A stretch of 52,489 nucleotides of DNA from Candidatus Heimdallarchaeota archaeon. Its GTDB lineage: Archaea; Asgardarchaeota; Heimdallarchaeia; Hodarchaeales; Hodarchaeaceae. The notes under the pieces are model-generated. The model saw only the letters and a program-made list of their open reading frames with translations. It made no database searches and was not told the origin of the DNA. The stretch spans positions 3,108,943-3,161,431 of the forward strand of contig CP070695.1 of the NCBI GenBank assembly GCA_020353515.1. Direction: 5' to 3'. Shown one piece after another: positions 1 to 52,489 of the stretch; within the stretch, counting starts at the first letter, position 1; the number at the start of each line of letters is the position of its first letter. The position numbers and the translations under genes were made by a program.

Positions 1-845
1 GATACATGTTGTCCAAATAAATTTTCTTCCCATGTTCCCGAGAAGTTGAATTGTCCAGATAAAGATGCTGCTACTTCAACTGTTTCATTGACACTAACTT
101 CGGCTACTTTTGTTTCGACCCTGACTAAGAGAAAGCGGGGAATCAATAGTTCTTCGAAGATTATTTCGTCATCACTTGGATCTGATGGTGTTTCTCCATC
201 ATAAGAATAAGTAATATGATATATAGCTATGTCTACATAATCATGAATAGTACCTAACCAATCCTTCATCGGTATTGTTTCATTCCTTACAAAAGTCGAA
301 TTAACATATGAAACCCACCATGTGGGCTCTGGTGTCCACCAATGATCGCTCGAATCAGCTAAACCAACATCGATTTGACGACCAAACCAAGAAATATTCA
401 ATGCTTGAGAATTATTAGGCCAATGATGAATGGTAATTCCAGCATAGCGGTACCAAGCTCCTCCAGGGCCCGAAGCATTGGTTAAATAGCCATCAGCGCG
501 ATATCCCAACCAATTTTGGGGAGAACCCGGTAATTCCCACGTTGAACTAGGGGCTGCTTTTGACCGATTCGTCCAACGTTCCCAAAAGATATCCTGTGTC
601 TCCAATCCTGTGCGGATATGAGCATTCCTTGTATAAGATCGTGTGACTGTTCGTTCCTCACTTTCGGAAAATGAGTCAGCGAATTCAACAGATTTGGTGA
701 AATTTCTCTTTTCTTCACCATATTCCCAATCAAATCCGTAGAAGGTGCCAGATGTTTGACTTTCCGCCATCATCGGACTTAATGGGGATTGTACTACAAA
801 AATTAACAATAGAAATAAGAAAAACATCATTTTATAACGTTTCAT
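1..845 (-). CDS. Secreted or surface glycoprotein, 5' part only (runs off the left edge); absent from the ORF track
   Basis: Manual translation from ATG at 845 stays open to the window edge: MKRYKMMFFLFLLLIFVVQSPLSPMMAESQ... (basic n-region, hydrophobic h-region, signal-peptide like). Trp-rich, 9 N-x-S/T sequons in about 281 aa; AGGATG SD-like element upstream. Confidence 0.8.
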   Translation of the reverse strand, partial: MKRYKMMFFLFLLLIFVVQSPLSPMMAESQTSGTFYGFDWEYGEEKRNFTKSVEFADSFSESEERTVTRSYTRNAHIRTGLETQDIFWERWTNRSKAAPSSTWELPGSPQNWLGYRADGYLTNASGPGGAWYRYAGITIHHWPNNSQALNISWFGRQIDVGLADSSDHWWTPEPTWWVSYVNSTFVRNETIPMKDWLGTIHDYVDIAIYHITYSYDGETPSDPSDDEIIFEELLIPRFLLVRVETKVAEVSVNETVEVAASLSGQFNFSGTWEENLFGQHV

Positions 846-1090
846 AAAATTTCATCCTAAAAGTTCTTTGTTTGATTGAAACTATGAAATCTCCAATTAT
901 TTGTAGATTTTCATTAGCTTATGAGTATATCTTAGGTCTCAGTCTCTCAGTTTTTAAGAGATGCTTTATAGGCTTATTGAGAATGTGTATTCAAGTTTAA
1001 TAGAAACGTCTTGCTAAACCTTTTTTCATTTATAAAAACATTCGATATAGACGAAATAGCTAAATCTGATCCGTTACTACTATCATTTCT

Positions 1091-2866
1091 CTAAATTTCT
1101 TGTCCAGCGAATTGTTTTTCGTATAAATTAGCAAAGATGCCCTTTTTATCAAGTAATTCTTGAAAAGTTCCATCTTCTTTGATCTTTCCCTGATCTAATA
1201 CAATTATCCTATCAGCAGACCGAACAGTGCTTAAACGATGAGCAATAATTATTGCAGTTCGATTATCAATGATATGATGCATGCTTTGTTGAATAACAAG
1301 TTCAGTGTGGGCATCAACTGATGATGTAGCTTCATCTAATAAAAGGATCTTGGGATCAGAGAGGATTGCACGAGCAAAGCATATGAGCTGTCGTTCTCCC
1401 ATGGATAATCGTGAACCTCTCTCCCCTACTTGGGAGTCCAGTCCTTTACTCATTACAAAATCAAATGCACCCACTCTAAGGAGGATTTGTTCGATCTCTT
1501 CCTCTGTCGCATCAGCTTTTCCATAGAGGAGGTTTTCTCTTATAGTACCTGAAAAGAGAAATGAATCTTGTGGGATAATCGAAAGCCATTGACGATAATT
1601 TTGCAAATCAACTTCACGAATATCTGTTCCGTCCAATAAGGCTTTCCCATTTTTAAAATCATAAAATCGACATAAAAGGTTCGTAATAGTGGTTTTCCCA
1701 GCACCGGTGTGGCCTACTAGGGCAATTGACGAGTTAGGAGGGATAGTTAAATCAAAGTCAATAATTACTGGCCCTGTATCATCTGAATAGGAGAAGTTCA
1801 GGTTACGAAATTCAATCAATCCTTTTACATTTGTTAAATTTTTATTATCTAGGGGAATAACACTTGGTTTCCTGTCCAAGATATCAAATATTCGTTCAGT
1901 AGCTGCCATTGAGGATAACAAATTATTATAAAAGTTTGAAAGAATCATGATAGGTTGAGATATTCTGCCTAAATAAGAAAGAAATGCAACAAGTACCCCC
2001 ACCGTCATTGTTTCAGTTCCAATTGATATTCCGCCAATAGTTAATACTAAAGCTGTTCCTAACGCTAGAATCATATCCATAACTGGAAACATGATTGCGA
2101 ATAAGATAAGAGCCTTGATCCGTGCTTGGTAGTTTTCTAAATTTAAGATATCAAATTCATTTGTCATAAAATCTTCCGCTGCAAATGCTTTTGATACTTC
2201 GATACCCGAGATTGCTTCTTGATAGTAGCCAGTAACTTTTGCGATTGTTCTCCTAGTTCGCTGCCATGCTTCCCGTGCCTTAACTCTGAAATATACAGTA
2301 AAAATAGCTAATATTGGGAAGATAATTAGAACTGCTACTGTCAATCGCAAATCTAAGTATATTAAAATAAAAAATAGCAAACCTATGAACATTGTATTGA
2401 CAATAGCATCGATTATTCCAGTTGATAACAGATTAAGTAGTCGTTCGACATCATTTGTGACTCTTGAGACAATTCTTCCAGTAGCTTCTCTATCGTAAAA
2501 ATCCATGCTTAAATCCTGAAGCTGATAGAAAGCTTCTTGTCTGATTTGTGTGATAATGCGGATTCCAGTAATAGTTGTGAAATAGCTAGCAATAACATTC
2601 AGTAGGAATGATATAACTGTAACTACAAAGTATATTGTTGTAACGAAACCTAACCCTTCAATTTCTCCAACCAAAATGTAATCATCAATTGCCACTGCCA
2701 GAATCAATGGTTGGATGACAGTAAGAACCGTTGATAGAAACATCGCGACTAAAGCGGTAGAGAAAATAAACATATGAGGTCTAGTATAACCCATCAATCT
2801 CTTGAACAATTCCCAATCTGAATAATCATGTTCAAGCAGATCACGTCTATCTTCTTTGTCACTCAT
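1091..2866 (-). CDS. ABC exporter half-transporter (TMD+NBD), heterodimer subunit with consensus Walker B and H-loop (TM288-like)
   Basis: N-terminal TMD, Walker A GHTGAGKT, degenerate signature LSMGERQ, Walker B LLLDE, switch IAHRL. Confidence 0.95.
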   Translation of the reverse strand: MSDKEDRRDLLEHDYSDWELFKRLMGYTRPHMFIFSTALVAMFLSTVLTVIQPLILAVAIDDYILVGEIEGLGFVTTIYFVVTVISFLLNVIASYFTTITGIRIITQIRQEAFYQLQDLSMDFYDREATGRIVSRVTNDVERLLNLLSTGIIDAIVNTMFIGLLFFILIYLDLRLTVAVLIIFPILAIFTVYFRVKAREAWQRTRRTIAKVTGYYQEAISGIEVSKAFAAEDFMTNEFDILNLENYQARIKALILFAIMFPVMDMILALGTALVLTIGGISIGTETMTVGVLVAFLSYLGRISQPIMILSNFYNNLLSSMAATERIFDILDRKPSVIPLDNKNLTNVKGLIEFRNLNFSYSDDTGPVIIDFDLTIPPNSSIALVGHTGAGKTTITNLLCRFYDFKNGKALLDGTDIREVDLQNYRQWLSIIPQDSFLFSGTIRENLLYGKADATEEEIEQILLRVGAFDFVMSKGLDSQVGERGSRLSMGERQLICFARAILSDPKILLLDEATSSVDAHTELVIQQSMHHIIDNRTAIIIAHRLSTVRSADRIIVLDQGKIKEDGTFQELLDKKGIFANLYEKQFAGQEI

Positions 2867-2872
2867 CTCAAA

Positions 2873-4678
2873 TCAACTCCTCTCTTGGATTATTTTTTCC
2901 AATGCTAGTTTAATGTCTACTAGACCTGCTTCTTGGGTTTTCCAAAGTAGGGGATAAATTTGGCCTCTCTCTAATAGTTCATTATGAGTTCCTTGTTCAA
3001 TAATTTGACCACGGCTCAAGATTATTATTCGATCAACCATTTTTAATGTACTAAGTCTTTGAGTGATGAATATCACAGTCTGTTTGCTCTGGGATCTGTC
3101 TAAATATTGTTCAAAAGCCTTTTGAAAATTATCTTCTGTAGATATGTCTAATGATGACGTTGCATCATCTAGGATCATGATAGGACATTTTCTCAATAAC
3201 ATTCGTGCAATAGCTACCCGTTGTTTCTGCCCCCCAGAGAGAGTGACTCCTCGCTCTCCAATAATTGTCTCTAATCCATCAGGAAGACTATTAACAAAAT
3301 CTGCAAGCTGTGTTATTCTAACAACCTCATTTATCTCTTCATTTGTCGTTTCTGGTACTCCAAAGGCAATATTTTCTGCGATAGTCCTTCCAAAAAGAAA
3401 GGGTTCCTGATGAACATACCCAACTTTCTGTCGCCAGTCTTTGAGATCCATGTCACGTAAATCATGGGTGGATTCACCAGTTTGTATCAATAACCTACCT
3501 TTAGTTGGATCGTAAAATCGAGGAATTAGCGAAATGATTGTACTCTTTCCTGATCCAGTAGGACCAAGGATAGCTACTTTCTCTCCAGAATTAATCGTAA
3601 GAGAAATATCAGATAGTGTCTCCTTTGTGTCATAAGAAAAAGAAATATTCTCAAAAATGATCGTTGGGGTTATTTTCAGCATTTTTACGGCTTTAGGAAC
3701 TTCTGGAAGGTGAGTTGGAGACTCTAACAACGTGAAAACTCTATCTCCTGCTGCTGACACTCGTTGATACATTATGAGTGAAAAAGCTAAAAATCTCGTT
3801 GGCATCGCTAGCATCGTAAAATAAGTGAAGAGAGTAATCAATAAACCAGGACTAATTTCACCTTGAATTACTTGATAACCTCCAGCGAAAATCAGAATTG
3901 TGATTAAAAGATTGACTACGAAAAGTATCATCGGTAGAAAGATCGATCTGATCTTAAATGCATAAGCGCGTAAATTAAAGTAAGCAAAATTCTCTTGATC
4001 AAACTTTTTTTTCTCCCTTTCCTCAGCATTGAAGGCTTTGACAATCTGTATACCAGAAATATTCTCTTGGATAACTGTGGTTAATTTTCCATATTGTTCT
4101 CTTATGTCAAAGTATAGAGGACCGAGTTTTGTGGAAACAAAATAAGATAGAATGAATAAAACTGGAGTTACAATCCCTATCAAAATGAAAAGGCGAAAAT
4201 CTATCATGAATAAAACCAAATATATCCCTGTATAAGTTAAAGATGCCTGTAGTAGAATGCGTTCCCCCCAAACCAAGAATTCAGAGATTGGTTCTAAATC
4301 TGTTGTTGCTCGCGCCATGAGATCTCCTGTGTGATGTTCGTCAAAAAAAGTCAGACTAGAAGTCTCATATTTGATAAATAAATCCTTCCTAATATCATAG
4401 ATTATTTTTTCCCCTTGAAGATAACCAATCCATCTACCTAGAAAATAGGACAACCCACGAATAACACTCGCAACAATAATTAGTATGACACCTGTTACAA
4501 CAATAATTACTTCAAATCGTTCTTCTGCTAATGCTAGAAGAATCTGATCTATGGTGACTCCAACTAGTATTGGAATACTTAATTCTGCGATTTGTGCAAT
4601 GAAAATAAAGATTATTACTGCTATAGCTAACGATTTTCGTTGCAATACATAGTTAAACAAATGTTTTAATACATGCAA
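2873..4678 (-). CDS. ABC exporter half-transporter, degenerate-site subunit (TM287-like)
   Basis: Walker A GPTGSGKS, signature LSGGQKQ, Walker B ILDD (catalytic E to D), switch ITQRL (H to Q); 6 bp from its partner gene. Confidence 0.95.
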   Translation of the reverse strand: MHVLKHLFNYVLQRKSLAIAVIIFIFIAQIAELSIPILVGVTIDQILLALAEERFEVIIVVTGVILIIVASVIRGLSYFLGRWIGYLQGEKIIYDIRKDLFIKYETSSLTFFDEHHTGDLMARATTDLEPISEFLVWGERILLQASLTYTGIYLVLFMIDFRLFILIGIVTPVLFILSYFVSTKLGPLYFDIREQYGKLTTVIQENISGIQIVKAFNAEEREKKKFDQENFAYFNLRAYAFKIRSIFLPMILFVVNLLITILIFAGGYQVIQGEISPGLLITLFTYFTMLAMPTRFLAFSLIMYQRVSAAGDRVFTLLESPTHLPEVPKAVKMLKITPTIIFENISFSYDTKETLSDISLTINSGEKVAILGPTGSGKSTIISLIPRFYDPTKGRLLIQTGESTHDLRDMDLKDWRQKVGYVHQEPFLFGRTIAENIAFGVPETTNEEINEVVRITQLADFVNSLPDGLETIIGERGVTLSGGQKQRVAIARMLLRKCPIMILDDATSSLDISTEDNFQKAFEQYLDRSQSKQTVIFITQRLSTLKMVDRIIILSRGQIIEQGTHNELLERGQIYPLLWKTQEAGLVDIKLALEKIIQERS

Positions 4679-4736
4679 CGAATGACCTCGCTATTTTTCA
4701 AAAATCTGACTGTTTCGATCCTCATTTTACGTTTTT

Positions 4737-5633
4737 TTAAGAACGATTTCTTTTTGAAAAATGTCCTAACTTATTTGCCCAAAAACTCGAATTTTGTACT
4801 TCCGGAACACCTTTTCTCTTTGTAAGTTTATAAAAGTCTTCCATTTGATATTCTAGATCGTTGAACTCAATTGTTTTTCCATCAAGATCAAGAATACAAA
4901 ATGAAGCATTTCCAGTACCATCACGAGGCTGTCCTACTGAACCAGGGTTGAATATAATCCTATCTTTATGAAATGTAAACTTTAATGGAAATTTAGTAGG
5001 TTTGTTGTTAAGAATATCATCAATAAGAGACCAAGAAGAAAATTTATCTCGTTTAATCAAAAATCGCCTATGAGTATGTCCAACAACAATTATTTCTGCT
5101 TCTTCTGCCTTTTTATCATTTTTTAAGCGAGACGTTGTTACTTCAGGGTGTTGAAGAGGAGGAGGTAGTAGATATTTACCAACATTTTCGGTTCTACGTA
5201 CTGATGGTGTCCCATGAGTGAGGTAGAACTTTGTTTGATCTATCTGGAATATTTGTTTAAATGGAAGATTTAAAAGGAAATCAAAGTGTTCTTTTTTAAT
5301 TTCCTTGGCGTTTCGCTCTAACATTTCTGACGCGGTTTCACGAAAATTAAACGTTTTTAAGATCTTATGATCTAATTTCAGGGGGTTTTGTTTACGACAA
5401 CTATATTTGTAACGTACTCCTAGATCATGATTTCCAAGACAGAGGTAAATAGGAAAAGGATAATCAAGAAAAGCATTGATACTTTCTTGTGGTTGAGGGC
5501 CGTAACCAACAAAATCACCACCACAGATCAAATTATCTATCTTTCCCTCTAGAAAATTCAAGACATTTGTCAAAGCATGATAATTAGAATGTATATCTGA
5601 GATCACACCGATTTTTATAATAAGTTCCCCCAT
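4737..5633 (-). CDS. Calcineurin-like metallophosphoesterase (YfcE/MJ0912-like)
   Basis: SDIHSN, GDFVGYGP, GNHD, THG, GHTH and NPGSVGQPRDG motifs. Confidence 0.9.
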   Translation of the reverse strand: MGELIIKIGVISDIHSNYHALTNVLNFLEGKIDNLICGGDFVGYGPQPQESINAFLDYPFPIYLCLGNHDLGVRYKYSCRKQNPLKLDHKILKTFNFRETASEMLERNAKEIKKEHFDFLLNLPFKQIFQIDQTKFYLTHGTPSVRRTENVGKYLLPPPLQHPEVTTSRLKNDKKAEEAEIIVVGHTHRRFLIKRDKFSSWSLIDDILNNKPTKFPLKFTFHKDRIIFNPGSVGQPRDGTGNASFCILDLDGKTIEFNDLEYQMEDFYKLTKRKGVPEVQNSSFWANKLGHFSKRNRS

Positions 5634-5666
5634 ACTTTTAATTCTAATATTATACCGTTAAAACAG

Positions 5667-6440
5667 TCAAGAATGAAAGAACAATGACATAACATAGATA
5701 AGTAGTGCTCCTATTATGAAGAAAATTAGATTCTGTAGATTATTCTTTTCGTGAGTTTGGGGAATTAAATCCGAGGCCGCTACATAGATGAATGTTCCAG
5801 CTGCCAATGCTAAGAGGATTCCAATCATGGATTCTGACATAACACCTATAAATAACAATGAAAATAACGCTCCAAACGGGGTTGCAATAGCTACAATCAC
5901 AGATAAAATTTTCGATTTATCTGGCATTACTTCATTTATGATAGCAAAAGAAGTTACCCCTTCTGGCATCTCGTGAAGAATCACAGCCATTGCAGCTAAA
6001 AAACCTATTTCTACACTTAGTTCAAAGCCCACACCAATGATTATTCCATCAATTAACGAATGAAAAGCTAGACCAGAAAAGGCCATTACTCCTATTCTTG
6101 ATGTATGGTGTGTTCCTGAATCATCGTCATCCTCATCGAGACAATAATGGATTTCACTCCCAGAATGGATCACAATAAAATTCTCTAACAGATAAAAGGC
6201 AAAGAATCCGACGAAAAGTGCTGGATAGAATGCTAATTCAGAGAGTTCAACTGCTTCTGGCATTAAATGAAAAAACACTAATGCTAAGATTAATCCAGCT
6301 GCAAATGAATTGACATAGTGAGAGTTTTTGAGACCCCATTCTTGGTTTCTTCGTATCACATAAATACCAAAAAGAGTTGCTAATCCCGCAAGGGTGCCAT
6401 AAAAGAGAATAGAGATTTCCATTTCATACATAAGTTCCAC
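5667..6440 (-). CDS. ZIP family divalent metal transporter
   Basis: About 8 TM helices, HSLIDG and HEMPEG metal sites, His/Asp-rich loop, GTFIYVAASDLIP. Confidence 0.92.
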   Translation of the reverse strand: MELMYEMEISILFYGTLAGLATLFGIYVIRRNQEWGLKNSHYVNSFAAGLILALVFFHLMPEAVELSELAFYPALFVGFFAFYLLENFIVIHSGSEIHYCLDEDDDDSGTHHTSRIGVMAFSGLAFHSLIDGIIIGVGFELSVEIGFLAAMAVILHEMPEGVTSFAIINEVMPDKSKILSVIVAIATPFGALFSLLFIGVMSESMIGILLALAAGTFIYVAASDLIPQTHEKNNLQNLIFFIIGALLIYVMSLFFHS

Positions 6441-6472
6441 TTTGAAGTAATATTAAGTCGATGTGAATATTT

Positions 6473-7375
6473 TTACTGGCCTTTATGAACTTCTTCTATT
6501 TTTTCTTCCAAAAATCCCAAAATGTCACTTGTTAAATCAAAAATAGAATATGGATTTATTACAATCAAATTGATTTGATAACTTGATTGATTGTAAGATC
6601 TATCATTCAAAAACCAAGTAATTTGCTCTACAGTTCTACCACTGAATTTTTGTGCCGCTTCATTCAGCACTCCCTTTGTAAGAGAGTGTTTGTATTTGTC
6701 GGGATTGACATTGTAAATAAGAGGGTAAAGATAATACTCCTGCTCTTTATCAGCATATTTAGCACGAATCCCTCTTAAAATATCAACCACATCACCAATA
6801 TTATCAAATTTATCCCCTTCTTTGTCGCGCCAGGTGATCTTCCCTTTATTAACTGCTTCTACAGGAACCATTATGCTGGTATTATGAATAGTTGTCCCCA
6901 ACATCTTCTGGTTGTTAATACTCACCTGTACCCCTTGAGGAGTGATGATTTTAGTATAATTTATTGATATTTCTTCAACAATTCCTTCAACCTTCAAATC
7001 AGGGAGCATTATATAATCTCCAACATTGAATGGGTTAGTAACAAGAAGGTACAACCCACTAATGAAATTCCCAATAGTAGTCGATGAAGCAAAACCGATA
7101 GCTGTCCCAAGTAAAGCCGCTGCCCCAATGAATAGTTCTTCACCTGCGATCCAGAACAATCCTAAAAGAAGAAGAGTTGCACGACCTAACGTCCTTAACG
7201 CGTTATATAGCTCAGGAGAGATGTTTGATTTCACACGATTAAGGAGAAATCCCCATATAATCCATAGACAAAAAATAATAAACAAAACTTGTATTATATA
7301 TATTCCAAAAACAATTAAAGGATCAGTCAATAACTTTGTTAACGAATCATCAATTAAATCTTGAGTGATGGTCAA
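6473..7375 (-). CDS. mscS: Small-conductance mechanosensitive channel family protein
   Basis: GAAALLGTAIGFAS...NFISGLYLL..NPFNVGDYI....EGIVEEISINYTKI MscS core; C-terminal region atypical. Confidence 0.85.
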   Translation of the reverse strand: MTITQDLIDDSLTKLLTDPLIVFGIYIIQVLFIIFCLWIIWGFLLNRVKSNISPELYNALRTLGRATLLLLGLFWIAGEELFIGAAALLGTAIGFASSTTIGNFISGLYLLVTNPFNVGDYIMLPDLKVEGIVEEISINYTKIITPQGVQVSINNQKMLGTTIHNTSIMVPVEAVNKGKITWRDKEGDKFDNIGDVVDILRGIRAKYADKEQEYYLYPLIYNVNPDKYKHSLTKGVLNEAAQKFSGRTVEQITWFLNDRSYNQSSYQINLIVINPYSIFDLTSDILGFLEEKIEEVHKGQ

Positions 7376-7545
7376 AAATTATCACCTAGACACTTTTCTT
7401 ACGAAAATTCTGTATGTCCTTAGTCTTCCATCATCATAAAAAATGGTTTCCAAGCGAAAAAACTCATTTTTAGAAAACTTATCCTAAATTGTTAAAAAAA
7501 GAAAAAAAGCGAAAATGGAGGTATTTTAAGGAAATACAGAGAGAT

Positions 7546-8694
7546 TTACAGAATATGTATGCTTCCTGTCGAAGTGTCCAAGAAAACATAGATTTTCATG
7601 GAGGCAGAATCGTAATTTTCACTTTTATAAGTATATTCATCATCCGTTGAATAATCAGGAGTGTTAATAGTACCTGTTGATACATCAGCATAGATTTGAA
7701 GTCCTATAGATGAATTAAGCGCGTAATGAAAATCGATACTACCAGTTGAGGTACCCGCGTTATAATAGATTAGTGTATTATTGTCTATTGATTCTTGAAA
7801 GAGATCAACGGAAATTGATCCAGTTGAAGTATCGATCATCCATTCTACTTCACTAGAGTAGTACATCAATTCGAAAAAATCCGCTGTAATTGATCCTGTA
7901 GACGTATGGAGAGTGAAATCTTGTGATGCTGAAAAGTACACTTCGGAAAAATCAACAGTGATGCTTCCAGTACTTGTGTCTAAATATAGAGAGGAAATAT
8001 TCGTTTGATAAGCACCGACTGAAATTGCCCCTGTTGAGACTTCTATATTCAATTCTGTGGTTGCACGATTAGATATCAAAATATCTAGCTCATATAAATA
8101 TGGATTCTCCCAATCTGAGTCAGAAGATGAATCAAAAGTTATAAAATAATGATTATTATATTCTTCGTATTCAATAGTGTTGGCCTCATAAAGATGGTAA
8201 CCTTCACGTGCGTAGACATGAATTTGAGCTTCGAAAAATTTTATATTCTCTACAATATCAATATTCACTGCTCCTATGGAATTATCAACTTCTAGGTCAA
8301 TGTAGGCTGAATTATTAGTTAAGTTCTCCCCAATATATTCGTTAAGATCGCCGATATATTCATATTGGTTAAAGACATTGAAGGAAAATGGTAGAAAAGC
8401 TAGTCCTATCAAAATAACAGCCGCAAATCCCACAATCACAACAAAGAAGACTCCAATGAATACCCATTTTGCCCAGTTGGTTGAAGATCTATGATAGGGT
8501 CTGTAAGAACTAGTATAGCTGGGTGGGGGTGAAGTTTGGTTGTATGAACTGAAAACTGGTTTTTTAGGAGGTTGGGATTCCTTAGCAAATAATGGTTGAG
8601 TAGGTACTGAAGTTTTCACTTTGTTTCCGCAATATTCACAGAAGAGAGAATCCTCTGCGATCCTCCCACCACATTTTGTACAAAATTTTGACAT
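7546..8694 (-). CDS. Zinc-ribbon + Pro/Ser-rich linker + single TM + extracellular DUF4097-like beta-strand repeats
   Basis: N-terminal CTKC-x10-CEYC, one long hydrophobic helix, about 7 (T/V)STG(S/A/T)I repeats. Confidence 0.75.
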   Translation of the reverse strand: MSKFCTKCGGRIAEDSLFCEYCGNKVKTSVPTQPLFAKESQPPKKPVFSSYNQTSPPPSYTSSYRPYHRSSTNWAKWVFIGVFFVVIVGFAAVILIGLAFLPFSFNVFNQYEYIGDLNEYIGENLTNNSAYIDLEVDNSIGAVNIDIVENIKFFEAQIHVYAREGYHLYEANTIEYEEYNNHYFITFDSSSDSDWENPYLYELDILISNRATTELNIEVSTGAISVGAYQTNISSLYLDTSTGSITVDFSEVYFSASQDFTLHTSTGSITADFFELMYYSSEVEWMIDTSTGSISVDLFQESIDNNTLIYYNAGTSTGSIDFHYALNSSIGLQIYADVSTGTINTPDYSTDDEYTYKSENYDSASMKIYVFLDTSTGSIHIL

Positions 8695-8838
8695 CTTTTG
8701 TGTTCCTCAAGAATTTCTAATCTGGATAAAGGATGATCATTCATTTATAAATAACGTTAGATAGTGGAATAAATCCTGAAATTTAGTGCTTTTAATCCTC
8801 TCATTTTAACATAAAAAATAAAACGAGTATCCAGATGA

Positions 8839-9570
8839 ATGCAACGTATGGGTAATTATGAAGAAATCTTGTGGGAAGGTCGGATTCCACTTTCATCGGT
8901 TATATGGACTTTTGATCCAAATAAAACCTTTAAATTTTCTCCCTTATTTGAGGAACAACGACAACAAATCTGGAATGCAATGTGTAAAACACACCCTCAT
9001 TTGTACGATGGACAAATTTTAATTTTAAACGATTTCTCCTTTGAAAAAAATATACTGAAGTTAAATACTTGGACTATACGATTCTCGTGCATTCAAGTTT
9101 TTTTGAAGAAAAATCTTGAGGTTCCAAAATTTGGAGGATTAGGATTTCAAGCAATAATAACAGATCCAACATATTCTTATTTGTTGATAGGAGAAAGAGC
9201 ACACACATCTGAGTATAAACCAGGTTATAAGGCAATACCAGGAGGAATTTTTGAAGAAAGCGATAGTAAAAAATCGCTTTTAGAAGCGTGTTTACGGGAA
9301 CTTAAAGAGGAAATACAAATTGATGTCAATCCAGAATCCTTTTTTATCATAGCAATGGTCAGAGAAGCTTCAAAATTGGGAACATGCTTGATAATCGAGG
9401 TTGAGACAAGAGAAGATGTTTCCCAGCAGTCACTCTATGGGAATGATGAGTGGGAAAGCAATCAACTAGAATGGATAGAATTTTCTCAGGTCTTTGATTT
9501 AAAGCATAAACATCTTACAGAAGGATTACACTTTCTCAGATCAAAGTTGATTGAAAAAAATTCACTGTAG
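8839..9570 (+). CDS. Nudix hydrolase
   Basis: Nudix-like box PGGIFEESDSKKSLLEACLRELKEEI. Confidence 0.85.
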   Translation: MQRMGNYEEILWEGRIPLSSVIWTFDPNKTFKFSPLFEEQRQQIWNAMCKTHPHLYDGQILILNDFSFEKNILKLNTWTIRFSCIQVFLKKNLEVPKFGGLGFQAIITDPTYSYLLIGERAHTSEYKPGYKAIPGGIFEESDSKKSLLEACLRELKEEIQIDVNPESFFIIAMVREASKLGTCLIIEVETREDVSQQSLYGNDEWESNQLEWIEFSQVFDLKHKHLTEGLHFLRSKLIEKNSL

Positions 9571-10212
9571 ATTTCTATTGGCATAATCTGACAATATTCG
9601 TTGCTCTGCTCGCCTTAATCTTTCCTGCATCGCTACACGTTTAATGCCGATGTCTCGAGCTAAGCTTTCAATAGTTATTTTTGACCGTCGAGGGATCTCA
9701 TAATACCCTTTCTTGAATGCTAGTTCGAAGGCTTCTAGTTGTTTAGGTGTAAGAAGTGTTCCTTTTGATTTAAAAGGTGTTGAAGTAAGTGATACAATTT
9801 TGACGGTTGTAAATCGTAATTTCAGGGTATCCAATAGGGCTTTGAGGGCCTCACGAGAAGGGGAATAGACTGTATGATATTGAACACCTTTAACAATGAT
9901 AATTGGCAGAAGTGACATACTACCACTCTCTAAGATGGTTTCATAAATGGAAGGGTAATCCAAATCATGTTCTGAACGTGTGAAATAAATAGTAGGAGAC
10001 GAGGAAGTCACTTCAAAGTCACGAACACTCCCAGATGCTTTAACACTGTCAACATATGTTTGAATTGTTTTTTCACCCCCCTCTAGGGCCTCGATAAATC
10101 CGTAACCCTCAGGTAGCCTGATTGTAACAATTGTTACTTTTACAGGGATTCTTTTAGTCAATTCACATAAATAATAATCTTTGGAACTAATTTGAAGGTT
10201 AGTTTGAATCAA
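9562..10212 (-). CDS. Bacterio-opsin activator-type (HTH_10) transcriptional regulator
   Basis: C-terminal LTPKQLEAFELAFKKGYYEIPRR...LARDIGI....ERLRRAEQRIL. Confidence 0.88.
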   Translation of the reverse strand: MIQTNLQISSKDYYLCELTKRIPVKVTIVTIRLPEGYGFIEALEGGEKTIQTYVDSVKASGSVRDFEVTSSSPTIYFTRSEHDLDYPSIYETILESGSMSLLPIIIVKGVQYHTVYSPSREALKALLDTLKLRFTTVKIVSLTSTPFKSKGTLLTPKQLEAFELAFKKGYYEIPRRSKITIESLARDIGIKRVAMQERLRRAEQRILSDYANRNLQ

Positions 10213-10223
10213 TTTATATTCAT

Positions 10224-10237
10224 CCGTCGTGTGACGG
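10224..10237. promoter_or_regulatory. Inverted repeat, candidate operator between the divergent HTH regulator and EamA gene
   Basis: CCGTC-gtgt-GACGG, GC-rich within an AT-rich 73-bp divergent spacer and flanked by TATA-like sequences. Confidence 0.35.
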
Positions 10238-10285
10238 GAATAAGTATATTCTTCTTCAATTTTATCAACAAATTGGGATGAAAAA

Positions 10286-11230
10286 GTGGTATTAAAAGAA
10301 ATCTTATCGCGACATTTTTCTAAAGACCATCTTATTGCTATAGCTCAAGCCTTTTTTGTCACGATTCTCTGGTCTTCCTCCTGGGTGATCATTAAATTTG
10401 GACTTGAGGAGATGCCTCCGTTAATTTTTGCAGGATTAAGGTATCTCCTGGGAGCAGTAGTTTTGTTTGTGTTAATTTTTTCCAATAAGGAAAATCGGAA
10501 GTCACTAACAACTCAAACAAAGCATTGGTGGGTTTTAATTGGACTATATGGCTGTATATTTATTACCGTTACACAGGGAGGCCAATTCATTGCGCTAAAT
10601 CTTCTTCCAGCCATTACTGTTTCGTTTGCTTTGAATCTTACACCAATTGTTGTGATTTTTCTTTCTATTGGAATATTAAAAGAGGTTCCATCTTCAATGC
10701 AGATATTTCTCTTTTTGATAACAGTCATTGGGGTAGTGTTCTACTTTTTTCCCATCAACCTTACAATTGAGCTCCTTGGAATCTTAGTTCTCTGTTTATT
10801 AATATCAGCTAATGCTTTCTCTTCAATCTTAGGAAGGGCTATCAATCGAACTGAAACAGCTTCACCGCTTATTGTGGCTGGGGTAAGTATGGCGATTGGT
10901 TCAATCATTATGTTAATATGTGGAATCGCCATTGATGGGATTCAAATAATTTTTTCTTTATCAACTCTCTCCATTCTCTATATTATCTGGCTTGCCGTAG
11001 TTAACACTGCTCTTGCTTTTACTATTTGGAATAAGGCCATGCAGAGACTTAGGGCAATGGATATGACAATTATCAATAGCACAATGCTTCCCCAGATTGT
11101 CATTCTCTCAATCATTTTCTTGGGGGAAATGCCTATTCTAAAAGAATGGATCGGATTATTCTTGATTGTTATCAGTACCCTATTAATTCAACTTAGCCAA
11201 GCGAGGAAAAATTCCAACCTGTCTTCATAA
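10286..11230 (+). CDS. EamA/DMT family transporter
   Basis: About 10 TM helices, LWSSSWVIIKFGL..MPP...AGLRY, FTIWNKAM, FLGE. Confidence 0.92.
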   Translation: MVLKEILSRHFSKDHLIAIAQAFFVTILWSSSWVIIKFGLEEMPPLIFAGLRYLLGAVVLFVLIFSNKENRKSLTTQTKHWWVLIGLYGCIFITVTQGGQFIALNLLPAITVSFALNLTPIVVIFLSIGILKEVPSSMQIFLFLITVIGVVFYFFPINLTIELLGILVLCLLISANAFSSILGRAINRTETASPLIVAGVSMAIGSIIMLICGIAIDGIQIIFSLSTLSILYIIWLAVVNTALAFTIWNKAMQRLRAMDMTIINSTMLPQIVILSIIFLGEMPILKEWIGLFLIVISTLLIQLSQARKNSNLSS

Positions 11231-11238
11231 AAAATCAT

Positions 11239-12168
11239 CTAGTTTACTCCATCAGACCTCGGTAGAGGAGTGATTTCTCGGCGTAAGATTATGAGTGCTG
11301 CTAAGATGCCAAGTAAACCAATGATTTTAAATAACGATTGAAAAAGAAATTGGTCTCCAATCAAAGGAATGAGGTTCTCATAAAAAACAAAATAAGCCCC
11401 AATGAAAGAGATAATAACTGACAGTGCATTAGTTATCGGTGAAACAATTGATAATCTCCCTCGTTCAAAAGCAAGCATTTGTGCAATAATTGCGAAAAAA
11501 TATGTTAGTATTAACATGCAAACTGAGTATAGGAAGAGCCCTAATATTATCGAATCCCCAGTATTCATTTGGTTTAATGCAATCAGAAGACTTTTTGTGA
11601 ACAGGGTTCCTAATCCATAAAAAGTTCCAGCAAAAATAGGAAAAACGAATTCTGCATGACCTCGCTTGGATACAAACATAATAAAGACCATTGTAACCAT
11701 TAAGACGATAGTCAGAGGTAGGATGCCCAATAAAAGAGGAATATTCATGATATCTTCTGAAACTATGTTTGGAGAAAAAGCAACGAAAAGGAGGCCAGCT
11801 GTCAGGATCCCAATACCGAACCATTCTATTCTGGTTAACTTTTCATTAAACACTAAATAAGCAAGTCCAAATGTAAATAACAAATTTGTATTAACTAAAG
11901 GTTTAACAACAGATACATCATAAGTATTTAGAGCTATGGTATATATTACAAATCCAATAATTGCAGCAATTCCACCCAACATCCAAACAGGTGTAGTTAT
12001 TAAACGCCAAGCTGCTGGGCCAATATCACGAATAAAATTATTAATTTCAATGCCTCCTGCCCTGAAAATTCCAATCTTAAGGATAATGGCTGACCCTCCG
12101 CTCATCACTCCATAAATAATCATTATGAACAAAATAACAATATTACTTGTTAAGAGTGACATTTTCAC
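11239..12168 (-). CDS. DMT superfamily transporter, 9 TM, NIPA (Mg2+ transporter)-like
   Basis: 9 hydrophobic segments; DVSVVKPL, VFNEKL...EWFG, SIVSPI, VFYE. Confidence 0.75.
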   Translation of the reverse strand: MKMSLLTSNIVILFIMIIYGVMSGGSAIILKIGIFRAGGIEINNFIRDIGPAAWRLITTPVWMLGGIAAIIGFVIYTIALNTYDVSVVKPLVNTNLLFTFGLAYLVFNEKLTRIEWFGIGILTAGLLFVAFSPNIVSEDIMNIPLLLGILPLTIVLMVTMVFIMFVSKRGHAEFVFPIFAGTFYGLGTLFTKSLLIALNQMNTGDSIILGLFLYSVCMLILTYFFAIIAQMLAFERGRLSIVSPITNALSVIISFIGAYFVFYENLIPLIGDQFLFQSLFKIIGLLGILAALIILRREITPLPRSDGVN

Positions 12169-12221
12169 GTCTTCCTGCTTCTACATGATTCTAATAAAGT
12201 ACTTCAACCTGATCTTAAGTC

Positions 12222-13097
12222 TTATGTGAATAACCAGAGGGTTAACACCATTATTATCATTCCTGCAATAATCCCAAGTGAAATCAGATGGGACTCGTCT
12301 GCGTTTTTAGCAGCGGGTAATAACTCGTCAAAAGAGATGAAGACCATAATTCCTGCAACAAAAGCTAGCGATGCTCCAACAACAGCTGGAGATAAGAATG
12401 GAAACAATAGAATAGCAGCTACAAAAGCACCCACGGGCTCTGCAAGACCAGAGAGTAATCCTAATCGAAAAGCATACCACTTGTCACCAGTTGCTGTTAC
12501 TATGGGTATACTGACAGAAAGGCCTTCAGGGATATTATGAAGACCTACAGCAATAGTAAGGACAATACCAAGCTCTACAGATTGTAGAGTACTTGTAAAT
12601 GTAACCAATCCTTCAGGAAAGTTATGTACGGCTATACCTAATGCGGATAATATCCCGATTTTATGAATCTCTCCTTTAGAGATAGAGAGCTTATCATTTT
12701 CGAATGGTAAATCATAAGAATGGGTATGGCTGCTGTCTTCTTCTTTATAGAAATGTGGGATGAGAAAATCAATCGCAAAAATAGTAAAAATTCCTACAAA
12801 AAACCAAATATTTGCCCAAAGAAACGCATCGCTTTCTATTAATCCTTCGTTGGAGAACTCATCAATAGCACTAGGTAGTAGTTCAACAAATGAAACAGCT
12901 AACATCACTCCACCAGAGAAACCCAACCCTAAAGCGAGAAGACGAATAGAAGGTTTTTTAGTTATAAAAGCAAATGCCGCGCCAATTGTGGTAGCAAAAC
13001 CTGCAAAACTCGTGAGAATTAGAGCTATTACTAATGTATCAAAGGTTATAACTGTTTCTTGAAAGATCATTGGCATAAACCAGAAACTTTTTAGCAA
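12222..13097 (-). CDS. zupT: Zinc transporter ZupT (ZIP family); true start may be one of the downstream Mets
   Basis: GFSGGVMLAVSFVELLP, HNFPEG, HNIPEG, SGLAEPVGA, GIMVFISFDELLP. Confidence 0.93.
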   Translation of the reverse strand: MLKSFWFMPMIFQETVITFDTLVIALILTSFAGFATTIGAAFAFITKKPSIRLLALGLGFSGGVMLAVSFVELLPSAIDEFSNEGLIESDAFLWANIWFFVGIFTIFAIDFLIPHFYKEEDSSHTHSYDLPFENDKLSISKGEIHKIGILSALGIAVHNFPEGLVTFTSTLQSVELGIVLTIAVGLHNIPEGLSVSIPIVTATGDKWYAFRLGLLSGLAEPVGAFVAAILLFPFLSPAVVGASLAFVAGIMVFISFDELLPAAKNADESHLISLGIIAGMIIMVLTLWLFT

Positions 13098-13101
13098 TTA
13101 T

Positions 13102-14304
13102 TTAGCGAATATAGCCACCTGAAGTTTGGCACATAACTTTTTTCAGTCCAGAGTTTTCCAAAGTGGTCTTCACTTGTAACATTTCGTCATAAGTTGGACG
13201 ATGAAGAGTCTGAGCCCTAAATTCTGGACGATAATCTAGAACTGTTACTTGTAATGTTGGATCCCATTTAGCAAGTTTAAATCCGATTTCACTGATTTCA
13301 TCTAGACTCATAAAGGTTCTATTAAATGGTATTCCTACCCCCATAAAGACTCTATCATAATACTCGTCCAATATATACTTAACAGCATCCCAACTAGTTT
13401 TCAAGTATTTTTTAGCGAGAGGTGGCGATTTTTGACATATAATGTTCATAAATGTTTTCAATTGTAAACCTTTCAAGTCTGGTCCTATATCTGTCATTCC
13501 AGCTTCAACTAATTCGTCAATGTAGTCGGTAGTAAGAATGGCAGCATTTGTGTCAATATGAATTCGAGCATCGCTATCGGGATTGAGTTTTTTCAGGTAT
13601 TCAACAAATTTAATAAGCCATTTCCGATTTAAAGTTGATTCTCCACCACTAATAGCCATACGATCGACTTGACAGTGTTTTCTCTCAATGGTAAGTCTGG
13701 ATGCAGCTTCATTTGGATTGAGGGGTTTCATATGAGACATATAGGTTACTCGCCAATTTTGGCAAGTAGAACACCGATAGAGGCAACCTGAAGCAAAACA
13801 GGCAACCTCTAGATAGCCCAAAGGACTTCGGGAACTTAGATTCTTAGGGGTTCCCACTCCACCAACATGGTGACCCTGAAACCCAGAAACAATACGTTTG
13901 GGAATTTGAGTCTCAACTTGAGTATTTATAACCATCCCCTCACGGATTGGTGTGTTACAAGATGGCCTCAACTCACCATCAATTTGAACTGCACATGAAT
14001 AACATCCTCCTGTTCGACAAGGAGCAAAAATCGAATCTTTTTCTGGAAAAGATGTAATTTGATAGCCAAATGACTCTAATACTTGGAGTACACTCTGATG
14101 ACTCTGAACATCTATGTATTGTCCATTAATTGTACATCCAACATTTATAGCCTCCCTTCCATTTTCAATAAGCTTTCTCGCAGAGTATGGACATGCATCA
14201 ACACAAGAACCACAAGCTATACAGGTTTCTTCGCCAGAGCATGCAATAGCCACTTTACAATAGTTGCAATTTTTACAAAGACTCTTATCAACAATTACCC
14301 TCAA
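13102..14304 (-). CDS. Radical SAM protein with N-terminal 2x[4Fe-4S] ferredoxin and [2Fe-2S] domains (PFL-activase-related)
   Basis: CKNCNYC...C...CIACGSCVDACP; CRTGGCYSC...PSC; radical SAM CLYRCSTC; ISGGEST. Confidence 0.9.
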   Translation of the reverse strand: MRVIVDKSLCKNCNYCKVAIACSGEETCIACGSCVDACPYSARKLIENGREAINVGCTINGQYIDVQSHQSVLQVLESFGYQITSFPEKDSIFAPCRTGGCYSCAVQIDGELRPSCNTPIREGMVINTQVETQIPKRIVSGFQGHHVGGVGTPKNLSSRSPLGYLEVACFASGCLYRCSTCQNWRVTYMSHMKPLNPNEAASRLTIERKHCQVDRMAISGGESTLNRKWLIKFVEYLKKLNPDSDARIHIDTNAAILTTDYIDELVEAGMTDIGPDLKGLQLKTFMNIICQKSPPLAKKYLKTSWDAVKYILDEYYDRVFMGVGIPFNRTFMSLDEISEIGFKLAKWDPTLQVTVLDYRPEFRAQTLHRPTYDEMLQVKTTLENSGLKKVMCQTSGGYIR

Positions 14305-14339
14305 AGGAATAATCCTCTTAGCCTATTTACACTAGAATC

Positions 14340-14768
14340 TCAAGCCTCTAGTCTTTTTCTTTTCGAATAATATCTAACATCATCCCATAATTCATACCCA
14401 ACCTTCTCAAAAAGTGATATACTTGCATTATTATCATCAAATATTAGTGCAGAGCATACTTCAATACCTTCATTTTGGAATAACTGATTTTCTGCTACTT
14501 CAAGCAGTTCCTGTGCAATTCCTTTTTGACGATGATCTGGATGCACAGCCAAACGGTTGATCCACCCCTTTCGTCCATCATGGGAAACCATAATAACCCC
14601 TAGAAGGTCATCCTCATATAATTTCCCCAAAAAAAAGATATTTTTCCTTTTAATTTGCAAACGGATTCTATCAGGATGATCTCTTCCGTCTGGTCTACAT
14701 GATAATCCTACCATCTCCCATAATGCTTGAATCTTTGGATAGTCTTTGAATCCCAACTCCTTGATCAC
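14340..14768 (-). CDS. GNAT N-acetyltransferase; start probably GTG 14768 overlapping the btpA stop (GTGA)
   Basis: GWINRLAVHPDHRQKGIAQELL, N..SISLFEKVGY. Confidence 0.9.
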   Translation of the reverse strand: MIKELGFKDYPKIQALWEMVGLSCRPDGRDHPDRIRLQIKRKNIFFLGKLYEDDLLGVIMVSHDGRKGWINRLAVHPDHRQKGIAQELLEVAENQLFQNEGIEVCSALIFDDNNASISLFEKVGYELWDDVRYYSKRKRLEA

Positions 14769-15589
14769 AGCTTGTCCCCTTTCTCTGATTGTCGGTGATG
14801 TTTCCATTCTTGCGCTAGTGCTTTGGCTTTTCCCATATCAATAGGAGAAGAAATATCTGTAACCTTAATCGAAGAACCAACAATTGCTCCAGAAATATAA
14901 GGAAAAATATCTGGTAGGTTTTTTATCGTCAATCCACTTCCTAATATTGGCTTAATCTTAGTAGAATGGACAAAATTCTTCAATTTATTTTTATCAATAA
15001 GTCTTCCAGTTGCCCTACCAGATAAAATAATTGCAGTTGCTCCCTCACGATTTATCACGTTCGCTGCAGACTCTTCCATCGAAAAATCCCCCAAAGGGGT
15101 AGCATGTTTTACATGAATATCCGCTAAGATTTTTACGTTAGATTTAATTTCTCTCATTTTTTGTTGAACTTCAGCTGCTACAGATTCAATAATCCCTTGA
15201 TCCGTTACATAAGCTCCTTCATAAATATTACAACGAATGAAACTTCCTCGATTAATTGTGGCAAGTATGAAGGCTTGAACACACGCGTTTCTAAGAATAT
15301 TAACACCACAAGGAATACCCACTTGTGAAACGATTTTCTCGACGATGGAACTAAAAAGAAGAAATTTAAAGTCATCTAGCCGATATTTAGTATAAGGAGT
15401 ATCATGAAAGTTTTCGATCAATACAGCATCGAATCCTGCAGTTTCTAATGTGATAGCGTCTTGTAAACTAGTCTTACTGATATTTTCAAGAGATTGTGCT
15501 GTATGTAAGGATACATCAAGAGGAGGAAGATGAACCATCCCTATTAGAGGTTTCTTTGAAAGATCTAGAGAATTTTTTGGTTGAAACAA
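14765..15589 (-). CDS. btpA: BtpA/SgcQ family protein
   Basis: IGMVHLPPL, IENFHDTPY, GVNILRN, TDQGIIE, ADIHVKHA, AIVGSSIK. Confidence 0.9.
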   Translation of the reverse strand: MFQPKNSLDLSKKPLIGMVHLPPLDVSLHTAQSLENISKTSLQDAITLETAGFDAVLIENFHDTPYTKYRLDDFKFLLFSSIVEKIVSQVGIPCGVNILRNACVQAFILATINRGSFIRCNIYEGAYVTDQGIIESVAAEVQQKMREIKSNVKILADIHVKHATPLGDFSMEESAANVINREGATAIILSGRATGRLIDKNKLKNFVHSTKIKPILGSGLTIKNLPDIFPYISGAIVGSSIKVTDISSPIDMGKAKALAQEWKHHRQSEKGDKL

Positions 15590-15808
15590 TGAAAAAAAAT
15601 CACCATTCTTCTTAAATTTACTTTGATCAGCTTAAGAGATCATTAACCAATAGACCTAGTTAAAGATGTTCGTCAACTATGAATATCGTTAAGAGAGTAA
15701 TAAAAGGACATCCAATATTACCAAAACAGAAAGAAAACAGTCGTTGTATGTCATAAAAAGATTTAGCAAATCTTTTTGAGTTTTTAACATAAGATAGTGG
15801 TTTTTAAA

Positions 15809-16111
15809 ATGCTGGAAATTCATCTCTATGGTATTTTTAGGAAAAAATTTAAACCACAAGCTTCTTTTGCAGAAGATACGGTGATAACTCTGCCTAATAA
15901 AAAAAATGAACAATTCCGAGATTTCCTTGGCCGTTTAGGATTAAATATCAAAGAATGTGGAGATTGCTTCATTAATGGAAAACTAGCGTATCAAGACACT
16001 ATCATCCCAAAGAACGCCCGAATTGGGCTTTTCCCCTTTGGTATGCATCTTCTTGATGGTGGACAACATATTAAAGGACATGGATATGTGACAACAAATC
16101 CTTATGAATAG
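15809..16111 (+). CDS. MoaD/ThiS-like beta-grasp (ubiquitin-fold) protein with internal GG and 15-aa C-terminal extension
   Basis: IHLYG.FR, LGL, FINGK, RIGLFP...LLDGG followed by QHIKGHGYVTTNPYE; ATG 15809 (alternative GTG 15797). Confidence 0.7.
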   Translation: MLEIHLYGIFRKKFKPQASFAEDTVITLPNKKNEQFRDFLGRLGLNIKECGDCFINGKLAYQDTIIPKNARIGLFPFGMHLLDGGQHIKGHGYVTTNPYE

Positions 16112-16176
16112 CTTTAGGCTGGATATTATCAAAATAAGAATAAATTGTTATTTATCTTAAATATAAGCTCTTTTTC

Positions 16177-16497
16177 TTACTCTCCTCTCTTAGAAATTTT
16201 TTGAAGAAATTCAATTTTCCTTATTCCAACTTTTTTTCGAACTGCTGACAACATTTTTTTTGTCCAGATCATCCGTGGGTTCTTAGAACATGGTTGTTTG
16301 TACACTTTATCAATCTTGAATGACGCATCTTGACCCTCTTCATCCATATTCCAAAATGCTGCTAGTAATTCCGTGAGATCCCAAGCTTCTGCTGCAGTTG
16401 GTGCTGATACAAAGGCGCAACTATTTACTATTTTATCATCTAGAGCAATTGTAAATTTTGCACAGAAGATTTTATCAATTACTCTACTTTTTGACAT
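16177..16497 (-). CDS. Hypothetical protein, probably co-transcribed with the giant surface protein
   Basis: 106-aa ORF starting 10 bp after the giant gene stop, purine-rich SD (AAGGA) upstream; no recognised family. Confidence 0.65.
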   Translation of the reverse strand: MSKSRVIDKIFCAKFTIALDDKIVNSCAFVSAPTAAEAWDLTELLAAFWNMDEEGQDASFKIDKVYKQPCSKNPRMIWTKKMLSAVRKKVGIRKIEFLQKISKRGE

Positions 16498-16507
16498 TTT
16501 CTATTCC

Positions 16508-19500
16508 TTATTCTCCAGATTCCTGCGTGAGGAGTTCTGTTGTCCCGTATATATCTTCATACGAAATAATTATTGCTGAAACATATTTTCTTAATTCAGA
16601 TACTCTTCTACGAATTTCATTCTTATTTGAAGGATCTTTGTCCATAAGTAAATGGAGAGCGTGAACTTCTCTTTGAATTTCGTCCTGAAATTGATTTACT
16701 AGTGGAAATAGATCTTTATGAACTAAAATATTGCAGGTGAGATTTTCTTGCCCGCCTCTGGCTTCTGGCCTTTCTAATGAATAACCAAATGACATTACGC
16801 TAGTACGAAGACCCTGCGCCAAAACAAAATCATAACTAGATGGGATTTCACTAACGAAATCATCACTAAATCCAGTTCCACTGAAGGAACGGTCTGAGAG
16901 GTCAACCAGCTTCGAAAAGTTATCTTTAAGGATCTCAGGGATTACAATAATCGGAATCGGTCCATGTCTCTGATCAAAGAAGCTGACTATCACTCCAATG
17001 GTATGAGCGTCAAGAGAAGCCATAACTTGAACATCAGGGACATCAGAAAGGTTTTTGAGTACCAGGTCTTTGTCTAAACCAACAAGTTCAGGTTTTCGAA
17101 TGAATTTAACATAAACAATAGATCCAATGAAAATAACAAATATAACAAGACCAGCAAGAAGTAAAACCCATTCAGGAAGTCCAGGAGGCTGATAATTAAA
17201 CCGTTGATTTCGAATTATCTCTGGGAAGTCTCGAACGTCATAGGCAAAATGACTATTCCCATCAACGTCTTCTGTATAAATCCGATAAATGATATCTGTA
17301 TTAGAATTATTGTGAAAGAAAGGTACAACCACAGTATAATTAGAAACGTCACTGTTACTATCCTGATATATCATTTGAGCTTCAAGCCAATTTGGCTCTA
17401 TCTGCAGAAATTCAGCTCCTACTCCTCCATTTGAATCGTTTGCTGGTTTGAAATAGTAGTAAAGTATGACTTCCTTAATTCCAGATCCATAATCTACTAC
17501 TTCAGCGAAGAAAATCAGATTTGTGGGATTAATTTCATCATCTTTTATGAAATAAGCAGTAATGATGCGGGGTGGAGCCTTATCTTCTAGTGTAAAGGTG
17601 AATGTGTAGGTTGATCGAATGTAATAAATTCGGGAATAATTTACTTGTGTAACCACAGTCACATTGACTAACACAAAGGTATCAAGATAGGAATAATTGG
17701 ATAATTCAAATGGATAAACCCAAATACTGGTTAAGTCTGTTAATGGAGATGTTTGGATGAAAGAAGCGAGTTCTTCATCGGTTGAATTAATGTATAATAA
17801 GTATTCGACTTGGGTGATTCTATTATTTAGCGAGTCAGTGACATTGACTTCTAAATCAAACAATCCTTCTGCATCAGAGAGAGGAATTGCACTGAAATCA
17901 TGAATTTGTGGCCGACTTTCGATATAGATCACTGGGGAGGTTTTATTAACTCCAAATTCAACCCCATCATGAGGCCAGATTACATAATTCCAAAAATCGC
18001 CAGGTTGAAGAGAATTGGCAGTAATTATTGTTTGATTGTCATAACTGGGATTGTATACACCATTAAGGTACCATCTTATTGTAAGTCTAGGTTCATCACC
18101 ATCAGCATCTGAATAAAGGTATAAACTTGTTATTTGTATCACTTCATCTTCAACGATATACTCAGGATGGATCGAAGTGTGAATGGTAACTGTTGGTCTG
18201 GTGTTGAGAATAAAAACAACGGATGAAAATACTGTTTCACTCCACAACCCACCAGTATCTTTAACTGCAATAGCTACTTGCCAGCCTTGTTCTTTAGTCA
18301 CATAGCTAACAGGTATTAACGATTGATTATTGAATTGGGTTTGAATCTCACCATCCAAATACCAAATGATTGACCACGAATTTTGACCATCAATTGAGTC
18401 AATATCTTCAAACTCCCATGTAACTTCCAGAGTATCAGTAGTGTAAATTTGTGAGCCATTATTGACCAGAATATTCATAACTGTTGGCGCTGAATTTATG
18501 ATCGTAATTGTATTTGATTGATAACGGGTTGAATAATCATACCCATCAGTAACATTTATTGTAAAGAACCACCTTTCCCCACGATTGGTCATACTTGCAG
18601 GAACACTAGTGAAACTACCAACGTATTCTCCATTTCTATACCATTCGATCATAGCTGCTTGTACATTCTGGAGATCCCCATCTGGATCAGTGAAATTCCA
18701 AGTTGCAACAAGATCTGATGTAGTATAGGGAGAAAGAGGGAGCAAGACCACATCAGAAGTTGAAGGGGGAGTGTTTTGGATGGTGATGGTTGGTAATTGA
18801 TACCAAATACTATATGCCTCTCCATCCCATACACTGATGTTGACATACCAAGTTTCTGATTTATTGGTTACCTGGGAGGGGATAATTTGATAGTTAATAT
18901 ATTGGGGAAGGGGGGTACCATTACGATACCAATAGATTAAGGGAGCAGCTTCAACATCATCAGTGTCATAATCATAAAACGTGTACTGGAATGAAAGTGA
19001 ATTTGTTGTGAAATAAGTAGATTTAGTCCATTGAAGATTTAGTATCAAAGGAGCTGTGTTACCAATAGTAATCTTAGTTGAGTTAACTGATACTCCATAA
19101 TCACCGTAAAAGTCTCTAGGTTGAATTGAAGCCCACCAGATGTCTCCCTCTTTTGTGTTCATATAGGTAACAACTGTTTTATCATTCAATGCAGAGATTA
19201 AAGTTGTTACTCCAGACCGGTTTCGATACCATTGATATTTTGATCCCACAACATATCCATCAATGACAACAATGTCATAAGCTACAATTCCTTGAGTTCC
19301 ATCGATATCAGAAGCATTATACCTCAAAACAAGATCAAAATTTGTACCAAATGAGCCTCCATAATAAGTTGTCCCATTAAACAGGCCATCAATAGCTGTC
19401 TCAACGGAAACAACCACAGGAGGGGTATTACCAATAATAATACTAATACCATAATATTTGCTAATAATTAACTCACCATATTCGTCCCCATCATGTGGTT

Positions 19501-22500
19501 TGATACTCACCCACCACCTTTCTCCTGCTACGGTATTAATATAGCTCAAATTCGTTAAATCATTAGAGATCTGCTTAACAGCTGTTTCCCAGGTTATTGA
19601 TGGAGTGAATTCAGAGTCTTCTGGATCATCATCATTCCATGAATAAGTAAGATTAAGGGGATCAGAAGTTGTTGTACCACCAGTGATTTTGATGCTATAA
19701 GGATCAATCCATGGTTTACTATTCAAAATATTGATCTGAAGGGCAGAACTTTCCCAATCTGATAAAGCTGTTCCATCTGTTACTTGTATATCAAAATACC
19801 ATCTATCTCCCTTCCTTGTTGCTGTATTAGGGAGAATGAGCATATTAGCATATGTACCATTAGGCACCCAATCAGGGATACTTGTATCATACCAATACCA
19901 TGTGACTCCCGCGACACTAATAGAATCAAGATCCGCATCCTCCGCTGTATAATACACGGTGAGATTATGTATCGTCCGAGCTTCTGTTTCCACAAATGAA
20001 GCCAGTGAAATAATTGGTTTGGAATTTAAAATTTGGAAGTTCTCTGATGTATAAATTTCTCCATAATCCAAACCATCAGATGGGAGGATAGTGTAATACC
20101 AAAATTCCCCTTTTGTAATTCTCGACCCAGGAACACTTAAAGAGTCATTTAAATCTGTTTGAAGATCCGATCCCTTATACCAGCGAATTTCAGTTAGTTC
20201 AATATTATCCCCATCAGGGTCTTCTAGAGCATTTAGTATATCATTTAGATTTAGTATTATGCCATTCGCTTTAGCTGGTTCAGTCGGAAGGGGAAGATCT
20301 GTTATATTTAGTGGAGCAGTATTTTCAATTTGTACATGCATTGATTCATAAATAGTAGAATAATTTTCCCCATCATAAACCCGAATCTTAAACCACCAAA
20401 CTTCATTTTTGGAGGTATTCCCTGATTCAACGGTCGTTTTATTACTAAGGCCTACTAATGGTTGCCCCGGATCATTCATAAACCATTCAATGAGGGGGGT
20501 AAGAGGATCATTATCAATATCGGAATCGTCCCATCCTGCCACCAAATCATTAGTAGTTGTGGGATTTGACGTGATGCTTAAATTACCAAGTAGGGGAGCA
20601 GTGTTACGAATTGTTACATTCGATAGAAGTGAAATAATACTTGAAAAACTTTCTCCATCTGTTGCGTTAATTGAAAAGTACCATTTGTCGTTTTTAGTGG
20701 TGTTTCCTGCTGTAAGAATTGCACTCGTGCTTGTTGTTTCCCAGCTAGAGTTGAATTCTCCATTTAAAAACCAAGTTATGTTGTACGTTAGCCCTTCTCC
20801 ATCATTATCTGAACCTGCCCAATTAGCAACCAAGTCAGTGGTAGTCGTAGGGTTATTAGTAATACTTAAATCTGAAACTATCGGAACAGAATTTAGAATG
20901 GTCACTGGAATTGAGTTATAAAGGATAGACCAATTAAGACCATCGAAAACTCGAATAGTACAGTTCCAAATGTCGTCTTTGGTCGTCAAGCTTGCATCAA
21001 CGACCAACGAATCATTCAAAGCTGGTTGTAATAATCCACCTTTATACCAACGAATCTCCCTGTCACTTTGGAGATGGCCATCTACGTCTATATAATCATA
21101 ATCAAAGATGAGATCCTCTGTAGTCGTATTGGTGTTTGCGGTTAAATTTAAGTTCTGTACTTCAGGTATATTATTAGGAGCTGATCCTATGACCACAAGA
21201 CTTGAAGTATAATTTTGACTCCAAGAAGTCCCATCATAAACCCTAATCTTGTATTGCCAAAAATCAGTCGACTTCGTTTCACTACTATGTAAAGTAACAT
21301 TGTTAAATTTAGAGGCGTTGTAAACACCATTTGTAAACCAATAAACAATTCTTTGAATAGTATTTTCATGATCATCGTCGGCATCGTTGTAAGTATACGT
21401 AATATTTATGGTGTCGACAGTAGTGACATCTGTAGTTTTGTTAAATGTGGGAGAAATGACAGTGGGTATTGAATTAATAATTGTGGTATTCGCTGAAATG
21501 TATTCCGTAATTGAATAATTTGAACCGTCAAAGATCCTTACAGTGTACCTCCACACTTCACCTTTACTAGTATTACCCCAACCTAAGAATGTAGAATTTT
21601 GAGCACTAATTAGCTCAACCCAATCCCCTACACCCACAGTCCAATTATACCATTTAATTATGGTAACATAAAGGTAATCGTTAGGATTGTCACCATCCAC
21701 ATCGAGAGCTGTCCATGAAGCAATCAAATTATCCTCAGTGGTAGGATTAGATGGAATCATTAAGTCTGTAGCAGTGGGAGGAGAGTTTAATATCACGGTT
21801 GTTGGTGAAGAATATAGAATAGAGTAATTAGTTCCATCAGAGACCTTCAACGTAAAGTTCCAGACATCTCCTTTACTGGTAGCACTGGCAGGAACAATTT
21901 TCTCATTATTATAAACAGTCTGAAGCTGATTGTCTTTGTACCATCGGATAATCCACGAGTCTGCGGGTTGAGTATCACCAACATCTGTATCGTTAAATGA
22001 CCAGCTAGCTGTTAGATCATCTGTGGTCAGTGGGTTAATTGTTATTGCCACATTTGATGCTATGGGAGGAGTATTGAGAATTTGGATATGAGGAGATTCT
22101 ATTAAATCTGAATAGTTCTCTCCATCGAAAACCTGGACTTTAAAGTGCCACCATTCATTTTTTGTTGTATTACCTGAACCTATTAAGGTTAAGTTTGTCC
22201 AACTCGATTGTATTTGTCCGTTTTTATACCAATAAATGATTGCAGCAGCTTTATTTTCCGTGTCCCCTGTATCTACATCGGCCATATCCCAGCTCGCAAC
22301 GAGAGAATCATTTGTTCTTGCATCTACAGGTGAAATGGTCAAATTGACTGCTTCAGGGGGGGAATTCTTAATGATTACATGAGAGGAGTTCACCCAGTTA
22401 GAGTAAGAAGTTCCATCATTTACTCGCATTCTGACGTAGAATTCATCCCCTTTTGAAGTTTGGTCTGGTGTTATTGAGGTTTGGTTATCAACGCCCATTA

Positions 22501-25500
22501 TATGCCCTGATCCAACTTTATACCACTCAATCTGACGTGCAACGATAGTCTCATTATCTTGATCATAATCAGAATAAGTATACTCAATAGAGAGGACATT
22601 AGTCGTAACTGGATCAACAGGTTTTAGTTCAACATTTGAAAGACTGGGGGGAGTATTTAGAACAGTAATAGAAGAGGAATTTACTCTATCTCCAAATAAT
22701 TCGCCATCTTTAGGGGTTACTGTCACATACCATTCGTCATCGGGGAATAGTTCACTGTGATCTCGCTCTAAAGCCACTGTACCATCCACAGGGTAGTGAT
22801 AGGTAGAATGCAGCTGGTATCCAGAACCATTGTTCCGATACCAGCAGATTTCGGTGCCACTTTCATAATCAGGAGTCTCATCATCATAATAATCATAAGC
22901 GAGTACTAATGTACTATTACTATAGCAATTCAATGGACTGAGGGTGAGATTTCCCGCTACAGGGGGATGATTAACATATACATAACTTTCTGTTATACTA
23001 GAAACGCCAAAATTCCCAGCGGTATCGTTAACAAAAATCTGATACTTGATATCGCCATTTGAAATAGATGCATCATCACGAATGTAACCCATGATATTAC
23101 TGAAATTTTGATAATTAGTCATGACCCATTGGGATGGACTAGGCATTGTTTCAGAATGATAAGTGACATTAACAATGACTGTGTCCACAGTCCCCCAAGA
23201 ATCAGTAACATTAGCTGTGAATGTGAATTTATGGTCAAAATATCGAGCTAAAACATTAGGGGCTACAATATCATTTGTAAAATTATAATTCCTCTCAGTT
23301 GTGTTAAATTGCAAGAAATTTCCAAAAGCATCAGAAGCATTTGTAATCTGATAAACATAATTTTCATGATAGGTGGCTTGCAGCTGATAAATCCAATAAG
23401 AACCATTAAAGGTCATTGAATAATCGTTACCATTGATCTTAATTTCAGCACTAGCAACCTCAGAAGTTGAATCTGAAATATCAGCCCAGAATTCCCCTAT
23501 ACCAGTTCCTAGATCTTCCACTCCAAAATCATTGACCACTGGTGGTTCTGTATCGAAAACAACTTCCGAACCTGCTGAATAAAAGTTTACTGGGTCGTAC
23601 TGATTTTGATATTCAGTTTTAATCCATTCTAGTGATCGTGCTACAATGGATACCCGGGGTTCATCAAGAATTCCTTCAAAATAACCGCTTGCTCTGCCTA
23701 TAGCCCAATCTGAAATTGTAATAGCATCTTGTTCTTGTAGTCTGATTTGAGGATTCGATCCAAATCGTGGAGTTGCTAGCTCACCATTAAGATATAAAAT
23801 CAAATGAGTATGATTATATATGGCAGTAACATAGGTATACTCATTGAGGGGAGGATAATTTGTGGAGACTGCACTCACATTATAACCAGGACCAAAATTC
23901 AAACGAATGTGTAAACATTGCCAGTCAGTTTCGATTGCTAACCCATTATCCCTATTTCCAACTTCGGATAGAAGTCCTGCTTTATGAATAGTTCCTGTCG
24001 GATAAATCCAAGTACTTAACGTAAGAGCGGTTTGACCATTTGTACCTAGATCCCCTAATGACAGGTAATCATCACTTCCATCAAAATCCAATGCTCCATT
24101 AATCTTCCCTGTTACTTGATCCCCAGAAGTCATTCCACCACTACTGGAAGCATGGTTGGCATTGTAAGTGCTATCCTCAATCTGTGAACTTGATGGATCT
24201 TCTTTTAGATGCCATACTCCTTTGTAATTAGAGTCCCAAACTTCAAAAGGATTTTGCTGATCTAAAAGGTTGCTATTACCATAATACATACTGATACATG
24301 TATCTTCTGAACCAGATACAAATGGTAATCTCACCCACGCAATCAAATGGCCTTGTACAACATTTTGACTGAAGTATTCGATCTCATGATCTAGCTTCGT
24401 CCCATTTGCTGTAGTAAACAGAAGGTCAGCTGCATCAGCCTGAATATTCCCACTTTTTAATGAGGCATCATCGATTTCTATGAGTACTGGAAAATCGAAT
24501 AGATTATCGAAGACATTTTCTTTATAAATAACAATATCTCTCCGTTTTGTAAATGAAGCATCAACCCACCATCGTGAATACTCCTCTTCATTCTTTACAG
24601 TAATAAAATTGTCTGGATTATTTTGATTATTGAATTCTGTTAATATCCAATCAGCTGATCTGAAGGTGTGAGCGACTCGAAATTCATCTAAATAACCCTT
24701 GAAACTTTGTGAAGAATAAGCATCTCCAATTACAAATGGTTCTGAAACAACCACAAGACTCCCATTCGGTTTATATGCTGACCCCATAGGATTACCATTT
24801 ACATATGTTCTGAGATATTCTCCATCATATGAATAATGAATTAGATTCCAACTCTGACGATAAATTTGCACATTAGAATAAGATGTAGTTGAATCACTCC
24901 ATTTAATATCTGGTTGAAATCTCCCAGTACCACTCGACATAAAACTTTGACGCCATAGACGTGTTAATCTCATGCTGTAGGCATAAAATACACGACCCCC
25001 ACTTTGTTGTTCCCACTCAAGATCAGAGGTATAATTGGGGTAAATCCATAAAGAGAACGAAAAAGTAGTACTATTATCGAAAATGTTGTCAGAGTTAGAT
25101 GTATCGATTCTTGAGCCTGTATCGCCCGTAAATTCCCGCATTCCTCCTATTTTCCCCATCTCTATATAATTCGTGCTATAGGGAGTTCCGTCGTGATCAT
25201 TTTTTGTCGAATCCCTTATATAGCTTCCAGTACCACTTACCTCTTCGAAGTGCCATACTCCTTCGTAATCATTCCAAGTAGTAGATGGGTTTTCTTGTGT
25301 CCTAACCGCATTATTTCCATAATATAAGGTTATATTTGAATCGATTCCACTCCTTAAAGCAGGAACCTTGACCCATGCTCTTAGATGTGCATGTGTACCA
25401 TTCCCAGTCTGATCAAAGGATTCAATTTCGTGATTTAATTTTATTCCAACATTACTTTTTTGTAAAGTGGCAATTTTCAAGCTAAAAGAATCAACACTAC

Positions 25501-27490
25501 CAGCATCCCAACCTGATTCTAAACATCTCGCCCACACTCTAATGTAACGAGTATTTGTTGGTATAAGCATATTTGAAATGGAATATTGTGTCCATGTATT
25601 TGGGGTTTGGAGATATCCTGTATCTAAAGGAGTTGAAATAACGTCTTTCGAGCTATCTAGAAACTGAATTCTGACGTTAGAATTATCATAATCTGGTTCT
25701 GAGGATACTAACCATGCTGAGGCGTTGATGATAGCTTTTCCATTATCAATATAACTAGAGTATCCTGAGATACTAACATCTTGTCTGATATAGTCAGAGG
25801 AGGCTCCTCCAGACGACACATAAGCACAATAACTACCGAATTGAGGTCCACCGGATCCTAAAGGTGGTTTGGTTCCTACTTCCCAATTTCCTGAGGACGT
25901 CCAACCATTTAGATTACCACCTTCAAAATTACCATTTTGAATTAATTCACTAGTCCATACCCACTCATCCTCACTTGCAAACAAGATATCATCGCCATCC
26001 ACTTGGACTTTACTAGGATTATTCAAATCTGGATCACTAATATTTATTAAAACAGGAAAATTCACCAAAGTGGTTCCACTGACCTCAGAAGAATTAATTG
26101 TGATATTCTTTCTATATCTAAATAGAGGAAATGCCCAATCTTCAGAAATCGGCGAAGATTCTTCAATTGAAACTGAATAAAAATTTGAAGGATTAAACTG
26201 GTTAAGATATTCAGTTAGAATCCAATCGGAGGTTTTTATAGCATTCAATAACCGAAACTCCGTCACGACAGCTTCAATCTCATTATGAGGATTATCACCT
26301 CCAACTCCATTTGCAGCATCATCTTGGGCTCCAATAGCAAATGTATTCCAGTCAATATGTGTTCCAATTAAAGGTGTACTATCCGTAGAATCTAAAGAAC
26401 CGTCTATGTAGATTTGATGAAGTCCTGCTACACCACCATCCCACGAACAGACAATCGAATACCAATTATCCGCGCTAAACACTGTTTGAGTCGAATCTAA
26501 CTCTGATTCTGAGGAAGTATCGCTTTCAATTCTAAATTGAAAATTATCATCAAAAGAAAGACGAGGGTCATAGAATGTGGTTCCAGGGGCTCCTAAATAT
26601 GTAGTAGCGCTAGGACCTCCATTAGGAAACATAATCCAGAATTGAAAAGACATTTTATCTGTAGGGCCATTGAATCCTTTAGAAAGATCTAAGTAAATAT
26701 AATCATTGGACCCATCAAATGAAATTCCTTTGCCAAGATTTCCATCTACAAGGTCATCCTGTGTCATTGAACTAGTACTTTCAATAGTGAAATCATAATT
26801 ATTACTTGTACTATCCTTTATGTCTGAGATTGATGGATCTTGATTCATATGCAGAACAAATTCATATTCACTACTATTCCAAACGCCTGTAGGATTATCT
26901 TGGTTTACAGTTGTTGGGTTTCCATAATACATCATTACTGTTGTATCACTAATATGACTCAAATTTGTTTTAACCCATGCAATTAACTGGGCTTGAGTAG
27001 AGGAATAGTGTCGATTATAGAGCTCCACTTCATGATCTAATACATTTCCCGATGTATCCGTGAAAAAAATATCAGTTCCATCTACTTGGGCATCACATTT
27101 GAGATCCTCATCTTTTAAATCGATATATAAGGGGAAATTAGTCAAGTACGAATTAACCGAGGAGGAGGAAATAGTGATATTTTTTCGGTATTTCCAACGT
27201 GTATCAATCCAACCACCCACAGTATAAGGAGAATGAATGTTAAATTTAATATCAGAGCTAGTATCTTGTGCTTTTTCAAGTTTACTGTTCGCCAATCGCT
27301 GTACATTATGAGTATTTGTATGATTCTTTTGTGAAATTCCAAATCCCTGTAAAAGTTCAATTGTAGTTCCATTTGAAGTCCAAAAATTTTGTTTTTGGAT
27401 TGGCATACTTATAATCATCATATTAAAAAGGAGAATGTAAAGAATCAACTTTGTACCATTCTTATATAATAACATTCGACTAATCTCCAT
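16508..27490 (-). CDS. Giant type I membrane surface protein: 3x(DUF2341+LamG), 17 cadherin/Ig-like repeats, TM, cytoplasmic uDENN/longin-like domain
   Basis: N-terminal signal/anchor; three W..(R/K).I.I...L..FP....D...D..F...L.HE.E...AWV...YYGN modules each followed by a LamG-like domain; N-x-x-P...DxDxD...WY.NG...K...W..V..DG repeats; TM WVLLLAGLVIFVIFIGSIVYV; tail VIVSFFDQRHGPIP...PEARGGQE. Start may be Met7 (27472), which has GGAG 9 nt upstream. Confidence 0.9.
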   Translation of the reverse strand: MEISRMLLYKNGTKLILYILLFNMMIISMPIQKQNFWTSNGTTIELLQGFGISQKNHTNTHNVQRLANSKLEKAQDTSSDIKFNIHSPYTVGGWIDTRWKYRKNITISSSSVNSYLTNFPLYIDLKDEDLKCDAQVDGTDIFFTDTSGNVLDHEVELYNRHYSSTQAQLIAWVKTNLSHISDTTVMMYYGNPTTVNQDNPTGVWNSSEYEFVLHMNQDPSISDIKDSTSNNYDFTIESTSSMTQDDLVDGNLGKGISFDGSNDYIYLDLSKGFNGPTDKMSFQFWIMFPNGGPSATTYLGAPGTTFYDPRLSFDDNFQFRIESDTSSESELDSTQTVFSADNWYSIVCSWDGGVAGLHQIYIDGSLDSTDSTPLIGTHIDWNTFAIGAQDDAANGVGGDNPHNEIEAVVTEFRLLNAIKTSDWILTEYLNQFNPSNFYSVSIEESSPISEDWAFPLFRYRKNITINSSEVSGTTLVNFPVLINISDPDLNNPSKVQVDGDDILFASEDEWVWTSELIQNGNFEGGNLNGWTSSGNWEVGTKPPLGSGGPQFGSYCAYVSSGGASSDYIRQDVSISGYSSYIDNGKAIINASAWLVSSEPDYDNSNVRIQFLDSSKDVISTPLDTGYLQTPNTWTQYSISNMLIPTNTRYIRVWARCLESGWDAGSVDSFSLKIATLQKSNVGIKLNHEIESFDQTGNGTHAHLRAWVKVPALRSGIDSNITLYYGNNAVRTQENPSTTWNDYEGVWHFEEVSGTGSYIRDSTKNDHDGTPYSTNYIEMGKIGGMREFTGDTGSRIDTSNSDNIFDNSTTFSFSLWIYPNYTSDLEWEQQSGGRVFYAYSMRLTRLWRQSFMSSGTGRFQPDIKWSDSTTSYSNVQIYRQSWNLIHYSYDGEYLRTYVNGNPMGSAYKPNGSLVVVSEPFVIGDAYSSQSFKGYLDEFRVAHTFRSADWILTEFNNQNNPDNFITVKNEEEYSRWWVDASFTKRRDIVIYKENVFDNLFDFPVLIEIDDASLKSGNIQADAADLLFTTANGTKLDHEIEYFSQNVVQGHLIAWVRLPFVSGSEDTCISMYYGNSNLLDQQNPFEVWDSNYKGVWHLKEDPSSSQIEDSTYNANHASSSGGMTSGDQVTGKINGALDFDGSDDYLSLGDLGTNGQTALTLSTWIYPTGTIHKAGLLSEVGNRDNGLAIETDWQCLHIRLNFGPGYNVSAVSTNYPPLNEYTYVTAIYNHTHLILYLNGELATPRFGSNPQIRLQEQDAITISDWAIGRASGYFEGILDEPRVSIVARSLEWIKTEYQNQYDPVNFYSAGSEVVFDTEPPVVNDFGVEDLGTGIGEFWADISDSTSEVASAEIKINGNDYSMTFNGSYWIYQLQATYHENYVYQITNASDAFGNFLQFNTTERNYNFTNDIVAPNVLARYFDHKFTFTANVTDSWGTVDTVIVNVTYHSETMPSPSQWVMTNYQNFSNIMGYIRDDASISNGDIKYQIFVNDTAGNFGVSSITESYVYVNHPPVAGNLTLSPLNCYSNSTLVLAYDYYDDETPDYESGTEICWYRNNGSGYQLHSTYHYPVDGTVALERDHSELFPDDEWYVTVTPKDGELFGDRVNSSSITVLNTPPSLSNVELKPVDPVTTNVLSIEYTYSDYDQDNETIVARQIEWYKVGSGHIMGVDNQTSITPDQTSKGDEFYVRMRVNDGTSYSNWVNSSHVIIKNSPPEAVNLTISPVDARTNDSLVASWDMADVDTGDTENKAAAIIYWYKNGQIQSSWTNLTLIGSGNTTKNEWWHFKVQVFDGENYSDLIESPHIQILNTPPIASNVAITINPLTTDDLTASWSFNDTDVGDTQPADSWIIRWYKDNQLQTVYNNEKIVPASATSKGDVWNFTLKVSDGTNYSILYSSPTTVILNSPPTATDLMIPSNPTTEDNLIASWTALDVDGDNPNDYLYVTIIKWYNWTVGVGDWVELISAQNSTFLGWGNTSKGEVWRYTVRIFDGSNYSITEYISANTTIINSIPTVISPTFNKTTDVTTVDTINITYTYNDADDDHENTIQRIVYWFTNGVYNASKFNNVTLHSSETKSTDFWQYKIRVYDGTSWSQNYTSSLVVIGSAPNNIPEVQNLNLTANTNTTTEDLIFDYDYIDVDGHLQSDREIRWYKGGLLQPALNDSLVVDASLTTKDDIWNCTIRVFDGLNWSILYNSIPVTILNSVPIVSDLSITNNPTTTTDLVANWAGSDNDGEGLTYNITWFLNGEFNSSWETTSTSAILTAGNTTKNDKWYFSINATDGESFSSIISLLSNVTIRNTAPLLGNLSITSNPTTTNDLVAGWDDSDIDNDPLTPLIEWFMNDPGQPLVGLSNKTTVESGNTSKNEVWWFKIRVYDGENYSTIYESMHVQIENTAPLNITDLPLPTEPAKANGIILNLNDILNALEDPDGDNIELTEIRWYKGSDLQTDLNDSLSVPGSRITKGEFWYYTILPSDGLDYGEIYTSENFQILNSKPIISLASFVETEARTIHNLTVYYTAEDADLDSISVAGVTWYWYDTSIPDWVPNGTYANMLILPNTATRKGDRWYFDIQVTDGTALSDWESSALQINILNSKPWIDPYSIKITGGTTTSDPLNLTYSWNDDDPEDSEFTPSITWETAVKQISNDLTNLSYINTVAGERWWVSIKPHDGDEYGELIISKYYGISIIIGNTPPVVVSVETAIDGLFNGTTYYGGSFGTNFDLVLRYNASDIDGTQGIVAYDIVVIDGYVVGSKYQWYRNRSGVTTLISALNDKTVVTYMNTKEGDIWWASIQPRDFYGDYGVSVNSTKITIGNTAPLILNLQWTKSTYFTTNSLSFQYTFYDYDTDDVEAAPLIYWYRNGTPLPQYINYQIIPSQVTNKSETWYVNISVWDGEAYSIWYQLPTITIQNTPPSTSDVVLLPLSPYTTSDLVATWNFTDPDGDLQNVQAAMIEWYRNGEYVGSFTSVPASMTNRGERWFFTINVTDGYDYSTRYQSNTITIINSAPTVMNILVNNGSQIYTTDTLEVTWEFEDIDSIDGQNSWSIIWYLDGEIQTQFNNQSLIPVSYVTKEQGWQVAIAVKDTGGLWSETVFSSVVFILNTRPTVTIHTSIHPEYIVEDEVIQITSLYLYSDADGDEPRLTIRWYLNGVYNPSYDNQTIITANSLQPGDFWNYVIWPHDGVEFGVNKTSPVIYIESRPQIHDFSAIPLSDAEGLFDLEVNVTDSLNNRITQVEYLLYINSTDEELASFIQTSPLTDLTSIWVYPFELSNYSYLDTFVLVNVTVVTQVNYSRIYYIRSTYTFTFTLEDKAPPRIITAYFIKDDEINPTNLIFFAEVVDYGSGIKEVILYYYFKPANDSNGGVGAEFLQIEPNWLEAQMIYQDSNSDVSNYTVVVPFFHNNSNTDIIYRIYTEDVDGNSHFAYDVRDFPEIIRNQRFNYQPPGLPEWVLLLAGLVIFVIFIGSIVYVKFIRKPELVGLDKDLVLKNLSDVPDVQVMASLDAHTIGVIVSFFDQRHGPIPIIVIPEILKDNFSKLVDLSDRSFSGTGFSDDFVSEIPSSYDFVLAQGLRTSVMSFGYSLERPEARGGQENLTCNILVHKDLFPLVNQFQDEIQREVHALHLLMDKDPSNKNEIRRRVSELRKYVSAIIISYEDIYGTTELLTQESGE
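17920..22975 (-). repeat. 17 tandem about 99-aa Ig/cadherin-like protein repeats, diverged at the DNA level
   Basis: Repeat starts NHPP, NTPP, NSPP, NTPP, NSPP, NSIP, NNIP, NSVP, NTAP, NTAP, NSKP, NSKP, NTPP, NTAP, NTPP, NSAP, NTRP; nearly all carry a DxD(xD) loop and W..V..DG. Confidence 0.85.
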
Positions 27491-27540
27491 AAAATTGTAA
27501 AAAATGGGGTTAAAATAAATCCTAGCGAAGTTATCCAGAT

Positions 27541-27627
27541 TTAATTGGTGGAACTTCCTTGTAATGATATTTTACTGGGAGAATACAGGAGTAATATTTT
27601 AAGAAGAAATCTAGATAATCTATCCAT
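27541..27627 (-). other. 28-codon upstream ORF with strong SD in front of the giant gene
   Basis: GGAGG-aaaacaac-ATG; MDRLSRFLLKILLLYSPSKISLQGSSTN*. Confidence 0.35.
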
Positions 27628-27681
27628 GTTGTTTTCCTCCTAAAAAACAAGAGATTATACACATTTTTATTATGATAATGA

Positions 27682-27688
27682 TTAAATA
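27682..27688 (+). promoter_or_regulatory. Candidate archaeal TATA box for the box C/D sRNA
   Basis: TTAAATA about 24-30 nt upstream of the predicted sRNA 5' end. Confidence 0.4.
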
Positions 27689-27711
27689 TTCATCAATATG
27701 ATTGCTATTAC

Positions 27712-27782
27712 GGTATGACGACGGTTTTACCGGCTGATCCTACAACCTCTTGTAGGGATATGATGAGAACTGGCAACTGACC
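27712..27782 (+). ncRNA. Archaeal box C/D 2'-O-methylation guide sRNA
   Basis: GG-t-ATGACGA (C, 27715-21), 12-nt guide, CTGA (D', 27734-37), hairpin CCTACA-acctct-TGTAGG, ATGATGA (C', 27760-66), 10-nt guide, CTGA (D, 27777-80), CC, then T6 tract at 27786-91. Confidence 0.75.
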
Positions 27783-27803
27783 TACTTTTTTAGATGAGAC
27801 TGC

Positions 27804-28721
27804 ATGAGTCTTCTGTGTAGCTGTGGTTTACCTGGTAGATTGAAATTCCATCCCACATCACAATACTTCTGTTCTAGTTGTTTCTCTCGCAAATTTGAGA
27901 AGAGAATTCTAAACCAGATTCCTAGGTTTGTCCGTGGAAACTCAATTGCAGTTGCCTTATCAGGAGGTAAAGACAGCGCTACTTTACTTCATGTTCTCCA
28001 TAAAACTCAACGAAAACTGAAAATTACTAAGTTAATGGCTATCATTCTTGAAGAAGGGATACTAGAACTGCAATTGGCCCGAAAAAAGATTATTAACAAG
28101 CTAAAAAAGAATTATTCAGACATTGATTTCATTAAGACTTCTTATTCCGAATTATTTGATTATTCTCTTCCAACTTTGGTTCAGCATTCAGATAACCAGG
28201 GATTAGGATTTACTCCGTGTGCTATCTGTGGAGTATTACGCCGCCATGGCATTATGAGATTGGCTTTAGAAAATGAAGCTGACTTTATTGCAATGGGAAA
28301 TACTCTAGAAGATGAGGCTGATACGATACTCCTCAATATAATCCGAGGTACTCCTTGGAAAAATTCTCGTGGAAAAATTGATTATCAACCAGCAGACAGA
28401 AAATCATTGCCATTGAGAATTAAACCACTTGCTAGAATTTCTGAAAATGCAATACTCAATTATTCTAAAATTCACCAGTTGCCAATTTTAACTAATCAAT
28501 GTGTGTTTGCTTATAGATCTTTACGTTCTGATATTTCGATATTCCTAAACTCAATTGAGGAAAAAAATCCACATGTACGTTATAGCATCACTTCATCAAT
28601 GGAAGAGGACACTAAACGAGATCGCATAGTCAAAGTAGTACAAAAATGTGAACGGTGTTCTTCTTATTCGCCTGAATTTGAGTGTGCAGCTTGTCGAATG
28701 ATTCAAAAAATAATGAATTGA
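27804..28721 (+). CDS. ncsA: tRNA 2-thiolation enzyme, TtuA/NcsA/Ncs6 (CTU1) family
   Basis: N-terminal Cys cluster (CSC...CSSC), PP-loop SGGKDS, central CAICGVLRR, RIKPL, C-terminal CERC...CAAC. Confidence 0.85.
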   Translation: MSLLCSCGLPGRLKFHPTSQYFCSSCFSRKFEKRILNQIPRFVRGNSIAVALSGGKDSATLLHVLHKTQRKLKITKLMAIILEEGILELQLARKKIINKLKKNYSDIDFIKTSYSELFDYSLPTLVQHSDNQGLGFTPCAICGVLRRHGIMRLALENEADFIAMGNTLEDEADTILLNIIRGTPWKNSRGKIDYQPADRKSLPLRIKPLARISENAILNYSKIHQLPILTNQCVFAYRSLRSDISIFLNSIEEKNPHVRYSITSSMEEDTKRDRIVKVVQKCERCSSYSPEFECAACRMIQKIMN

Positions 28722-28974
28722 TCATTCAAACTTATTGTCGAACTACCATATACCCAAGGATATTAATATTTAGTTAATCATCTTGGTAATGAGTCTCACA
28801 AGTGTTAGTTCTTTAGATTAACAAAATTAATGTTTACGACAAAACTTTAGATGAAAGAAGATAAATTTTCTTTGAACTTCTAGAATAGACTATTTAAGTC
28901 GAAAGATTGCAGATAACACGTTTGATTAATTTCACATATGCTTTCTTTCTTTTTCTCATGGAGAACCGAGATTA

Positions 28975-30828
28975 GTGATTGAAAACCGTTACAAAGAAGT
29001 AAGAATGCTTCTCAGAAATAATAAGATCGAGAAAGCTGAAGAAGTTCATGCAGAGCTTGCAAAGATAGCAAATAGATTCTCTAATGAAGATAAATACTGG
29101 TTCTACTTGTTAACAAGTGAAATAAAACGAAAAAAGAATGAATATCAATCAGCAAAGGATGACATTCAAGAAGCATTACTATTATCACAGGAAATCGCAT
29201 TAAATGATATGCAAAAGAGCAGTCTTCATGGAAGAATGGCCATAATTCAATATAGACTAGAAAATTATACAAAAGCTCGCTCTTTATTTGATAAAACTCT
29301 ATCATTTCTTTCAGATGATTTAGGACGACAGAACTACTATCGACAAATGTTATGTAATTGTTATATCAAGTTAAATGATGAGGAGGGCTTTTCTCAATCT
29401 ATGAAGGCTGGACTAAATGATATTATTGAAGGTCAGCTTGAAAAATATTGGAATTCGAATTTAGACTTCGTTTGGGAAATAACTTGGCTTACCAGACACC
29501 CCCCATGGAGTGAAATAGTTACTAAAGCTCTAAGTGTAAATTTCCGACAATATGATAAGATAACCCAAGGTTTCTTAGAATATTTTCGTGCACGATTAGC
29601 TAGGTATCAATTAGATCAGAAAAAATTTTTAATTCATATGCAAAATAGTGTAGAGTTGTGTACCTCATTAAATCCTGAGAATTTTATATCTTTGTCCTTT
29701 AACTTCGTTGGAATGCTTCAATTGTTTGGAGAGTATCAAAGAGCCAAAAATATTTTAATTAAATGCCTAGAAAAAATTCCAGACCTGTCTCCTAAGAGAA
29801 TTCACATTTTAAACACCTTAGGATCGATATCACGATTTTCTGGAGAATATGATCTTTCTATTCAATATCTAAAGAAATCACTCGAGATAAATCAAATAAT
29901 TCATGATGTATGGCAAGAAGCATACACTCACAATACACTTGGGATGGTTTATACGTTAACTGGTGATACTGAGAAGGCAACAGAACATTATGAATCTAGT
30001 TTGAGGTTAAGCAAGAAAAGTAATGACTTCTACGGGTTAGGATTCACCTATGGAGCACTTGGCTGGCTAGAGTCTAATCAAGGTAATTTAATTCAAGCTA
30101 AGAGATACTACGAATCAAGCATATCAACATTTGAAGAAAAAACAACTGTCCCTGCAATAATTTTGTTAGCTTATGCTGAATTATTATCAAGGATGGAAAA
30201 TGAGTATTCCTATAAGATTAATGACCTAATCAAACAAGCTCGAAGCCAAATTTGGACACAGCAAAAACGTTTAGACTTTGGACGGTATTATAATACACTA
30301 GGAAATATTGCTCTTAACCAAAAGAAGTTTGATCAGGCCCTAAGGGAATTTTCATTAGCTTTAGAATATTGTGACTCCTTTGAAGTGGAAACCCAAACCC
30401 TTCTCGGTATCATAAAAACAAATTTAGAGCTCTTCTTAGATTCACCAACAAATTTTGAATATTTGGATAAAGTTAAGCTATTTCTAAACGATGTTAAGTC
30501 TGCTGCTGAATCTTCCGCTTTTATTCTCGGTGAAGTGGAGTTAATTATGGGGATAATTGAAATGCATTCACAGAATTACCAAGACGCAGTAAAAAGATTT
30601 GATACGGTCTTGAAACTTGCACAAGAACACAATTATCCCTTACTTGGAGAGAAAGTACAGAAGCAGAGAGAAACACTCCAGATTTTGGAAACACATGATC
30701 AACTCCAAAAAGTTACATCAATAGCAAATAACCATGAGTTAAAAAGAAGCTCCATCAGAGAAGCTATAGACTATCTTACTGAGCTCACTAAATTATTGGG
30801 AACACAAACTAAGGAAAACAATCCTTAA
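28975..30828 (+). CDS. Tetratricopeptide repeat protein
   Basis: Multiple TPR-like motifs, e.g. ILNTLGSISRFSGEYDLSIQYLKKSLEI and THNTLGMVYTLTGDTEKATEHYESSL. Confidence 0.85.
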   Translation: MIENRYKEVRMLLRNNKIEKAEEVHAELAKIANRFSNEDKYWFYLLTSEIKRKKNEYQSAKDDIQEALLLSQEIALNDMQKSSLHGRMAIIQYRLENYTKARSLFDKTLSFLSDDLGRQNYYRQMLCNCYIKLNDEEGFSQSMKAGLNDIIEGQLEKYWNSNLDFVWEITWLTRHPPWSEIVTKALSVNFRQYDKITQGFLEYFRARLARYQLDQKKFLIHMQNSVELCTSLNPENFISLSFNFVGMLQLFGEYQRAKNILIKCLEKIPDLSPKRIHILNTLGSISRFSGEYDLSIQYLKKSLEINQIIHDVWQEAYTHNTLGMVYTLTGDTEKATEHYESSLRLSKKSNDFYGLGFTYGALGWLESNQGNLIQAKRYYESSISTFEEKTTVPAIILLAYAELLSRMENEYSYKINDLIKQARSQIWTQQKRLDFGRYYNTLGNIALNQKKFDQALREFSLALEYCDSFEVETQTLLGIIKTNLELFLDSPTNFEYLDKVKLFLNDVKSAAESSAFILGEVELIMGIIEMHSQNYQDAVKRFDTVLKLAQEHNYPLLGEKVQKQRETLQILETHDQLQKVTSIANNHELKRSSIREAIDYLTELTKLLGTQTKENNP

Positions 30829-30959
30829 TGCTAATTAACTTTCACTTTTAATAATTAGAAGAAGCTTTGATTTATTTTCATTATCCGACTTTATAAAAAT
30901 AAACATTTATTTTGTTAAAATAAGATAGAATTAAACTCCAATTGAGGATTTGGTAAAGT

Positions 30960-32114
30960 TTGAATCTAGAGAATCTTCGTAAAGCATTTCCTGTAACAGA
31001 AAAAGCTATTTTTCTGAATCATGCCGCTATCTCACCTAGTCCTACTCCAGTTATTGAGGAATGTCGAAAATGGCTTGTTCACAATAAAATGTATGGCGAT
31101 ATGTACTTCCCAAATCTCGCTAAAATTTTGGATGGGATAGACGAGGATCGTAGAATAGTGGGAAAGTTCATTAATGCAAGATTTCCAGAAGAGGAAATTG
31201 CCTTCACTTACAATACAAGTTATGGCCTCGCTGCTATCGCTGAAGCTATTAAATGGAGTAAGGGTGACAAAATTGTGATAAATGATCTTGAATATACATC
31301 CAATTCTTATACTTATCAAGCTCTCACAAAGAAATTTGACCTTATTTTGGAAGTGATTCCAAATGTAAAAGGAGTACTTCCAATAGAAGCTTTTGAGCAA
31401 ATAATTGATCAATCTACTCGTCTTATAGCAATTTCACATGTTCAATTTGGAAATGGATTTCGTGTGGATCTAAGCGAACTTGGGAAGATTTGTCATGAAA
31501 ATGGAGCACATCTCTTGGTTGATGCCATCCAATCTCTTGGAGCCATTCCGCTAGACGTTCAGAAACAAGATGTGGATTACTTAGCTTCAGGAGGCTATAA
31601 ATGGTTACTAGGTCCACTTGGTACAGGATTTATGTTTATTAAAAGGGAATTAGCAGAATCCCTCCGCCCAAGTTTCGTTGGTTCAATGTCGGATGCAAAT
31701 CCACTTGATTTATCACATCATCCCCATTTTCCTGCTCGCGGGGCAAAAAGATTTCAAGCATCATTGGGGCCACACACCTTTCTATTAGCGAAAGCTGTTC
31801 AATTCTTAAATGACCTTGGTATCGAAAATATTTTTGCTCAAATCATGAAATTAACGGATCAAATCATAGAATTCGTGGAGGAAGAGAGTAGTTTCCAATT
31901 GCAAACCCCAATTGAAAATAAACATCAAAGAAGTGGAATAATTAATTTTTCCTGTCAAAATGGGGAGAAGATTGTTGATCAATTACGTAAATTATCTACG
32001 CCTATTGCAATTTCATACCGTCAAGGGGGGTTACGCATCTCTCCACATTGTTATAATACCTCTGAAGAGGTTCAAATTTGTCTTGAAACTATTAAGTCAC
32101 TTCAAAAGAATTAA
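30960..32114 (+). CDS. Class V PLP-dependent enzyme (cysteine desulfurase/selenocysteine lyase-like fold)
   Basis: FLNHAAISP, VDAIQSLG, PLP lysine in SGGYKWLLGPLGTG, LRISPHCYNT; no RxGxHCA or SSGSAC catalytic-Cys loop. Confidence 0.88.
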   Translation: MNLENLRKAFPVTEKAIFLNHAAISPSPTPVIEECRKWLVHNKMYGDMYFPNLAKILDGIDEDRRIVGKFINARFPEEEIAFTYNTSYGLAAIAEAIKWSKGDKIVINDLEYTSNSYTYQALTKKFDLILEVIPNVKGVLPIEAFEQIIDQSTRLIAISHVQFGNGFRVDLSELGKICHENGAHLLVDAIQSLGAIPLDVQKQDVDYLASGGYKWLLGPLGTGFMFIKRELAESLRPSFVGSMSDANPLDLSHHPHFPARGAKRFQASLGPHTFLLAKAVQFLNDLGIENIFAQIMKLTDQIIEFVEEESSFQLQTPIENKHQRSGIINFSCQNGEKIVDQLRKLSTPIAISYRQGGLRISPHCYNTSEEVQICLETIKSLQKN

Positions 32115-32139
32115 AACTTGCATTTCCGATGTGAATTTA

Positions 32140-32814
32140 ATGATTTATCTCATAATTCAGTTGTTATTGATATGTCTTTGTCTTTCCATTGTTTACTTCG
32201 TTTTTATTGGAGTTAATTTATTAGATTTATCTTTTTTGCCTCTTATATTGCAAGGACTCGCTATAATTTTGTTAACATTCCTGACTTCTTATTTTATGAT
32301 AATAATAATCCTTGCTTTTATCAATAAAATTGCTAGGTTATTTCTGCGTGACAAAGAGGGAGAATTAACTGGTTTCGAGACTATTTTATGGACAATCAAA
32401 GAAACCGCTTGGGATATCGCCAGGTTGATCACAAAGAAAGTAGTTCTCTTACCTCTTTTCCCAGATATATTAACAAGATTATTCGGTTTCAAAAAGAGGA
32501 AAGGAGTTAGTATCATGGCGGATTTATGGGATTTAGAACTCATTGATGTAGGGAGGGGTACATTAATTGGTACGAATGCAATGATAACTGCTCATCACAT
32601 TCGGGGAGGAAAACTTTATCGAAAGCGAATAAAAATTGGTGAAAATTGCACTCTTGGAATTTTATCTGTTGTCCTACCTGGAGCTGAAGTTGGCGACAAT
32701 GTTATGATTAGTGCAGGTTCCCTTGTTCCTGCAAATTGGAAACTCGATTCTAATTCTATTTATTCTGGAGTACCAGTCAAAAAAGTGAAAGAATTGCCAC
32801 CTCTAAAAGAATAG
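32140..32814 (+). CDS. Membrane-anchored hexapeptide-repeat (left-handed beta-helix) acyltransferase; start corrected to ATG 32140
   Basis: Two N-terminal TM helices; IDVGRGTLIG, IKIGENCTLG..SVVLPGAEVGDNVMISAGSLV, YSGVP; the ORF-track start overlaps the previous gene by about 155 bp. Confidence 0.82.
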   Translation: MIYLIIQLLLICLCLSIVYFVFIGVNLLDLSFLPLILQGLAIILLTFLTSYFMIIIILAFINKIARLFLRDKEGELTGFETILWTIKETAWDIARLITKKVVLLPLFPDILTRLFGFKKRKGVSIMADLWDLELIDVGRGTLIGTNAMITAHHIRGGKLYRKRIKIGENCTLGILSVVLPGAEVGDNVMISAGSLVPANWKLDSNSIYSGVPVKKVKELPPLKE

Positions 32815-32829
32815 AAATCAGTATTAATT

Positions 32830-33705
32830 CTATTGAAAAATTAAGATTAAGATTGGGGAGAGGATGATATAATCGATAATGAAAAAATATAACCAAGGTA
32901 AAGGAGCATCTGCAGCTTTCGTTCGATCAGTTTTAACAAGATAAATAGTGTAACAAATCATCATAATCAAAGCGATGAATGTGCTATTTAACAAGCAGAT
33001 AACAAGAACAGCAATAGAAATTAGAAAATAAAAGATATATCTGAGTTTCACTGTATTTTCTATTCCTAATACCACAACGGTAGTTCTTTGTTTTGTTTTT
33101 AGATCGATTGAATAATCAGGGATTTGATGGTTTATCTGAGCAAGTAATGAAAACACAGAAATGTAAAGAAAGATACTATAAAATTGGATATGTTCTTTCT
33201 CAATGCCCCAAATAACATCAAGGCCAAATATGTATAAATAAAGGGGAAGAAAGGTGATCTGAAACCACACTACATGAAAAATCCAATCAAAAACTATTCT
33301 ACTTTTTGCTCGAAACACTGGACTGTTATAAAGATACGCAAGAAGCATTCCTGCTACCGTAAATAAGAAATAAAGTAAGCCTGCAAAGAAACCACAAATC
33401 AATCCAGCAATTAATGAAAACCAAATAACGAACATTCCGATCTTATAATCACGTGTTTCTGGTTCACTACAAAAAACATTTCTGGATTTCTTATATTCAT
33501 CGACAGCATCATAGGGAGCATCAAAATAGTCGTTTGATACCCAAATGAATATATTGAAAAAAACCATTGAAAGGAATATTAGAAAAGCAACATCTAAATT
33601 AAAATTGCTTGGTTGTCGTAAAGCAAGTATTAATCCTGTTAATGCAAGAAGCGATGTTCCTACGATATTAGGAACTCTCAAATGATAAAGGAGAGTATCT
33701 TGCAT
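32830..33705 (-). CDS. UbiA-family prenyltransferase
   Basis: NDYFDAPYD, YNSPVFRAK, HQIPDYSIDLKTKQRTTVVVLG; multiple TM helices. Confidence 0.88.
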   Translation of the reverse strand: MQDTLLYHLRVPNIVGTSLLALTGLILALRQPSNFNLDVAFLIFLSMVFFNIFIWVSNDYFDAPYDAVDEYKKSRNVFCSEPETRDYKIGMFVIWFSLIAGLICGFFAGLLYFLFTVAGMLLAYLYNSPVFRAKSRIVFDWIFHVVWFQITFLPLYLYIFGLDVIWGIEKEHIQFYSIFLYISVFSLLAQINHQIPDYSIDLKTKQRTTVVVLGIENTVKLRYIFYFLISIAVLVICLLNSTFIALIMMICYTIYLVKTDRTKAADAPLPWLYFFIIDYIILSPILILIFQ

Positions 33706-33722
33706 TCAATCACCCATTTTAC

Positions 33723-35405
33723 TCAATCGTCAAGGTTAGTTGAAGGTGCAAGATGCCCAAAAACCTCTTCTGCAATATCAACCGCACCATCAAACAAAGA
33801 TCGTGTTCCCCCCCAATTTTTAAGAGTCTCTGCGTACCTAGTGTGAAATTTCTCTAAGAAATCTCGCAAAGCAGTATGTAATTCTGGATCCTGTTTGTTA
33901 CTAAAGATGGCAGTGGATAATCCCCCTTTTATTTCAGTTAGAATGAAATGATTTCCATGTCTAACCAAATTTAGTTCTCCTTTATCCTTCATAGTCTCCG
34001 ACATGAAGGAAGAGACTGCTTTAAGGGCACCAGAAAGCAATGTGAGCTCGATTGATGTATCAAGCTCCTTATTAAAAGTATAATCAAAAATAGGAAGCCC
34101 ACCCTCTTCAATCACAAGAAGTAAATTGAAATCAAGGGGTTTGTAACTGTCTGATACCCAAAAAAGAGGGAAGGCAGCCAAAATTGCTAAAATTGTTAGG
34201 AGATAGGTAATAAATTCAATAGTAGTAAGATCGGTCACAATAGGCTTTAAGTACCAGTGGCCAAACGCAGATCCAACTCCAAGACCAATTGCAAGTGAGA
34301 CGAAACCAATAGCATAATATCTACCTAGACCATCACGTGGAGAAAGATCGGCCCATAAGGAAGAGTCTAAGGTTGGATGAATTAAAGCAAATGAAAAACC
34401 AATGACTAAGGCAGCTATAAGAAAGCTTGTTGGAGTCTGTTCTAATCCAAATATTAATGATGCAAATACCAAACCATAAATTGCCGCAACTATCATGTTT
34501 TTTCGACCGAAACGATCTGAATAATATCCTGCAGGCAATATCATCAAGAGATCACCAACTAAAACCACAAACCAGAAAGTCTTATCAACAGGTAGATCAA
34601 ACTCACCTATCGTCCATGAAATATTCAAGATTTCTCCTATCTGAGAAAAACTAGCGATAGATATCCCAAGCATTGTATATAACAAAATGTGTGATATTAA
34701 GTAAGCTCGAACTGACCTTCTTCCTATTATTTTTCCAAATTTTGTTGGCCACTTATCATTTTTCCAAGGAATACCAAGATTTCGGGTCAGAAAAACGAAA
34801 ATTAATGACAAAATGAGTCCCAAAACACCAATAGCTATTAAGACACTAACAAAGCTATGACTAAGTAAACCACTTTGAAATTGATGAGAAAACCCTCCTC
34901 CTAGAAGAATGCTTAGTAAAGTGACAACAATAAAGGCAAAAATGCCATATGAATATGTTCTACCACGGTACCAAATATCTGTCAATCCTGCAAACAAAGT
35001 ACCACTACTAGTCAAGAGTATTCCAAAGAAGAAAGCCAAGCTTATTAATCCCGCCATCAATAAGATGCTTTCATCGATAAATACAACAGTTACAATCACA
35101 GAAATTGAACTTCCTACCATTCCGACTAGAACGGAGACTCGAAGATACTCTGGATGTTTATCAAGTATTGTACCAGTGAAATAGAGCATGAAGACGATTA
35201 GAAATAGAATAAATCCTAAGATTAAAATACCCAATCTTAGAAAAGGGTTATTAGGAGATGCTTCCACTTTTTCTAGAATATCAAAAGAATAAATCAAAAG
35301 TAAAAGGGAAGCTAACAACCAAGAAAATATGTTGGGGATGATTACAGTCAATGTAGTACTAATTTTCACTTTAATCACATTAAAATTATTCGAGGTAGTT
35401 CTCAT
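33723..35405 (-). CDS. MFS transporter fused to C-terminal longin-like domain (paralogue A)
   Basis: About 12 TM helices, motif A GYYSDRFGRK; soluble tail LLLVIEEGGLPIFDYTF...LLSGALKAVSSFMSE...ALRDFLEKFHTRY...W.G..LFD. Confidence 0.85.
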   Translation of the reverse strand: MRTTSNNFNVIKVKISTTLTVIIPNIFSWLLASLLLLIYSFDILEKVEASPNNPFLRLGILILGFILFLIVFMLYFTGTILDKHPEYLRVSVLVGMVGSSISVIVTVVFIDESILLMAGLISLAFFFGILLTSSGTLFAGLTDIWYRGRTYSYGIFAFIVVTLLSILLGGGFSHQFQSGLLSHSFVSVLIAIGVLGLILSLIFVFLTRNLGIPWKNDKWPTKFGKIIGRRSVRAYLISHILLYTMLGISIASFSQIGEILNISWTIGEFDLPVDKTFWFVVLVGDLLMILPAGYYSDRFGRKNMIVAAIYGLVFASLIFGLEQTPTSFLIAALVIGFSFALIHPTLDSSLWADLSPRDGLGRYYAIGFVSLAIGLGVGSAFGHWYLKPIVTDLTTIEFITYLLTILAILAAFPLFWVSDSYKPLDFNLLLVIEEGGLPIFDYTFNKELDTSIELTLLSGALKAVSSFMSETMKDKGELNLVRHGNHFILTEIKGGLSTAIFSNKQDPELHTALRDFLEKFHTRYAETLKNWGGTRSLFDGAVDIAEEVFGHLAPSTNLDD

Positions 35406-35606
35406 TGTCTTCTTGAAAAAGATCTATTATTTTGGGTGAGGTGATTCTTTCCTATCCTAGGATTCTCTTCAAAAATTATTAAAATTGTTGATCTATCAAA
35501 CTTTATTAATTTACTTGCATTCCTATTTCCATTTGAGATAAGGATAAATTAAGGAAAACAATATACTTTCAACATTTATTTTCGAAAAGGATTAAAAATA
35601 TTGATT

Positions 35607-37256
35607 TTAAGACTCCTTTGGACTTCCTAGAGCTGTTTTTGATGGAATAAGCGGGCCAAAAATGTCTTCCGCAATTCCTACAGCAGGATCGAAAACATTT
35701 GCTTGACCAATCCATTCATCGATTTGCTCTTGGAATGCTAAACAGAACCTAGCTAGGAAAGTATCTAAACTAATTTTAAGTTCAGGGTCAATTTTATTAG
35801 CAAAAATAGTAGCAATGAGCTCTTTTTTCTCGGTCCCTGCTTTAGCTTGTACGGTAAACACCTTTCCATGACGAACAAGATCCAAAACTGCTGATTGGTC
35901 ACTTAATCCCTCAAAGAACGTACTAATGGCTGATAAAGCTCCAGCTACAAGAGCTAAGTCTTTTTGTGTAATTTTACTTTGATCAGATCGATCAAATTCA
36001 TAATTAAACAAGCACATTCCGCTTGTGGAGACAAGAAGAAGGTAAATTTCGAGAGGATCAAATGAATCTGCCACAAAAAAAAGTGGAAACAATCCAAGGA
36101 CAGCAACTCCAATAAGAACATAACTAATCACACTAGTACTTTGGGGAAGTATGAAAAGTCCTATCACTAATCCAAATCCAACACCTTGTAGTAAGAAGAT
36201 GAAACTGAGTGCAAAATATCGCCCTACTGAGTCTAGGGGGCTTATATCAGCCCAGATTGCACTATCAAGAGAAGGGTGAAACATAGAAAAACTTACTCCT
36301 AAGAGGTAGGCTGAGAAATAGAACATTATCGGATTTTCACTAAGGCCTACAATTAACGCGGAAATAACTATCCCATACACCCCCATTACAATAAGATTCT
36401 TTCGCCCAAAGCGGTCGGCAAACCATCCCATTGGAATCACACAAATTAAGTCACCAAAGAAAACTATGATCCAGAATAGGTTTCTTTGATCGAATTGAGA
36501 CATTCCAAAGAAAGGAAGATTAATCCACAGATCGGAGTAACGAAATTGACCAATCTGGGAGATCGTGGCAAATGCAATGCCTAACATAAGGTATATGAAA
36601 AATCTTGAAACCAAATAGATTTTAACTGATCTGCGATTAAGAATTTGTTGAATCGGAGTAGGAAATTCATCATTCACCCAAGGAGATACTGATTGAGAGA
36701 TGTAATAAAAGATCAACGCAGAAAGAATTGTAAAACAACCAATAATGACCAAAGGTGGCTTAAAATCCCAGTTTAAAAGTTCAGCAATTGGAATAATGCT
36801 TAATGATAAGATTGCACTTAAAAATAGTGCACTAGCATAAATTTTCCCACGATGTTGAAGATCTGCATGCCCAGCATAGAGAGCACCTGCTCCTGTTGCC
36901 AAAATACCAAGAAAAATACCTAGCATAGGCAAACCAAATAGAATAAAAATAACAAAATCGACACCTAGAACTATCAAAAAGAGAGAGACACCCGTCATTA
37001 ATAGTGATCCTGTGATTAAAGGTTTAAGTAATTGTGGATTCTTATCAATCACATGTCCTGTGAGAAACAACGAAACAGTAGCAAGAAATGTAGTTACGAA
37101 TAATATAACCACTCCTAGATTGAAAATATCTTTAGTTATATCCATCTGAAAAGTTTCACTAAGCAGATCAAAGGCATAGACCAGGAGAAATAGCGGAGTA
37201 AGTAACCATACAACGGTAATAGGTAATATAATAAAGAAAATCCTCGTGATTTTCAT
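35607..37256 (-). CDS. MFS transporter fused to C-terminal longin-like domain (paralogue B)
   Basis: About 12 TM helices, GWFADRFGRK; tail YLLLVSTSGMCLFNYEF...LVAGALSAISTFFE...SLDTFLARFCLAF...WIGQANVFD. Confidence 0.85.
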   Translation of the reverse strand: MKITRIFFIILPITVVWLLTPLFLLVYAFDLLSETFQMDITKDIFNLGVVILFVTTFLATVSLFLTGHVIDKNPQLLKPLITGSLLMTGVSLFLIVLGVDFVIFILFGLPMLGIFLGILATGAGALYAGHADLQHRGKIYASALFLSAILSLSIIPIAELLNWDFKPPLVIIGCFTILSALIFYYISQSVSPWVNDEFPTPIQQILNRRSVKIYLVSRFFIYLMLGIAFATISQIGQFRYSDLWINLPFFGMSQFDQRNLFWIIVFFGDLICVIPMGWFADRFGRKNLIVMGVYGIVISALIVGLSENPIMFYFSAYLLGVSFSMFHPSLDSAIWADISPLDSVGRYFALSFIFLLQGVGFGLVIGLFILPQSTSVISYVLIGVAVLGLFPLFFVADSFDPLEIYLLLVSTSGMCLFNYEFDRSDQSKITQKDLALVAGALSAISTFFEGLSDQSAVLDLVRHGKVFTVQAKAGTEKKELIATIFANKIDPELKISLDTFLARFCLAFQEQIDEWIGQANVFDPAVGIAEDIFGPLIPSKTALGSPKES

Positions 37257-37409
37257 AGATACACTACCTTAATGTGAACTTTATAATTTTTAAGAGGAAC
37301 AAAACTCAAATTAAAAAATGCTTCTCATGAAACTGTTAAATGGGCAGACATTTTAAAACCATATTCATCGATATTGAAGTTTTTTTGTGCCAGACTCGGT
37401 GAAAAACAT

Positions 37410-39095
37410 ATGAAAAAGACACCAATCACAGTAATCAAACTAGGTGGTAGTTTAATCACTTTTAAGAGAGACAAATATCTTATTGATCAATATCTAGATC
37501 AGATAGATCGTTTCATGTCAAGTTCAGGTTTATTACAGGAATTAAGCCTTAAGATTTTAGATTTAATTAATTTCTATCATTTAAGGAAAATTTTTAAGAA
37601 TTTATCATCAGATTTGGCTCAGAATCCCAAAAAGAAGATTGTAATAATACATGGGGCTGGTTCAATTGGTCATTCGTTAGTTTTACACTTATTGAAGAAT
37701 AATGCAGACTTAGAAACTGTTTATCCAATAATTAAGCTCACGGTAGCAATTCAGAATCAAATTATAGTCTCAGAAGCTATAAAACATGGAATTAATGCTA
37801 TTTCTTTTCCATCACATCTGATAATGAGGGGAAAACCAACAGAAAAAACATCTGTGAAGAGAACAGATTCCACTGATTTAACAGTATTTGAACAGATAAT
37901 CACCGAAACAAATGCTGTACCAGTATTCTACGGAGACGTTGGCCATTCTTCAGCTGGATGGAAAGTTTTCTCTGGAGATGTATATCCTACAGCTCTATCA
38001 AGACGTCTCAAAAAGACCTATCTTGAGTCAGCTATCTTCCTGACGAATGTTGAAGGAAAAAAAACTGGAATTTATACAAAGGATCCTAAATTTAACGATG
38101 CAGAGTTTATTTCCCTTATTGAAGTAGAAAATAACAAAATAAACTGCTTTGGTTCTGAGAAAGAGATCTTAACATTTCAAGGAGGGCAAACTACTGAAGA
38201 TTTTGATGTTACTGAAGCAATGGGAGGAAAGCTTCGTAATCTTATTGAATTAGCGAACAATCAGACACATTCTTGGGTTGTTGGTTTTGATGAATTCAAT
38301 GAGGCGTTGAATGGAGGTAATATAGGGACAAGAATTATCCCAAAAGTGACTAGAGGAATATCCGTAACTTTTCTGGGAACTGGTGATGCATTCGCTTCAG
38401 GTGGGGGAAAAAGTGCCTCAACTTTTATTAAAGTGAAGAACCAAGGAATACTTTTGGATTGTGGGCCACATACTCTACAAGCTTTGAAAAATTTAGGGAG
38501 AAAAACAAATGATATTGATCTAATTCTTATATCCCACTTTCATGGTGATCATTTTGGTGGAATTCCTTTCTTTCTATTAGAAACCACTCTTCAACAAAAT
38601 AGAACAAAACCTCTTACAATCATCGGCCCTCCAAACATCGAGAATCAAGTCAATGATTTATACTCTGTATTGTATGAAACTATCGCAAACCAAGAATATC
38701 CTTTTCCTTGTAAATTTCAAATACTTACACCAACAACTTCTCCCCTGGATATATGTGGTTTGAGGATCAAAGCTTTTAAAATGTTACACACTCCTGAAGC
38801 TCAAGGTTATAGAATAGAAACCAATAATTCCTCAATAGCTTATTCAGGTGATACTGGATGGACCGAAGAGTTACTTCCTCTAGTTAAGGACACACAACTC
38901 GCAATTTTGGAGTGTAATTTTTTCGATACAGAACTAGAAATTCATCTTAATTACCATCAATTATCAAGACTTAAATCCTTAACTGACAAGTTAGCTCTTA
39001 TTCATTTGGGATCCGAAGTTTTAGACAGATTTACCGTGTTTGAAGAAGAAGACTCAATGTTTATACCTGAAGAAGGGCAAACTATAAGATTATAA
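37410..39095 (+). CDS. Isopentenyl phosphate kinase (amino-acid kinase fold) fused to RNase Z-like metallo-beta-lactamase-fold hydrolase
   Basis: N-half VIKLGGSLIT, HGAGSIGH, PVFYGDV, SGD, DVT..M..KL, GTRI; C-half FLGTGDAF, LLDCG, SHFHGDH, MLH, YSGDTG, ILEC, H, IHLG; ATG 37410 with GGTGA SD. Confidence 0.8.
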   Translation: MKKTPITVIKLGGSLITFKRDKYLIDQYLDQIDRFMSSSGLLQELSLKILDLINFYHLRKIFKNLSSDLAQNPKKKIVIIHGAGSIGHSLVLHLLKNNADLETVYPIIKLTVAIQNQIIVSEAIKHGINAISFPSHLIMRGKPTEKTSVKRTDSTDLTVFEQIITETNAVPVFYGDVGHSSAGWKVFSGDVYPTALSRRLKKTYLESAIFLTNVEGKKTGIYTKDPKFNDAEFISLIEVENNKINCFGSEKEILTFQGGQTTEDFDVTEAMGGKLRNLIELANNQTHSWVVGFDEFNEALNGGNIGTRIIPKVTRGISVTFLGTGDAFASGGGKSASTFIKVKNQGILLDCGPHTLQALKNLGRKTNDIDLILISHFHGDHFGGIPFFLLETTLQQNRTKPLTIIGPPNIENQVNDLYSVLYETIANQEYPFPCKFQILTPTTSPLDICGLRIKAFKMLHTPEAQGYRIETNNSSIAYSGDTGWTEELLPLVKDTQLAILECNFFDTELEIHLNYHQLSRLKSLTDKLALIHLGSEVLDRFTVFEEEDSMFIPEEGQTIRL

Positions 39096-39118
39096 GTTAA
39101 TGTAAAATTATACCGGTT

Positions 39119-39391
39119 CTATTTGATTTCTTCTGTTGTTTGGGATTGAGTTAGTTTCCATACGATGTTTGTTCTCTCTCCACTTTGATTTGGAACGACT
39201 TTATATGTTACTTTTCCCTCTACTCGCATCTGAGTCAATACCATTGGTATACGATCTGCACAGTCTTGGTTGAACATACTGACTTGTTCAATAATTTCAG
39301 TTGTAGTCGCCTCTCCTAGATCATTTAATACCAGTTCAATCCACTTTTCAGTACCAGAGAGGTTTTCTTCTGATTCCAAACCTCGTTTCAC
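39119..39391 (-). CDS. Small winged-helix protein
   Basis: VLNDLGEATTTEII...VLTQMRVEGKV.Y...IVWKL wHTH pattern. Confidence 0.6.
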   Translation of the reverse strand: MKRGLESEENLSGTEKWIELVLNDLGEATTTEIIEQVSMFNQDCADRIPMVLTQMRVEGKVTYKVVPNQSGERTNIVWKLTQSQTTEEIK

Positions 39392-39467
39392 CCAAGCTAA
39401 TAATAAGCTGATTTCTTCGAATCAATATAAAAAGGGTATCAATTAAAATATCAAGTGTTATTGTCTC

Positions 39468-39486
39468 TATTGGAACCTTTCCAATA
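39468..39486. promoter_or_regulatory. Perfect 8-bp inverted repeat, candidate operator between the wHTH and GTPase genes
   Basis: TATTGGAA-cct-TTCCAATA. Confidence 0.4.
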
Positions 39487-39575
39487 TTACTAAGAAAAGC
39501 TTTTGAATTGGTTCTAGATACAACCCATTAATCAACATTGATCAAGTAACATTTCAATAATCTGGAGATAGTGGT

Positions 39576-40136
39576 TTGCCTAAACGTAAGGAAATCAAAC
39601 ACATTCTGAAACTTTTACTCTTAGGTGACGGAGCGGTAGGGAAAACATCATTGATTTTACGCTTTATTGAAAATAGGTTTCGAGAAGAATATAGTATGAG
39701 TTTAGGAGTTGATTTCTTAACAAAAACAGTCCAATTTATTGATGAAAATAATAATCAACGGACTGTTTCGTTGCAAGTCTGGGACATTGCAGGACAAGCT
39801 CGACATGTTTCATACTCTCATCTTTACCTAACAGGAGCTTCAGGCGCACTTTATGTGTTTGATTTGACACGACGAGAAACACTTCTTCATATGCAGGAAA
39901 GATGGCAATCACAAGTATTGAGAGTCTCTCCACAGTGTTTATCAATTCTTATTGGAAATAAAGCCGATTTAACTAAAGCGCGAGCATTAACTGAAGCTCA
40001 AACTAAAAGAGTTCTAGAGGCCATGCGTGTTATTGATTATATCGAAACCTCTGCAAAAACAGGAAAAAACGTTAATGAAGCTTTTCAAACCATGACGACG
40101 AGAATATTGAACGTTACTGCGAAGAAATTTTTATGA
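39576..40136 (+). CDS. Rab-like small GTPase (Ras superfamily)
   Basis: G1 GDGAVGKTS, switch I YSMSLGVDF, G3 WDIAGQ, G4 NKAD, G5 ETSAK; TTG start with GGAG SD; no C-terminal Cys. Confidence 0.93.
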   Translation: MPKRKEIKHILKLLLLGDGAVGKTSLILRFIENRFREEYSMSLGVDFLTKTVQFIDENNNQRTVSLQVWDIAGQARHVSYSHLYLTGASGALYVFDLTRRETLLHMQERWQSQVLRVSPQCLSILIGNKADLTKARALTEAQTKRVLEAMRVIDYIETSAKTGKNVNEAFQTMTTRILNVTAKKFL

Positions 40137-40145
40137 GGATTATCC

Positions 40146-40916
40146 ATGTCTTTAGAGAAGTTCAAAGCAGTTAAAGCTTTTTTTATCTTCCAAAAAGAAA
40201 CAGGAAGCACATTATTTACTCGATCTTATGAGACTCAAGATACAAAGACTCCAGATGCACATCTAGTAGTAGCTTTTTTGACAGCTATGTTCTCTTTCGC
40301 TAAATCATCATCTTTAAGTGATCTTCGAGTTGTAGATATGACTGATCTTCGCTTTTCGTTCATTGAAAGAGGTGGTTTAGTTTTTGCTATCTTGGCATCA
40401 CCTCTCGTTAGTCCTTTAGACTTACAGTTTAAATTGACCACCATAGGAAGTCTATTTTTAGCAGAATATGGATCAACAGTTGATGAAATGCAACTCGTTG
40501 ATACAGAGATCTTTGATAAATTCACAAGTCATGTTGATGAAGTATTCTTAGGCGAAACCCGTGAAATGCTGACCAGTTCAAAAAATGCAGCTCTTTTCTA
40601 CCTTAAAAAATTGGTACAAGACAAGAATATTGGGGCGCGAGGAGCCATGATTGTTTCGTTTACTGGGGATATATTAGTTGAATACAAAATGGATCAAAAA
40701 CGTATGGCAGGAGCCATCCGCTTGTTAAACGTATCAACTTATATGAGGAATTTACGATATTTAGTAGTTTCTTCAGAAGCAACTAATTTGGTTGCTTATA
40801 AAATTAGCGAAGGACTTCTACTTTATGTAGATGGGAATCCTGACATAGGACTTGAAAGTCTTGTTGTTAAAGTCTCCGATACAGTTAGACAGGTTAAAGA
40901 GATCATCCCTCATTAA
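40146..40916 (+). CDS. Longin-like domain fused to roadblock/LC7 (MglB/LAMTOR-like) domain
   Basis: N-part FFIFQKETGSTLFTRSY...LVVAFLTAMFSFAK...LTTIGSLFLAEY...FDKF; C-part GARGAMIVSFTGDIL...LRYLVVSSEATNLVAYKISEGLLLYV..NPDIGLESL; 9 bp after the GTPase, GAGG SD. Confidence 0.75.
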   Translation: MSLEKFKAVKAFFIFQKETGSTLFTRSYETQDTKTPDAHLVVAFLTAMFSFAKSSSLSDLRVVDMTDLRFSFIERGGLVFAILASPLVSPLDLQFKLTTIGSLFLAEYGSTVDEMQLVDTEIFDKFTSHVDEVFLGETREMLTSSKNAALFYLKKLVQDKNIGARGAMIVSFTGDILVEYKMDQKRMAGAIRLLNVSTYMRNLRYLVVSSEATNLVAYKISEGLLLYVDGNPDIGLESLVVKVSDTVRQVKEIIPH

Positions 40917-40953
40917 AAGTTTTAGAGAATTCTTCGATAAGCGAGACGATTTT

Positions 40954-41421
40954 TTGACATACTTTAGGATTGCGAAAGAAGGAGATCTTCCCTATATTGA
41001 AAAAATTATTCATGAGGCATATCAACCTATTTTGGAAGCATTGTCACGACCACCAGGAGCACTAGAAAGCACTGAGGAAAAATTAAGGGACGCTCACAGA
41101 AATAACCAACTATATGGAATATATAAAGTAAAAGAAGGCCTGATTGGGACTTTTACTTTAATTCCTACAAATAGAAAAACTGTAAAGATTTCTCATTTTG
41201 CTATCAAACCTCATTTCCAAAATCAAGGTATAGGGAGTATGGTTCTTCAAGAATTAGTTAAAATGATCCAATTTCATATGCCTAAAGTAAATTCAATTTA
41301 CCTAGAGATCTATTCAAAGATTCCAAGCCATTATCAATTCTATAAACGATTTGGATTTTCTAAAATCGGAGAAAAACATATCAGAGGGGAAACAATTTTA
41401 ATTCTTTCTAAATCACTGTGA
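40954..41421 (+). CDS. GNAT N-acetyltransferase (start probably TTG 40954)
   Basis: ISHFAIKPHFQNQGIGS, FYKRFGF. Confidence 0.85.
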   Translation: MTYFRIAKEGDLPYIEKIIHEAYQPILEALSRPPGALESTEEKLRDAHRNNQLYGIYKVKEGLIGTFTLIPTNRKTVKISHFAIKPHFQNQGIGSMVLQELVKMIQFHMPKVNSIYLEIYSKIPSHYQFYKRFGFSKIGEKHIRGETILILSKSL

Positions 41422-41563
41422 TTTGGTCATAGGTCCTTCCAGTCATAAGTAAAGAATAATCTGGAAGAAATTACATCTTATTCCTTGGTATCAAGTTAAC
41501 TATACAAAATTATAAGTGTTAAAGCCCTGATAAAGGGCAACACCCAATTTAGGATGAATTTAA

Positions 41564-42643
41564 ATGTTAGAAAATGATTTCGAAGGCATAAAAAAACTTC
41601 AAAGGCAATTATCAGAACTTATAGGAGTCAGTGGATATGAGAAACCTGTCATTGACTTTATTTATGGTCAAATTGAGGGCTTAGTAGATAAAACATGGAT
41701 TGATCCTCTTGGATCGCTTTTAGCTATTATAGAAGGGAAAGGAGGTAAAGAACGCATAATGATCGATGGCCATGTTGATGAGATTGGATTTATGGTTAGT
41801 TATATTGATCCGAAAGGATTCCTTCGGTTCGTACCAATAGGAGGATGGGATTCTAGAACACTCCTAGCTCAATCTGTAAAGGTTCTTGCAAATGATAATA
41901 ATGAATTTCATGGGATAATAGGTTCGAAACCTCCTCATTTAACAACTGAAAGTGAAAGGAAGAACGCAGTAAAGATAAGTGATATGTACATTGACATAGG
42001 TATGTCTACAAAAGACGCAGTAATATCTAATGGAATTCAAATAGGATCTGTTGGGACTCTCTACGATCCTTTTGTAGAATTCCCAAACAACATGGTTAAA
42101 GGTAAAGCTTTTGATGATAGAACTGCTGTTAATGTGTTAATTCATTTAATTAAAGAATTTTCAGTAAACCGTCCTTCTGACACACTCCTTTTCAGTTTTT
42201 CTACCCAGGAGGAAGTTGGTGGAAGAGGTGCTGGAGCCGCAGCATTCACTTTAGAACCTACAATGGCCTTAGCCATTGAGAATACCACTGCTGCAGATGT
42301 TCCAGGAATAAAAGATTCTGAGTGTCCTGCATACATTGGAAAGGGGCCTGCGATCTCTGTAGCAGATAGAAGTATGATTGCTCATCCTTTTATAAACAAA
42401 CGTCTAATAGATAACGCCAAACACGAAAATATCCCATACCATATAAAAAAACCAATTTTTGGTGGAACAAACGCTGGAAGAATCCATCAATCAAGAGGTG
42501 GGGTACCTTCTTCAGTTGTATCAGTTCCTTGCCGATATATTCACTCCCCGACATCTTTGTTATCATTGGAGGATATCCATCATACGATTGCTCTTGTATC
42601 AGCTTTTATTCGCAATCCAGCAAAGGTTCATTTTAACCAGTAG
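41564..42643 (+). CDS. M42 family (TET) aminopeptidase
   Basis: GVSGYE, GHVDEIG, GKAFDDR, QEEVGGRGA, GGTNAG, PCRYIHSP. Confidence 0.95.
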   Translation: MLENDFEGIKKLQRQLSELIGVSGYEKPVIDFIYGQIEGLVDKTWIDPLGSLLAIIEGKGGKERIMIDGHVDEIGFMVSYIDPKGFLRFVPIGGWDSRTLLAQSVKVLANDNNEFHGIIGSKPPHLTTESERKNAVKISDMYIDIGMSTKDAVISNGIQIGSVGTLYDPFVEFPNNMVKGKAFDDRTAVNVLIHLIKEFSVNRPSDTLLFSFSTQEEVGGRGAGAAAFTLEPTMALAIENTTAADVPGIKDSECPAYIGKGPAISVADRSMIAHPFINKRLIDNAKHENIPYHIKKPIFGGTNAGRIHQSRGGVPSSVVSVPCRYIHSPTSLLSLEDIHHTIALVSAFIRNPAKVHFNQ

Positions 42644-42745
42644 ATCCTTCCTTTCTTAAGCGAAAGTAATTCATGACTAAATACCCTTATATGTTTGTGT
42701 TCAGTATCAAGACTAGAATCAAATATTTGATATTTTGGGAGCAGA

Positions 42746-45127
42746 ATGTCTGAAGAACCATTGAAAGATCTTAAAAGTCTTAAATCAAAGGATAAGGATC
42801 TTCAATGGACTGCAATCAATAATCTGCGGAAATACTTGCAGACAAATCCGAACCCCACGGATTTTCGTTTCCGAATGATTGTCAAATCAATTTTACCTTT
42901 CACCAAGGCTGCGGAAGACAACATCCGAGAAAATGCACTAGTCACCATATTAGAAGCTATTCCAGATGATAAAAATGCCGAATCCTTGGTCAGTTCAGCT
43001 CTTGCAGATCCTAGTCCTGGGATTCGTTCGTTAGCCTTGGAATGGCTTAGTAACAGGAGTCACCCCCAATTAAGAACACAAGTGATTAAATTCTTAGGTG
43101 ATCCAGCAGAAATTGTCCGAAAAACCGCAATGGACCTTGTTGTAACACACCAAATCGAGGGAGTAGAAACAAAATTACTGCAATTATTAGAATCCGAATC
43201 GGGTGGGCTTCGTAGATCGATAATATATGCTCTAGGCAAGCTAAAAACACCTAGAGCTATTGGAACACTCGTTGAAATTATGCGTAACCCAAATTATGAT
43301 GATTGGACAAGAAATCAAGCTGGTTCGGCTTTAGAACATTTGGGAGGACGAGAACTCATTATACCGTTTATAGAAAATCTTGCAGATCCTAACGAGTATG
43401 TTCGAGAAACAGCAGCAGCTTTTCTTAGTAAGAATGAACAGGAAATTATCTCTACAGTTATGTCTAAAGGTAAAATTGACCTGATCGCTTTACTTCAACA
43501 TGGCTCGGATACGACAAAACAAAACTTTGACTCCTTAGTTTCAACACTTAGTACTCAGATGGCTTTTGCGATTAAAGACCTTCAATCACGATTGATGACA
43601 AAAGACAAAGTCGTATTATCAGAACTTGCAGACGAATTAACTTCCAATTTTATCGCAGTGAAGATTTTAATAGAGAAAATCTTAGATTTAAGGTTGATTC
43701 CACTTACTGATGACATTTATCTTACCGAAACAGGTCTGAAAAGAGAATTGAAATCAAAATTTGTTGAAATTTCTTCTATCCACGTTCCTACTCTTAAAGA
43801 GGTTGATCCATTCAGTCAAATTTCCACTGAAATGTTAGAACAAATAATTTCAACAATGTCAGGTATCTCTCAAGTCAGTTCTGGACTATATCTAAAAGAT
43901 GAGATTTATTCCAAAATTAAATCCGAATTTGAAGAAACTGGTGTCCTCAAACCTCCAATTATTGCTGAAGAGATCAATATCTCCGAAGAACTGGTTAAGA
44001 ATGAGTTAATTCCAATTTTAAATCCTTCCAAAGACGGATGGTATAACTCTCACAATGAATATTTCACCTTAAAATTCCTGCAAGACCAATTAAATGAACA
44101 AATTAGAGAATTTAGTATTATTTCTCTTCGTAACTTCTTATCTCAAATAGGAAATCCAAAAATTGAACTTTCTAGATTGAAAGATATTATTAATGAACAT
44201 TATCAAGGAGTTTGGTTGGAAGACATCGATGTTTTTCTTGAGCATGTGGAATTTCAGAAGCTCAGGGAGGATTCAACTCGGATTGACGAATCACGAGTTC
44301 AACATCTTCTTAATCACATTGCTCTAGATTTTCCCAGTTTTCTCAAAAATCTGCAAAAAAAATTAGAAATACAAACTTATCAAGCAAGTGATGGTCAATT
44401 AGTAACTTTAGAGAACCTTCATCCTCATCTTCAACAACGCATCCTTAGTAAGGGGTATATCTCTATTCCTGAATTTCTAAGAGAAATTAAGCTAGATAAA
44501 ATGGCAACCACTGTTAGGCCTATCATTCTAGATTATATAACCCAAGAATTTAGCGGCAGTACAACACCTGACACGGATTTCTTCTTCACTGAAGATCTTA
44601 TCGCTGATGTTACTAAAGAGGTTGAAGCTAAAGCCCGTATTAATTTCAATGTTCTTGCTTTTAAAATGGATTTAGCCACAGAAGTTCTAGCATTAATAAT
44701 AAATCAAATCCTCTTTATCAGAGGATTTATTAATACGATAGGAGAGTTTGTGACTGAGGAAGGCATTAATCAGGAAATTAAAGGAATTCTAGAATATCGG
44801 GAAGAATTTACACTTCAAGAATTGTTCGAAATCCTCGAAATCGTCAAGGATAAGAAAAATGAGTTAATTGTACGTGATCTTATTTCAGATGATAGCAATT
44901 TATTGATTTCTTTTGACGATGAGGTTGTTGTTACACAGAAAAAAGCTCTCACTAAAGTCATTGATTATGTGAAGAGTCCTGTTCAACAAACTAAAGAAAT
45001 AGTCTCTTGGGAAGAAATCAGTCGTAACACAAACGTTTCTAATATTGATGTTAAAACCATTTTAGAATCTTTAATTCATAACAATCTCTTGTCAGGTACA
45101 CTAGTAGATAAAGGATATCGGCTATAG
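42746..45127 (+). CDS. HEAT (PBS-lyase-like) repeat protein with C-terminal tandem winged-helix array
   Basis: LADPSPGIR, LGDPAEIVR, LADPNEYVR HEAT motifs; repeated G/D-x-Y/F-x-T...I..L...I....L units; terminal LI.NNLLSGTL. Confidence 0.7.
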   Translation: MSEEPLKDLKSLKSKDKDLQWTAINNLRKYLQTNPNPTDFRFRMIVKSILPFTKAAEDNIRENALVTILEAIPDDKNAESLVSSALADPSPGIRSLALEWLSNRSHPQLRTQVIKFLGDPAEIVRKTAMDLVVTHQIEGVETKLLQLLESESGGLRRSIIYALGKLKTPRAIGTLVEIMRNPNYDDWTRNQAGSALEHLGGRELIIPFIENLADPNEYVRETAAAFLSKNEQEIISTVMSKGKIDLIALLQHGSDTTKQNFDSLVSTLSTQMAFAIKDLQSRLMTKDKVVLSELADELTSNFIAVKILIEKILDLRLIPLTDDIYLTETGLKRELKSKFVEISSIHVPTLKEVDPFSQISTEMLEQIISTMSGISQVSSGLYLKDEIYSKIKSEFEETGVLKPPIIAEEINISEELVKNELIPILNPSKDGWYNSHNEYFTLKFLQDQLNEQIREFSIISLRNFLSQIGNPKIELSRLKDIINEHYQGVWLEDIDVFLEHVEFQKLREDSTRIDESRVQHLLNHIALDFPSFLKNLQKKLEIQTYQASDGQLVTLENLHPHLQQRILSKGYISIPEFLREIKLDKMATTVRPIILDYITQEFSGSTTPDTDFFFTEDLIADVTKEVEAKARINFNVLAFKMDLATEVLALIINQILFIRGFINTIGEFVTEEGINQEIKGILEYREEFTLQELFEILEIVKDKKNELIVRDLISDDSNLLISFDDEVVVTQKKALTKVIDYVKSPVQQTKEIVSWEEISRNTNVSNIDVKTILESLIHNNLLSGTLVDKGYRL

Positions 45128-45161
45128 ATTCGTTTCTAAAGCACTATAGGATTGCAACAGA

Positions 45162-45869
45162 ATGTCTCAACCATTACGGATAATTGTCGATCACAGAGAA
45201 CCAGATAAACTTAAAAAACGACTAGATAAACTTGGAATGGAGGTTAAAGAACAACAACTTGAGATTGCTGATTATATTATATCAGATCAAGTTGCCTGTG
45301 AGAGAAAAACAGGAACGGATTTGATTACTTCAATTATGGATAATCGGCTATTTGAACAGATTGAACGGTTAATAGAAACCTATCCGCAACCAATTCTCCT
45401 TTTGGAAGATTTACCCTCTGCTTTCGAAAGAACTGAATGGAAAAAAAGAAAAAAACATGTTTATGGGGCATTAACTTATATTTTTTTGCGTAGACAATTA
45501 CCTATTATACCAACTTCCCAGATGAGCGAAACTGCTATTGCTTTAAACCGTATTGCATCCTGGGTTCAAGAGGATCATGATGATCCAATCATTGCTCGAA
45601 AATCTCCAAAAACACGATCTCTAAGTGATAATCAAATATTTTTCCTACAGGGATTGCAGAATACTGGCCAAAAAAAGGCAAAAGCTTTACTCAAGGCTTT
45701 TGATAGGTCACCAATTAACGTTATAAACGCTATTCTTAATTCAAAAGTGGTTTATACGAGAACAGGAAATCCCAAAGGTATTGAGGGGGCTTTCGAAAAC
45801 CTTGAGGGATTCGGGCCAAAATATCTCCTAAAAAATCAAGAACTTTTAAGTTTAAAAGAAAAAAAGTAA
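45162..45869 (+). CDS. xpf: ERCC4-domain structure-specific endonuclease (short XPF/Mus81 type, no helicase)
   Basis: IIVDHRE, ADYIIS...ERKT..DL..SI.D.RLFEQ, C-terminal HhH-like LQGLQNTGQKKAKALL and LEGFGPK. Confidence 0.88.
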   Translation: MSQPLRIIVDHREPDKLKKRLDKLGMEVKEQQLEIADYIISDQVACERKTGTDLITSIMDNRLFEQIERLIETYPQPILLLEDLPSAFERTEWKKRKKHVYGALTYIFLRRQLPIIPTSQMSETAIALNRIASWVQEDHDDPIIARKSPKTRSLSDNQIFFLQGLQNTGQKKAKALLKAFDRSPINVINAILNSKVVYTRTGNPKGIEGAFENLEGFGPKYLLKNQELLSLKEKK

Positions 45870-45940
45870 TAGCAGATCTCATTTTCACTTATTTTTGATT
45901 TGAATAATTAAATGTAATTCATTAATAAAGAAACAGGAAC

Positions 45941-46165
45941 TTAACACCATAGATTTGGATCAATTAGATCATTAAGAATACAACCAGGTGGTAAGGATCT
46001 TCTACAAATCGATAACCATAGGCAATCTGGTTCACAATATGGGTGAGGAGTAAATGACAATTTCTCTTTTGCCTTTTGTAACTCCTTAAGTAATAATCTT
46101 TTTGTAGAGATTCCTCTAGATGAAGATTCAGAATAAAGGAAAAAATAGTCGGAACCCATACACAT
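45941..46165 (-). CDS. Small Cys-rich hypothetical protein
   Basis: 74-aa ORF filling an intergenic gap, C-x3-C-x5-C-x7-C plus a terminal Cys. Confidence 0.4.
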   Translation of the reverse strand: MCMGSDYFFLYSESSSRGISTKRLLLKELQKAKEKLSFTPHPYCEPDCLWLSICRRSLPPGCILNDLIDPNLWC

Positions 46166-46269
46166 TCATTTTATCAACAGGTTTAATACTCTTTATAAAA
46201 GCTTCTATGACCTTTATATAGGTAATTGAAGAGGGAGATCTCCGAAAATGACGAAAATGAATAGACAAT

Positions 46270-47067
46270 TCAGTCGTAACTATAACTAAGATCAGGAAAC
46301 TTCCCTTCTCGGACTTCCTGATTATACTCTTGTACTGCTTTTAACACATGTTCTTTTAGGTTAATATACCTTTTAACAAATTTTGCATTAAAATCGAAAT
46401 AACCGAGCATATCATAAGTGACTAATACTTGTCCATCGCAATATGGTCCTGCTCCGATACCAATAGTAGGGATCGAAAGAACTTCTGTAATCTTCTTAGC
46501 CACTTTCCATGGAATGGCCTCTAATACAAGAGAGAAGATACCTGCTTCCTCAAGGCTTTTCGATTCTTCAAGAAGGTAATTTGCTGCCTCTTCAGTGCGA
46601 CCTTGGACTTTAAAACCTCCAAATTTATGAATCGATTGTGGAGTGAGACCTAAGTGGCCCATTACTGGAATGCCTGCATTTAGTATTCCTCGTACCGCTG
46701 TGCATCGTTCGCTGCCTCCTTCTAGCTTTATTGTTTCTGCGTTTCCTTTTTTAACTAATTTAATTGCATTACGAACGGCTTCTTCAGCAGAAACTTGAAA
46801 TGTTCCAAAAGGAAGATCACCAATGACCATGGCTTGATTTGCTCCTCGTGCTACTGCTTGTGTATGTCGAATCGAATCCTCTAAGGTTACAGGCAGAGTA
46901 GTTGGATTACCATGTACTACCATGCCCATAGTATCTCCAACAAGTAACATATCCGTTCCAGCCTCATCTAATATCGACGCCATCACGTAGTCATATGCTG
47001 TAAGCATAGTAATCTTTTCCCCCTTCTCCATCATATTTAATATATCTAAAACTGTTTTTTTCTTCAT
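46270..47067 (-). CDS. panB: Ketopantoate hydroxymethyltransferase
   Basis: ITMLTAYD, LLVGD.MGM, GDLPFG, KLEGG, GHLGLTPQS, IGIGAG..CDGQVLV. Confidence 0.97.
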   Translation of the reverse strand: MKKKTVLDILNMMEKGEKITMLTAYDYVMASILDEAGTDMLLVGDTMGMVVHGNPTTLPVTLEDSIRHTQAVARGANQAMVIGDLPFGTFQVSAEEAVRNAIKLVKKGNAETIKLEGGSERCTAVRGILNAGIPVMGHLGLTPQSIHKFGGFKVQGRTEEAANYLLEESKSLEEAGIFSLVLEAIPWKVAKKITEVLSIPTIGIGAGPYCDGQVLVTYDMLGYFDFNAKFVKRYINLKEHVLKAVQEYNQEVREGKFPDLSYSYD

Positions 47068-47069
47068 TA

Positions 47070-47852
47070 TTATACCTCAAACAACTTTCTGTCACTAGCA
47101 AGCTCCTCAAGTCTGGATGACATAAATTTCAGGGCTTCTTGTAATAGTGCTTTGTTATCAAACCGTTTTTTCTCATCCTCCAGTGCCAGGCTGTTCATGT
47201 TTTTGTAGTCTTTAGCAAATGAAACCATTTCTTTAACTGCTCTTGATACATTATTTGTAATAGAAACTGTTGCCGTTAAAGAGGTTCGAGAAAGAGGATT
47301 CAAATCAACTGTAACGACATCTTTTCCTAACTTCCTCAAGGCCATCGTACGATCCCCATCCTCTAATGGAACAAAAACACAATCAGAACGCGCAATACCA
47401 CGCGAATCAACAATTCGTCGTTGATGAGAAATCTCAGGTATTGTCTCCTGCTTGCTTTGATCGACTCCGTAAATATTCTGAGCTCCAGCTTTTTCTAGAA
47501 GATTTTTGATAGCTTCTTCTCTCTCTAGTCTCCGATAGAATAGATTAATTTCGAGTGGTGCCTCTAAGATCCGACTTAATTCCACTATCTCATTTGGACA
47601 AAGGACAGCAACATTTCCATTAATTGAGATTACTGGTTCTTCTGCTTTTAATAGCGTGATAACAGCCAATTTTTCTTGTTTTAACGCAAAATCTGGAGTA
47701 TTCTCTCCTAAGATGTAGTCAAAAGCCTCTCCGCGACCGTGTGCAATTAATCCTGCCTCGGCAACAATCTTCTGATGCATTCCTTCTATAATTTTCTCAC
47801 GTGTGACTAATGATTCATAACGTGGATGATTCTTCGGAACTTCTGGTGTCAT
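47070..47852 (-). CDS. pps: 4-phosphopantoate--beta-alanine ligase (archaeal phosphopantothenate synthetase)
   Basis: HPRYESL..RE, GLIAHGRGEAFDYILGE, PVISINGN, VPLEDGDR, DLNPLSRT. Confidence 0.95.
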   Translation of the reverse strand: MTPEVPKNHPRYESLVTREKIIEGMHQKIVAEAGLIAHGRGEAFDYILGENTPDFALKQEKLAVITLLKAEEPVISINGNVAVLCPNEIVELSRILEAPLEINLFYRRLEREEAIKNLLEKAGAQNIYGVDQSKQETIPEISHQRRIVDSRGIARSDCVFVPLEDGDRTMALRKLGKDVVTVDLNPLSRTSLTATVSITNNVSRAVKEMVSFAKDYKNMNSLALEDEKKRFDNKALLQEALKFMSSRLEELASDRKLFEV

Positions 47853-48745
47853 CGTTCTTCACGTTTCACAATAGTATCCTGACAAATTGTTTCTTGGTGT
47901 ATTTGAGTACCAAAAACTTTAATTTCTTTCAGATCATCAGAATCATGGTAAAAAATGAAAAATGCTTCTCCAAGCATGATTTGAGATCCAACAACTGAAT
48001 GTGGTAAATTTCTAACATGGTTCTGCAATCTCTTTGACCAAAGATTTGTTTTTGCAGAAAAAGCAGCTGAAAGCTTTACAAAATTAGAGAAAGTTGGTCT
48101 GGAAATTAGCTCAGAAATTAATTCTCTTCCAGCTTCATTTACAGTTTCCCTCTTACGATTATCAGACAAAACTTCTGATGTTGGAAGCTTACCAAGATGA
48201 ACTGTCGCCACTTTCCATCCACCAGAATTAGTAAAGGACATTGTTTTACCAATGCCAGGAGCTCCCTCTTTCAAACGAATTTCTAACCCACCCTGATATA
48301 AACCAATTACATCCCCTAATCCTGATCTCGTTATTACTTCAGCCTGATGAGCAACTTTTAATAATTCTAATTCTGATAAACCTAATTCCAATAAATCATT
48401 TAATGCGAAAGCTGTTCCAACTGCACCTGCAGCAGAAGCACCATAACCAGAAGAGAGAGGTACTTGAAAATTGTGCTCAACCTTAAGATTTACTTCTTCT
48501 TTCTTAGGAAGTAGAATTTCTATAACCTTAGAGGTTACTACAGCTTCGGTTTTAATTTTTTCCCTTCCATCGAAAAAAATTTGAACACCAGAATGCTTGG
48601 ATAAACCAATAGTAGTGATTACTCCCCTATTGATAGATAATCCTGCTCCCCTCGAACCTTTTTTGAGAATATCACTGGAACTATCTCTAATTTCAAAAAT
48701 GCCAGTTAGATGAGAAGCGACCCAGTATGAAACCTCATCAGTCAA
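47849..48745 (-). CDS. pok: Pantoate kinase (GHMP family)
   Basis: HLTGIF, GSRGAG, PLSSGYGASAAG, AH.AEV...SGLGDV, EIRLKEGAPG; overlaps the pps start. Confidence 0.93.
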   Translation of the reverse strand: MTDEVSYWVASHLTGIFEIRDSSSDILKKGSRGAGLSINRGVITTIGLSKHSGVQIFFDGREKIKTEAVVTSKVIEILLPKKEEVNLKVEHNFQVPLSSGYGASAAGAVGTAFALNDLLELGLSELELLKVAHQAEVITRSGLGDVIGLYQGGLEIRLKEGAPGIGKTMSFTNSGGWKVATVHLGKLPTSEVLSDNRKRETVNEAGRELISELISRPTFSNFVKLSAAFSAKTNLWSKRLQNHVRNLPHSVVGSQIMLGEAFFIFYHDSDDLKEIKVFGTQIHQETICQDTIVKREER

Positions 48746-48758
48746 TAGAATTCCTTCG

Positions 48759-49676
48759 TTACTGCGGATATCTTTCTAGATGACGAATCAAATCAGCAAT
48801 CGCGGCGTTGACTGGAGCTTTCAATCCTAAGCGTTTACTTTCTCGTACAATAAATCCATTCATATAATCTATCTCAGTTCTACGTCCCCGTTCGATATCT
48901 TGAAGCATACTACATTTATTATCTTTAGTTTTTTCGATTACTCTTATAATAAAATTACGGGTTTGAGAGAAGTCCGCATCGGGCAAAATTCGTGTTGCTA
49001 TTGCTATTCCTTCTTCCAAGATAGCATCGAATATCTGGTTAATAGAGGATTTATGCAGAATTTGACCGTTTGGTACATGTAGGAGTGCCCCTAGAGGACA
49101 GATAGTGGAATTCGTGAGTAATTTTTGCCACATTTTCAGTTGAATCTCATTTGTCTTTTTTGTACTGAACCCCGAATCTCTCATAATTCTTTGAAATCGG
49201 GGACCAAAACCATTTTCTTCCCCTGAGATAATTCCAAATGATGTTTTTCCAAACGCCACATGCTTTACTATACCAGGATAGATAAGCTCTGCTGCTTCTG
49301 TAGTTATTGCACGAAATATTGGATTTTGGGGAAAGGTTTGACGAAATACTTCTTCATTACCCATTCCGTTTTGGAGGAGAAAAATAGGTATTTCGTCAGA
49401 AATTTTACCTATTAAACCATCTGTCACAGCTGTGTTATCATAAGCTTTTGTTGTGACGAAAATAGCATCTGGATTTTCAATAGCTGGAGGAAATTTCGTT
49501 GCAGCAGGAAAGTGTGATAAAATCTCTTCTTGGTCTTCAATAATTCGAAGTCCTTTTTTGTTTATTTCAGTTACATGAGGATTACGGCCAACGACAGCAA
49601 CCTCAAATCCAGAATAGGCTATTCGGCCTGCAAAAAGAGACCCAATACTACCCGCGCCAAATACAGCAATATTCAT
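48759..49676 (-). CDS. panE: Ketopantoate reductase
   Basis: GAGSIG, TTKAYD, LQNGMG, WQKL..N, SMLQDIERGRRTEIDYMNG. Confidence 0.95.
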   Translation of the reverse strand: MNIAVFGAGSIGSLFAGRIAYSGFEVAVVGRNPHVTEINKKGLRIIEDQEEILSHFPAATKFPPAIENPDAIFVTTKAYDNTAVTDGLIGKISDEIPIFLLQNGMGNEEVFRQTFPQNPIFRAITTEAAELIYPGIVKHVAFGKTSFGIISGEENGFGPRFQRIMRDSGFSTKKTNEIQLKMWQKLLTNSTICPLGALLHVPNGQILHKSSINQIFDAILEEGIAIATRILPDADFSQTRNFIIRVIEKTKDNKCSMLQDIERGRRTEIDYMNGFIVRESKRLGLKAPVNAAIADLIRHLERYPQ

Positions 49677-50923
49677 TGATCTTCACTCCGATTATTGAAA
49701 TCTTCGACAATTATTTTGGAAATATGTTCTCCAATCACTGCTTTTGAGCCTTTAAGATGAATTGGCTGATCCTTAGGTCGAATAATGAAAAGTTCATTTG
49801 TTTTAGACACAAAACCTTTTTCCTCTTCCCCCACCCAATTTGCACACACCATGTTCAACTGGTGTTTTTCTAGCAGCAATTTTCCCTTCTGAATTAACTC
49901 TTCCTCTGAAACACCAACTTCAGCTTTATAAGCAACTACATACAAATCAGGAAAAGATTTTCTAATTTCCTCAATTATCTTGACAGTAGGAACTAAATTT
50001 AATGATAAATCTGTCTGTCTTGAAGGTATTTTTCCCGATTGATATTGAGGTTTGTAATCAGATACAGCAGCAACAGCCATTAATCCATGATAATCATTAG
50101 AGAGTTCCTTATTTACTGTTTCATACATCTCATGTGCTGAGCGAACTAATTTAAAGGGAATAGTGAGCTTTTCTAAATCTAAAGTGTTTCCCTCTCCTAC
50201 AATAAGTAGAATCTCTGCTCCGTGTTTCTTCAAAGCTTCAGCCACATGAAGAGCTGAAATACCAGTAGAAGGATTAGAAATGAAACGCACGTCGTCTATG
50301 TACTCTCGTGTTGCACCTCCCGTTATTAAAAAACGTTTTCCTCTTAATTTGTAAGACGAATCTAATAACTTGAAAATATGTTCCATTAATTTGCTTAAAG
50401 GAGGAAACTTAAACTTGTTCTCAATTTCATCCGATATTTGAAAGTGAACATTATGTTTTTTCAAATAGGAAATATTTTTTTCAAGAATGGGGTTATCTAA
50501 TAAAACAGTATGAGCTGCAGGAACTATAAGTACAGGGATACTCGCCCCAAAAGCTGCTAATGCCGCTAAAGTTACAGGGCCATCCGCAATTCCATTAGCG
50601 AGTTTGGATATGGTATTTGCGGTTGCAGGACAGATGACACAGAGATCTACTTTATATTCAGGATGAGAAACCCATTTCACATGTTCAGAAATTCCTGAGA
50701 TTTGGGTTATTGGTTCCTTATCCATACACCATGTCAATGCATCTACAGCGACTAAACGAGTAGCTTCCTCGGAAAGCACGACAACAGGATCGCCCTCATA
50801 ACGTAAAATTTCTCTCACAAGATGTGGAACTTCAATAGCTGCAATTGAGCCAGTGACTCCAATTAAAATACGTTTGTATCTTAACTGTGCCCCTTTGGTT
50901 CCAAATATTTCAGCTATTCCCAT
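49673..50923 (-). CDS. coaBC: Bifunctional phosphopantothenoylcysteine decarboxylase/synthetase
   Basis: GVTGSIAA, PATANTISKLANGIAD, ITGGATREYIDDVRFISNPSTG, AAVSDY, AYKAE. Confidence 0.95.
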   Translation of the reverse strand: MGIAEIFGTKGAQLRYKRILIGVTGSIAAIEVPHLVREILRYEGDPVVVLSEEATRLVAVDALTWCMDKEPITQISGISEHVKWVSHPEYKVDLCVICPATANTISKLANGIADGPVTLAALAAFGASIPVLIVPAAHTVLLDNPILEKNISYLKKHNVHFQISDEIENKFKFPPLSKLMEHIFKLLDSSYKLRGKRFLITGGATREYIDDVRFISNPSTGISALHVAEALKKHGAEILLIVGEGNTLDLEKLTIPFKLVRSAHEMYETVNKELSNDYHGLMAVAAVSDYKPQYQSGKIPSRQTDLSLNLVPTVKIIEEIRKSFPDLYVVAYKAEVGVSEEELIQKGKLLLEKHQLNMVCANWVGEEEKGFVSKTNELFIIRPKDQPIHLKGSKAVIGEHISKIIVEDFNNRSEDQ

Positions 50924-51038
50924 CTTATCGATTCCTGATTCGTCCTTCAGTTATCATTTCTTCTATAATTAAATTTTGGTTTATTCTTTTTAAGAATCAG
51001 GGTTAAACCACCTGTTTTTGTATTGAGGTGTGTTTTAA

Positions 51039-51055
51039 GTATATACAGTATATAC
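51039..51055. promoter_or_regulatory. Double palindrome GTATATAC-a-GTATATAC, candidate operator in the coaBC/TSUP divergent spacer
   Basis: Two self-complementary 8-mers separated by 1 nt. Confidence 0.35.
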
Positions 51056-51177
51056 ATTAGGACAAAACTGAGCTCAAATACAAAAAGAAAGAACTATACG
51101 GGATCTAAAAGGAAATAATAAGTCTTAAGAGGATTTTTAGACAACCTTCCGTTCAACTGAAGATTGAGATTTGAAAG

Positions 51178-52059
51178 ATGTTATTCTACCAGATAATTGG
51201 TGATCAATACCTTTCCAGTATTATTGATGGTATTTTTTTCTCCATTTTTGCTTTTATTGTTGGAATAATCTCCTCATCCTTAGGTGTTGGAGGGGGGTTT
51301 ATTACAACCCCCTCATTGATTTTACTCGGAATTAATGAAAGTTATGCTATCGGAACAGTCCTTTTTATGATCATTTTTACAGCAATATCGTCAACAATTG
51401 CGTATGCACGACAACCACAAAAAATAGAGTATCGTACAGGTCTTTTAATTGCTGGTCCAACAGTCATAGGAGCAGTGTCAGGCAGTTTGACCAGCTCATA
51501 TTTAGCTACTGAAGCTCCTGTTATTTTTCGAATCATTTTTGCAATCTGTTTGTTTCCAATAGCAATCAAAATGCTATTCTTTCCGAAAGAGAAGAAAGAA
51601 ACAATAGAGGCTGATGATGAGATCGAGCACGATGAAATTTTTATTTTAGGATTTGAGCGCCGAGAAATTTATAGTGCTGTGTTAGGATTAGTTGTAGGAT
51701 TTACTTCTGGTTTGTTAGGGATTGGAGGGGGAGTTGTGATGGTGCCTATCTTAGTTCACGTTGGTAAGTTAAGCATGCATAAGTCCGTTGCCACATCAGT
51801 TTTCATTATGATTGCTACAAGCATTGCTGGAGCGGTTGTGAAAATTTCAATGGGCCAAATTTATCCTGATTTAGCATTATTTTTGGTACTAGGAATAATT
51901 TTAGGAGCCCAATTTGGACCTAGATTGAACCAAAGGATAAATACTAAACGTCTTCAGCAAATTTTTGGATTTGTGATGATAATTGCTCTATTTTCAATTG
52001 CAATTGGGCAGGATCAAATTCTTGCTCTCATTCGAGGAATAATTGAGATTTTTTTCTAA
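51178..52059 (+). CDS. TauE/SafE (TSUP) family membrane transporter
   Basis: Two GxGGG repeats (LGVGGGFITTP, LLGIGGGVVMVP), AIGT, SVATS; about 8 TM helices. Confidence 0.92.
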   Translation: MLFYQIIGDQYLSSIIDGIFFSIFAFIVGIISSSLGVGGGFITTPSLILLGINESYAIGTVLFMIIFTAISSTIAYARQPQKIEYRTGLLIAGPTVIGAVSGSLTSSYLATEAPVIFRIIFAICLFPIAIKMLFFPKEKKETIEADDEIEHDEIFILGFERREIYSAVLGLVVGFTSGLLGIGGGVVMVPILVHVGKLSMHKSVATSVFIMIATSIAGAVVKISMGQIYPDLALFLVLGIILGAQFGPRLNQRINTKRLQQIFGFVMIIALFSIAIGQDQILALIRGIIEIFF

Positions 52060-52489
52060 TCATACAAATTGTCTTTTTTGAGAGAACAAAAGAAATTAAG
52101 TTATTAATTTTTTAATAGATTAATTGTTTATTATTTCTTGAATTAATTAGCTGGCGATATACCATGAATAATCGAATTGTTTTGCAGAATGTTCGCCCGA
52201 TTTTGAGATTAATATGATATGCTACAACTTTTCCACCTTTTTTTCTATTCAAATTTTATATCCGAGTCTTAACTCGATGATCAATCTCAAAAAGTTTTTT
52301 TTCTTTATTGATATTTTCCTGGCATTATTTTAGAGAAATTATTTCGAAGTGGATACAAAGTCATTATAAAATATTTAATATCTATTTATATTAACATCAG
52401 ATTATAATCACGCGTTTTTATTTTTTTTGATCTACTGTTTTTCTCATCTTGTGTTTTTAAAACCAACTCTGCAGATGTTAATAAAAGGA

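Follow-up and report, generated by a model that had tools for sequence, protein, structure and literature searches.

In eukaryotic nutrient signaling at lysosomes, folliculin, GATOR1, and C9orf72-SMCR8 act as off-switches of Rag/Arf GTPases. Two features of their longin domains, a GP motif that either closes the b1-b2 loop or opens b2 and an arginine finger, have been reported to be specific to GAP longins and to be present in Asgard longins, but not in those of adaptins, TRAPP, or DENND proteins (PMC12290439). Fusions of NPRL2-like longins to two-component domains have been published as well (Liu et al., bioRxiv 10.1101/2020.10.19.343400). Whereas the published Asgard longins with the GP motif (PMC12290439; bioRxiv 10.1101/2020.10.19.343400) are soluble or fused to receiver/kinase-type domains, the longin domain described here, which belongs to the same domain class and comes from the same phylum, is anchored by a transmembrane (TM) helix and forms the tail of a giant protein. 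The fold and motifs of this tail, found in a Hodarchaeales-type Asgard archaeon, hint that in these close archaeal kin of eukaryotes the cell surface may be coupled to small GTPases.

The window, that is, the entire stretch of 52,489 nucleotides that was analyzed, contains on the minus strand an open reading frame (ORF), 16508-27490, with a stop-free translation of 3,660 aa, denoted P0001. Its main features are the following:

16508..27490, minus strand: whole gene P0001, encoding a putative single-pass surface protein of 3,660 aa with a longin tail; uninterrupted ORF with relatives in many Asgard genomes
27392..27454, minus strand: N-terminal hydrophobic segment, aa 13-33, a signal peptide or N-terminal anchor (Kyte-Doolittle)
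23576..27223, minus strand: three DUF2341 plus Laminin_G_3 modules of the ConA-like lectin fold, aa ~90-1305, with approximate boundaries (Pfam)
17930..22972, minus strand: ~16 tandem repeats of ~96 aa, aa 1507-3187 (phmmer search of one repeat against the protein, 16 matches)
17099..17170, minus strand: single TM helix at aa 3441-3464, with R-K-P right behind it (maximal 19-aa hydropathy 2.89)
16511..17098, minus strand: predicted cytoplasmic tail, aa 3465-3660, 196 aa in total, in which two short helices precede the longin domain (AF2)

The lectin-like modules were identified through Pfam matches to PF13385 (E 2.3e-30) and PF10102 (E 6e-19), each in three stretches of the ectodomain. The tandem repeats went undetected when P0001 was compared against itself with BLASTP but were recovered by phmmer with one repeat as the query; their edges, spaced by 93-97 aa, frequently carry the motif N-[ST]-[PA]-P, and the repeats are probably beta-sandwich modules. 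N-x-S/T sequons occur 91 times in the ectodomain vs. 52 expected from its composition. A Kyte-Doolittle scan of P0001 detected no hydrophobic stretches other than aa 13-33 and aa 3441-3464, the first of which has a counterpart in many full-length relatives. Judging from these sequence features, P0001 is best explained as an adhesin-like surface protein of very large size that is N-glycosylated and held by one TM anchor. The original prediction of a single TM helix followed by a soluble tail of about 200 aa agrees with this layout. That prediction had also placed the tail in the cytoplasm, and we infer the same from indirect topology evidence, namely, the sequon-rich ectodomain, the basic residues directly after the TM helix of P0001, and the finding that 101 of 112 representatives have a TM helix no more than 70 aa ahead of the GP motif.

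The AF2 model of the tail, built from a 66-row alignment (pLDDT 92.5, pTM 0.88), adopts a longin fold, with the five-stranded antiparallel sheet and the b1 b2 a1 b3 b4 b5 a2 a3 order that define the longin (uDENN) domain (DSSP, in tail numbering: E33-42, E46-53, H55-75, E85-93, E97-109, E117-127, H128-154, H159-184). The elements of the tail are:

16547..17002, minus strand: longin core, aa 3497-3648, b1 b2 a1 b3 b4 b5 a2 a3 (DSSP of the model)
16999-16952, minus strand: motif string IGVIVSFFDQRHGPIP, aa 3498-3513 (exact match)
16952..16978, minus strand: GP motif FDQRHGPIP, aa 3505-3513, in the b1-b2 hairpin, with G3510 and P3511 (family alignment)
16783-16721, minus strand: motif string YSLERPEARGGQENLTCNILV, aa 3570-3590 (exact match)
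16742..16771, minus strand: b4-b5 loop RPEARGGQEN, aa 3574-3583, with the candidate arginine finger R3578, codon 16759-16757 (family alignment)

In structural comparisons with VIA-align, the tail came closest to 8yqg, a longin from Lokiarchaeota (Z 13.7; 141 residues at rmsd 2.9 A), followed by chains from Lst4, FLCN-FNIP2, C9orf72-SMCR8, and GATOR1/SEA entries (Z 9.4-11.7), with the uDENN domains of DENND1, a Rab35 GEF, completing the top 20 (Z 8.8-9.0). Generic longins, such as AP sigma, Ykt6, sedlin, and TRAPP, scored lower (Z 7-8), as did the Mon1-Ccz1 longins (Z 6-6.7). Foldseek likewise placed chains of FLCN-FNIP2 complexes on top, and the Atlas models closest in shape include clusters with Avl9, Folliculin, C9orf72, UDENN FLCN/SMCR8, and NPR2. 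LOV/PAS and LuxR-type ligand-binding domains also appeared in the Foldseek list and were rejected, with rmsd of 10-40 A or Z of ~6, far below the longin rows. Taken together, VIA-align, Foldseek, and the Atlas place the longin-fold AF2 model closest to the families originally named, FLCN, SMCR8/C9orf72, NPRL2, and Avl9, and these model-based comparisons support the assignment of the P0001 tail to the GAP-type class of longin domains (folliculin, SMCR8/C9orf72, NPRL2). P0001 ends 12 residues past the last longin helix, with no DENN domain or NPRL2-like C-terminal domain.

The presence of DENND1 and, further down, Mon1-Ccz1 among the structural neighbors, together with the Avl9-bearing cluster among the closest Atlas shapes, would also be compatible with the tail being a GEF or a sensor of the nucleotide state, binding its GTPase in the manner of the DENN-type uDENN/longin or Mon1-Ccz1. 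We consider this very improbable, given that GAP-class chains outscore the GEF-class ones, that the tail comes without a cDENN/dDENN part, and that the GP motif and the loop arginine are reported to be missing from DENND-family longins (PMC12290439).

The original prediction rested on a GP hairpin and an ARG signature, and both of its motif strings were located exactly in the P0001 tail. In the 66-row alignment, no other parts of the tail family are as highly conserved as these two elements. In the GP motif, F is found in 65/66 members, D and Q in 61/66 each, G3510 in 66/66, P3511 in 62/66, and the second P in 66/66; in the model, G3510 and P3511 (tail residues 46-47) open strand 2. In the b4-b5 loop, R3578 is conserved in 65/66 members, P3575 in 62/66, E3582 in 64/66, and N3583 in 62/66. 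Comparison of the tail family with a soluble 439-aa folliculin-like protein encoded in the same genome using hhalign (82% probability, E 1e-5) brought both motifs into register, with RPEARGGQEN aligned with DPEARGR of the soluble protein. By its loop position and this motif alignment, R3578 is a candidate counterpart of FLCN R164, NPRL2 R78, and SMCR8 R147, a comparison for which the structural tools gave aligned ranges rather than residue pairs.

Matches to Pfam Folliculin (PF11704) were found in 22 of the 66 family members, covering the segment with the ARG loop in those examined individually, and all were below the curated cut-off of 23.3 bits: the best score was 18.4 bits among ten members scanned singly, and the best E value across all 66 was 1.9e-4. 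The P0001 tail itself matched no Pfam family, and a search of the whole genome for PF11704 yielded nothing above the cut-off. PDB sequence searches with the tail, the family profile, the profile of a distant subfamily, and the soluble folliculin-like protein did not reach FLCN, NPRL2, or SMCR8 and returned noise, such as designed helical proteins.

A search with the tail alone retrieved 152 representative relatives at E<=1e-3, 80 of these at E<=1e-30, and hence, the tail is not a chance occurrence. A survey of Asgard genomes for the same tail on other ectodomains detected the TM-plus-tail module in 112 of the 301 genomes of the phylum; a single genome within this genus can encode as many as 11 copies. 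The module forms the end of surface proteins that range in size from 200 to >10,000 aa and whose ectodomains are unrelated. Such a pattern is expected of a shared anchoring or sorting module and fits equally well with a longin tail that serves as a non-catalytic docking or sorting tag, through which some machinery (GTPase, coat-like, or cytoskeletal) positions or retains surface proteins. P0001 would then be a cargo or an effector rather than a regulator, and information, if any, would flow inside-out, for example, at protrusions or contact sites. Eukaryotic longins are indeed mostly platforms or parts of GEFs rather than GAPs (PMC12290439), the tail has neither a DENN domain nor an identified partner longin, and genes for tubulin/FtsZ-like and Roadblock proteins are located near its closest paralog. 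However, the GP hairpin and the ARG loop, the best conserved elements of the family, are those reported to be specific to GAP longins (PMC12290439), and the platform-type longins trail the GAP-class structural neighbors by ~3 Z units. In our assessment, a purely docking role is somewhat improbable.

P0001 is flanked on one side by a PP-loop ATPase gene and on the other by BtpA, GNAT, and radical-SAM genes as well as a small companion gene:

16177..16497, minus strand: P0002, a conserved 106-aa gene 10 nt downstream of P0001, companion of the closest tail subfamily

The genome has P0002 in three copies, of which two immediately follow tail genes, and 13 relatives with 61-74% identity were found, several of which share contigs with tail proteins. 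The structure predicted for P0002 alone (pLDDT 62) was too weak for a fold search, and the prediction of its complex with the tail (score 0.00) was uninformative in either direction. None of the flanking genes examined that adjoin P0001 encodes a GTPase. The gene at 39576-40136 encodes a Ras-family GTPase (Pfam E 7e-44) and was rejected as a partner: the two genes are separated by 12 kb that contain MFS, UbiA, aminotransferase, TPR, and further unrelated genes in both orientations, and, given the 64 Ras-superfamily matches in the genome, a Ras-like gene at such a distance is expected by chance.

Among the tail relatives, a Gtr1/RagA-like gene is located 56 nt behind the gene for a 3,671-aa relative from the same genus, and a member of the tail family from Thorarchaeota has a Rag-like pair at 77 nt. 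The closest paralog in the genome is surrounded by Roadblock, Ras-like, tubulin/FtsZ-like, and two Rag-like genes. In four genomes of the same genus, a strong Rag-like gene was found within 10 kb of 8 of the 30 tail genes vs. 1.2-1.7 expected, with the counts drawn from related genomes that are not independent. Thus, Rag-like GTPase genes are enriched beside the tail relatives, several of which apparently share an operon with such a gene. The association is not uniform, with no GTPase gene nearby in three of the seven sampled relatives and for most tail genes of the same-genus genomes.

The lack of a GTPase neighbor at P0001 would be in line with a third alternative, whereby the tail is a self-association module that pairs or oligomerizes beneath the membrane and orders the ectodomains into a lattice or cluster without any small GTPase. 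The nearest solved structure, 8yqg, was deposited as a dimeric longin domain, and the eukaryotic relatives all pair longin with longin (PMC12290439). Nevertheless, self-association would leave unexplained both the near-invariant arginine and the GP motif on the loop edge and the excess of Rag-like genes beside the relatives, and we deem it quite improbable.

The original prediction is supported in its structural part, and the receptor coupling surface contact to GTPase regulation that it proposed is a conjectural role for P0001. We give about an even chance to the interpretation that the GAP-class cytoplasmic longin tail of this adhesin-like protein docks a Rag-like GTPase and, most likely, speeds up its hydrolysis via R3578. 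Under this scenario, the tail would reside on the cytoplasmic side of the membrane and recruit a Rag-like (roadblock-fused) small GTPase, whose GTP hydrolysis would most likely be accelerated through R3578, such that where the surface protein is located, or how it clusters, would determine the local state of the GTPase. The tails might additionally dimerize, similarly to the longin-longin pairs of the eukaryotic complexes. A broader and rather unlikely extension is that TM-anchored GP-longin tails are receptor-type GAPs, or combine tether and GAP, for Rag-like GTPases and represent an ancestral plasma-membrane version of the Rag-folliculin/GATOR1 axis, wired to giant adhesin-like ectodomains that sense contact, be it with partners or with substrates.

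What distinguishes this family from the known soluble Asgard relatives is the attachment of the same domain class beneath the membrane to large and varied surface proteins. The apparent operons of tail and Rag-like genes provide concrete pairs with which to ask whether the GAP activity of longins and a receptor-to-GTPase link predate eukaryotes. Even if only a docking tag, the tail would be a common cytoplasmic handle for Asgard surface proteins.

The architecture was originally thought to be undescribed, and this holds in part. In the literature searched, no paper was identified that describes a GP-longin anchored by a TM helix beneath a giant, adhesin-like ectodomain, and the word "transmembrane" is absent from PMC12290439. 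The Asgard GAP-type longins and the NPRL2-like fusions, on the other hand, had already been published.

Among the known systems, folliculin (FLCN-FNIP2, the RagC/D GAP; PDB 6NZD, 6ULG, 8DHB; yeast Lst7-Lst4) shares with the tail the longin fold (135-140 residues aligned at Z 10.8-11.7 and rmsd 2.6-3.3 A), the GP at the b1-b2 hairpin, and the A-R-G in the loop that leads into the last strand. However, FLCN is a soluble protein that also has a DENN domain at its C-terminus and forms a heterodimer with FNIP, whereas P0001 has a solitary longin as the tail of a giant single-pass surface protein. NPRL2, of the RagA/B GAP GATOR1/SEACIT, and SMCR8-C9orf72, an Arf/Rab GAP, belong to the same fold class (Z 9.6-11.3) and share the logic of GP motif and arginine finger (PMC12290439), but function within soluble, multi-subunit complexes recruited to lysosomes, in contrast to the P0001 tail, which is anchored in the membrane directly and lacks C-terminal domains. 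More generally, the eukaryotic GAP longins are heterodimers with DENN or other C-terminal domains, and the tail has neither; no candidate for a second longin subunit, equivalent to FNIP, NPRL3, or C9orf72, was identified for P0001. The Lokiarchaeota Roadblock-Longin protein 8YQG, for which no paper was found in the literature searched, is fused to a roadblock domain rather than to a membrane anchor, and its similarity to the tail is undetectable in PDB sequence searches.

The longin SNAREs (VAMP7, Sec22b, and Ykt6; Z 7-7.9) likewise place a cytoplasmic longin on a membrane-anchored protein, but in the reverse order, with an N-terminal longin, a SNARE motif, and a C-terminal anchor, and without an ectodomain, GP, or ARG, whereas in P0001 the TM helix precedes the longin and nothing follows it. 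The proposed logic, in which a single TM helix connects a large ectodomain to a cytoplasmic GAP, finds its counterpart in plexins, animal single-pass receptors with a cytoplasmic Rap GAP domain of RasGAP-like fold, the activity of which depends on clustering; the folds are unrelated, and the resemblance is one of analogy only.

P0001 is a surface glycoprotein that crosses the membrane once and has, on the cytoplasmic side, a longin domain belonging structurally to the FLCN/NPRL2/SMCR8 class; its C-terminal tail (aa 3465-3660) keeps both signature elements of that class, a GP motif (G3510-P3511) in the first hairpin and an arginine-containing "ARG" loop (R3578). The gene is directly followed by that of a small protein, P0002:

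16508-27490, minus strand: P0001 open reading frame, 3,660 aa, with the longin tail at its 3' end
16177-16497, minus strand: P0002, 106 aa, 10 nt downstream of the P0001 gene

The genome is a single contig of 4.94 Mb, the G+C content of the window is 33-38%, and close relatives of the gene products carry source labels of Hodarchaeales/Heimdallarchaeota and other Asgard archaea. A hydropathy scan of P0001 revealed two hydrophobic stretches only, aa 13-33 and aa 3441-3464. Within the first ~1,300 residues, Pfam recognized Laminin_G_3 and DUF2341 in three stretches each, ~16 tandem repeats of ~96 aa span residues 1507-3187, and the tail matched no Pfam family in the same scan. Given the excess of N-glycosylation sequons in the ectodomain (91 vs. 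52 expected from composition), the basic residues R-K-P directly after the transmembrane (TM) helix, and the N-terminal hydrophobic segment, the predicted topology places the large part of the protein outside and the 196-aa tail inside.

The original prediction had assigned the tail to the longin domains of FLCN/SMCR8/NPRL2 type, quoting two sequence strings that we located in P0001 exactly where it had placed them, and structural modeling bears this assignment out. An AlphaFold2 model built on a 66-row alignment (pLDDT 92.5, pTM 0.88) consists of two short helices followed by b-b-a-b-b-b-a-a, the longin order. The top PDB matches in Foldseek were chains from FLCN-FNIP2-Rag-Ragulator complexes and from active FLCN GAP complexes, a Lokiarchaeota longin, GATOR1, and Lst4. 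An independent comparison of the model with 48,161 chains using VIA-align yielded the top Z score for the Lokiarchaeota longin (8yqg; 13.7), followed by 6nzd_H (11.6), 7o2w_A (11.0), 8fw5_B (10.8), Lst4 (10.7), and the SEA complex (10.2), whereas generic longins (TRAPP, AP sigma, VAMP7, and Ykt6) scored 7-8; this step between the GAP-class chains and generic longins was seen again in a second VIA-align look. The nearest shapes in the ESM Atlas include clusters with Avl9, Folliculin, C9orf72, "UDENN FLCN/SMCR8-type," and NPR2, and a language-model search provided, as leads only, clusters bearing NPR2, LST7, and C9orf72.

The most conserved columns of the tail are G3499, F3505-D-Q, G3510-P3511, P3513, P3575, R3578, E3582-N3583, and R3634. 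In the model, strand 2 begins with GP, and R3578 is part of the b4-b5 loop; with the longin strand order 2-1-5-4-3, the two loops would leave the same edge of the sheet. According to the text of PMC12290439, a GP motif beside an arginine finger is specific to the longins of FLCN, NPRL2, SMCR8, and C9orf72, is missing from those of adaptin, TRAPP, and DENND, and is present in one class of Asgard longins. At the sequence level, Pfam Folliculin matches were obtained for 22 of the 66 tail-family members (best E value, 1.9e-4), all below the curated cut-off, which no member reached; the P0001 tail itself had no match at all. In the members inspected individually, these matches always cover the stretch with the ARG loop. 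The best Folliculin match of the genome, a 439-aa soluble protein, was linked to the family profile with 82% probability (E value, 1e-5), with FDQRHGP of the tail profile paired with FDEEHGP and RPEARGG with DPEARGR. When profiles were searched against PDB sequences, neither FLCN nor NPRL2 was retrieved.

With only the tail as query, an exhaustive HMMER search retrieved 152 representative clusters at E ≤ 1e-3 (80 at E ≤ 1e-30), nearly all with the match at the extreme C terminus of proteins of ~200 to 5,800 aa. The source annotations call these proteins "hypothetical" or take the name from a domain of the ectodomain, and the bins of origin represent Hodarchaeales and Heimdall-, Thor-, Hermod-, Odin-, and Promethearchaeota. 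In 101 of the 112 representatives carrying the GP motif, a hydrophobic helix precedes this motif by no more than 70 residues, and ~150 residues follow up to the protein end; TM-plus-tail is therefore one module. In the survey of Asgard genomes that had been suggested, a profile search found the tail in 112 of the 301 genomes of the phylum, including 19 of 20 in the genus of the window (up to 11 copies per genome), and in none of the 76 and 19 genomes, respectively, of two well-sampled families. Open frames ending in the tail reach 10,431 aa (tail at G062:C193:39670-40212) and 10,069 aa (G102:C10:124864-125406) in same-genus genomes, and tail genes are in places arranged in tandem, as on G062:C193, G139:C13, and G280:C19. 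The genome of the window encodes five further copies; one of these, L005 (G000:C1:338954-339193), covers only residues 98-177 of the tail domain (68% identity) and is interrupted by an in-frame stop. It follows the intact tail gene L003 at a distance of ~1 kb, has a Ras-like gene 2 kb beyond, and is probably a decayed tandem copy. The modular spread of the tail fits the main rival reading, in which the tail would serve many surface proteins as a common handle for docking or sorting and have no catalytic role, but a handle of this kind leaves unexplained why GAP-specific motifs are the best-kept residues of the tail.

The gene neighborhoods bear on the alternative we favor, a GTPase-regulating tail. 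No GTPase gene adjoins that of P0001: a divergent PP-loop ATPase gene lies upstream, and BtpA, GNAT, and radical-SAM genes follow P0002. Between it and a Ras-like gene at 39576 there are 12 kb with unrelated genes on both strands, a distance that is uninformative in a 4.94-Mb genome with 64 Ras-superfamily matches, and the Ras-like gene was rejected as the partner on this ground. Matches to Gtr1/RagA number 32 in the genome (30 above the cut-off), among them three Rag-like genes clustered at 4.152-4.158 Mb. This 186-aa Ras-family GTPase is followed after 10 nt by a 256-aa ORF without a Pfam family (39576-40916, plus strand), and the two may form a GTPase-partner pair of their own. Also within the window, two neighboring genes on the minus strand (33723-37256) encode MFS transporters of 560 and 549 aa, of which Pfam covers the transporter part only.

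Beside relatives, Rag-like genes recur. The closest paralog in the genome (~400-449 aa, short ectodomain, tail 75% identical) resides in a 17-kb stretch (L020, G000:C1:2893000-2910000) with Roadblock/LC7, Ras-like, and tubulin/FtsZ-like genes, a P0002 copy, a divergent pair of Gtr1/RagA-like genes (739 and 303 aa), and conserved unknowns of 311 and 1,140 aa. Other bins (L014 and L015) repeat much of this stretch. The set of ~310-aa, 1,140-aa, and tubulin-like genes and the Rag pair is found next to a tail gene in a second bin as well, and a third has some of the set, namely the ~300-aa and ~1,140-aa genes and one Rag-like gene. A Thorarchaeota member has a Rag-like gene pair 77 nt from the stop of the tail gene. 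In a same-genus relative, the gene for a 3,671-aa protein with the same tail and a co-oriented gene for a Gtr1/RagA-like protein of 300 aa are only 56 nt apart, the Rag-like gene coming second (L018:1622-13596 for both, on G102:C1), with another Rag-like gene 4 kb further along; with 39% identity over 2,077 residues, this protein is not an ortholog of P0001, and the two L018 products are the best candidate pair. Of the 30 tail genes in four same-genus genomes, 8 lie no more than 10 kb from a strong Rag-like gene vs. 1.2-1.7 expected, an excess whose nominal significance is overstated by the kinship of these genomes; despite this kinship, the arrangements fall into several different types. On three of seven sampled contigs with tail genes, no GTPase gene was nearby.

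P0002, which matched no Pfam family and has an uncertain predicted fold (pLDDT 62), occurs in Hodarchaeales-type bins only, with 13 relatives (61-74% identical), several on contigs that also encode tail proteins. Its sequence combines the invariant core motifs CAF-SA--A-EAWDLTE and KQPCSKN with a C-terminal helix that is basic. Two of its three copies in the genome lie directly behind tail genes, and it appears to have been duplicated jointly with them.

We infer, with confidence falling in this order, that the tail engages a small GTPase, the putative partner most likely being of the Rag-like, roadblock-fused kind; that it is a putative GAP acting through R3578; and that ectodomain events would alter this putative activity.

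The original prediction regarded the architecture as undescribed. This no longer holds for the domain itself: Asgard longins with the GP motif and arginine have been published (PMC12290439), and the text of Liu et al. (bioRxiv 10.1101/2020.10.19.343400) describes NPRL2-like longins of Asgard archaea, also fused to two-component domains, as well as longin-DENN proteins resembling FLCN. It appears to hold for the TM-anchored form on adhesin-like ectodomains, which is not mentioned in the running text of these two sources or of the other literature searched. P0001 is not a folliculin ortholog: Pfam scores in the tail family are under the cut-off, P0001 has no DENN domain, and no partner longin was identified for it, whereas FLCN has both.

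Follow-up and report, generated by a model that had tools for sequence, protein, structure and literature searches.

In the SLC38A9-Rag/Ragulator system, a solute carrier is physically tied to a roadblock/longin-type dimer with small GTPases as its targets. The MFS protein YajR carries a folded C-terminal domain, which is ferredoxin-like. PQLC2 is likewise a solute carrier tied to a longin dimer acting on small GTPases, C9orf72/SMCR8/WDR41 (PMC12290439). In Snf3/Rgt2 and UhpC, the MFS body is the sensor and an intracellular salt-bridge network is tied to the signalling state; in Snf3/Rgt2, a cytoplasmic C-terminal tail recruits signalling factors (PMC8154325). Rab GEF platforms built as longin heterodimers of two fixed, mutually required subunits are represented by Bet5/Trs23 of TRAPP (PDB 3CUE) and by Mon1-Ccz1 (PDB 5LDD), whose GTPase sits on the joint α1 surface, where bulky substitutions abolish exchange (PMC5216073). 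According to PMC10933270, dimers of longin or roadblock domains serve as platforms for GTPases in organisms ranging from bacteria to eukaryotes, longins also have roles beyond GTPase regulation, and GTPase-longin and TRAPPC3-longin fusions occur in Asgard archaea; an Asgard NPRL2-like longin fused to two-component domains is described in bioRxiv 2020.10.19.343400.

Here we describe paralogues A and B of a Candidatus Heimdallarchaeota archaeon (Hodarchaeales), each joining a 12-helix MFS carrier to a C-terminal longin domain. The window, that is, the whole stretch of DNA analysed, comprised 52,489 nucleotides of contig CP070695.1 (GCA_020353515.1), and its numbering is used throughout (Table 1). 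The proposed logic is that of PQLC2 and SLC38A9, whereas those are non-MFS carriers that bind separate complexes non-covalently, and A and B are each one chain. The sensing role proposed for the MFS body and its salt-bridge network recall Snf3/Rgt2 and UhpC, but the tail is a folded longin, the body belongs to neither the sugar-porter nor the OPA family, and sensing is putative; YajR shares the plan of an MFS body with a folded C-terminal domain and differs in lacking the longin tail. Likeness to TRAPP and Mon1-Ccz1 lies in the longin fold, the predicted α1/β3 pairing, small α1 residues four apart, and a G-x-P turn before β2 in B and in C, a third paralogue found in relatives. In contrast to those complexes, the tails are fused to a carrier, a Bet3-like third subunit is missing, pairing is not obligate, and the GTPase partner is putative; unlike in Mon1, the tail begins right after TM12, leaving no space for an α0 helix. 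The reported Asgard fusions likewise have longins shuffled onto other domains, with the MFS partner being the feature of A and B. No description of an MFS-longin fusion was found in the literature searched, the main texts of largely open-access papers.

Table 1. Features of the MFS-longin locus and its surroundings, in window coordinates.
Feature	Coordinates	Strand	Evidence or remark
Paralogue A, MFS-longin fusion, 549 aa	35607..37256	-	translation, Pfam, AlphaFold2 model
Paralogue B, MFS-longin fusion, longest ORF 560 aa	33723..35405	-	translation, Pfam
A MFS body, 12 helices, residues 1-398	36063..37256	-	AlphaFold2 model, conservation
B MFS body, 12 helices	34149..35369	-	
A longin domain, residues 402-537	35646..36053	-	α1 ~35910-35966, β3 ~35865-35885
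B longin domain, residues 424-551	33753..34136	-	α1 ~33999-34049, β3 ~33954-33995
BRE/TATA-like promoter element	37310..37326	-	54-70 nt upstream of A start; conserved in 8/11 A loci shown
UbiA-family prenyltransferase	32830..33705	-	17 nt downstream of B
Membrane-anchored LbH (hexapeptide) acetyltransferase	31960..32814	+	convergent here
Isopentenyl-phosphate-kinase-like + metallo-beta-lactamase fusion	37374..39095	+	divergent from A; conserved context, candidate neighbour only
Rab-like GTPase (39576-40136) + soluble longin gene 9 nt downstream	39576..40916	+	context only

Both ORFs lie where the sequence-only reading had placed two adjacent same-strand paralogues, their translations contain the motifs that it quoted (including DKNP and DKHP), and its tail boundaries (~33723-34135 and ~35607-36050) agree with the modelled longin limits. 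A and B share 37% identity over 561 columns (E 2e-120). The likely start of B is the GTG at 35369, which yields 548 aa and agrees with gene call P0039 and with homologue starts. Both proteins exceeded the Pfam MFS_1 cut-off; the Sugar_tr score was under the cut-off, hence no sugar-porter membership, and neither protein falls in the OPA family. AlphaFold2 modelled A (pLDDT 87, pTM 0.88) with 12 long helices in two 6-helix bundles, as expected from the roughly 12 TM helices first read in each protein, followed by a β-β-α-β-β-β-α-α tail. The nearest solved folds to the body were the DHA1/SLC18-like carriers VMAT2, NorA, and LmrP (Z 33-37), at only 10-17% identity (A versus VMAT2: Z 37.2, rmsd 3.2, 371 aligned), but the intact motif A lies in the C-half of A and B, not in the N-half. 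ESM Atlas searches returned ordinary MFS clusters only; small clusters lie outside that search, so the result has no bearing on novelty or absence.

Top Foldseek matches of the tail were longin or roadblock throughout, including Trs23 (E 8e-6, TM 0.64) and Bet5 (TM 0.68) for B. In VIA-align, the best matches were SNARE longins, with VAMP7 at Z 13.3 (rmsd 3.0, 124 aligned) and Sec22 at Z 12.9, followed by Bet5 at Z 12.3; the Loki roadblock-longin dimer (PDB 8YQG) gave Z 10.8. DSSP assigned the longin order β1-β2-α1-β3-β4-β5-α2-α3 to both models. The two structural searches thus agree on the longin fold proposed for the tails, and homologues keep this tail. Tail and full-length profiles had no significant match among PDB sequences and the Sybindin profile matched weakly (E 0.012), so that the longin assignment rests on structure. 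As modelled, the MFS and longin folds and their fusion are almost certainly real, and the fusion is old within Asgard, with about 70 divergent MFS-longin clusters found across the phylum. An assembly artefact or chance fusion was ruled out, as more than 100 homologues carry the fusion intact, and so was a recent tandem duplication, as A, B, and C form distinct, fully supported clades, each genus-wide. The genome encodes 42 longin proteins, about 10 of which are membrane proteins; related longins terminate a 7-helix type, an 871-aa multi-pass protein, and single-pass giants.

The tails of A and B were predicted to form a complex with an ipSAE of 0.64, versus 0.06 for the best of three controls; the runs shared at least 91% of contacts, and partner pLDDT was at least 79. 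Of 80 solved complexes 58 attained the pass mark, as did 2 of 110 mismatched pairs, counts that are rough when own alignments are used. Predicted contacts involve α1 and β3, as in canonical solved longin dimers; because of this resemblance the prediction may simply reproduce the solved complexes, and a pass denotes likeness, not binding. α1 ranks with the best-conserved segments (0.84 in A, 0.88 in B, and 0.95 in C), and across 83 fusions its small residues four apart are G in 96% and A/G in 100%. These residues appear in the predicted contact list, so dimer packing alone could account for their conservation. Identity in B was 90.6% at the predicted interface, whereas the remainder of the tail reached 71.9% and the MFS body 65.8%. 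On these models, the tails probably dimerise via α1/β3, and the balance tips slightly towards A-B dimers forming here, where the genome lacks a third paralogue. The dimer face is common to the paralogues, so B-B, A-A, and B-C pairs are equally possible.

In 14 of 22 genomes A and B lie side by side, and B is the member that all well-assembled genomes of the genus contain. A is gone from an otherwise intact locus and could not be found in genomes G002, G004, G013, G018, and G020 (84-93% complete), which form one clade and represent one loss event. In this clade, B still showed 86% identity across its interface and 66% elsewhere in the tail; A-B pairing is therefore not obligate, and B may pair there with C or with itself. 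A 41-residue match in G013 may be a fragment of C, and no genome therefore demonstrates a B-only state. Outside Hodarchaeales, the fusions were single genes at all six loci examined. Accordingly, of the heterodimer originally proposed the predicted α1/β3 interface stands, but a dedicated or obligate pair does not, and a pair conserved across Asgard is contradicted by the single-gene loci and by the loss of A. One divergent B (P0073) lies at a locus without A, UbiA, or LbH.

The promoter element precedes A, and nothing comparably conserved was seen ahead of B in loci where A is present; A, B, and the downstream gene may therefore form one transcript. The UbiA gene is probably co-transcribed with B. 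In most relatives, LbH paralogues lie directly downstream of B in the same orientation, and a co-oriented UbiA or LbH gene followed B at all 19 loci with downstream sequence, a constancy that suggests genuine transport.

In the body of A, the conserved gate residues are D71, R136-G137, D281-R285, and D337, and the intramembrane residues are D30, R218 (H in most orthologues), D269, H327, and D331. Motif A is canonical at TM8-9 (D281, G284, R285, and K286 invariant), and its TM2-3 copy is reduced to G67/D71/K72, the N-half arginines and the matching TM4 acid being lost; the TM4 motif-B arginine is also missing from the sequence. The degenerate N-half motif noted earlier proved to be a family-wide trait: canonical D-[RK]-x-G-[RK]-[RK] occurred in the N-half of 0/83 fusions versus 6/25 ordinary MFS proteins of the same genome, and in the C-half of 35/83 versus 2/25, although the 83 fusions are mutually related and do not constitute an independent test. 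Within Hodarchaeales, the TM7 H, H327/D331 of TM10, and, in A and B, D269 of TM8 are 77-100% conserved; conservation of H327/D331/D269 is suggestive only, hinting at transport by A and B. Among the 83 divergent fusions, D281 (99%), R285 (98%), D/E337 (100%), R136 (83%), and hinge D/E397 (96%) are kept, D30, H218, D269, H327, and D331 are not, and mean identity is 30% for the tail versus 16-19% for the MFS halves. A variable cavity with a constant cytoplasmic gate and tail is the pattern expected of a switch with variable input, and, as far as sequence conservation can indicate, it fits a conformational switch carrying an output domain. The short, conserved hinge between TM12 and the longin would allow tail and gate to be coupled either way. 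Nutrient sensing by A and B is putative.

Control of a GTPase by the tails, as put forward in the sequence-only reading, was not borne out: gene proximity is at background level and no known catalytic longin motif was seen. The genome encodes 79 small GTPases; of the 42 longin genes, 7 have a GTPase gene within 5 kb, versus 14% of all ORFs. No GTPase gene was found near the paralogue-C loci fetched, and one was present at 1 of 8 non-Hodarchaeales fusion loci. The GP motif before β2 that defines longin GAPs (PMC12290439) was not found, the corresponding residues being G-L-P in B, G-x-P in C, and G-M-C or G-M-L in A. No invariant arginine finger was present in the A, B, and C tails; several orthologues have Q, K, N, H, or C in place of the R of the β3 motif. 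Membership among FLCN-type GAPs (FLCN, NPRL2, SMCR8) was ruled out because both features are missing. The accessory catalytic elements described in PMC5216073 (Bet3 C-terminal wedge, Mon1 α0, and SxDxR elbow loop) were not visible in alignments of the tails among themselves. We put the binding of a small GTPase by the tail platform at somewhat short of an even chance, and it is doubtful that such binding follows the substrate state.

The reading we favour, and hold tentatively, is that of transporters whose longin tails dimerise into a platform that probably serves GTPase signalling. The two tails would pair through α1/β3, as in Bet5/Trs23 and Mon1-Ccz1, and so join two carriers, which would still cycle and move a small metabolite processed by the enzyme encoded behind B (UbiA or acetyltransferase). 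The paired α1 helices might then offer a membrane-bound docking site for one of ~79 small GTPases, whose position or availability would track the state of the cytoplasmic gates. Such a transporter-receptor would build the eukaryotic link from PQLC2 to a longin complex into a single chain. An extension of it, with one-chain transceptors of varied cavity throughout Asgard whose tails pair combinatorially (A-B, B-C, B-B) into a membrane-bound platform and switch a small GTPase by transport state, is rather unlikely.

It is unlikely, if conceivable, that A and B are ordinary metabolite transporters whose longin is a mere dimerisation or membrane-clustering handle (between carriers, or with other longin-tailed membrane proteins) without any GTPase. 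Dimer packing fully accounts for the α1/β3 conservation, B is tightly tied to metabolic genes, GTPase genes are not enriched nearby, and the membrane-bound longin proteins of this genome (~10/42) are possible partners; but the tail is conserved phylum-wide far beyond carriers with divergent cavities, which is more than a passive handle seems to need, and longin/roadblock dimers are GTPase platforms elsewhere (PMC10933270). Control may also run in reverse, with the tail acting as an effector or cargo tag to which a GTPase or soluble longin binds, switching or localising the transporter. That transport is the output is suggested by the intramembrane titratable residues kept and by the metabolic gene coupling, no known catalytic GEF/GAP element is visible, and the hinge could work in this direction too; a varied cavity with a constant tail is, however, more typical of variable input and fixed output, and we regard this arrangement as improbable.

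The same low probability is given to pure receptors of the Snf3/Rgt2 type, in which a ligand moves the gate without transport and the longin tail reads it out. There is precedent for these (PMC8154325), and they agree with the loss of canonical N-half motif A (0/83), including its arginines and the TM4 acid, and with the absence of any titratable cavity residue conserved family-wide. Yet motif A can occupy either half in working carriers (PMC8154325), D71, R136, and the C-half network are retained, Hodarchaeales conserve H327/D331/D269, and B is tied to modifying enzymes. Very improbable is the strict version, in which an obligate A-B heterodimer is the GEF of the Rab-like GTPase 2.3 kb away. 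A and B are adjacent in 14/22 genomes, probably under one promoter, their tails are predicted to pair, and the Rab gene remains within ~5 kb throughout the genus; but the clade that lost A keeps B, the B interface, and the Rab, the linkage is unremarkable as the whole A/B region is syntenic among relatives, and a longin gene of its own follows the Rab after 9 nt. For these reasons and the background-level proximity, nearness of the Rab was dropped as evidence, and this GTPase is hardly to be expected as the partner.

Asgard archaea possess small GTPases and longins by the dozen, and pairing regulators with GTPases from genome layout is hard (PMC10933270). The present fusions bear on which longin serves which Asgard GTPase and on membrane recruitment without lipid anchors: they are concrete membrane-anchored longins on a carrier that can be set by ligand or gate mutations, and their tails, small and soluble, lend themselves to a screen against the 79 GTPases encoded in a single near-complete genome. 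If the GTPase link is false, Asgard longins double as general membrane dimerisation modules; if it is true, transporter-coupled GTPase signalling predates eukaryotes. Should the transceptor reading hold, the fusions would be one input class among several membrane modules with a common longin output, and would foreshadow, in prokaryotes, the lysosomal nutrient signalling that runs from transporter to longin/Rag.

Two adjacent paralogous genes in the window (hereafter A and B, Table) showed 37% amino acid identity along their full length, and both passed Pfam MFS_1. The AlphaFold2 model of A (pLDDT 87, pTM 0.88) contained 12 long helices followed by a C-terminal beta-beta-alpha-beta-beta-beta-alpha-alpha domain, and its body resembled the structures of VMAT2, SV2, NorA, and LmrP (Z up to 37; identity 10-17%). 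The C-terminal domain (tail) of B, modelled separately (pLDDT 82), had longins as its structural matches, including VAMP7 (Z 13.3), Sec22 (12.9), Bet5 (12.3; TM 0.68), Mon1 (11.6), a Lokiarchaeota longin dimer (10.8), and the TRAPP longin Trs23 (TM 0.64). The sequence-only reading of the genes as tandem co-oriented MFS-longin paralogues was thus borne out, and A and B are true MFS proteins carrying true longins. Standard MFS topology places the segment after TM12, and hence the tail, in the cytoplasm. No description of an MFS-longin fusion was found in searches of openly accessible papers, and the database label of these proteins is merely 'MFS transporter'; the architecture is real and apparently undescribed. 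The source genome is a single contig of 4.94 Mb (96% complete), and homologues bear the names Hodarchaeales or Hodarchaeota, Ca. Hodarchaeum mangrovi among them.

Table. Positions of the paired genes and the upstream element in the window.
Feature	Position	Strand	Description
A	35607-37256	minus	ORF, 549 aa
B	33723-35405	minus	ORF, 560 aa; GTG at 35369 is the likely start, giving 548 aa
BRE/TATA-like element	37310-37326		upstream of A; conserved

In the genus tree, A, B, and a further paralogue, C, formed three well-supported clades, and a fourth, D, was rarer. Conservation of the pair was partial: A stood immediately before B in 14 of 22 genomes and was separated from it by three genes in two, but it was missing from an otherwise intact locus in five, and fusions outside Hodarchaeales were single genes at all six loci with flanks examined. 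One of the 22 genomes (71% complete) gave no match. A was not found elsewhere in the five A-less genomes (84-93% complete), which formed one clade and therefore indicate a single loss; the same layout occurred in three metagenomic relatives. C, a single gene at another place, was carried by four of these five genomes and may be held by the fifth, and it was not found in the window's genome. One divergent B stood alone in a different context.

Several loci showed further peculiarities. In two genomes (L037:1990-4617 and L038:8761-11384), A and B were separated by genes for a zinc-ribbon protein, a methyltransferase, and SelR (MsrB), and A had lost the conserved promoter element. In one genome (G005; L040:8974-10566), an in-frame TGA interrupted A; either the gene is broken, the sequence contains an error, or a second loss is at an early stage. 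In the A-less clade, one member had an IS605/TnpB element upstream of B, where A would otherwise lie (L143:3141-4690). Next to one C subgroup (loci L054, L056, L057, L059, L061-L063) lay a gene of the HpaB family (4-hydroxyphenylacetate 3-hydroxylase-like) and another, unannotated, of about 600 aa; these are possible substrate hints.

A Lokiarchaeia/Helarchaeales subfamily had the identical architecture, and more fusions were found in several Asgard families. When 50%-identity representatives were searched with a profile, about 70 clusters with 10-13 helices plus a longin appeared among the best 150; the few named fusion clusters were Asgard. All ten tested fusions (eight profile-search clusters and two from genome loci) matched MFS_1. 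In a tree, a branch at 97% separated the fusion bodies from 25 ordinary MFS proteins of the window's genome. This fits a single ancient fusion event without proving it, because branches were long, the outgroup came from one genome, and sampling was biased by the profile.

Inside the paralogue clades, the tail was conserved at the level of the C-half and above the N-half, with alpha1 and beta1-beta2 among the best-kept segments. Across 83 divergent fusions, mean identity was 30% in the tail versus 16-19% in the MFS halves, and the cytoplasmic gate (D281, R285, D/E337, and R136-G137, numbered as in A) and the hinge acid D/E397 were kept in 83-100%. The cavity positions D30, H218, D269, H327, and D331 were highly conserved within Hodarchaeales but not kept across the 83 fusions. 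The combination of a TM10 His-acid pair and a TM8 acid is reminiscent of LacY proton coupling. At residue 218 in TM7 (36603-36605), the window's own A has Arg where 77% of A, 98% of B, and 100% of C sequences have His; this may alter its cavity chemistry. Degeneracy of the N-half motif A was confirmed, the canonical form occurring in 0/83 fusion N-halves and 35/83 C-halves, whereas ordinary MFS proteins of the window's genome had the opposite bias (6/25 and 2/25). Since working carriers may hold motif A in either half (PMC8154325), its N-half absence does not imply lost transport. Overall, the conservation shows a conformational switch that is retained, a cavity that varies, and a tail that stays constant.

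No conserved element like that upstream of A was seen before B where A was present, so a single A-B transcript is plausible. A co-oriented gene for a UbiA prenyltransferase or a membrane-anchored hexapeptide (LbH) acetyltransferase followed B in all 19 loci having downstream sequence (17 nt from B to the UbiA gene in the window), which suggests that B carries a small molecule that is afterwards modified. The region 37374-39095 encodes an isopentenyl-phosphate-kinase-like domain and an RNase Z-like metallo-beta-lactamase domain in one protein, kept in the genus; the former scored 92 bits against NCBIfam IPPK_Arch, under the cut-off of 120.

Complex prediction of the A and B tails gave an ipSAE of 0.64, versus 0.06 for the best of three controls, which were unrelated proteins and no other longins, so that the score is silent on specificity. 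The ipSAE mark was reached by 58/80 solved and 2/110 mismatched pairs, rates that are rough for alignments made in the present analysis. Runs shared at least 91% of contacts, with partner pLDDT of at least 79. The alpha1 helices packed antiparallel, together with beta3, as in Bet5/Trs23 and Mon1-Ccz1 (PMC5216073); because these contacts match known longin dimers, the pass shows likeness and may reflect solved complexes that the predictor has learned. B's predicted interface had 90.6% identity among A-bearing genomes, and between A-bearing and A-less clades it had 86%, versus 65.6% in the tail outside it and 57% in the MFS body; selection on this face is therefore strong, with or without A. The alpha1 core was nearly the same in A, B, and C, and their common beta3 motif was not seen in other longins of the window's genome. 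Tail dimerisation, as modelled, is likely and common to the family. Of the heterodimer first proposed, the predicted pairing stood and the dedicated partnership was not supported; we conclude that A-B is an allowed pair, not a required one.

Control of a GTPase by the tails, also proposed, was unsupported. The window's genome encodes about 79 proteins resembling small GTPases and 42 resembling longins, and a GTPase gene was no more than 5 kb away for 7/42 longin genes versus 14% of all ORFs. That A and B form an obligate GEF for the Rab-like GTPase encoded nearby (39576-40136) is very improbable. The Rab gene remained near A/B in the genus, but the entire region was equally conserved in place, and Rab was absent from the fetched C loci. 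It is followed after 9 nt by its own longin gene, which encodes a soluble 256-aa protein; the two genes (together 39576-40916) were adjacent in 14/14 loci reaching them and, as a candidate GTPase-longin pair, are stronger than A/B. A/B failed the obligate-pair test of Mon1-Ccz1/TRAPP-type GEFs, and their tails failed the motif tests of FLCN-type GAPs.

Most likely, though tentatively, the A/B bodies would still transport, and their longin tails would pair into a membrane-bound platform that serves a small GTPase and is coupled to the carrier gate. Small alpha1 residues four apart in the tails would suit a GTPase face like that of Mon1-Ccz1; they also lie within the dimer contacts, and a longin serving as a plain dimerisation handle is the less likely reading that comes next. 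Control running from GTPase to carrier seems rather unlikely, as does a non-transporting receptor. The favoured carrier-platform arrangement would resemble, in proposed working, eukaryotic systems that join a transporter to a longin complex (PQLC2 with C9orf72-SMCR8-WDR41; SLC38A9 with Rag-Ragulator), A/B not being members of either.

Other longin proteins were also observed. An 871-aa multi-pass protein with a C-terminal longin and no Pfam match (L071:4047-6662; G000 1277047-1279662) has relatives of about 740-760 aa in many Asgard families, the commonest matches to the tail, and its gene is convergent with that of an 876-aa HerA-like ATPase, also longin-containing (L071:6696-9326). Proteins of 388 and 390 aa (L072:4275-5441 and L073:4353-5525) combine 6-7 helices with a C-terminal longin; only 36 nt separate the end of the latter gene from one for a small GTPase, and similar proteins occur in tandem in L121, L122, and L135. 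Large single-pass surface proteins of 1055-2039 aa (L074:1769-6994, L075:1679-7798, L076:1591-4758), one with LamG and DUF2341, have a longin just inside the membrane. Two tandem TPR proteins (L078:1878-6505) each end in a longin, and a soluble 2171-aa protein (P0223) contains three longin repeats of the tail class. Asgard longins fused to two-component signalling domains have been reported (Liu et al., bioRxiv 2020.10.19.343400). About ten membrane proteins encoded by the window's genome terminate in a related longin, among them two of 7-helix type, single-pass giants, and the 871-aa multi-pass protein; the MFS body would thus be one of several inputs or anchors.
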